Of a stretch of DNA of 64,000 bases, positions 1 to 64,000 are shown piece after piece; within the stretch, counting starts at the first letter, position 1, and each line of letters starts with the position of its first letter. A program made the translations under genes and the position numbers. Source of the DNA: Felis catus (lineage: Eukaryota); the NCBI RefSeq assembly GCF_018350175.1, contig NC_058377.1, positions 61,628,001 to 61,692,000 of the forward strand, in the 5' to 3' direction. The notes beneath the pieces are model-generated. The model was not told the DNA's origin and did not search any database. It saw only the letters and a list, made by a program, of their open reading frames with translations.

Positions 1-1946
1 GATACCCTATGTCTTTTGGTTGGCGCATTGAATCCATTTACATTCAGTGTTATTATAGAAAGATACGGGTTTAGAGTCATTGTGATGTCTGTATGTTTTA
101 TGCTTGTAGTGATGTCTCTGGGACTTTGTCTCACAGGGTCCCCCTTAGGGTCTCTTGTAGGGCTGGTTTAGTGGTGACAAATTCCTTCAGTTTTTGTTTG
201 TTTGGGAAGACCTTTATCTCTCCTTCTATTCTAAATGACAGACTTGCTGGATAAAGGATTCTCAGCTGCATATTTTTTCTGTCTAGCACCCTGAAAATCT
301 CGTGCCAATTCTTTCTGGCCTGCCAAGTTTCAAAAGAGAGATCAGTCACGAGTCTTATAGGTCTCCCTTTATATGTGAGGGCACGTTTACCCCTTGCTGC
401 TTTCAGAATTTTCTCTTTATCCTTGTATTTTGCCAGTTTCACTATGATATGTCGTGCAGAAGATCGATTCAAGTTATGTCTGAAGGGAGTTCTCTATGCC
501 TCTTGGATTTCAATGCCTTTTTCCTTCCCCAGTTCAGGAAAGTTCTCAGCTATTATTTCTTCAAGTACCCTTCAGCACCATTCCCTCTCTCTTCCTCCTC
601 TGGGATACTAATTATGCGTATATTATTTCTTTTTAGTGTATCACTTAGTTCTCTAATTTTCCCCTCATACTCCTGGATTTTTTTATCTCTCTTTTTCTCA
701 GCTTCCTCTTTTTCCATAACTTTATCTTCTAGTTCACCTATTCTCTCCTCTGCCTCTTCAATCCGAGCCGTGGTGGTTTCCATTTTGTTATGCATTTCGT
801 TTAAAGCATTTTTCAGCTCCTCGTGACTGTTCCTTAGTCTCTTGATCTCTGTAGCAAGAGATTCTCTGCTGTCCTGTATACTGTTTTCAAGCCCAGCGAT
901 TAATTTTATGACTATTATTCTAAATTCACTTTCTGTTATATTATTTAAATCCTTTTTGATCAGCTCATTAGCTGTTGTTATTTCCTGGAGATTCTTCTGA
1001 GGGGAATTCTTCCGCTGGTCATTTTGGATAGCCCCTGGTGTGGTGAGGACCCTAGGGCACTTCCCCTGTGCTGTGGTGTATAACTGGAGTTGGTGGGCGG
1101 GCCGGGGTCCGACCTGATGTCTGCCCCCAGCCCACCGCTGGGGCCACAGTCAGACTGGTGTGTGCCTTCTCTTCCCCTCTCCTAGGGGCGGATTCACTGT
1201 GGGGTGGCGTGGCCCATCTGGGCTACTTGCACACTGCCAGGCTTGTGATGCTGGGGATCTGGCGTATTAGCTGGGATGGGTAGGCAAGTTGCACAGGGGC
1301 AGGAGGGGCAGGCTTACCTCGCTTCTCCATTGGTGATCCACTTCAGGAGGGACCCTATGGCAGTAGGAGGGAGTCAGATCCGCTGCAGGAGGTTTGGCTC
1401 CCCAGAAGCACAGAGTTGGGTGTTTGTGCGGAGGGAACAAGTTCCCTGGCAGGAACTGGTTCTCTTTGGGATTTTGGCTGGGGGATGGGCGGGGGAGATG
1501 GCCTTGGCGAGTGCCTTTGTTCCCCACCAACTGAGCTCTGTAGTCCGGGGGCTCAGCAGCTCTCCCTCCCTTTGTCCTCCAGCCTTCCCGCTTTCTGAGC
1601 AGAGCTGTTAACTTATGACCTCCCAGACGCTAAGTCGCGCTTGCTGTTGGAACACAGTCCACCCGGCCCCTCCGCTTTTGCAAGCCAGACTCGGGGGTTC
1701 TGCTTGGCCGGCGAGCCGCCCCTCCGCCCCGGCTCCCTCCCTTCAGTCGTGGAGCGCGCACCGCCTCGCCGCCCTTCCTACCCTCTTCCGTGGGCCTCTC
1801 GTCTGCGTTTGGCTCCCGCGACTCCGTTCTGCTAATCCTCTGGCGGTTTTCTGGGTTATTTAGGCAGGTGTAGGTGGAATCTAAGTGATCAGCAGGACGC
1901 GCGGTGAGCCCAGCGTCCTCCTAAGCCGCCATCTTGCCGCTATCTC
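1..1946 (-). mobile_element. LINE-1 5' part (5'UTR, frameshifted ORF1, start of ORF2); runs off the window edge
   Basis: 5' end has the YY1-type motif CAAGATGGCG (1927-1936) and a CpG-rich UTR. ORF1 ATG is at 1022 with frameshifts (pieces 553-795 and 131-472 are L1 ORF1p-like). ORF2 ATG at 80 reads MTLNPYLSIITLNVNGFNAPTKRHRV (endonuclease N-terminus). Confidence 0.95.
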
Positions 1947-2258
1947 AGCAGAATTTCAACTGTTTCTACAAACACTCAATGACTCACTATTTTCGCTTCC
2001 CAGATCTACCCAAGACAATTCCATCTGGGTTTAACCCTAAAATATGTTTTTCTTAGTGTTATCTTGTGTATGCTTAAGAATAAGTTAAAATGCAAGATAA
2101 TAGGATATCTAGGAGAATTGAGAATATCATTCATTTATTTTTCTCAACAATTTTAAGTGCTTTAGGGAAATACATTGGAAACTTTGGCATTTATTATCCT
2201 TCTACGTTTATTGAGAGTTACTTATGGATTCTCTTTATTCCCGTTGCTCATTCAGTTT

Positions 2259-2320
2259 GTGTGTGTGCGTGTGTGTGCGTGTGTGTGTGTATGTGTGTAT
2301 GTGAGTGAGAAAGAGAGAGA
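2259..2320. repeat. (TG)n/(GA)n microsatellite
   Basis: Read directly. Confidence 0.9.
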
Positions 2321-2376
2321 GAAAAGTTGGGGGGTGGTTATTCAGAAATAGCCAGCATTTCACATTATTCTTCATT

Positions 2377-3316
2377 TTAACAATGTGTGCTGATGGGGGA
2401 CAAAAGCAAAATTATTCGGTCTTGAATCTGTTTGGTCTTCACCCCATAAATGATGGGGTTTACCATAGGGGGCACTACCACATAGAGGTTGGCTACCAGG
2501 ATGTAGATGTGCTGAGGGATGGTTTTACCCCCAAAACGATGGGCAAAAAAGGAAAATAATGCTGGGGCATAAAACATAAGTATGACACAGATGTGGGAAC
2601 CACATGTGTTGAGGGCCTTGAATCTAGCAGACCAGGAAGGTATCTGAAACACTGTGCAAAGGATCATCGCATAGGACATAATGATGAACACAATGTCTAG
2701 TCCTGTAGACAGTAGGACCACAGTCAGGCCATAAATGATGTTGACACTGATATTGTCACATGCCAATCTGGCAATGCCCATGTGCTCACAGTAGGAATGG
2801 GGAATGATGTTTCTCCCACAATACGTAAGTCGGTGTACCGGGAAGATGAATGGAAAACAGATGATAAAGCTCCTGACCACAGCTGTGATGCCAAATTTCC
2901 CAGTGGCTGAGGAGGTTAAGATTGTGGTATATCTCAGTGGGTGACAGATGGCCACATAGCAGTCAAATGCCATGGCCAGGAGAATAGCAGATTCTACCAC
3001 AAAGAGGAAATGGATGAAGAACATCTGAGATACACAACTACCAAAGGATATATCCATGGAATGGAACCAGAAGATGGCCAGCATCTTGGGGGCTGTGGCT
3101 GTGGAGAGCAGGACAACTGATAAGGCCAGCATGGAAAGGAAGACATACATAGGCTCATGGAGATGGCGCTCAGTTACAATCAGGAAGATCAAGAAGATGT
3201 TGCCTATGACAGCCAAAATGTACATAGAACAGATAGGGATGGAGATCCAGGTATGAGAATCTTCCAGTCCTAGGATTCCAGTCAGGACATACCACATTGT
3301 AAGAGAAAGGGGCCAT
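2377..3316 (-). pseudogene. OR52Z1: Class I olfactory receptor, family 52 (OR52Z1-like); ORF 3297-2377 is open but the gene is probably disabled
   Basis: OR motifs LHEPMY, MAFDCYVAICHPLRY, HSYCEHM, KALNTCGSH, PPMVNPIIYGVKTKQI. The likely native ATG at 3316 (MAPFSYN) is out of frame with the body. No N-terminal N-glycosylation sequon; DRY->DCY. Symbol assigned from position next to OR51V1. Confidence 0.7.
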
Positions 3317-4659
3317 CTGGGGCAGTATATTCCAGACCTAGCATCTGGATTAAAGACCACAGGGCTGACTGAGGATTGAGGAGCAGCACCACTTTTGGTT
3401 GAATGACGTCTGATTACATTGTTTTGCAATATATTCTTCTCTGTGAAAAGATAGTGAGACGTTAATGCGCCTAAAATTGCACTCTGACTCCTTCCATGGA
3501 AGAATTAAGTCATATCTTGGGAAAAAATGCTTCACATTAATAAGTGCTTCATATGTGCCATAGCACTTTATAAATATCACCTTATTAAATCTTCACAATA
3601 GCCTGTTGAAAAGACCTTTACAATGATCCTCAACATGGATACTGTTGTTATTCCAACAGATGCAAAAATATTCCACAGACTTTCAGCTTCTTGTCCCAGG
3701 TCCCATTGGATTCAGGGTCAGACAGCATAGATTTGAAACCTCTGATCGCAGCCACCACCCGCTACTCCCTATAAAAATAAAACTAGACACAAAAACATGT
3801 CATCAAAATGTTCACTGATCGTATCCCTGAAGTATTATACTTCTTAAGGAAGAGGGAGGGAATTCATTTTTAACTAAATACATTTTGGGCAATACAGTAC
3901 ATATGCTCTTCTCAACCTTGATGGGCCGCTGGAATGATGCTAAGGGCCATGATAGGCACTAAACATCTACAGGTGACTTCATTGATTCTTGTCAGCTAAT
4001 CAACATATTTCTTAAAATTATACGATGAATATTAAAAATCTAAAGAATATGCAGCCTCAAACTGAGTTGGACTCTTAAATGGATGGATATGCCTGACAAG
4101 TTGTGAAGGAAAAATTCACTGTCCCCTTTGGGTCCCTGCTTGAAAATTAGACAATATATTACTTCAAAATACCCCCAAGCAGGAAGTAACAGGGTTTCAC
4201 ATTAGGAAGTGGGGTCCCCAGGCCTTCAATAAAAGGGAGGGAGGGTAATCTACTGGTTACTACTTTTCTGTAGTTGCAACAGAATGCATAAAAGCAAGGC
4301 ATGTGTTGGGTGAAATGCCAGAGAGGAGATAGCCCATTTGAGTGGGGTGTGTGTGTGAGGGGGCGTATTCCTATGAATACATAGCTATAAGTGAGGGTAT
4401 AAACATGGATACAAAGCAGGTGGATGACAAGTGGCTTCCATCCTCCCCCTGTCCCCATTCTCAAATCAAAGGGGGCTGAATGTATTTGCTTAAGAGGAAC
4501 ATGGGCTTAAGAGATGTCTGCCTTTTTACCTCTTGATTGCATTGGAGTCAGTATCATTGTGCAGCATAGTTTTACCACCTTTACTTTCAGTTTTTATTAG
4601 GTGTTCAATATTCCAGTACTTCATATCATATGATTGAAATATTTGGAATCCATTTCTTT

Positions 4660-4760
4660 CTTTTTCTTTTTTTTTTAACTGAAGTATAGTTGATATGCAA
4701 TGTAGCATTAGTTTCAAGTGTACCACACTGTGATTCCACAAGTCTATATGTTATAGTATG
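4660..4760 (-). mobile_element. L1 3'-end fragment
   Basis: Poly-T followed by typical antisense L1 3'UTR (GAAGTATAGTTGAT...TTAGTTTCAAGTGTAC). Confidence 0.6.
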
Positions 4761-4769
4761 GAGAGAAGG

Positions 4770-5020
4770 TGACTATGGAGATGAACCCAAAGGCACCAGG
4801 CATGGGACTGAAGTCCGTGGACTTTTCAACTCAGTTGAGGCTGAATTCTTAGTTGAATGCTGCCTATTGAGGTGCCACAGCCCACTCCTTATGGAAACAG
4901 AACCATACGGTCAAGCCTTACCTGGATTGTTGACCCACAGAATTGTAAGAAACAATAAGTCATTGTTGTTTGGAGACACTAAGTTTGGGGATGGTTTGTT
5001 ACACAAGAGATGACAATTAT
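4770..5020 (+). mobile_element. MaLR (MLT1-like) LTR fragment
   Basis: Ends in CTAAGTTTGGGGATGGTTTGTTACACA, resembling MLT1 3' ends. Confidence 0.5.
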
Positions 5021-5090
5021 AACACAGCAAATATTTTGAAATGATTTCATAATTTTTTTTTGGTCCTGACTTCAATTTGTTAAATTTAAC

Positions 5091-5298
5091 TTTTTTTTAA
5101 GTTTATTTATTTTTGAGAGAAAGCAAGCATGAATGGGAGAGGGCCAGAGAAAGAGGGAGAGAGGGAGAGAATCCCAAGCAAACTCTGTGCTATCAGCAGG
5201 GAGCCTGATGTGGGGCTTGAACCCACTAACCACAAGATCATGACCTGAGATGAAATCAAGAGTTGGCAGCTTAACAAACTGAGCCACCCAGTCACCCC
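5091..5298 (-). mobile_element. Carnivore tRNA-derived SINE (CAN-SINE)
   Basis: Antisense tRNA-like head, (CT)n body, A-rich tail. Confidence 0.9.
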
Positions 5299-6418
5299 AA
5301 CTTTAAACGATTCTTATATCATATGATCTATTTCTTGTCTATTTCTCTCCTGTCTTTATTTTCTTATTTTATTCCCATATCTACCAATTATTCATTGAGA
5401 GAATGACTTCAGATCGAAGTCATTGTAGTTTCTCTAGGACACACCGGTGTGTGAGTGTGTCTCTGTGTATTGTGTGGGTGTTCATGCAGGGGAGACAGAG
5501 CATTTATCACCAGAAACATTTTTACTTTTATGTTTATTTTTATTTTTATTTTCTATTTTCGACAGAAGCTCTTCACTGAAAATGTTTCCTGTTTTCCAGG
5601 AATATTGATAACAGTTGTATAAGGAAGAGTGAGGGGGTTCTTTCAGAGTAAGGTGGTTACTAGTTTTTTGTCAGTTTTAACTGACTACCATTTCTGTCAT
5701 GGTTTTTCCTCCCACAAAATCAACAATTGCTCAAGAGTGCTTTCAAGCCTATGTCCATGCACTTTCAACTACTCCTATTAATTCCCCATTTGAGGAATGT
5801 TTGACTCAAAAGGCCTCAGATCTGTTCTCACTACTTTCCTTTACTGGGTGGACTCTCTTTTTTGGCATTTGTGTCAGGGTTTGTGGTATTTCCAGTGTTT
5901 TCCCTAACAGTAGGCTACTGTCCCCCAACCCTCTCTCCCTAGACAGTCTTTTGGGTGTGGCTTGGGGGCTGGCTCAGAAAGTAGGAGATTGTTTTTCTCC
6001 CTATACATGAAAATATGGGTTGGCTCTTCTGCTCCTTATCGATTGAGGGAGGGCAAGGAACGTGTAAACATACTGAGATACAAGTGTCTACTGTTATCGT
6101 CAGGATCCCAGTAGCTTTCCTCAACATTTCACAGGGATTTTATGCTATCTTCTAGATCCTGTGTTACGGTGGAAATCGGCAAGGGCATTCTGTTTTCCAA
6201 TCCTACAGGTATCAGCTGTTTGTTTACTAACGTATTCGTTTCCCTTTTGAAGCTACTAGTGTGTCCTTTTTACTACTCCCATTTTATATAAAAACTTAAT
6301 GATTGCATGTCTGATTTGTAAACAATGGAGCCAATATTGATGCATTACTATTAACCAAAGCCCACAGTTTACATCAAGATTCACTTTCTCTGTTACAGTT
6401 CTATGGTTCTGATAAGTA

Positions 6419-6877
6419 CAGGTCTATCCAAGAGTAGAACTTTCCTATGGAACAATTCCTGAGCTGAAATGGCATAAAACAAAGAAGCAATTACCATTAA
6501 TTCATATGCAAAATTGTTTTAGCATGTCCAGTCCCCCAAAATAATCTCTGTTAAGGTTTTCTGGCACCTTCAGACATGTCTTGCTAACAGATGCACAAAA
6601 TTAATATGGATAAAGCACAGATGCTCAGAGAAATGGTTCAGAACTCTGGGGGGTTGATGCTGTGATGTTGAGTGTGGGTCCCCAGGAAGGCTGGCCTCCT
6701 CTCGCTCCCTCTGTAATGGCTCAATGCAAAACACACACTGGACGCTTGTTTTGCTTTTTTTGTAAAAGTGAAAATACTCTTCAGAGTTCTTTCAAGTGGT
6801 GACAACAGGTACTGAGGTAGGTCTTTCCAAAGAGCTAAGGGGCATAACGTGAACTTTCAAAAAGTGGGGGATACCTG
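6419..6877. mobile_element. Tigger/Tc1-mariner-like DNA transposon relic inserted in an old L1M fragment (about 6280-7140)
   Basis: TA-CAGGT...ACCTG-TA termini; the flanks rejoin into a continuous L1-like sequence. Confidence 0.55.
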
Positions 6878-7148
6878 TACATAATGTCGTATACCCTCCA
6901 TCACAGTATCATACAGATCACTTTCACTACTCTACAATTCCCTGTGCTCCACCCATTCAACCCTCCCTCTCTCTTCCTACACTCCTGGCTACACTAATCT
7001 TTATGCTATTTCTAATTTGTATAGTTTTGCCTTTTCCAGAATGTCATATAGTTGGAATCATATACAGATGTAACCTTCTCTGGATGGCTTCTTTCACTCA
7101 AAACTGCATTAAGGCTCTTCCATGTCTTTTCATAGCTTGATAGGTCTC

Positions 7149-7376
7149 TTTTTTTAAAATTTTTTTTAATGTTTGTTTGCTTTTGAGACAGAGAGAGACA
7201 GAGTGTGAGCAGAAGAGGGGCAGAGAGAAAGAGGGAGACAGAATCCGAAGCAGGCTCCAGGCTCCACGCTGTCAGCACAGAGCCCGATGCGGGGCTCAAG
7301 CTCACAAGCTGTGAGATCATGACCTGAGTCAAAGTCAGACTCCTAGCCAACCGAGCCACCCAGGCCCCCCCCCCCC
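7149..7376 (-). mobile_element. CAN-SINE
   Basis: Typical head, (CT)n and tail, antisense. Confidence 0.92.
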
Positions 7377-7652
7377 AGATGGTATTTTTAATACCTGTGG
7401 TAGGTCTGTCAGTTCTCAATGTGAGGACCCTAGCTGATGGCTCTAAAATTGCCATCCTCCCTAGGAAGGGGGTTAGTTTTTTATGTTAGTGCTCCAAGAT
7501 AGAGAGGCCTATGTAAAGCATACAATCCAAAGCACAAACTTTCGTAACTTGTTCCTTTCTGTGTAAAACCCAGTAATCAGGAAGTGTATTTTCATCAGCT
7601 TCCTTCCTTCCTTTTCCTTCCTTTGACCCCCTTCCACTGGGTTATGGATTTT

Positions 7653-7875
7653 TTTTTCTTTTTTTTTTTTTTCGTTTATTTATTTTTGGGACAGAGAGAG
7701 ACAGAGCATGAATGGGGGAGGGGCAGAGAGAGAGGGAGACACAGAATCGGAAACAGGCTCCAGGCTCTGAGCCATCATCAGCCCAGAGCCCGACGCGGGG
7801 CTCGAACTCACGGACCGCGAGATCGTGACCTGGCTGAAGTCGGATGCTTAACCGGCTGCGCCACCCAGGCGCCCC
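7653..7875 (-). mobile_element. Young felid-type SINE
   Basis: CpGs intact; perfect 16-bp TSD CTGGGTTATGGATTTT at 7637-7652 and 7876-7891. Confidence 0.96.
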
Positions 7876-8134
7876 CTGGGTTATGGATTTTAAGACAATC
7901 TGAAGTTCTTCACAAGTCTCATCATTATAGTCCAATTACCCAGTTCTAGAACCAGCTGTGATTTCTGAGTATGTACCAGATATTTTCAAGCCCATTGTCC
8001 ACAGCCATTGGTTCCAACTATTTTGGCTCATATTCCTACAAGTTGCCATAATCTTAGGTACAGATACTCAGAGCCTTGATGAATAGAGTCTTCAAATGGA
8101 CCTTCCCACTCCTCATATTAAACATGACTCTCCA

Positions 8135-8369
8135 GGGGCGCCTGGGTGGCGCAGTCGGTTAAGCGTCCGACTTCAGCCAGGTCACGATCTCGCGGTCCGT
8201 GAGTTCGAGCCCCGTGTCAGGCTCTGGGCTGATGGCTCAGAGCCTGGAACCTGTTTCTGATTCTGTGTCTCCCTCTCTCTCTGCCCCTCCCCCGTTCATG
8301 CTCTGTCTCTCTCTATCCCAAAAAAAAATAAACGTTAAAAAAAAAAAACAAAAAAAAAAACAAAAAACA
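8135..8369 (+). mobile_element. Young felid-type SINE
   Basis: GGGGCGCCTGGGTGGCGCAGTCGGTTAAG head, long A tail, perfect 15-bp TSD AAACATGACTCTCCA at 8120-8134 and 8370-8384. Confidence 0.96.
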
Positions 8370-8851
8370 AAACATGACTCTCCAACCAACGACTCAGGTG
8401 TGTTAGGTATATGTCTCTGTTCTGTTAACTCCACATAAGTTCACATCAGTCCTCCCAGCATGCCTGGCAGGGCAGAACATATCCTGCAGTTGCAGAGGCC
8501 CCTGGAGTCAGTGCTGAGCAAAGGTGATTATGTAGCATCAAGACATTGAAGGGAAGCTTGTCTAGCCGCTGAGCGATGTGTGCTCAAAGATGATCCGTGA
8601 GACATAACATGACCTCTGCCGACTCAGTAGCTAACTCTCATTTCATTCTAAAACTGGGTCATACGGATCTTGTGCAATTGGCACATGCCAAGGTGCTTTG
8701 CTCTGTCCAGGAACTATTTATTTTCCCACTTTTAAGCGGTTGGAAACTAAAGTGTGTCTTTTTGCTTTCTACACTGACTACTTAATTGAATGGAACAATA
8801 ACAAGGAGAGAAATATATAAACACAAGTCTGAAATAAAAATTTTAAGTACA

Positions 8852-9069
8852 GGGGCACCTGGGTGGCTCAGTTCGTTAAGCATCTGACTTCGGCTCAGGT
8901 CATGATTTTGGAGTTCGTGGGTTCAAGCCCCGTCTCCGGCTCTGTGCTGACAGCTCAGAGCCTGGAGCCTGCTTCGGAGTCTGTGTCTCCCTCTCTCTCT
9001 GCCCCTCCCCTGCTCATGCTCTGTCTCTCTCTGTCTCAAAAATAAATAGAAATAACATTAAAAAATTAA
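8852..9069 (+). mobile_element. CAN-SINE
   Basis: Head, (CT)n and tail; TSD ending TTTAAGTACA. Confidence 0.92.
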
Positions 9070-9360
9070 AAATAAAATTTAAGTACATAGACTTAGGTTT
9101 ATATCTAAAAATATTAAGAAATACTTGCTTCCTTGGTGTAAGATTACTCTGATGCATTAATCTGCTGAGTATTAGCTAACACTTTCCTCCTTAGGTACCT
9201 AAGAGATTTTAATAATATTAAACCAATTATTTTCTCTTTATCTCTGCACAGATACCTTTTTCCTTTCTTTCTTCCCTTCTTTTGAAAATTGAACTATATT
9301 ACTTAGAAGGGAACCTATTTATGTTTTATATATATATATTTTTTAAATAAGAATCAATCA

Positions 9361-9580
9361 GGGGCACCTGGGTGGCTCAGTTGGTTAAGCGTCCAACTTC
9401 GGCTCAGGTCATGATCTCACAGTCTGTGAGTTCGAGCCCCTTGTCGGGCTCTGTGCTGCCAGCTCAGAGCCCGGAGCCTGTTTCAGATTCTGTGTCTCCC
9501 TCTTTCTCCCTCCTCCCCCACTCATGCTCTGTCTCTCTCTTCTCAAAAATAAATATATGTTAAAAAATTTTAAAAAAATA
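9361..9580 (+). mobile_element. CAN-SINE
   Basis: Head, (CT)n and tail; TSD AGAATCAATCA. Confidence 0.92.
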
Positions 9581-9736
9581 AATCAGAATCAATCATAAGC
9601 CTAAAGTTTCATCTGCTCAGATTATTCCCCTATTTAGATTTAAAAGTGAAGGATTTGGAGCCAAATCCACTCCCACATATGGAGTCTACATATAAAATAT
9701 AACAAGTGAGGATTCCAATTTAAGGTAGATGTGATG

Positions 9737-9845
9737 GATGCCTGACTGGCTCAGTTGGTGGAACATTCAACTCTTGATTTGGGGTTGTAAGTTCAAGCCC
9801 ATGTTAAGTATAGAAATTACTTTAAATCTTTAAAAAATAAATAAA
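9737..9845 (+). mobile_element. Short tRNA-head SINE
   Basis: TGGCTCAGTTGG...GTTCAAGCCC; flanking GTAGATGTG repeats. Confidence 0.7.
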
Positions 9846-10600
9846 GTAGATGTGGGGAAAATTGAATCCATAGTCATATTCCATTTTATGTGCTCTTTAT
9901 ACTTGCAGTGTCCAATAAACATTTAAACATTTAAATATAAATTAACTACAATTAACCAGATCAAAAATGTACTTGCCCAGTTATATTATTTACATTTCAA
10001 GGGCTCAATAGCCAAATGGAGCTATTGTTATATGTTCGTCTATATTATTCTATATTAGAAAACGTCTCTATCCTTTTAGAAAAATTCTACTGCACAATTC
10101 TGGTCCATCTAGTTATCACAACATCCTTGTGAGTTGGGCACTTTCCCCATTTTGAAGATTAATTGAGTCTCAGAATTAAAGAAGCTTCAAGGTATCCACC
10201 TTTGAAACCAGAAGACCTAGGATTTGAATCCAGCTCTGTTTCAATGCAAAGAAAATACTTGAATATCCATTTGGGGCACAATAACTAGTTTTATCCTTTC
10301 TTGAATATGATCATACTTATGGCATGAACATACTGTCTTGTTTTACACAAATTGACAGTTGGTAGAAAATTTATGGAATGTTTCAGATGGAGTCTCCCAC
10401 CTCTAGCCCTAAGAACAGTTGACTTCCAAAACATAGCCTAAAATGGGACTTGTTTCTGCATTTATGTTTAAAATGTATTTTAAAATCAAGAATCATAGAC
10501 CCTTGGCTAAATCTCTAATTCTAATAAAATTCATTTTTTGGTATTGAATTTTGTGTGTTAGTTATTGTTGCTGTTTTGTTTTTTTAAAGACCTGAGCACC

Positions 10601-11521
10601 TCAATATATTTTCAGAGAAAAGAGTCTGAGCATTCTGCTACGAATCTGCTGGGTCTTGACACTGTAGATGATGGGGTTCATCAAAGGTGGAAAAAGGATG
10701 TAGATGTTGCCCATAAGTACATGGACCACAGGGGAGAGATGCTTGCCAAAACGGTGCATCATTGTGAGGCTAATGATAGGGATGTAGAACACGAGAACAG
10801 CACAAATGTGGGAGACACAAGTCTGAAATGATTTATGCCGCTCCTCCTGAGAGGCAATTACTAGCACTGACCTAAGAATCAGGAAATAGGAGTAAAGGAT
10901 CAAAATAGCATCCAACAATAGTGTGAAAATGACCAGCATCAGGGCATAGTAGCTATTGAATCTTATATCTGAGCAAGCGAAGCGGAGAAGATCCTGGTGT
11001 AGGCAGAATGAGTGAGAGAGGATGTGGGAATGGCAGTAATGGAAAAATTTCAGATTGATGATGGGGGGTGTAATAAAGAAGAAACTCCTACCTACTATGG
11101 CGAGCCCAATTTTGAAAATCCTGGAATTAGTCAGAATGGAGGAATAACGCAGTGGATTACAAATAGCAACATACCTATCAAAGGCCATCGTAAGGAGAAC
11201 AGAGGACTCCATGAAGGAAAGACCATGGATAAAATAGGACTGGGCAATGCAGGAATTCAGGCTGATTTCTCGAATGAACCCCCACAGGATCCCCAGCACT
11301 GTGTGGAATGTGGACAGCCCCATGCACAGGTCAGTGAGGGCCAGCATGGCCAGGAAGTAGAACATGGGTTGGTGCAGGCTGGGCTCTGTCCGGATCACAT
11401 GTAGCACCATGCAATTGCCCGAAAGCACCATGGCATAGATGGTCAAAAAGGGAATGGAGATCCAGGGATACTGCTGCTCCAGGCCAGAAAATCCAGTGAG
11501 AAGAAAGGAGGAAGAATTCAT
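10601..11521 (-). CDS. OR51V1: Olfactory receptor 51V1, intact single-exon ORF, 306 aa from the first ATG
   Basis: LHQPMFYFL, MAFDRYVAICNPLRY, HSFCLHQD, PPLMNPIIYSVKT. Protein closely resembles OR51V1 as I recall it, in the expected position 3' of HBB. The ORF-track start at 11536 is a TTG. Confidence 0.92.
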   Translation of the reverse strand: MNSSSFLLTGFSGLEQQYPWISIPFLTIYAMVLSGNCMVLHVIRTEPSLHQPMFYFLAMLALTDLCMGLSTFHTVLGILWGFIREISLNSCIAQSYFIHGLSFMESSVLLTMAFDRYVAICNPLRYSSILTNSRIFKIGLAIVGRSFFFITPPIINLKFFHYCHSHILSHSFCLHQDLLRFACSDIRFNSYYALMLVIFTLLLDAILILYSYFLILRSVLVIASQEERHKSFQTCVSHICAVLVFYIPIISLTMMHRFGKHLSPVVHVLMGNIYILFPPLMNPIIYSVKTQQIRSRMLRLFSLKIY

Positions 11522-11984
11522 GATAGGGCTTACCAAACCGGTAATTCTGGAACTGAGATACTTCTTCCGAGCAGAAAGGAAGTATTTTTCAAAAGAAATC
11601 CTCCAATTTCAGATGAGTAAGGTGAAATTTCTAAGTAAATGAAAATATACTTAAAGTTAATTAAGTTTACAAAGTATTAGATGAGTAACTCTCTTCTTTA
11701 GCCATGTATTATCTGCTATCTGGAAGAGAATAGTGTTCTCCTGATGTCATTTAAGAGCCATTATTCATCCACTGGCAAGATGCATAGATGTCCTTAGAAG
11801 CCACAAGCGAAAGCGAATAGACTAGAGGAAGCTAATTTTCAGAAAAGATATGTTACCTGGTATATTTTCCCAGAGGTTCTGGTAAAACGTGTACCTGTAA
11901 AATTGAGAGCTGAGGTTTTTAAAGTAATTATTAGTTTCTTCCCTCTAATTCATTAAGCATTGAAAATAAAGAGTAAGGATTGGC

Positions 11985-12224
11985 AGGGCAACTGGGTCGT
12001 TCAGTCAGTTGAGTGTCCAACTTCAGCTCAGGTCATGATCTTGCCGTTGGCGAGTTCGAGCCCTGTGTTGGCGAGTTCGAGCCCTGTGTTGGGCTCTGTG
12101 CTGACAGCTCAGAGCCTGGAGCCTGCTTCAGATTCTGTGTCTCCCTCTCTCTCTGCCCCTCCCCCACTCATACTCTGTCTCTCTTTGTCTCAAAAATAAA
12201 TATAAACGTTAAAAAATTTTTTTT
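11985..12224 (+). mobile_element. CAN-SINE with an internal 21-bp tandem duplication
   Basis: GTTGGCGAGTTCGAGCCCTGT twice at 12046-12087; flanking AAAGAGTAAG repeats. Confidence 0.92.
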
Positions 12225-13499
12225 AAAGAGTAAGATTTAGCTTTTAAGTATCCAAAATCTGTTTAAATAGTCACTGTGTACCCATAGTTTTCCATTTTCT
12301 GCTGCTCTCCAAGTATATTTTTCCTCCAAATAGTACTTAGGGAAAGACGCTCCTGTTTTATTCCACTTCAGATAACATAGCCAAGAAGTACTTTTTGTTC
12401 TCCTGTGGTGATAAGTAGAGAGTAATATTTATGCAAGAGGCCTTTGGTGAGTGATTTCCCAGTAGAATTCTCACCCCCTGAGATGTTCAACTTATCTGTG
12501 CCCTTGTGATATGGAGACTTAGGTTGAAGACAGTCTCAGACACCAGCCCACTTAGTCATTTATTGAATCAGTAGGTTAAGTATTCATTTAATATACATTT
12601 ATTGAACATATGAGCAGGGTTTTTTTTTTTTTTTTCTCTTCCCGAGAACCTACCATTCTAAAGATTCGAAAGAGGGCCAATGTCAGTTAAGTCCGGAATT
12701 TTAAAAAGCCTCATTACAACAGAATTGACTTGCTTCTTCCTCACATTGAGTTCTGCCCCTGGGAGTCATGATAAAAGGTTTAAGCCTCTTATAATGTAGG
12801 CAGATGTTTAAAAGTCCATACTGGCTTTTGTGTTTGATTTAATTGTTCTAACATGTTAAATTAGCCTCAGATTCTGACTTCATCTTGTGACCTATTTCCC
12901 ATCTTTGTCATACTAGCCCACCAGGCAGCTCCTCAGGCTAACCTTCTTCTGAATGCACCCTGTTTCCCTGTGAGACCTTTTCTAGAATCCTGTCTATTGT
13001 TATTGCTTGCCCTGAACCCCTCTCCGCATTAGATAACTTAGCCTGCTATTTTTAATTGTCTCCTTCGTTGAATGATTGGAGTGTTTGCTTTTGGAAGACA
13101 AATCTGTTAGCCTCAGCCTCAAGCACTTACCTTCTTTTATTTCTCAAACACCATTTTTATTCTTTCATGAGATTTTCTTCCAAATATTCTTTCTGCCTAA
13201 GATGCTCTTTTCACAGAGATGGTCTTTCCCATCTTCTCCCCAACCTCTCCTCCGCTTTTAAAACCAGCCTGTCCCTTTCGTCTTCAATTCAACTATTACT
13301 TCTCAGGAAGCCCCTTAACTAAGACAGATTTCCCCTGCATATCTATTATTTGGGTAACCATATTTATCTTTATATAACTTGTTGAATTTACAATTTGATA
13401 TTCATTAGCCTACATAAGAGACTAAGGTCTCTACTAAGTTCCCTGAGAGGGGGCATAGTGTTAATTTTTATTCACCATTGTAGCCTGAAATTTACACCT

Positions 13500-14520
13500 C
13501 AAAGTCCTCACCTCTCCTGTGAGCTCATACTCATGGATACAGCTGCCTACTTTGATATCTTCATCTGGATATTTCATCTCAAACTCAAATTATAACAAAA
13601 AATATTTGGTTTTCCTCATAAAATGCTTTCACCAATCACAATATTGCTTAAGAAAACTCTCAAGAATCTCTCAATTCTTCCCTTTCCTTCCCTTTCCTGG
13701 ATATCAAATCCTTCATCTATTTCTATAGTTTCCACCCTAAAACATACCCAGAATGTGTCCACTTCTTACCTATACATTACACACTATCACTGTACTGGTA
13801 AACAACATCATCAACTGTTCCTTGGCTATTGTAATTGGCTAATTTACCAGCTAGATTTATTGTTTTGCACTTGCCCCCTAAAGTTGTATTCTCCCCAAAG
13901 AAACCAGATTGCTTTTCTGCAAACATCTACTGGATCACATGAGCTTATGTTAAACAAAACAAAGCAAAGCAAAACAAAACAAATGCCACTGATGGATTTT
14001 CATTGCTCTTAAAATAAAAAATAATTTATTTCTCATAGTCAGAAAACTTTAAATGATCTGACCCTCACAAACCTCTCCATCTACATCATAGACCACTGTT
14101 ATTTTAGCTCCCTAATATCCAGGAATCTTTAATTCCTCAAAACAAATTAAGAGTATTCCTGCCTCAGAGTCTTTGTTCTTAATCTTCTCTCTGCTTAGAA
14201 AGATCTGTTTCAAGTATTTGCACAAAACCTCTTTTCTTCATTTAGGATTCTCCCGCTCCAGATGACATAGCCAACAATTACTTTTTCTTCTTTGGTAAAG
14301 TTCATTGTGGCTTCCTCAGAGGGGTTTTTGTAACCCACCAACATTTCTTCTTTCTCTCAAATAAGTTACTCTTAGCACAATACCCTGCTTTGTGTTTATA
14401 CCACTTATTGTATGCTGATTTTCCATTAGATCTATTGGAAGTTCTGGAAGACCAGGAGCCATGTCTGGTTTATGCTCACTGAAACGCAAAATGAGGTTTA
14501 GCACCAAGTGGGCATTTAGC
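13500..14520. mobile_element. Ancient L2-like fragments
   Basis: Degenerate pyrimidine-rich L2-like motifs (CATCTCAAACTCAA; AATAATTATTGAAT 3' end). Confidence 0.45.
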
Positions 14521-14594
14521 AAATAATTATTGAATTATTTGAATTAATTTATGAGTTAAGAGCTGCACAATTACAAAGGTATAAAAACAAGTTA

Positions 14595-14785
14595 GGATTG
14601 CCTGGGTGGATCAGTCAGCTAAGCATCCAATTCCTGATTTCAACTCAGGTCATGATCTCACAGTTTATGGGTTCAAGCTACATAGCCTGCTTGGGATTTC
14701 TCTCTCTCCCTCTCTCTCTATCCCTCCCTTGCTTGCATGTCTTCTCTCAAATAAATAAACACCAACATCAAAAAAAAAAAAAAAG
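14595..14785 (+). mobile_element. Degenerate CAN-SINE
   Basis: CCTGGGTGGATCAG head, (CT)n, A tail. Confidence 0.85.
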
Positions 14786-15893
14786 AAAACAAGCTAAATT
14801 CAAATACATTGTAAAAAATGTTGTGAAATCTAAACACTCATATCTTGAAGTACACATCTGGCCCTTGCTAGCCATTTGCTACAAAATATGTGTCATCCTA
14901 TGAAAGTTTTATATAATATGTAAAACAGATGCAGCACTAGGCATTCCTGCTGACCCTGAACACAATACTCAGAACCCAAATATGATTCTTATCATTCACA
15001 ACCTGACCCAGACATGGAAGCTTGGCCATGGGATTGGTATCAAAAGATTGAAACATTCTGTGAGTATAGGCATACATTAAAAGCCATACTCTCATTCAAG
15101 CTTCTTCAGACTAGCCACGAAGGTTAATGGTGCTGCCTCAATGTTGGAGAATTTTTTTTAATTCTATTTTGAGATAGGGTGGAAATTAGGAGAAGATAGG
15201 GCTGACGAGATGAATAAATAAAGATTTCAAGAAGAAAGTGGTTAGATATGTCAGATGCACTGTATGCTCCATCTGTATCAACAAGGGAAAAAAGAATATC
15301 ATTTCCCCAAACATCATGCTATGCTATGGTCCCTCAAAGTCAGTGTGTGTAATATTTCTTTCTGAATTTCTAGCAACCAGAACAATGCCAGGCACAAAAT
15401 AAATAATTAGTGAGGACAAGCAGCAGTGAAGTTGAGTCGAGGGCAGTGGTAGGAGATTATGGGGCTGGCTCCGTACGCTTTGTCTGGAATGTTGATTTGG
15501 AAACCCTATCTGTGATCAAATTAAACAGACCGTTCTTTCAGAAGAGTCTTTTCTTACATCCTTTAATTCAAACTTACCTACATGTTCAGTTACCTCTGCA
15601 TTTCTTTTATTTATTTTTTTTTCTGTTCTTTGGAAATGATCCTCTATTTGATTACTTGCTGCCTTTTTCTCAGATTAGGAAGGGTAATGACCAACAGTCT
15701 GTATTTACCCTAAAGGAATAAAGGAAGATTGTTGGATCTAAAAGTCAGAGCCTTTTCAGTATATTGAATAAAAAACATCTGTTTGCCAGGATAGTCCAGG
15801 TTTCTGCTTGTTTACTCATAGCATTATTTAATGACACTCATACACAACCTGCTTTGGACAATAAATTAAATGGTCTCATTCTTTGAGTAATCC

Positions 15894-15946
15894 CTCTAAT
15901 GGTCCCATTTGGACACCAGAAGGGGGTAGAAGCAGCCCATTGAATT
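15894..15946 (+). promoter_or_regulatory. Orthologue of the beta-globin 3'HS1 CTCF site (core CCAGAAGGGGGTAG, 15916-15929)
   Basis: 12/14 match to CCASYAGRKGGCRS. Flanks CTCTAATG...AGAAG...TGAATT match the 3'HS1 site as I recall it. Lies between HBB and OR51V1. Confidence 0.7.
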
Positions 15947-16602
15947 GTCCCCTCTTCAGGGATGCATAAAGCAAGTTTACTTTAGAACTGGGTAAGTGTA
16001 AGTGAGGCCAAGCCCTTCAGAGTCTTGGCATGGCTGAAGAAATAAGACCCTTCTATAACACTGATCCAAAAAACTGGGCGTTCAGGAGTTCTCAGTGTGT
16101 TAGCGTTGGAGGTGACTTATTTACCACAAACCCACAATAGGCTTAAAATCCCAGTTTACAGGGATGGTTAGTTACTATTATTCATTTTGTGAATATTCTC
16201 TTTATTATGTATTATTTATTTATCTATTCTTATTATATATTTCTTACTAATTGTATTATATAAGATGTCTATAAATAATAATCTCATTATAGTTAAAATA
16301 TTGAAAAATGATTATCCATAATTTAGAACCATGATAAAAATTTAACTGTGGTCATTCTGGTGTTTGAGAAGTTTCTGTCAGGATTCTTATAGTTTGATTG
16401 TACTATGATTCAAATGATCTGTATCAAGGAAATTTATCTGTTTTAACGCTTCTTCTATATTTAAGACAATGTAAGAAAACTGAAATAAAAACCAGACATA
16501 ATAAGATGTCAAACACTGAATGAAAGACAAAAAACAAGCGGAAGTGGTTGTAAGTGGCAACTAAATCTATCTTTAATCATACTAAAATAAGCAATTAATT
16601 TT

Positions 16603-16666
16603 TTTTGCGGGGGGAGAGTGTGTGCAAAAGTGGGAGAGAGGGGCAGAGGGAGAGAGACAGAGAGAG

Positions 16667-16707
<41 letters not shown>

Positions 16708-16828
16708 CTTAAGTAGTCTCCATGCTCAGCACCAAGCCTAATGAGGGACTCAATCTCAAAACACTGGGATTATGACCTGAGTTGAAGTCAAGAGTCAGAT
16801 ACTCAACCCACTGAGCAACCGAGCCCCA
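16603..16828 (-). mobile_element. Older CAN-SINE with (GA)n
   Basis: Antisense head at about 16760-16828, GA tract 16650-16704. Confidence 0.85.
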
Positions 16829-17245
16829 GCAGTTAATTTTTTTAGTATAAACACTGTAAGTGTTACAAATGTTTTTTTTTAATTTTTTTTAAATTTACAT
16901 CCAAGTTAGTTAGTATATAGTGCAACAATGATTTCAGGAGTAGATTCCTCAATGCCCCTTACCCATTTAGCCCATCCCCCCCCTGCCACAAACCCTCCAG
17001 TAACCCTCTGTTTGTACTCCATATTTAAGAGTCTCTTATGTTTTGTCCACCTCCCTGTTTTTATATTATTTTTGTTTCCCTTCCCTTATGTTCATCTAGT
17101 TTGTCTCTTAAAGTTCTCATATGAGTGAAGTCATATGATGTTTGTCTTTCGCTGACTAATTTCACTTAGCATAATACCCTCCAGTTCTATCCATGTAGTT
17201 GCCAATGGCAAGATTTCATTCTTTTTGATTGCCGAGTAATACTCC

Positions 17246-17248
<3 letters not shown>

Positions 17249-17288
<40 letters not shown>
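17249..17288. repeat. (AT)n microsatellite within L1
   Basis: Read directly. Confidence 0.95.
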
Positions 17289-17291
<3 letters not shown>

Positions 17292-19104
17292 ATCTTCTTT
17301 ATCCATTCATCCATCGATGGACATTGGGGCTCTTTCCATACTTTGGCTATTGTTGATAGTGCTACTATAAACATGGGGGTGCATGTGTCCCTTCGAAACA
17401 GCCCACCTGTATTCCTTGGATAAATACCTAGTAGTGCAATTGCTGGGTCATAAGGTAGTCCTATTTTTAATTTTTTGAGGAACCTCCATACCGTTCTCCA
17501 GAGTGGCTGCAACAGCTTGCATTGCCACCAACAATGCAAAAGAGATTCTCTTTCTCCAATCCTCACCAAAGTCTGTTGTTGCCTGAGTTGTTAATGTTAA
17601 TGATTCTGACAGATGTAAGGAGGTATCTCATAGTGGTTTTGATTTGTATTTCCCTGATGATAAGTGATGTTGAGCATTTTTTAATGCGTCAGTTGGCCAT
17701 CTGGATGTCTTCTTTGGAGAAGTGTCTATTCATGTCTTTTGCCCATTTCTTCGCTGGATTCTTTGTTTTGTGGGTGTTGAGTTTGATAAGTTCTTTATAG
17801 ATTTTGGATACTAACCCTTTATCTGATATGTCATTCGCAAATATCTTCTCCCATTCTGTCAGTTGCCTTTTAGTTTTGCTGATCATTTCCATTGCTGTGC
17901 AGAAGCTTTTTATTTTGATGAGGTCCCAGTAGTTCATTTTGGCATTTGTTTCCCTTGCCTCCAGAGACGTGTTGAGTAAGAAGTTGCTGCAGCCAAGATA
18001 AAAGATGTTTTTGACTGGTTTCTCCTGGAGGATTTTGATGGCTTCCTGTCTTACATGTAGGTCTTTCATCCTTTTGAGTTTATTTTTGTGTATGGTGTAA
18101 GAAAGTAGTCCAGGTTCAGTCTTCTTCAGGTTGCTATCCAGTTTTCCCAGCACCACTTGCTGGAGAGACTGTCTTTATTCCACTGGATATTCTTTCCTGC
18201 TTTGTCAAAGATTAGTTTGCCATACGTTTGTGGATCCATTCCTGGGTTGTATATTCTGCTCCACTGATCTGAGTGTCTGTTCTTATGCCAGTACCATACT
18301 GTCTTGATGATTACAGTTTTGTAGTATAGCTTGAAGTCCAGGACTGTGATGCCTCCTGCTATGGTTTTCTTTTTCAAGATCGCTTTGGCTATTCAGGGTC
18401 TTTGCTGTTTCCATACAAATTTTAGGATTATTTGTTCTAGCTCTNNNNNNNNNNNNNNNNNNNNNNNNNNNNNNNNNNNNNNNNNNNNNNNNNNNNNNNN
18501 NNNNNNNNNNNNNNNNNNNNNNNNNNNNNNNNNNNNNNNNNNNNNNNNNNNNNNNNNNNNNNNNNNNNNNNNNNNNNNNNNNNNNNNNNNNNNNNNNNNN
18601 NNNNNNNNNNNNNNNNNNNNNNNNNNNNNNNNNNNNNNNNNNNNNNNNNNNNNNNNNNNNNNNNNNNNNNNNNCAATTTTGAATGGGATTGATTCCTTGA
18701 TTTCTCCTTTTGTTGCTTCATTTTTGGTGAATAGGAATGCAACCGATTACTGTGCCTTGATTTTATATCCTGCAATTTTGCTGAATTCATGAATCAGTTC
18801 TAGCAGTTTTTTGGTGGAATCCTTTGGGTTTTCCATATATAATATCATGTCATCTATGAAGAGTGAAAGTTTGACCTCCTCCTGGCTTATTTGGATGCCT
18901 TTTATGTCTTTGTGCTGTCCCTTGCAGAGGCTAAGACTTCAGTACTATGTTGAATAACAGTGGCAAGAGTGGACATCCCTGTCTTGTTCCTGACCTTAGA
19001 GGGAAAGCTCTCAGTTTTTCCCCATTGAGGATGATATTAGCTTTGGGTCGTTCATATATGGCTTCTATGATCTCGAGGTATGATCCTTCTATCCCTACTT
19101 TCTT

Positions 19105-22100
19105 TTTTTTCCCTTTTTTTAAAAATGAAATTTATTGTCAAATTGGTTTCCATAAAACACCCAGTGCTCATCCCAACAGGTGCCCTCCTCAATGCCCATC
19201 ACCCACTTTCCCCTCCCTCCCAACCCCCATCATCCCTCAGTTTATTCTCAGTTTTTAAGAGTATCTTATGATTAGGCTCCCTCCCTCTCTTTTTTTTCCC
19301 TTCCCCTCCCCCAAGGTCTTCTGTTAAGTTTCTTAGGATCCACATAAGAGTGAAAACATATGGTATCTGTCTTTCTCTGTATGACTTATGTCACTTAGCA
19401 TAACACTCTCCTGTTCCATCCATGTTGCTACAAAAGGCTATATTTCATTCTTCTCATTGCCACATACTATTCCATTGTGTATGTAAACCACAATTTCTTT
19501 ATCCATTCATCAGTTGGTGGACATTTACTCTCCTTCCATAATTTGGCTATTGTTGAAAGTGCTGCTATAAACATTGGGGTACAAGGGCCCCTATCCCTCA
19601 GGACTCCTGTATCCCTTGGGTAAATTTCTAGTAGTGCTATTACTGGGTCCTAGGGCAGATCTATTTTTAATTTTTTGAGGAACCTCCACACTGTTTTCCA
19701 GAGCGGCTGCACCAGTTTGCATTCCTATCAACAGGGTAAGAGGGTTCCCATTTCTCCACATCCACTCCACACCTATAGTCTCCTGTTTTATTCATTTTAG
19801 CCACTCTGACTGNNNNNNNNNNNNNNNNNNNNNNNNNNNNNNNNNNNNNNNNNNNNNNNNNNNNNNNNNNNNNNNNNNNNNNNNNNNNNNNNNNNNNNNN
19901 NNNNNNNNNNNNNNNNNNNNNNNNNNNNNNNNNNNNNNNNNNNNNNNNNNNNNNNNNNNNNNNNNNNNNNNNNNNNNNNNGTTTGGTGAGTTCTTCATAG
20001 ATTTTGGATACTAGCCCTTTGTCTGATATGTCATTTGCAAATATCTTTTCCCATTCTGTTGGCTGCCTTTTAGTTTTGTTGTTTCCTTTTCAGTGCAGAA
20101 GCTGTTTATCTTCATGAGGTCCCAAGAGTTCATTTTTGCTTTTAATTCCCTTGCTTTTGGAGATGTGTCAAGTAAGAAATTGCTGCAGCTGAGGTCAGAG
20201 AGGTTTTTTTTCCTGCTTTCTCCTCTAGGGTTTTGATGGTTTNNNNNNNNNNNNNNNNNNNNNNNNNNNNNNNNNNNNNNNNNNNNNNNNNNNNNNNNNN
20301 NNNNNNNNNNNNNNNNNNNNNNNNNNNNNNNNNNNNNNNNNNNNNNNNNNNNNNNNNNNNNNNNNNNNNNNNNNNNNNNNNNNNCTTTCTTGCTTTGTCA
20401 AAGATGAGTTGGCCATACGTTTGTGTGTCTAGTTCTGGGGTTTCTATTCTATTCCATTGGTCTGTGTGTCTGTTTTTGTGCCAATACCGTGCTGTCTTGA
20501 TGATTACAGTTTTGTAGTAAAGGCTAAAGTATGGGATTATGATGTCTCCTGCTTTGGTCTTCTTCAATATTACTTTGGCTATTCAGGGTCTTTTGTGGTT
20601 CCATACAAATCTTACGATTGCTTGTTCTAGCTTTGAGAAGAATGTTGGTGCAATTTTGGTTGTTGTTTGATTGTTGCATTGAATGTGTAGATAGCTTTGG
20701 GTAGTATTGACATTTTAACAATATTTATTCTTCCAAAGCATGAGCACGGAATGTTCTTCCATTTCTTTGTATGTTCTTCAATTTCCTTCATAAGCTTTCT
20801 ATAGTTTTCAGCATACAGATCTTTTACATCTTTGGTTAGGTTTATTCCTAGGTATTTTATGCTTCTTGGTGCAATTGTGAATGGGATCAGTTTCTTTATT
20901 TGTCTTTCTGGTGCTTCATTGTTAGTGTATAAGAATGCAACTGATTTCTGTACATTGATTTTGTATCCTGCAACTTTGCTGAATTCCTGTATCAGTTCTA
21001 GCAGACTTTTGGTGGAGTCTATCGGATTTTCCATGTATAATATCATGTCATCTGCAAAAAGTGAAAGCTTGACTTCATCTTTGCCAGTTTTGATGCCTTT
21101 GATTTTGTTTTGTTGTCTGATTGCTGATGCTAGCACTTCCAACACTGTATTAAACAACAGTGGTGAGACTGGATATCCCTGTCGTGTTTCTGATCTCAGG
21201 GGGAAAGCTCTCAGTTTTTCCACATTGAGGATGATATTAGCTGTGGGCTTTTCATAAATGGCTTCTATGATGTTTAAGTATGTTCCTTCTATCCCGACTT
21301 TCTCAAGGGTTTTTATTAAGGAAGGATGCTAAATTTTGTCAAAGGCCTTTTCTGCATTGATTGAGAGGATCATATGGNNNNNNNNNNNNNNNNNNNNNNN
21401 NNNNNNNNNNNNNNNNNNNNNNNNNNNNNNNNNNNNNNNNNNNNNNNNNNNNNNNNNNNNNNNNNNNNNNNNNNNNNNNNNNNNNNNNNNNNNNNNNNNN
21501 NNNNNNNNNNNNNNNNNNNNNNNNNNNNNNNNNNNNNNNNNNNNNNNNNNNNNNNNNNNNNNNNNNNNNNNNNNNNNNNNNNNNNNNNNNNNNNNTGGTT
21601 TAGGAATCTAAGTAATGCTGGCTTCATAGAATGAGTCTGGAAGTTTTCCTTCCCTTTCTATTTTTTGGAGCAGCTTCAGAAGGATAGGTATTATCTCTGC
21701 TTTAAATGTCTGGTAGAATTCCCCAGGGAAGCCGTCTGGTCCAGGACTCTTATTTGTTGGGAGATTTTTGATAACTGATTCAATTTCTTCACTGGTTATG
21801 GGTCTGTTCAAGTTTTCTATTTCATCCTGTTTGAGTTTTGGAAGTGTGTGGGTACTTAGGAATTTGTCCATTTCTTCCAGGTTGTCCAGTTTGTTGGCAT
21901 ATAATTTTTCATAGCATTCCGTGATAATTGCTTTTATTTCTGAGGGATTGGTTGTAATAATTCCATTTTCTTTCATGATTTTATCTATTTGGGTCATCTC
22001 CCTTTTCTCTTTTAGAAGCCTGGCTAGAGATTTATCAATTTTGTTCATTTTTTTTCAAAAAACCAACTCTGGTGTCATTTATCTGCTCTACAGTCTTTTT

Positions 22101-25067
22101 TAGATACTATATTGTTTATTTCTGTTCTGATCTTTATTATTTCTCTTCTTCTGCTGGGTTTGGGGTGTCTTTGCTGTTCTGCTTCTAGTTTCTTATGTGT
22201 GCTGTTAGTTTTTGAATTTTGGATTTTTCTTGTTTGTTGAGATAGGCCTGGATTGCGATGTATTTTCCTCTCAGAAGTACCTTTGCTGCATCCCAAAGCG
22301 TTTGAATTGTTGTATTTTCATCTTCATTTGTTTCCACATATTTTTAAATTTCTTCTCTAATTGCCTGGTTGACCCATTCATTCTTTAGTAGGGTGTTCTT
22401 TAACTCCATGCTTTTGGAGGTTTTCCAGACTTCTTCCTGTTATTGATTTCAAGTTTCATAGCACTGTGGTCTGAAAGTGTGCATGGTATGATCTCAATTT
22501 TTGTATACTTATGAAGTATATGAAGTATATACTTATGAAGTATGTGACCCAGTATGTGGTCTATCTTGGAGAATGTTCCATGGGCATTCGAGAAGAAAGT
22601 ATATTCTGGTGCCCTAGGATGCAGAGTTTTGTATATACATCTGTCAAGTCCATCTGATCCAATGTATCATTCAGGGCCCTTGTTTCTTTATTGATCCTGT
22701 GTCTAGATGATCTATGCATTGTTGTTAGTGGGGTATTAAAGTCCCCTACAATTACCACATTCTTATCAATAAGATTGCTTATGTTTGTGATTAATTGTTT
22801 TACATATTTGACGGCTGCTGATATCAGTGCATAGATATTTATAATTGTTACCTCTTCCTGATGGATAGACCCTGTAATTATTATATAATGCCCTTCTTCA
22901 TCTCTTGTTACAGGTTTTAATTTAAAGTCTATTTTGTCTGATCTAAGTATGGCTATTCCAGCTTTCCTTTGACTTCCAGTAGCATGATAGATAGTTTTCC
23001 ATCCCCTCACTTTCAATCTGAAGGTGTCCTCAGGTCTAAAATGAGTCTCCTGTAGACAGCAAATAGATGGGTCTTGTTTTTTTATCCATTCTGATACCCT
23101 ATGTCTTTTGGTTGGAGCATTTAGTCCATTTACATTCAGTGTTATTACTGAAAGATGTGGGTTTGGAGTCATTGTGATTTCTGTAGGTTTCATGCTTGTA
23201 GTGATGTCTCTGGTACTTTGCAGTCCTTGAACATTTCACTCACAGAATCCCCCTTAGGATCTCTTTTCAGATGGTTGATTGGTGATGAATCCCTTCAGTT
23301 TTTGTTTGTTTGGGAAAACCTTTATCTCTCCTATTCTGAATGACAGACTTGCTGGATAAAGGATTTTCAGCTGCATATTTTTTCTGTTCAGCACATTGAA
23401 GATTTCCTGCCATTCATTTCTTGCCTGCCAAGTTTCAGTAGATAGGTCTGCCACTACTCTTATATGTCTACCTTTGTAAGTTAGAGCCTGTTTATCCCTA
23501 GCTGCTTTCAGAATTTTCTCTTTACCCGTGTATTTTGCCAGTTTCACTATATGTCGTGCAGAAGATCGATTCAAGTTATGTGTGAAGGGAGTTCTCTGTG
23601 CCTCTTGGATTTCAATGCTTTTTCCCTTCCCCAGATCAGGGAAGTTCTCAGGTATGATTTGTTCAAGTGCACCTTCAGCCCCTTTCTCTCTCTCTCCTTC
23701 CTCTGGAATTCCTATGATATGGATATTGTTCTGTGTGATTGCACCACTTAGTTCTCTAATTCTCCCCTCATACTCCTGGATTGTTTTATCTCTCTTTTTC
23801 TCAACTTCCTCTTTTTCCATAATTTTACCTTCTAATTCAACTATTCTCTCCTCTGCTTCTTCAATCCTTGCTCTAACTGCCTCAAGTTTATTTTATACCT
23901 CATTTACAGCATTTTTTAGCTCCTCATGACTATTTCTTAGTTTCTTGATCTCTGTAGCAATAGATTCTCTGCTGTCCTCTATGCTTTTTTCAAGCTCAGT
24001 GATTAATTTTATGACTATTATTCTAAATTCTTGTTCTATTATATTACTTAAATCGTTTTCAATCAATTCATTAGCTGTCACTACTTCCTGGAGTTTCTTT
24101 TGAGGAGAATTCTTCCGTTTTGTCATTTTGGGTAGTCCCTGCAGTGGCGTGGAACTGCAGGGCACTTCCCCTGTGCTGTCCTGAGTAACTTGTGTTGGTG
24201 GGGGGCCACAGTCAGACCTGATGTCTGCCCCCAGCTCACCGCTGGGGCCAGTCAAACTGGTGTGTACCTTATCTTCCCTTCTCCCAGGGGCAGGACTCAC
24301 TGTGGAGTGGTGTGGCCCTGTCTGGGCTACTTGCACACTGCCAGGCATGCGGTGCTGCTTCCATGGGATCTGGCCTAGGGCGTATTAGCCGGGTTGGATC
24401 CTTAAGGTGCACAGGGGTGGGAGAGGCAGGCTTAGCTCGCTTTGCCATCAGTGGTCCCCTGCAGGAGGGGACCTGCAGCACCGGAGGGAGGCAGGTCTAG
24501 AGGAGGGATGGATCCACAGAAGCACAGCATTGGGCGCTTGCACAGTGCAAGCAAGTTCAATGATGGGAACTGGCTCCCTTTGGAATTTCGGCTGGGGGAT
24601 GGGAGAGGGAGATGATGCTTGCCAGTGCCTTTGTTCCACCAGCGAGCTGAGCTCTGTCTTCCAGGGCTCAACAACTCTCCCTCCCATTGTCCTTTCTCCC
24701 TCTCCACTCTCCGAGAGCAGAGCTATTGACTTTTAACATTCCAGATGTTAACTCCCCCTGGCTGTCAGAACTCATGAAGTCTGGTGCCTCCGCTTTTGCA
24801 AGCCAGACTTCAGGGGCTCTGCCTTGCCAGGCGGGCTGCCCTTCCACTGCCCCAGCTCCCTCCCACCAGTCTGTGTACCATGCACTGCGTCTCCTTCCTT
24901 GCTACCCTCTTCCATGGGCCTCTTGTCTACACTTGGCTCTGGAGTGTCTGTTCTGCTAGCCTTCTGCCAGTTTTCTGGGTTATTTATGCAGATGTGGGTG
25001 GAATCTAAGTGATCAGCAGGATGAGGTGAGCCCAGCATCCTCCTATGCCGCCATCTTCCCAGGTCTC
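19105..25067 (-). mobile_element. Full-length (about 6 kb) LINE-1 nested in ORF2 of the host L1; ORFs disrupted
   Basis: 5' end GAGACCTGGGAAGATGGCGG; ORF1 ATG 24126; ORF2 ATG 23172 with endonuclease motifs (CCLQETH, GDFNTPL) and RT (LFADDMILY); poly-A at about 19105. 16-bp TSD CTATCCYTACTTTCTT at 19089-19104 and 25068-25083 (1 mismatch). Confidence 0.95.
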
Positions 25068-26150
25068 CTATCCTTACTTTCTTAAGGGTTTTTATCAAGA
25101 AAGGATGCTGTATTTTGTCAAACGCTTCCTCTGTATCTATTGAGAGGATCATATGGTTCTTGTTCTTTCTTTTATTGATGTGATGAATCACATTTATTGT
25201 TTTGCGGATATGGAACCAGCCCTGCATTCCAGGTATAAATTCCGCTTGGTAGTGGTGAATAATTGTTTTAATGTATTGTTGGATCCGGTTGGCTAATATC
25301 TTGTTGAGGATTTTTGCATCCATGTTCATCAGGGAAAATGGTCTATAGTTCTCCTTTTCAGTGGGGTCTCTGGTTTTGGAATCAAGGTAATGCTGGCCTC
25401 AGAGAAAGTTTGGAAGTTTTCCTTCCATTTCTATTTTTTGGAACAGCTTCAAGAGAATAGGTGTTAACTCTTCCTTAAATGTTTGGTAGAATTCCCCTGG
25501 AAAGCCATCTGGCCCTGGACTCTTGTTTTTTGGGAAATTTTTGATTACTAATTTGATTTCTTTACTGGTTATGGGTCTGCTCAAATTTTCTATTTCTTCC
25601 TGTTTCAGTTTTCATAGTGTATATGTTTCTAGGGAAAAAAAAAATTGAATAAATGATGCTAGATCCTAGGTGTGTTTGGGTCTGCGTGTTGAAAGTGGCT
25701 TGTTCGATTAGAGAAAAAAGGGGGAAAAAAGAAATCATTTGAAAATTTGAAAAAATGAATACACTAAAGTAGACTAAAATGAAATGATAGAAGTAAAATA
25801 AAATTTGAACAAATTTACAAAAAAGCAAAAAATATAGTAGAAAAAATTCTAGAAAAATATTTTTAATTAAAACTGAAAATAAAAATGAAGTTTTTCTCTT
25901 TCTGTATTCAAGAAAAATAAAAGAAACAGAAGAGAGAAAAAATAAATAAAAATTAAAATTAAGAAAAGAAAGAAAATTGAATAGATGGACCAGATAACAA
26001 CTGAAATATGACTGAAATTGCTTTATTTTCCCCTAGAAGTCAAACTATGAAGCGCTTTATAGTCCATAAACTAAGCAGGCGGTGAGACTTGTGTTCTTGA
26101 AGAGCAAGGTTGGCCCAGTTGGCTGGGGCTTAGTGTAATGGCTCTGTTCT

Positions 26151-26164
26151 CCACTAGATGGTGC
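26151..26164 (+). promoter_or_regulatory. CTCF-like motif CCACTAGATGGTGC inside the host L1 5'UTR
   Basis: 13/14 match to CCASYAGRKGGCRS; the mismatch is consistent with CpG decay. Binding is not demonstrated. Confidence 0.45.
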
Positions 26165-27619
26165 TGCTAGCCTACTGGGATGCATTCTTGTGGTGCTGGT
26201 AGGTGCTTAGTAGCATGCGCTGGAGTAGTGAAAATGGCGACACCCAGCTACCCAGTCTCTAGTATTGGAACTCTATTCTCCCCAATCAGCAATTGTGTAC
26301 CCGTCCTTCGTCTTCGGCTTCCGTCCACTCCCCGCTTCCACATTGTCTGTGACCAAGCCCCAGGAAGCACCTCCCTCCCTAGTTTTGTCTCAGATGCCAC
26401 TACTTTCCCCGGCCCCCCACTTCTGAGGCACTGCAGCCTTGACCCATTCTTCCCTTTGCAGAGGGTCTCACCGAGCAATGGCCAGGTGCCAGCCACACCC
26501 AGGAGCGCTTGCAGGACCGTGCTTCTGCTGATACCCAGATACTGCGGCCACGTGCCAGCACGCCCCAGAAAAAGTTCGGGAGACAGTGTAGCAGCAGCAT
26601 TTCACGGATTATGGAAAATCACAACACACATCTGACACCAGGCTTCACCCCCAATAACCTTGTTCCAGCACCAGCAAATGTGGCCATTCTCTGGGGTCTG
26701 CTGGGCCCAGGTGGCCTCACAGCCTCTATCAAATGTCCTTCCAGCAGTGGAACCGCTTCTCCCCATGTGGCCCGAGAACCTCTCACATGCTACTTTGCTG
26801 CTCCTGGGGATCCAGCCTTCCTACCAGAGCACCTCCAGGTATTGAGCTGCAGAGTTTCAGACTCTGCACACCCCCTGTTTACAGTCTTAATGGAATTTAA
26901 ACCCTCTCCTTTCTCCTTTCTCCCTTCTCCCTTTTTAGCTCAGTCCCTGCAGCTGTTTCCCATTTTCCACTTTCTCTCCAGCTGCTTTTGGGGAGGCATG
27001 CTTTTCCTGTATTCTCCCACACCCCACCCCCCGCAGCTGTCTCCATCCTCTCTCCTCATGCAAAAGTGGCTCCCTGCCAGCCGCTGCTTCTCTTTCCTCA
27101 AATTCGTCTCTCTGTGCCATGTACCTGCTGAATTCTGTGGTTCAGGTTATGCAGATTGCTGTGTTAATCCTCAGACCCGTTTTCTAGGTGGGCAGGATGG
27201 TTTAGTGTTGGTCTGGCTGTGAGACACACAAAAAACTTCCATGCTGTTCCACCATCTTGGCTCCTCCCAAGTGTTCCACATATTTTAAATTGTCCCCTGA
27301 AGATTACAGAATAGGCCATGACTATCTTATTCATCCCCCATGTTTTCAAGATAAAAAAACTTGCAGGGTCTTTCTAGGAAATTGAGTACCAGAATACACA
27401 CTGCTAGACTCCTGCTGTTGTCCAAGTCATTTCTATGACTTTAATGTAGGCACCAACAATCACCATTTTCATTACTTCTCTTGTTCTGTAATCCTCACAC
27501 AGTGGAGAAGAATAGCTTGGCCAGCAATAAAAAAATGTATTGTCATATTAAATCAGTAAGGTCTTCAGAAAGACCTAGAAAACTGGTGGATATTATAGAA
27601 ATTAATAGTCACATCTAGA

Positions 27620-27825
27620 GAGGTATCAGGATGGTTTAGTTGATTAGGCATCCAACTCTTGATTTGGGCTCAAGTCATGATCTCATGGTTCATGGGTTCA
27701 AGTCCCACATCAGGCTCCTCAATGACACTGAAGAGCCTGCTTGGGATTCTCTCTCTCTCTCTCTCTGCCCCTCCTGTGCTGGCTCTCACTGTCTCTCTCT
27801 GTCTCTCTCTCTCAAAAATAAATAA
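27620..27825 (+). mobile_element. Older CAN-SINE
   Basis: Degenerate head, (CT)n, AATAAA tail; flanking ACATCTAGA repeats. Confidence 0.85.
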
Positions 27826-28499
27826 GTTTTAAAAACAGTTACATCTAGAATTATGATTTATTCATGTAAATTTTATTACCATGATCATGTTTATATGCTT
27901 GACAGAAATGCTATTAATAATGAAATTTTGAATTCACATACTGGCATTAATTTCCAGTTCCACCCTCCTTTACAGGAAGAGGATATAAGAAGAAATAAAT
28001 TAGTTCCTTTGTTCCTGTTTCATCCCCAACAGAGAGAGCACTACTTTGCCGAGAGTGGAACCTAGGCCCAGATAACTGGTTATTGTGTCTCCAGAGCATG
28101 GGAGAGACAGATACCATAGACAAGACTAGAACTGGGGGATTCTCAGATGACTGTTCAAACTTCTTCACAATCAGTGGGAACCCAAACTCCCAAGGGCAAA
28201 AAGGGCTTTCAGGGCACCCCTAGATAACATGCCTTGCCTGCTAGCCCTACTACTGCCACAGAGATGAGGCTCTTAGCTGCAATACCTTGTGCAGAGAGTA
28301 ATGCTGGCCATATCTTAGGATGGTAAGCTTGTGGAGGGGCAAAAGTTAACTCACCCAGTGCAACTCTAACCTTAGCCAGCTGAAGGAAGGGTGAGAATAT
28401 AGCCACAGTATCTCAGGGAAGGGAGTTACTCAAAGCAATTTACCAGGATGTTATTGCTAGGATGTGTTATTTCTGGGGGAAAAAAGATGGTGGGTAGAC

Positions 28500-28710
28500 T
28501 TCCCTCTAGGGCTTATGTGAAGCCATGGGTGACTAACATGGCCTTTGCTTACCCTATCCAAGATTCTTCTGCTCTGATGATGCAATGCTGGGATACTGCT
28601 CTTGCTGTGGCCTTTGATAATGTTTTTTTGCATTATGTGAGAATAGATCACTTTTTATTTACGGGAACCAAATTTCAGTGCTTCTCACCCATTGTTATAT
28701 TGTGACATTA
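28500..28710 (+). pseudogene. Possible heavily decayed 5' half (TM2-TM3) of an olfactory receptor
   Basis: Weak OR-like words (VTNMAF, AVAFD, IDHFLFTG). Same strand as, and upstream of, the 31.9-kb OR relic. Confidence 0.3.
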
Positions 28711-29499
28711 CAGAAAATGTCAAATTTTAATTGCTTAAATTCCTACAATTCCTAGATCCTTGAATTTCTGAATGCTTCAAAGATGATAAAGGCTCATTAC
28801 CTGAGATGCTAGTGTCTCAGTTTCTATAGACTTACAAATCAGGTATGAGCCAGGCCATGTCTTTCAGAATAGAAAGAGCAACTATTTGGAAGGTGCTATT
28901 GTCCTCGAATGGGACAAAATGCCCAGGAAAAGCACTGGTACCATAGAAGTGGTTCATTCATTTAATCCTTCATAGACTTTATAATTTTTGTCTTTCTTTT
29001 TAGCTTTTTTGGGGGAGTGGGAGTTTGTTTTATTTCATTTTGTTTTTGAAAATACACTGTATACAGGCACTGAGGTCCAGGTTCTATGGTTAAAAAAAAA
29101 CCACAAAGACCATAATCACAGAGTTTGTAGGTTAGTGAGTAATAGAGTTTGGCGTGATACCTACTGTACCACTTTTAATGCATCTCTATGGAAATATAAA
29201 CGAAGGTCACAGTTAAAGACTTTCAGAAGGAGAAAAGGTCAGAAAAAAATATATTGTAGGAAGTAACACCCAACACTGGAAATACCTTATATATCAGTAA
29301 AAATAGTGGCAGTGACGATCCAGGAAGGGATGGTAGCATGTGTAAATGTCTAAGAATAAAAGAATATGTATGGTATATGTGCTATCTCTCCATCGTTAAT
29401 CTTATCCTGATTTTTCTCATTTTATCTATCATGATTGATTCATTTTCCTCTTTTTAAAATGTATATGTATTGAGCTCTATCATTTTCTTAATATCTGAC

Positions 29500-29850
29500 T
29501 TATTTATGCAACATAATATTTGTGAATTGGATTCATATTGCTGACATAACTATAGTTGACTCTTTTCCACTGCTGGATGGTATTCCATTTTATGTATATA
29601 CCACAAATGCATTTATTGATACTACTCTGGATGGACATTTGAGTCCTTTCTAGCTTTTGACTGCAATAAATAATCTTGCTATGAAGATTATTGTAGATAT
29701 TTTGTACACACACAAGAATTTCTGGAAACTACTGGGTCATAGGGTATGTATATGTTCATCTTTAGCATATGCTGCTGAACAGTTATCTTTCCACTGAAGA
29801 AGCTGAGTTCCAGCAAGTTTAAATTGTTCATGGCTACATCCAGGAACAAT
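29500..29850 (-). mobile_element. Old L1M fragment
   Basis: GTATTCCATT...GATGGACATTTGAG antisense ORF2 3' signature. Confidence 0.65.
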
Positions 29851-30125
29851 AATAACAAGTACACATATTTTTGCCCATATTTGACTAGAAATTGTATGAG
29901 AAGAACAATTGTGGGAAGTAACGTGGTCCCAAATAGGCACAAAATGAGAGAAATACAAGGGTCTCTCCTCTCAAGGTCATCTCCCAGAAATATCTGATTA
30001 AACTTTGAAGAAGGCTATAAGTCATCTTGGTAAGGTAGAAAATCTCTTCCCTGCAGACAGTAGATCATTCTTTTTCCATAGCTGGGTCTAATGTGTAAAG
30101 TGATAGCAAGGAAGAAATGCTTATT

Positions 30126-30312
30126 TTTAATACTTATTTATTTATCTTAGAGAGAGAGAGGCCAGAGAGAGGGAGAGAATCCCAAGTAGGCTCTGTGCTG
30201 TCAGTGCAGAGCCGGATGCGGGGCTCGATCTTGTGAACCATGAGATCATGACCTGAGCCGATATCAAAACTCAGAGAGAGGCTTAACTGAGTGAGCCACC
30301 CAGGTGCCCCGA
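30126..30312 (-). mobile_element. CAN-SINE
   Basis: TSD GAAATGCTTATT at 30114-30125 and 30313-30324. Confidence 0.92.
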
Positions 30313-31000
30313 GAAATGCTTATTCTAAATTTTCTATTATTTTAGTTTACTTATGGTAAATAAACAATTAAATTAATGTCCAGGTTTCCTTCAGAATTGT
30401 TCTGCTTTTTCCCTTTCATAATTTTTTTTACCTTTTAGATATTTTTTGTTACTTTTATTTCCTCTCTCCTCTTCATGGCTAGCCTTAGTTTAGGTGAAAA
30501 AGCTGATATTACGGTGAAGTTTAAGGCTTAGCCCTACCACCTATCTGAGCAGGCAGGCAGACAGGGAGCCGAGAAGCGAGGGGACCAGTCTCCTACTTCC
30601 CTCATGTGCTCTCCACTTCATGAAGAAACTCCCCAGCTCAGGGCTTATCATAGACTGAGAAAGTCAACTTTCTTATGCATTCCACTCCCTTACCAACAAA
30701 GCAAAGCTACCTTCATCTCCTTTTTCCCCTTTTAATAATTCCTCCATGAACTTCTTTGTGGTATTTCTTAGTCTTTTTGATGTCCTCTGATTTCCTTTCA
30801 GAGATAGGACTTGAATTAGTTTAAGGACTACAAATTAATGTTAACAATTCAGGTTGGCCAAGGAGACCAAGGGGTGCATCAAAACTCTGTGTAGAAATAT
30901 TTATTGTCCCATGCATCTGAGAAGAGAAGGGTAGAGGTAATTTAATATATTGAAAGAACAGGAATCATCTTGGACTAAATTGTTTATACTGTCTACGTTA

Positions 31001-31865
31001 TTTTTTTTTATTCCTATGTATAATTAATGTACTGTGTTATATTAGTTTCAGGTGTACAATATAGTGATTCAACAATTCTATACATTACACAATGCTTTTC
31101 ATGATAAGTGTACTCTTAATACCCATCACCTATTTCCCCATACCCCCCACTTACCTCCCTTCTGGTAACCACCAGTTTCTTCTCTATAGTTAAGAGTCTG
31201 CTTTTTTTATTGTTTGTTTATTTTTTCTTTGTTTGTTTGTATCTTAAATTTCACCTATGAGTGAAATCATAAGGTATTTTCCTTTCTCTGACTAATTTCA
31301 CTTAGAATTATACCCTCTAGATCCATCCATGTTGTTGCAAATGGCAAGATTTCATTCTTTTTATGGCTGAGTAATATTCCATCATATATACATACCACAT
31401 CTTCTATATCTGTTAATGTATCGATGGATACTTGGGTTGCTTCAATAGTTTGGCTATTGTAAATAATGCTGCAATAAACATAGGAGTGCATATATCTTTT
31501 TGAATTAGTGTTTTCAAATTCATTGGGTAACACTCAGTAGTGAATTTATTGGATGATAAGGTATATCTAATTCTTTGAGGAACCTCCATACTGTTTTCTA
31601 TGGTGACTATGCCAGTTTGCATTCCCACCAATAGTGCATGAAGGTTCCTATGTATCCACATCCTCGTCAACACGTTGTTTCTTGTGCTTTTGATTTAAGC
31701 CATTCTGACAGGTGTGAGGTGATATATCATTGTGGTTTTAATTTACATTTACTGATAATTAGTGATGTGGATCATCTTTTCATGTGTCTGTTGGCAATCT
31801 GTATGTCTTCCTTGCAGAAATGTCTGTTCATGTCTTCTGTCCATTTTTAATAAGATGGTTTGTGG
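31001..31865 (-). mobile_element. 5'-truncated L1 (ORF2 end plus 3'UTR)
   Basis: ORF pieces CTPMFIAALFTIAK and KKNEILPFATTWMDLE; T-run at 31001. Confidence 0.92.
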
Positions 31866-31883
31866 GGGGGGTTGGTTTTGAGC

Positions 31884-32420
31884 TATCCCTCAGTGCTCAT
31901 AAGCTCCCAGGTAGTGAAGATTAGAGTGCTTGGTGGATTCAGAGTGCATCCTTCCCCATCCCTCATGGCCTTCACCTCCTTGGTTTCTCTTACTGTCTTA
32001 CTGTGATAACAATATCCTTTCTTACTCCTACTGTCTACACTAGGATATGATCCAACTCTCCTCCTCTGGCTCATAGATCAACAGCTTCTGTGCTTGATCG
32101 GTCATCTTGCTTGCCATGGGCCCATATTTCTTTTTAATAGTGCTTTCTTCCATTCTGATTCTCATATCTGAAGTGCCCATTGCCTCCTGAAGGGAGTAAC
32201 TCAAAGCTTTCACAGCCGTGTGTATGTCACATTCTGATATACTTTATGTTACTTTCTGTCCCTCTGCTATGCCCTTCCATTGAAGGCCATTCCTCCTTCC
32301 TCATCCATTTCATCATGGGCAAAGTGTACATCTTCTTTCTATTGTGGATGAACCCAGTCATTCATAGCATCAAGACCGACTGGATCCACTGAGCCATTAT
32401 CAAGGTATTCTCTCTGAAAT
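31884..32420 (+). pseudogene. OR51-family pseudogene, 3' half (TM4-TM7)
   Basis: YCDNNILSYSYCLH*DMIQL (TAG 32041-32043), CVCHIL, HFIMGKVYIFFLLWMNPVIHSIKT; stops and frameshifts; 5' part cut off by L1. Confidence 0.85.
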
Positions 32421-33689
32421 GGATGGAAATCCTGTGTGTTCCCAGTAACAAAGTGATTAGTTGTGACAAAATTTCAGGCCTTGTTCAGCTCTAACACCAG
32501 GCCCTCACCTAAATCTGAGAATCCCCTTTCTCATTTAGTTGTAAGAATTTAGTAAATGCATTCATTTTAATACTTTTCCCGGAGACAATCAGAAAATAAA
32601 AATCAGTCCTAGAAGAAAAAATAAGTAACTTTATAAAGAAAGTTGCAGAAGCAAGAGTAATTTTGGAACATCTCTGGCCCTTTCCTGTTTTATGAATGTG
32701 AATAATTGAGATTGTTCCGTACTGCTTGATACCTATTGAAGTGAGAGACTCCTTCCCATGAGAAGCACAAGTGCTAAGCGGCTTTCAAACAAGAATAGTA
32801 ATCTCTATACATGAAATACACACCCTATGTACTCTGTTTCTCTCTTTCATCCTACTCTGCCTCCAACTAATGCTTGTACTGGAGTAGAACAGCAGCCAGA
32901 TGGTACCTAGTCGTGTCAAAATGGGGCATTTGTCATTTGGAGACACTATACCTTTGGCCAAATAAGTGTCAATAAAGCCATCTTTGGCTTAAATAATTTT
33001 GCACAATTCTGCTTAAAAAGAGTGCTCTGCTAATATAATCCTCACCAAATTGCACACCCTGGGCCACTTAATATTATTAGTGTTTCCCATCCACTGTCAG
33101 GCCCTTCTTTTGACCTCCTAGACTCTTCACCTTCCTCCCTGTCACACCTTGCCACTCCACTCTGATGCTTATGCAGGCATGTGTAGTCCTCTTTCTTGTA
33201 GATACTTGCATGACTCTTTGTTCCACTTTGCTTGTATCAAAGATCTATCTAGATCTACAGGAGCTCTGCTCTTCCATGCTCTCTCTGTATGCAAATTCAT
33301 TAATACTCAGGTCAATAACAAATGTGAAGTTTCCTTCAGCAGACGAACAAAGTTGTCAGCAAGGCACACTTTTAACTCCCTTCTGATCCTGAAACTTTAG
33401 AGAATCATCAGTTGTGCATTTAGAAGGACAGCTTGTATTCATCTCCATTCTGTGTTTGAATGAAGCCTGCATATTAATTTAATTAATTGATTAATTTACT
33501 TGTTGGTTGCAATACTTTCAGAGTCTTCATAGCTATATTCAGAATGGGAATGTGGGAAAGGACAAGGACCACTTCAAAGTCATTTGATTTCCAGAATCTA
33601 GGATCCATATAAATGGCTATTGACCAGGAAATGAAATCAGGGCGTGTTGCTGATGGTAACACTATACTAATAACTAGAAAGGCAGAGAT

Positions 33690-33925
33690 GTGATCAGAGG
33701 CATCAGAGAGAGACGGAGGAGGGAACAGGCCTCCAATCACTTCCTGGGTATGCATGCTGAAGCATCTTGAGGAGAATGGTATTCCATTTGGTGTGAGCCC
33801 ACAAAACGATTGCAAGACATTAGTGAATATCAAGACATGAAAAGTTCCTTTTCACATTCTCCTTAGTCATATATTTCTCAAAATATTACTTGTTCTTTCC
33901 TTCCAATGCAGACTGTGAAAGTCTC
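33690..33925 (-). promoter_or_regulatory. Probable orthologue of the HBB 3' enhancer
   Basis: 0.55-0.8 kb past the polyA signal. Blocks CTTTCACAGTCTGC, CTTGATATTCACTA, CCAAATGGAA and CAGGAAG match the human 3' enhancer as I recall it. Confidence 0.5.
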
Positions 33926-34458
33926 AAGGCCAGGGGCAGTGAAACTACCTCCCCTGCTATGGGTCCTTCATATGGAGTCTCTGTTATAAGATGATAGAGG
34001 GAACCAGGATAAGAGTGATGAGGAGGGCAAATAACGGGACAGCAAAAGACGAAGGGAAATCTTAGAGGAACAGTGGAAACTTCAGGAAGAAAAACTTGGT
34101 GGATTTAGGGCTGTGAGGCTCTGGACAACTGGAGAGAGGGAAGACATTTATAAGGAAGGCTAAATAAAATAAATGACTTAAATAAAGCATAGGAAAAATC
34201 CAAACCCCAAATCAAGCCTCCACTTGAATCCTTCTCTAAGGGAAAGTAAAATAGGCAGCAGGATCTGTTTCCCACATATGTAGCTATTTACGACCTCTTC
34301 TGTCATGGAGGCTAAGATATAGATATATTTTCCCAAGGTCTGAACTAGCCCCTCATTTCTTTATGTTTTAAATGCTTTGCTCTCCCATACCATGTACCCA
34401 TTCAAGTGAGAGATGCAGAAATAATTTAAATACACCAGTGCAATGAAAATAAATATTC

Positions 34459-34464
34459 TTTATT
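34459..34464 (-). terminator. HBB polyadenylation signal AATAAA
   Basis: Followed by HBB-type TTTATTTTCATTGCA. Confidence 0.92.
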
Positions 34465-34564
34465 AGGCAGGAGCCAGATGTTCAAAGAATTTCATGATTT
34501 AGACATGTCCAGGTATTAGGGTCTGGGGACCAAGGGACTTTCCCTGGAAAGCAAGAAAGGGAGC

Positions 34565-35710
34565 TCAGTGGTATCTGTGGGCCAGGGCACTGGCCACACC
34601 AGCCACCACCTTCTGAAAGGCAGCCTGCACCTGGGGGTTGAAGTCATGGCCAAAGTGGTGGGCCAGCACACACACCAGCACGTTGCCCAGGAGCTGTGGG
34701 GAAGAGACAAGAGGTATGTACATGGTTAGCAGAGGGATCCAGCTTAGGCTCAGAGTACCCCAGCCCCATCCACAGATGCAGGTTGTGCACATAGAATATA
34801 AGCAGAAACGTACTGGATTTCAGATGCTGCTATTGATGTGACTCTAACCATATCAGCCTGATTTTACATTTAGAAATGTTTCTTTCCTTCTGACCTAAAC
34901 TGGAACTTAAATATCACGGTTATTCTTTCAAACTATGTAAAGAAGCAATCATATTTTACCCTCCTTGCTTTCAAAGGAAGAGATAAGGGAAAAAATCATT
35001 AGACTAAAAAATTTTAGATGGATTAAGAGAAGTGTTCAAATTAAACACTCAAAATTTTAATTGAAACAATCAAGGAAAGTCATTACAGAGAACAAAAAGA
35101 GGACAAGCAAAGAGGGTGAAATAAAATAGTCCTGAATAGTCCATATTGGTGCAACTAGAATACCTCTTTCCCATTTTAAACAACATCCGGATGTCCATAC
35201 CCTTTATGGACAACATGAGCTTGTCCAGAAAAGGGAAGAGAAGGAAACTACCTCATAGACTCACCCTGAAGTTCTCGGGATCCACGTGCAGCTTGTCACA
35301 GTGCAGCTCGCTGAGCTTAGCAAAGGCGCCCTTGAGGTCGTCGATGTTTTTCAGGCCATCACTGAAGGAGTTCAGCACCTTCTTGCCATGGGCCTTCACC
35401 TTACTGTTGCTCATAATGGCATCAGCAGAAGACAGGTCCCCAAAGGACTGAAAGAACCTCTGAGTCCAGGGGTAGACAACCAGCAGCCTGAGGGGTGAAA
35501 ACAGCACAGAGGGACAGAGGGAGTCAGTGCCTGTCAGAAGCCCCAGGGACTGAGCCTTCTCCACCTGCCCAGCATCCATTCACTCTCCTTAGGCCTGCCT
35601 CGCAACCTGGATACCAACCTGCCCAGGGCCTCACCGCCAACTTCATCCACGTTCACCTTGCCCCACAGGCCATTGACCAGACCCTTCTCCTCAGCACTCA
35701 GAAACGACAT
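34565..35710 (-). CDS. HBB: Adult beta-globin (felid HbB-type chain, MSFLSAEEK...[10 protein letters not shown]); exons 35710-35619, 35487-35265, 34693-34565
   Basis: 92/223/129-nt exons, GT-AG introns (131 and 571 nt), 147 codons, His63/His92, beta-type intron 2 and 3'UTR. Confidence 0.97.
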
Positions 35711-35788
35711 GGTGTCTGTTTGTGTGGTTGATAGCGAACACAGTTGTGTCAGAAGCAAGTGTAAGCTGGTAGCTATCCCTGCTCTTCC

Positions 35789-35870
35789 TTTTATGCCCAG
35801 GCCTGATCTTACCCTCCCTGCTCCTGTGAGCAGATTGGCCCAGGCCTAGGTGTGGTCCTGCAGGGGGAGG
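35789..35870 (-). promoter_or_regulatory. HBB promoter: CATAAAA 35789-35795, CCAAT 35834-35838, variant CACCC boxes 35847-35855 and 35862-35870
   Basis: Canonical beta-promoter spacing from the cap-like ACACTTGC at about 35762. Confidence 0.9.
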
Positions 35871-35917
35871 TCTGAATGATGACAGCCATACCTGTCCTCC
35901 AAATGTTTCAAAAGCAA

Positions 35918-35920
<3 letters not shown>

Positions 35921-35960
<40 letters not shown>
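35921..35960. repeat. (CA)20 directly upstream of the HBB promoter
   Basis: Read directly. Confidence 0.97.
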
Positions 35961-35961
<1 letters not shown>

Positions 35962-36721
35962 TTTGTTTGACCTGTAGGCTTTGAGTTTCATTTTACTAAA
36001 TTTAAACCTCCATTAGCTTTACCATTGCTTTACATTCAGACTGTTTCCAAGACTCTATTTCACACTCCTGATCTCAGAGTTCAGGTGTAAGTGTGCAAAG
36101 GGAGGTCTGGACATATCTTTTGTAGATATGTCATGAGAGATCCAGAGGCCTTACTAAATAACAATATGGAGTATGTTTATATTTTAAATGTAAAGTACCA
36201 AATTGTCAAAGCCATAGCTTTGCTATCTTGACTGACAGAAAGTAGCTAGCACCTACTTAGACTTCCCCTACCATTACTTGTACTCAGAAATGGTTCCCCT
36301 AAGTTCTGTTATATCTTCTTCCTTCAGTCTTCTTTGGCCATGAATGTATGGACCACTCTTTTGTGCTGACAACTGCTAGAGCCACCATCTTCCTGGCTTC
36401 CGGACAGGAACTGCTGTTCTATCTTACCATTGCTACTTAGCATGACTGAAGAGGGAAATGGACTTCTCCTTTTCTTACTCATGACTCTACAGTGACAAGG
36501 CTGAAAGTTGTAATAAGACATAAAAAGCTCAGACTTATCAGAGAAAAATAAGAATAAATGTGGCTATGTTCTGAGCCTCGGGCTCAAATCCTGATCAATA
36601 TTTGAAGATTCTAGAAAGCTTCTAGACCCAGTGCCCTCCTTTCCTTTTAAACTTATTTCTACCCTGTGAAGGGAAACCACAGGATGTCTGCTTTACCTTG
36701 ATTCCAGCTCCATTGGGCACT

Positions 36722-36812
36722 AACATACACACATACACATATGCACACATGTGCACACACGTGCACACACACACACACGCACACACACACAGAGTCCCCG
36801 AGAGAGAGAGAT
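36722..36812. repeat. Imperfect (CA)n/(GA)n
   Basis: Read directly. Confidence 0.85.
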
Positions 36813-38448
36813 AATTTTTTAAATTTTATTTTTCTCCAGTATGTCAAGTTTGCACAGTTCTTAATGTTTTGAACCAGGATGGGCCTAGTCTGAGTGTAAT
36901 GAAGAGTATGACTTCAAGATTCTCTTCATGACTATCCATCCTGAAGAAGATTCTCTTGATTGTCATCCAGAGGTATGTCGTTTTACGTGTTTCAAAAATG
37001 ACACTGAACCAAAACACTTTTGTACATGCAGTAGTGTTCAATTTTAAATCCCCTTTAGTCATCTAGGCATTTCAACAATCTAATACATATTTTCCTGGGT
37101 CAAGAAAGTTATCTTTTACACTTCTCTTCCAGATGCACAATCTCTCAATTACTTCAGTTTAGTATCCTTTCAAAAATTAAATTAAATTAAATTCATAAAA
37201 TTAAATAAAGCAAAAATACCCTAAGAAGAGCAGAACTCAGAAAAGTTATGGACATACAGTTTTTAAAAGTCGTAGCCTTATATGAAAAGCATTAAGTCAA
37301 CCTAGCCATAACTTTGATAAAGTATGTGGTAATTATTACAAGATACTTAATGTTTCAGTTTATAATTGCCACTGGTATTTCCTCCACTGGGCTCAAGCTT
37401 TTATTGACATCGCTAAGTTGGCCATGGTGTTGACTAATGAAAAGCAAAGGGGCAATTTTTTCCCAAGTTAAATATGAAACTGTATATCTCCAGGGGCAGA
37501 ATCTTGACTTCATTCTGGGAACTTTTACAAATATGTAAGGCATTAGTTCATAAGGCCCAATGTCCAGCACACAAGGAACAGAAAGCAAATCTCTGATCAG
37601 TGTTTTACTTCCCTGTGTGCTTCCTCATTGCATATTGTAGCATCCATACCGGAGGAACTCTATGCAATGGTCCCTTGCTCAGATTGTTCTCTAGTTCCAC
37701 AGTTCGAAGATGGGGAATAATCACTTATTCATCCACTGACTATTTCATTTAGTATATATTCACTCACTGCCTATGGAGGAACATAACAGAGCACAGTAGT
37801 CATATAGGGCAGTATAAAATGGTCAGACACATTTATACAGCATAGAATGTGAGTGTGATGGATAAGAAGAAATGTTAAAAATAAGTAGAAGGGATGGGTT
37901 TGGAAGGATTTCCTTAGGCAATATTGGAAAGTTCTTTAAGGCCAGGGTCCAAAGGCCTCACAAGTAATAAACAAACATTGAATTTTGTCTAAAATGGGAG
38001 GGTGGGAGCAGGAATTATTTATGAGAGTGTTTGGGGCAAGTAAAAGATGGAAGTTATTCCTTAGAGCAGGAGCACTTGAGGAAGTGTGGTATTGAAAGCT
38101 ACACTGCAAGCAAGGCATGTAGGCAAAAAAAGAAACAGGACAGTGTCTTGATCATTCATTATGTCTCCAGCTGAGCACAGTATTTTTTTAGTAAATGTTG
38201 GAAATAGATCAAAGCATTAGCCTGAAGGCTATGTCTTTTGTGTGAAGCCTTCCACAGAGGCCCTGTAATGCCAGTATTCTCTATGTATTTAAAACTTTCT
38301 GGACAATGCAAATGCTCAGGAGGGAGAAGTGTCCTACATTAGTGACTATGCATGGTGCCCCTCCTTTTCTCATTTTCCTTGACCTCTTTGAATAAAACAC
38401 AAGAGCTTCCTATCTGTAGATCCTAAGGGATTTAGCATACCTCCAGAC

Positions 38449-38486
38449 TAAAATAAAATAAAATAAAATAAAATAAAATAAAATAA
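38449..38486. repeat. (TAAAA)n pentanucleotide repeat
   Basis: Read directly; lies just downstream of the delta-type polyA site. Confidence 0.9.
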
Positions 38487-38517
38487 TGAAATGAATCAGG
38501 AAGTTGAGTTAAAGTTC

Positions 38518-38523
38518 TTTATT
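38518..38523 (-). terminator. Polyadenylation signal of the delta-type gene
   Basis: AATAAAGAACTTTAACTCAACTTCCTGAT, an HBD-type 3' end. Confidence 0.9.
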
Positions 38524-38629
38524 AGACAGAAGTCATACCCTTGAAGGTGGACATTATTTCATCGAGTTCAGAAGATCGAATTTAGGGAACTAGGTTCTTC
38601 CAGTGGTCACCAGAAAATAGGCCATGACC

Positions 38630-39966
38630 TCAATGGTACTTGTGGGCCAAGGCATTGGCCACACCAGCCACCACCTTCTGAAAGGCAGCCTGCACCTGGG
38701 GGTTGAAGTCATGGCCAAAGTGGTGGGCCAGCACACACACCAGCACGTTGCCCAGGAGCTGTGGGGAAGACATAGATAGAAAAATATACATGATTAACAG
38801 AGAAATCAAGCTTGGCTTCTGAGAAACTGAGCCAACAATCTTTTTTTTTCCTGCCCATGCTGTAGCCCAAATTGATCTTCAGGTTATCTCCATAGGCAGA
38901 AATGAGTAACCATATATGTATGTATACTGTATAGTTTTGTTATATATGTTTTATATAATAAGGAACAAATTAATTAGTCTGATGATGGCTGTCTTAGCAA
39001 CTACTGCTTCCCTACTTCCCTACTTCTGGTCTACCATCCTCAGATATTCACTTTCCTTTCCTTTCCATTGAGTCTTGATTCCATAAAATTCCAATTATTC
39101 TTTAATTCTGAACTGATTTTTGGACTCTAGATGACATCTTGAGCCTCTCCCCTTTGAGGAGCCCTTCCAATCCCCATTTGGAGAGATAGAAAGACTATTC
39201 CAAGTGTAGAAGTAGAAGATGAGAGCTAGTATGTATAATTTGGGTACTGAGTAGGGAAAAAAGTTAGGGAGAAAAAGAGAGAAGCAAAAGATAAACTATT
39301 AAGTAAGAGCTTGATTAAAAAAAAAAACAAGAATGTGAGAAAGGAAACGACATGGAATACTGAATGAAAAATATAAAACTACATACATTTTGAAAAGCAT
39401 TCAATGATGATATATTCTAAAGTAAAAAGGAAGCTGGAGGGTGAACAGGTAGGTAAAGGAACCAGAGTAGAAGACTAGAAAGTGAAAAGAAAAAACAAAT
39501 GGAAGATATCCTAGACTCACCCTGAAGTTCTCGGGATCCACGTGCAGCTTGTCACAGTGCAGCTCGCTGAGCTTAGCAAAGGCGCCCTTGAGGTCGTCGA
39601 TGTTTTTCAGGCCATCACTGAAGGAGTTCAGCACCTTCTTGCCATGGGCCTTCACCTTACTGTTGCTCATAATGGCATCAGCAGAAGACAGGTCCCCAAA
39701 GGACTGAAAGAACCTCTGAGTCCAGGGGTAGACAACCAGCAGCCTGAGGGGTGAAAACAGCACAGAGGGACAGAGGGAGTCAGTGCCTGTCAGAAGCCCC
39801 AGAGACTGAGCCTTCTCCACCTGCCCAGCATCCATTCACTCTCCTTAGGCCTGCCTCGCAACCTGGATACCAACCTGCCCAGGGCCTCACCGCCAACTTC
39901 ATCCACGTTCACCTTGCCCCACAGGCCATTGACCAGACCCTTCTCCTCAGCACTCAGAAATCCCAT
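38630..39966 (-). CDS. HBD: Adult beta-type globin at the delta position (HBB/HBD chimera; felid HbA-type chain, MGFLSAEEK...[10 protein letters not shown]); exons 39966-39875, 39743-39521, 38758-38630
   Basis: Intact 147-codon gene. Promoter through exon 2 is nearly identical to HBB. Intron 2 (762 nt) and 3'UTR do not align with HBB and resemble HBD as I recall it. Confidence 0.9.
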
Positions 39967-40044
39967 GTTGTCTGTTGGTGTGGTTGCCAGCGAACACAGT
40001 TGTGTCAGAAGCAAGTGTAAGCTGGTAGCTATCCCTGCTCTTCC

Positions 40045-40126
40045 TTTTATGCCCAGGCCTGATCTTACCCTCCCTGCTCCTGTGAGCAGATTGGCCCAGG
40101 CCTAGGTGTGGTCCTGCAGGGGGAGG
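40045..40126 (-). promoter_or_regulatory. Beta-type promoter on the delta-position gene: CATAAAA 40045-40051, CCAAT 40090-40094, CACCC variants 40103-40126
   Basis: Identical to 35789-35870 (offset 4256). Confidence 0.92.
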
Positions 40127-40182
40127 TCTGAATGATGACAGCCATACCTGTCCTCCAAATGTTCTAAATGTTTCAAAAGCAA

Positions 40183-40184
<2 letters not shown>

Positions 40185-40222
<38 letters not shown>
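40185..40222. repeat. (AC)19 at the junction of the beta-like promoter and an L1 fragment
   Basis: Read directly. Confidence 0.97.
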
Positions 40223-40224
<2 letters not shown>

Positions 40225-40645
40225 GAATATTACTCCGCCATCAGAAAAGAGTGAAATGTTGCCATTTGCAATAATGTGGATGGAACTATAGTGTATTACA
40301 CTAAGCAAAACGAATCAGACAAAGACAAATACTATATGATTTCACTCACATGTTGAATTTAAGAAGCAAAATACATGGAATGGAAGAAAAAATGAAAGAA
40401 GATAGAAACAGAGAGGGGGACAAACCACAAGAGACTCTTAACTGTAGAGAACAAACTGAGGGTTGCTGGAGGAGAGGTTGGGGGGATGGGCTAAATGGGT
40501 GATGGGCATTAAGGATGGCACTTGTGTTGAACACTGGGTGTTACATGTAAGTGATGAATCGCTGAATTCTACTCTTGAAACCAATACTACGCTATATATT
40601 AAGTTAAATTTGAATAAAATCTTGGAAGAAAAACAAAAACAGAAA
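40223..40645 (+). mobile_element. L1 3'-end fragment beginning exactly at the (AC)n
   Basis: TGGAATATTACTC...GCCATTTGCA...TGGATGGAACTA...TATGATTTCACTCA and carnivore L1 3'UTR with A-rich tail. Confidence 0.9.
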
Positions 40646-41747
40646 ACTTTGTAATATATTTGTGAGGTAGGAATTATTATTCCACTTTACAAACAAGGAA
40701 ATTCATTCTGGGAAATGTTGACTAAACTTTTCGAGGGGATGGGGATGTAATTTGATCTTTTCCTGCTATTCCCAAAGCCCAGGCTTTTTGCTTCTATGCC
40801 AGGGGCTTGGGTATTGGAATTTGAAGTGATGGCCACAAAAATGGCTGTGCTCAACTGCCAGCTCCATACAAGGGACTCTCGGCATTTTCTGTTCTGAGAA
40901 TAGGTTTTCCTCTTTTCATTCACCAGACAGGGAACCTGGCTATCGTCTGTGACTTCACTACTCTCTACTGCACTCTCTTCCAAGTCCTGCGGTATCTTTG
41001 CCACAATGATACCTTACTTTTTTCTTAGTTTAATTGCCCCTGTGAAGTTCGGTCCTTTGCCCTCATTCTAATCACAGCACATTCCTATGGATAGATCCAT
41101 GTTAGACCCTGTCTTGTCAGTTCTATATCCATGCATGGATCAGTTTCCCTAAAATTCCCTATTCACTATGTTACTCGTGTGTGCAAAAAATTTCACTGGT
41201 ACTTTGCTTATAATGATAGTTTCTTTTCTGCTTTTTCCTGGCAGCAGTGTCCCTAATTTTATGCCGCTGTGCTGCTTTCAAGGGACTGATTCCTCCTCTG
41301 TCACTTAGACCCTGCATTTGTCATTTTCCCACATTAATGGCCTTTTGTCTCCACCAAAGGAATTGGAAACATGTTCCAGGTCACAGAACTAGCAGGTGAG
41401 ATACAGATTCAAATCAAAGCAGTTACTTCCTATGCCTTAGAGACAGTTCCTCCATTAATACCACTGAAGACACTAGGGAAAGTTTAGAGCATGGTCCTTG
41501 CCTAGGTCTCTGGGTAGTCCCATTTGAACTTTATTACAGCTGATAAAAACATGTTTCTTATATTAAATGGAAGCAAAATATAGCACCAAAGAGCTCTGAG
41601 CCTATACAGTCCCCTCTGTGAACCCCAACTCACTACAACATTCTTCTTACATTTCTCTAGAGTATCTCCATTCACTCCCTTTTGCTGAAGACATTATTCA
41701 ACTCGAGTCTACCTTCCCTTCCTAGAAGTACCTTCGTTTGAAGCTAC

Positions 41748-41976
41748 TTTTTTTAAGTTTATTGATTTATTTTGAGAGAGAGAGGGAGACAGAGAGACAG
41801 AGAGAGAGAACAAGTGGGGGAGGGGCAGAGAGGGAAGGAGAGAGAGAGAATCTAAAGCAGGCTCCATGACTTCAGTGTAGAGCCCAATGCAGGACTTGAA
41901 CGTACGAACTGTGAGATCATGACCTGAGCTGAAACCAAGAGTTGGATGCTTAATTGACTGAGCCACCCAGGTGCCC
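41748..41976 (-). mobile_element. CAN-SINE
   Basis: Typical antisense structure. Confidence 0.9.
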
Positions 41977-42144
41977 AAAGCCACTCTTATCTTGAAGAAT
42001 CTTATAAGGCTCTCTTCTCTATCCTCCCCAAACTCCTTATTTCAAATAACCCCGTTCCTTATAGGATTGCTTTCTTTTAGTTGAATCAACATAAGAGATA
42101 AAGACAGAGAGAGAAAACAAGGATGTTTCTTATAGAGCACAATG

Positions 42145-42155
42145 TTTATTTTATT
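42145..42155 (-). terminator. Eta-globin polyA signal (overlapping AATAAA hexamers)
   Basis: About 110 nt past the stop codon. Confidence 0.8.
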
Positions 42156-42264
42156 TTTATCATATAGCACTTAAGTAAGGAGGCAGGACACTGCCCATCT
42201 GCAGGAGATTGATTCTTGGAACACAGGGCCATCCAGTAGGTGCCAACATGGTTAGATAAGCACC

Positions 42265-43689
42265 TCAGTGGTACCTGTGGGCCAGAGCATTAGCCACAGC
42301 AGCGGTCAGCTTCTGCCAAGCAGCCTGCACCTGTGGAGTAAACTCCTTGCTGAAGTGAGTTGCCAAGACAATCAAAATCATGTTGCCTAGAAGCTGGGGA
42401 GAGAGTGGGGATAAAAAGAAAATGGTACCTAGTGAACAGAAAGCCTCAAACTGGTCACATCCATTATCTTCCTGATAAGAGATTGAGTAACTTTCAGGGT
42501 CATGATCCCACAGAAGTTTACCATAATATGCTTGACATCGGCATCAATATGACTCCTAGCCCTGAACTTTCCATTGTGTCTGGCCTTCTCTCATTTGCCC
42601 TGCCAGCTTCCACATTAGAATATTGCTATGGATGGCTTCTCTTTTGTAGAGACTCTGTCTTTTTTTTAAGTAGGATTATAGTACTGCAAGTATAGTCTAA
42701 GTCCCCAGATAATATGTACATTCAAATTGTTTGGTCACTCACATGACAAAGAATCTTCTGCCATGTATACGAGAGCATTCCATCACTGCTAAAGGGGGCA
42801 GGGTTCACAATCATCCATTGAAAAGATTGCTGTTATTTTGTCTTGCTTAGTCCAGGTTCTAAACTCAAGAATCATGCATAAATGTATTCATCATTTTTAG
42901 ACAAAATTTCAATTACCAAAGGTAAGGCATTCTTCTTCCTGTAATTGTATGCTCAGGCCAAAACCATTTAACTCAGTTGTGGCCAATGTTCTTCCCTGGT
43001 CATAATAATTGTTTCAGAAATATAAGATGGCCAGTGGTCTCCACTGGTCACAATAATTATCCTACTCCATCTTAACTATGGAGTAGTTAACATCCAAACT
43101 ACGTTTGGAACAACCTAACTACCAAAATCAAGCTCTTCCTTAAATATTACATCCCAACAATTACCTTCATAGAATCAGACTTAAGTACCTGTGTTTCCTA
43201 ACGTACCCACAATGCAAATATCTGGGGTGAAGGAACAGAGCACAAGCATGCCTAGAACTCACCTTGAAGTTCTCAGGATCCACATGCATCTTGTCACAAT
43301 GCAGCTCACTCAGCTCAGCAAAGGTGTCCTTGAGGTCATCCATATGTTTAACAGCATTTCCAAAGGAGGTCAGTACCTTCTTGCCATGGGCCTTGACCTT
43401 GGGGTTGCCCATTATGGCAGACTCAGAGGATAAGTTGCCAAAATTGTCAAAGAATCTCTGGGTCCATGGATAAACAACCAGGAGCCTGTGGGATGATCAT
43501 AGTCACAGACCAGATAGGAAGTCACAGTATGTAAGAAACCTGACCAATTCCCCTTTCAGGAACACTTTCTGCCTTCCTGCCCCCTTCCAGTGCCTACCTT
43601 CCCAGGACCTCGCCTCCAACCAACTCCACGTTCACCTTGGCCCACAGGCTAACAACAGCAGCCTTCTCTTCAGCCGTAAAATGCACCAT
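42265..43689 (-). CDS. HBH: Eta-globin (embryonic beta-type; orthologue of the human pseudogene HBBP1), intact; exons 43689-43598, 43485-43263, 42393-42265
   Basis: [31 protein letters not shown]...[10 protein letters not shown]...[20 protein letters not shown]...[42 protein letters not shown]; eta-diagnostic residues; GT-AG introns; no stops. Confidence 0.9.
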
Positions 43690-43761
43690 GGTATCTGGGA
43701 GCTTACTGGTGATCACTAAGGTGCCAAAAGCAAGTCGGTGCTGCTGCTTCTCTGTGTGGCC

Positions 43762-43852
43762 TTTTATTCATCACTTCTAGTTTCCAGGCCCTTGCTTCTC
43801 CCAATGAGGTGAGACTATTGGTCAAGTGTGGGTTGTCACCACCAGGGTGGGG
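43762..43852 (-). promoter_or_regulatory. Eta promoter: AATAAAA 43762-43768, CCAAT 43817-43821 overlapping TGACCA 43819-43824, CACCC 43845-43852
   Basis: Embryonic-type promoter architecture. Confidence 0.88.
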
Positions 43853-44449
43853 TTTGGACAAGGGAGGGTCAGCAGGATGGACATTTGTGTCTCTGATAGT
43901 GTTGGGTGGCTCTATCAGGGGGATTCTTCTGCCCTTCCCCACCATCCACTATGCATATCGTATCTCAGTCTTCCCACCCCATCAGCCCTGAGATGACCTG
44001 CAGGCTGACCATGAGGCATGACTAGAATTCAGAGGAGTAAGAATTAGAGATCTTCTGGGCATTGTGTCAGGTGTTTACAAGACATCACTCTGTTGTTTTC
44101 TTTGGGTATAAAAGAAGCCATAGCTTTTCTTGGTCACCAGTTTTCCTAAAGCTTAAATGAGGCTTATACTTTTATAAGTGAAGAAGAAAAGATCCCAATC
44201 CAGCTTCAGTTCAGAAATAGGACAGGTAAAAACTAAGTAATTTGGAGAACTGAGTACTGCCTGATTGTTGGCGAGTTCTATTAAAATATATGTGCATCTC
44301 CTTGTCTGAACAATTTTGTTCATTCTGATTATACACACAGTGTCTCTGGCCAATGTGAACTATTCACTCAGTTGTTTCAGAAGATACAGATTTGAGTATT
44401 GGAGAAAACTGAGTGTTCCACAGAACATATTAGACTCTGTGGCCACAGC

Positions 44450-45015
44450 TAGGGATTAGGGGAGTTGTCTTTGGCATTTATTGTATCTACACTCCTTTGT
44501 TGTGGTTAACCATTCCTCATTTCTAATCAGGCAGAGGCAATCCTCACTGACAGTGTTTCACACACTACTATCCTGTAGCCTAATAATGTGCTTTGGTCTC
44601 ATGCGTCTCAAACAAGCATTTATAGGTCTAGATGGGGCACACTTCCAGGGAGAGAGNNNNNNNNNNNNNNNNNNNNNNNNNNNNNNNNNNNNNNNNNNNN
44701 NNNNNNNNNNNNNNNNNNNNNNNNNNNNNNNNNNNNNNNNNNNNNNNNNNNNNNNNNNNNNNNNNNNNNNNNNNNNNNNNNNNNNNNNNNNNNNNNNNNN
44801 NNNNNNNNNNNNNNNNNNNNNNNNNNNNNNNNNNNNNNNTTATTGTTCCCATGTTTTAAGCTCCAGGAAGCTGGTTTGTTTGTTTCTCCCAGAGATGACT
44901 CTTACAAAAATTTTTTTTCTCAATTTAAGAAATAATCTCCATGTGTATTTACAAAGGTACTCTAACATGTAAAGAGTTCAGCCTAATATATTAGTGTTGG
45001 ATTTCTGCTAGTATA
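44450..45015. repeat. Ancient duplicated block A' (eta 5' flank), paralogous to 50930-51340
   Basis: Shared words GAGTTGTCT, CACTGACAG, CACACACTACT, CTTTGGTCTCA, CAAGCATTTATAGG, TTGTTTGTTTCTCCC, ATTTCTGCTA in the same order. Confidence 0.85.
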
Positions 45016-45755
45016 AAAGAAATCCTTTGTCTGTTTGATATAGTGAAGGCTTTTATCAATTTATCTTGGGAAAAAAACTTACATTTACACTGTGGATAAG
45101 AATTGTTAAGGTGCTGGAAGCTACTTTATCATGACAGACTTGATTATCTGTGAGCTCTCAAGTCCAAGCTGTGCTGATGTGAACACTTTGGTACAGAGAT
45201 ATAAAGAAAAAATGTGTGAATCAATCCCAAAAAGATTTCTTCAAGGGAAGAAGTCAATGACATAAAAGAAACCCAAGGAAATGTTGACCACAGCCAGGAA
45301 TCCCACCTACCCTTAGCCATGTGCATGGTCGGAGGGAAAGGCTCAGGGCCCTTGTTCCCTGATGGCCCTGGTGCTTGTTTGGCCCACTGTGTGCACACTG
45401 GGACCCCACAGACTTGGGGATATCTGCATCTCTGAATGTTGGCAAATAGCCTCCCACATTTCCAGCAAACCAACAATGATTCTGGTAGTTACCTCTAACT
45501 CCTGCTTTTCTCTCACCTTCTTTAGACAATTACTTTGCAAGAATTTTTTACTTCTCCCGTTCATGGCTGTTTCACACTTCCACCTTATTTCCATGCTCAC
45601 TGTTCCCACCGCTGTCTGGAAGCTTATCGCATTGATGCTAGATCATCATCACAGTCATCTATCAGTTTTCTGGTCATTCATCCATCACGTATTTAAAAAG
45701 CACATATTGACCGAGGCCAATAATGCCATGCATTGTTTTAAAAACTGAGAATCTT

Positions 45756-45910
45756 GGGGATCCTGGGTGGCTCAGTTGGTTAAGCATCTGACTTCAGCTC
45801 AGATCATGATCTCACCGGTCTTGAGTTCTGGCCTGCTTGGACTTTTCCCTCTTCCTGCTCATCCCCCTCTCTCAAAAATAAATAAACATTTAAAAATAAA
45901 AAAAAAAACA
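45756..45910 (+). mobile_element. Internally deleted CAN-SINE
   Basis: Head plus tail. Confidence 0.85.
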
Positions 45911-46224
45911 ACTGGAAATCCTGGAAAAAAACAAAACAATGTATCTAGTCTCATCATGCTCACATTCTAGTGGGTAGAGGATACTGACACTAATAATTAA
46001 ATCAGCAAAGAAGTTCAGATGGTGTTTGTTATATGACGAGGAACAAAATGCATCTGATGACATGGTGGCAAGTGACTAGACAAAAATAATGTAAGGACAG
46101 AGGTCTGAAAGGAAGATACATTTGAACTGGGACCTTGATGACAATATGGAGCCAGGCATAAGTAGTTTCCTGGAAGCCAGGAAAGGCAAGTGTGAAACTT
46201 GGAGGCTGGACAGAAAAGGAGAAA

Positions 46225-46295
46225 GAAAGAAGAAAGAAAGAAAGGAAGGAAGGAAGGAAGGAAGGAAGGAAGGAAGGAAGGAAGGAAGAAAGAAA
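46225..46295. repeat. (GAAG)n/(GAAA)n polypurine tract
   Basis: Read directly. Confidence 0.92.
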
Positions 46296-47356
46296 AGCCT
46301 AACACGACAAGCCTAAGGCATGACAAGATCTGAGAGAGAGAGATGTTAAGGGAAGAGTGGGAAGGAGCAAAGTTGGATGACGGCCCCAGGCCTCACCATT
46401 TGGGCACCTGAGGGTAGAGTGTGGGTATTTTACACTAAGGCCTGGGAAACGAGCAGAGATTTGTAAACCTGGCATCAGCGTGATTGCTAATCTACTCAAC
46501 ACCCACAGCGAGGCTAACTTTCTCACTGTCCTGTCCATCACATTACAGCTTTGTCTATAACTCGAAATTAACTTCTGGTCAGAGGAATACTCCTGTGATC
46601 CTCCCCAACTATTCTGTGCAATATCTTTCCTTTCCCTTTTGATCTCTCAGCGGTCATCTGCTTCGCTGAGCTGCCTTCTCAGCTTCTTCTGGTTCATCTC
46701 CCCCCACCTAAATCCCCACTTCTCTGAGTAGTTTATAGGGATCTCCCGTCTTTGAAACACTGTAGCAAATCTGCTGGCTCCCGCATGCTGTCTCCTGATG
46801 GTATGCAGTCAATTTAATGTCCCCAGCGGCTCTCACCACTTAAGCCACAAAGTTCTTTCCTAAAGCCCAGGGCCGGTTCTTTGGAGGTGATTTCAAAGAG
46901 TTATCCCCCTGCTCAGACCTCCAACCCCTCCCATCCCTAATCTATCCTCACAAGAGCTTGTGACAAACCAGCTGCTTTTAGAAAACATGTTCCCCCCTGT
47001 TAGCAGAATGGAATTGCAGCCCTTGCCTGGACCTTGACCTTTTGAGAACTGGGTTAATTTTCCCTAGAAGAATCCCCACTGGTACTCTATCTCCATCCTT
47101 GGTCTTCACCAGAGTCCTCACTCAGACCCATGTAATCATCTGGTTCAGAGGAGTTCTTGTCCTGTGACACCCATCCTCTCTCATCACAGCTTTCCCCATG
47201 CCCCCAGCCATATGTCATTAGCTTTAACTTGAAGAGCCCCTAAGTGTATGTTTTCCCCAAATGTATGTCCCAAGCATATATTCCTTTCATTGTCCTATTG
47301 TTTTCTTATTTTCTTGCCAAAATCTTTACGGCATACAAATATTGAATGGAGAGACT

Positions 47357-47361
47357 ACACG

Positions 47362-47397
<36 letters not shown>
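47357..47397. repeat. (CA)n
   Basis: Read directly. Confidence 0.92.
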
Positions 47398-47403
<6 letters not shown>

Positions 47404-47496
47404 GCGCAACAAATAATTCCCGGGATTCTCACAAGTGTAACAGCAAATGGGAAAAGTAGAACTGAAGACAATCAGTAAAGAATTCTTAGCAGAGCA

Positions 47497-47560
47497 CTAT
47501 TATTACCATTGCTATTATTATTATCATTACTACTACTGCTACCACTCCTATTGCTATTGT
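47497..47560. repeat. Degenerate (TAT/TAC)n trinucleotide tract
   Basis: Read directly. Confidence 0.8.
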
Positions 47561-48539
47561 TTGAAAATAAAGCTCTTCTTTGCTGACTCTACAATACTAA
47601 ACAGGGGACTCAGCGATCCCAGTTTCCCAGGAGCTGTGGAGGTGGCAAGAGGTAACAGATATGTACGAGGGACAGAGTGTTCCAGGTGGGTCTCCAGGTA
47701 TCTGGCCAGCCAATTTCCATTTAGAACCACACTAATGTCAATTTCCCACAAAGCCTGAGGTCTTGCCTGGTGACTAAACACAAGTGTGTTCTCCTTGCTG
47801 GACTAACCCCTGGCCATGATTCCACTTTTTCTTTCTTCTCCCCATGACCAACCTCCTATTTTGTGGGCTGAAAAACAAGGACCCACAGGTTTCTTTCCCA
47901 TAGCCACTCCAGGACACATGTTCTTGCCATTTCCCTCCCTCAGAGACGATCTGCCCCACCTTAGGATTTATAGGATTTAAGTTTGAAATGGGTCTCTAGG
48001 AGCAATTTTGTACAAGTGTCCAGCCTATATATGAATAACCTTAGCAATGTATTTGTGAACCGTAGGTTCCTTCTTTATATAGAGCCAACATTTGCCTGCA
48101 TAGATATTTCTCCTTGGCCTTGTTTTTTCTGCCTCCAGGAGAGAAAAAAAGTAAAGTTCAAGTTACCAATAGTCATTTTTCTTCACCTCTATACAAGTCT
48201 CTTCTAAAAACAAAGAATTCAAACAGGTCCCTGTAGATTTCGAGAAGTGCTCCTTAGGCCCTTTGATCTTAGTTCAGTTCTCTCAACTCCAGTGTTTCCA
48301 AATCTTCCCCTTCTCACAGCCATCCTAGATTGCAGTCAGGTCAGTGCTCAGTTGTCTAAGCTGTCCCAAAGCTAAAAGAGGGTGTGAACATCTCCTAGAT
48401 TTACCTGAAGTTCTTAGGGTCTACTTGTGACATATCACAGCATTGCTTACTCAAATGGACAAAAGTGGCCTTAAGATCATCCAGGTGCTATGAGGACAAT
48501 TTATATCTCATTGCGAGTGGGACACAATTATATTAGCAA

Positions 48540-49060
48540 TGATCTCTTTAAGGGGGCAATATTTGAGCTGAGGTCACAATGGCATGAAGTTGCTGCCATG
48601 GGAAGATACTAAGAAAGAAAGGTTCTGGAAGTTGGAATAGCAAATGTAAAACTCTAAGGCAGGAAAACACACACCCTCCCACACATACGCAATGTACCTG
48701 TATATGCAGAGAGACAAATAGTGGGTCAATGGTGTTGACATGGAAATAGCAAAGAAAAGAGTGGTCGGAGATGATAGTAGAGGTAACACATGCTTACAGC
48801 TCTTCAGGATTAGCTTCATTATCTTGAGTAGGAAGCCATTAGAGAATTTTAATCATGATACTGATACCATTTCTAATCTGTTTGTACTCTTGTCTAGATT
48901 AATATTGCAAGAATATCTTGTTCCTTCCCAAACTGTTTTGCTCAAGTGGGTTTTATAGACTACTGAGAAATATGAGAGCCCATTCAAATATTAAATACTC
49001 TGATGTTGAAGGCATGCGTTTTGTGTGCATGCGTGTGTGTGTGTGTGTGTGTGTGTACGT
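48540..49060. repeat. Ancient duplicated block C', paralogous to 51610-52095
   Basis: Shared TATTTGAGCTG, TGGAATAG, GAAGCCATTA, AGATTAATATT-CAAGAATATCT, TGTTTTGCTCA and terminal (TG)n. Confidence 0.85.

Positions 49061-64000: not shown

What the first reader, a model, noticed from the sequence alone, without database searches (positions are those of the whole stretch)
15894..26170. Decayed 3'HS1 CTCF core and a possible L1-donated replacement at the original distance
Seen: the 3'HS1-like site reads CCAGAAGGGGGTAG, with two mismatches at normally conserved positions (I recall CCAGTAGGGGGCAG in the characterised site). The nested L1 block added about 10.4 kb, moving it from about 8.2 to about 18.6 kb from the HBB stop. 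The host L1 5'UTR carries CCACTAGATGGTGC (26151-26164) in the same orientation, about 8.4 kb from HBB, with a TGTAAT resembling the upstream CTCF module. Inference: the 3' loop anchor of the globin domain may have turned over to a transposon-derived site.
Basis: inference. Interest (0 to 1): 0.7.

Follow-up and report, generated by a model that had tools for sequence, protein, structure and literature searches.

The report
Jumping-gene CTCF motif beside globin boundary
In this cat-family beta-globin region the known chromatin-boundary site (3'HS1) is still present with a somewhat weaker-scoring sequence, and an old jumping gene next to it carries a strong same-direction boundary motif that other copies of that jumping gene also carry, so it is likely a passenger or backup site rather than a replacement.

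Summary
Both motifs are real. Five published human 3'HS1 oligos map in order around 15916, so that site is the 3'HS1 orthologue. 'Decayed' is overstated. The human core read from a published primer is CCACTAGGGGTCAG, not the quoted sequence. It scores 14.8 bits against 12.5 here. Human, felid and L1 cores each match 8 of 11 specified consensus bases, and the L1 core has the same T12 departure as the felid one. The L1 motif is the window's best (17.1 bits) and has an upstream module at a canonical spacing. It is inherited, though: seven other copies of this L1 5'UTR turned up, 3 of 7 compatible with an intact core, and two CpGs in this copy's footprint appear deaminated. The 'original distance' reduces to 929 versus 1105 bp around the insertion point. 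No binding or cross-carnivore data could be obtained. Most likely the native site persists as a weaker anchor and the L1 adds a passenger or tandem motif (0.55). True turnover, a known mechanism with matching geometry, stays open (about 0.2).

The parts
10601..11521 (-). OR51V1 olfactory receptor gene, landmark 4.4 kb outside the native site
   Evidence: translation; best hit 98% identical, named OR51V1 of Prionailurus viverrinus
15641..16176 (.). Orthologue of the human 3'HS1 region
   Evidence: 5 of 5 published human 3'HS1 oligos have their best ungapped match of the window here, in order (17/23, 15/20, 17/21, 19/20, 17/24)
15916..15929 (+). Native 3'HS1 CTCF core, pointing towards the globin genes; no upstream module at 17-18 nt
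   Evidence: 12.5 bits, p 1.4e-5; 8 of 11 consensus bases
16858..16875 (.). Left target-site duplication of the host L1
   Evidence: 15 of 18 bases match 27269-27286
16876..19088 (-). Host L1, poly(A), 3'UTR and 3' part of ORF2
19089..25083 (-). Nested L1 with its own duplication (15 of 16), 80-85% like the host over ORF2; its 5'UTR is of another type
25084..25632 (-). Host L1 ORF2 segment; starts abruptly inside ORF2, ORF1 absent
25633..27268 (-). Host L1 5' segment (T-rich tract plus about 1.2 kb GC-rich 5'UTR ending in an L1-type 5' terminus); multi-copy family
   Evidence: seven unnamed database ORFs align to 25643-26832
26134..26142 (+). Upstream CTCF module-like sequence, 17 nt before the core
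   Evidence: 5 of 6 with published TGCAAT (PMC10287918)
26151..26164 (+). L1-borne CTCF core motif
   Evidence: 17.1 bits, best in window; 8 of 11 consensus bases; T at position 12
27269..27286 (.). Right target-site duplication of the host L1, ending in TTTT followed by AA (L1 endonuclease-type site, established knowledge)
34565..35710 (-). 3'-most adult beta-like globin gene (reference point for the distances)

Best explanation
The site at 15916 is the felid copy of the 3'HS1 boundary and likely still binds CTCF, more weakly than in human, while an old L1 that inserted 0.9 kb inside it carries a strong same-direction CTCF motif inherited from its family, which would act at most as a second, tandem stop for cohesin. 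Shown: orthology, both motifs, their orientation, the insertion, and the presence of the motif-bearing segment in other L1 copies. Inferred: that either site is bound; that the 5'UTR motif came in ready-made; that CpG deamination turned the upstream module into a better match and removed all CpG from the footprint. If both are bound, cohesin extruding from the globin side would meet the L1 site first and leak through to the native site (tandem-site model, PMC7087399). The near-equal distance to the globin gene follows from where the L1 landed.
For: Native core keeps C1, C2, A6 and the G7-G11 run and matches 8 of 11 consensus bases, as do the bound human site and the L1 site. It is 2.3 bits below human; the 7 bases of the human primer that flank the core are identical. 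Position 5 is in the NNN stretch. Position 12 is read by Glu362, which accepts 5-methylcytosine, whose methyl equals that of T, and the L1 core has T12 too. Lack of an upstream module is not felid decay: the human template shows a similar non-matching upstream stretch (compared by eye). Family origin: 7 of 8 hits are other copies of this 5'UTR (the eighth is unrelated); 3 of 7 are compatible with an intact core, 4 of 7 are damaged. At two codons inside the footprint the copies show Q/W/R and H/C/P, the pattern of an ancestral CpG lost on either strand; this copy has TG at both. CpG O/E near the motif is 0.30, against 0.50 in the young L1 5'UTR at 1020-1945, whereas turnover elements tend to show less CpG decay. 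Distance match equals 929 vs 1105 bp; a published anchor shift of about 39 kb preserved structure.
Against: A 12.5-bit hit is at chance level for this window (1.29 expected), and two promoter hits score higher (13.5), so the score cannot show binding; matrix scores track measured affinity at only rho 0.33. If the quoted sequence is ancestral, the felid lineage lost 5.1 bits and human 2.8. Felid and human cores differ at 4 of 14 bases, no better than the flanking oligos. The L1 site has an upstream module, which raises affinity, and no CpG left to methylate. Only 1 of the 7 other copies has residues matching this copy at both the core and the upstream-module codon. The nested 5'UTR has lower CpG O/E (0.19) than the host's (0.29). 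The family sample is biased towards copies like this one, and amino acids hide third codon positions (core 12, 9, 6, 3).
Confidence: 0.55

Rival explanations
1. Turnover: the L1 motif is bound, is met first by cohesin from the globin side, took over the 3' anchor, and the native site then drifted and is now weak or unbound.
For: Same orientation, inner position, best motif of the window plus upstream module. The LTR41/MER82 case has this geometry. The host L1 looks old (duplication 15 of 18; 80-85% to the nested L1 over ORF2), which leaves time for drift. Native core carries two low-frequency bases (A5 12%, T12 7%).
Against: Motif is inherited and often retained in other copies (3 of 7); footprint CpGs are lost; native site is only 2.3 bits below a bound human site; turnover was reported for 0.94% of human and 3.7% of mouse loops; no binding or timing data.
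Confidence: 0.22
2. Neither site matters: constraint on 3'HS1 is relaxed in felids, the native core is drifting, and the L1 motif lies in silenced repeat chromatin.
For: Disruption of mouse 3'HS1 did not change globin expression (Bender 2006 as cited in PMC8500713; loops lost but mRNA not reduced, PMC4100494). Core identity with human (10 of 14) is no higher than flanks. CpG depletion across the 5'UTR.
Against: The CC and AGGGGG parts of the native core are intact; in human the site is bound in nearly all cell types examined; a 17-bit core with upstream module and no CpG is the kind of site that is often bound (inference).
Confidence: 0.2
3. The 10.4-kb block is misassembled, so the L1 5'UTR does not lie here in this form.
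For: Four N gaps (757 bases) inside the block; 5'UTR joined directly to mid-ORF2.
Against: Both L1s have matching duplications in proper nesting; no gap lies between 21596 and 44656, so the motif, the right junction and the globin gene are on gap-free sequence.
Confidence: 0.03

Closest known systems
Human 3'HS1 CTCF site of the beta-globin locus (PMC8500713; PMC5647940)
   Same: Orthologous sequence, next to OR51V1, motif pointing towards the globin genes; 8 of 11 consensus bases; no canonical upstream module.
   Different: Core differs at 4 of 14 bases and scores 2.3 bits lower; binding and looping are shown in human and untested here.
LTR41-derived anchor decommissioning a MER82-derived CTCF site (PMC6979391)
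   Same: A younger element places a same-orientation motif on the inner side of an older, still recognisable site.
   Different: There binding, loops and a deletion test exist; here only sequence. The donor is an L1 5'UTR, and its footprint shows CpG loss rather than the reported hypomethylation signature.
L1M3f- and L1MC1-derived loop anchors (PMC6979391; PMC9902604)
   Same: L1-derived CTCF motif at a domain border.
   Different: For L1M3f the ancestral site is lost; here it is retained. Donor is a carnivore-type 5'UTR (family name not determined).
Tandem CTCF sites (PMC7087399)
   Same: Two same-orientation motifs in series, with predicted leak-through of cohesin.
   Different: Spacing 10.2 kb, one member transposon-borne; occupancy unknown.

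Membership tests
3'HS1 orthologue | Position between OR51V1 and the 3'-most beta-globin gene | tested here: met
   the human gene order itself is recalled
3'HS1 orthologue | Collinear sequence homology to human 3'HS1 | tested here: met
   5 of 5 oligos best-match in order
3'HS1 orthologue | CTCF motif pointing towards the locus | tested here: met
   human 3'HS1 and HS5 are convergent
3'HS1 orthologue | CTCF occupancy, hypersensitivity and loop to HS5 | not testable with these tools
   one search listed no ATAC run for the stretch; HS5 was not identified in the window
Transposon-mediated CTCF anchor turnover | CTCF motif inside a lineage-restricted element near the ancestral anchor | tested here: met
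   lineage range of the insertion not determined
Transposon-mediated CTCF anchor turnover | Orientation concordant with the ancestral anchor | tested here: met
   both on + strand; a one-in-two chance
Transposon-mediated CTCF anchor turnover | Ancestral motif lost or decayed | tested here: inconclusive
   12.5 vs 14.8 bits; 8 of 11 like human
Transposon-mediated CTCF anchor turnover | Reduced CpG decay in the co-opted copy | tested here: inconclusive
   2 of 2 readable footprint CpGs appear lost; O/E 0.30; no nucleotide consensus or matched control copies, so this leans against but is not the published test
Transposon-mediated CTCF anchor turnover | Binding and looping moved to the element-derived site | not testable with these tools
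   no felid binding data obtained
Transposon-mediated CTCF anchor turnover | Native decay follows the insertion in the phylogeny | not testable with these tools
   no other carnivore locus obtained

The most novel reading that the evidence does not exclude
An old carnivore L1 family carried a complete CTCF site (core plus upstream module, sharpened by CpG deamination) in its 5'UTR and seeded such sites across carnivore genomes; one copy took over the textbook 3' boundary of the beta-globin domain in cats, leaving 3'HS1 to drift.
Probability: 0.2. Interest if true: 0.55.

Novelty: new member of a known kind. Interest (0 to 1): 0.27.

Why it matters
If turnover is real, it would be a natural replacement of one of the best-studied boundary sites, whose deletion raises fetal haemoglobin in human cells (PMC8500713) but does little in mouse, and it would give a testable case of how anchors move. 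The mechanism is already published (PMC6979391), so the gain is a good example, not a new principle. The side result, a CTCF core plus upstream module as a family trait of a carnivore-type L1 5'UTR, did not appear in my searches (PMC9902604 passages name SINEC_Cf as the enriched dog subfamily) and can be checked directly against existing dog CTCF ChIP data.

Tried and rejected
No genome is held for this window, so copy number of the L1 5'UTR in this genome was not counted. A degenerate 3'HS1 pattern in metagenome contigs and an L1-motif pattern in metagenome, viral and prokaryote contigs gave 0 matches; these collections are not expected to hold mammalian DNA. The sequencing-run search for 15600-16200 restricted to ATAC libraries listed none; that is no evidence, and it left no runs to lay on the sequence. 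A stop-free frame across the native site found no protein homologue. Paper searches for the quoted and observed cores found one unrelated paper; '3 HS1' found none; searches for felid CTCF or ATAC data showed none in the listings or in passages of PMC4922064. Farrell 2002 is not held, so the mouse 3'HS1 sequence was not checked. A published HBB-to-3'HS1 distance was not found; about 20 kb in human is my recall only and is not used as evidence. Supplement 7 of PMC8500713 holds expression tables only (part 1 of 3 read); its zip files were not opened and may show the motif. A second register at 15910-15928 (10.5 bits, 4 of 6 upstream bases at 18 nt) was considered as a rescue and set aside as weak. 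Earlier findings of the scan held nothing on this locus. P0130, the eighth hit, was dropped as an unrelated repeat protein.

Full report
Setting. The window holds a felid beta-globin cluster on the minus strand: four beta-like genes between 34565 and 55275, OR51V1 at 10601-11521 (98% to a Prionailurus protein, 94% to hyena) and an OR52-type gene at 2377-3297 (family label from recall). No whole genome is held.

Observation. The host L1 is bounded by a duplication at 16858 and 27269 (15 of 18 bases), 10,411 bp apart, and contains a nested L1 of 5,979 bp with its own duplication (15 of 16). Four gaps (757 N) lie inside the block. Distances to the stop at 34565 are 18,636 (native), 8,401 (L1 site) and 8,225 (native minus insert). 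With a CTCF matrix typed from recall, the L1 site is the best hit of the window (17.1 bits) and the native site is fourth (12.5 bits, p 1.4e-5) (one line of that output mis-indexed the native site by one base, and one search gives the correct value). Markov resamples gave a 17-bit hit in 8 of 100 window-size sequences and 1.29 hits of 12.5 bits on average.

The native site is 3'HS1. The key-resources table of PMC8500713 lists guides and primers for human 3'HS1. All five have their best ungapped match of the whole window between 15641 and 16176, in order. One primer spans the motif and gives the human core CCACTAGGGGTCAG. Human scores 14.8 bits, felid 12.5, L1 17.1; on the 14-base core alone 16.7, 14.4 and 16.4. 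Against the published core CCNNNAGGGGGCGC (PMC10287918) each of the three matches 8 of 11 specified bases (67 of 125,676 window positions reach this). Of the two 'mismatches', A5 is in the NNN stretch and T12 is shared with the L1 core; position 12 is read by Glu362, which accepts 5-methylcytosine (PMC10484683). Against my reading: if the quoted sequence is ancestral it would score 17.6 in these flanks, so the felid lineage would have lost 5.1 bits and human 2.8; felid and human cores agree at only 10 of 14 bases; and a 12.5-bit score cannot show binding, since matrix scores correlate with measured affinity at rho 0.33 (bioRxiv 10.64898/2026.01.05.696797). The fair word is weakened, not decayed.

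The L1 motif is a good site and an inherited one. TGTAAT begins 17 nt before the core, 5 of 6 with the published upstream optimum; 1382 of 125,614 window positions do as well at 17 or 18 nt. The native site has no such module (0-1 of 6), and by eye neither does the human template. To ask whether the motif belongs to the family, I translated a stop-free 49-codon frame over it and searched protein collections, where gene callers sometimes mis-call repeat DNA. One search returned 8 hits; 7 align to 25643-26832 of the window over long stretches and are 65-76% identical in the aligned frame, so they are other copies of this 5'UTR; their organisms are unnamed. Three of 7 have residues compatible with an intact core, four are damaged. 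At two codons between module and core, the six alignable copies read Q/W/R (2, 2, 2) and H/C/P (3, 2, 1). That is the pattern expected from ancestral CpGs deaminated on either strand (inference). This copy has TG at both, and at core 12-13, and no CpG in the footprint. So the site was probably methylated in the germ line, which leans against long-standing protection (turnover elements show fewer such changes, PMC6979391). The same changes improved the upstream match and made the site insensitive to methylation, which leans the other way; only 1 of the 7 other copies matches this one at both core and module codon. Limits: the sample favours look-alikes, and third codon positions are hidden.

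The distance argument is empty. The native site lies 929 bp outside the insertion point and the L1 motif 1,105 bp inside the L1's 5' end. Any motif in the 5'UTR of a minus-strand L1 inserted here would fall within about a kilobase of the 'original' distance. Other carnivore repeats between the L1 and the gene (a SINE at 27671-27835, an L1 3' piece at 31235-31846) mean 8.2 kb is not an ancestral figure either. In the LTR41 case the anchor moved about 39 kb with structure preserved.

Mechanism. Most likely (0.55) the native site remains a weaker anchor and the L1 adds a same-orientation motif 10.2 kb inside it, either unused or acting as a tandem stop that cohesin meets first (PMC7087399). Turnover (0.22) has the right geometry and precedent but lacks binding and timing evidence; it was reported for 0.94% of human and 3.7% of mouse loops. 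Relaxation with neither site used (0.2) fits the lack of an expression phenotype in mouse. Misassembly is unlikely (0.03): no gap lies between 21596 and 44656.

What could not be tested. No felid binding data and no other carnivore locus were obtained.

Papers seen. PMC8500713: passages, Results part 1 of 3, supplement 7 part 1 of 3. PMC10287918 and PMC10484683: passages and one section each. PMC6979391, PMC9902604, PMC7087399, PMC5647940, PMC4100494, PMC2358975, PMC12452803, PMC4922064, PMC12824704, PMC12551408 and bioRxiv 10.64898/2026.01.05.696797: passages only. Bender 2006: only as cited. Farrell 2002: not held. No description of this felid arrangement or of this L1 motif appeared in the listings; subscription journals and repeat databases were not searched.

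Verdict. A real and tidy arrangement, of a known kind, with the replacement claim unproven and its distance argument void. Interest 0.27; 0.55 if turnover were shown.

Noticed in passing
window 25620-25640 (minus strand): The host L1's 5'UTR joins directly to the middle of ORF2; ORF1 and the start of ORF2 are missing, yet one duplication brackets the whole element. An internally deleted L1; whether deleted before or after insertion is unknown.
   Followed up: partly
window 35854-35872 and 40110-40128 (+): Both adult beta-like promoters carry an identical CTCF-like hit (13.5 bits) that outscores the native 3'HS1; it overlaps the CACCC-box region (label recalled) and has no upstream module. Probably a matrix false positive.
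   Followed up: partly
window 35253-35957 and 39509-40222: The two adult beta-like genes are 97.5% identical over 714 bp (promoter to exon 2) but show no long match in intron 2, a pattern that suggests gene conversion.
   Followed up: no
window 35840-35855 and 40096-40111 (minus strand): The proximal CACCC box of both adult promoters reads CCACACCT, one base off the KLF1 consensus as I recall it.
   Followed up: no
window 1-1950 (minus strand): A younger L1 with a CpG-rich 5'UTR (O/E 0.50), 80% like the nested L1; it has no CTCF hit above 8 bits with uniform background, so the motif is specific to the older 5'UTR type.
   Followed up: partly
window 2377-3297 (minus strand): Intact 306-codon OR52-type gene; not checked against the human OR52A1 enhancer (HPFH) region.
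   Followed up: no
proteins P0123-P0129: Seven single-member database 'proteins' are mis-called ORFs from this L1 5'UTR; such records can be used to sample repeat families.
   Followed up: yes
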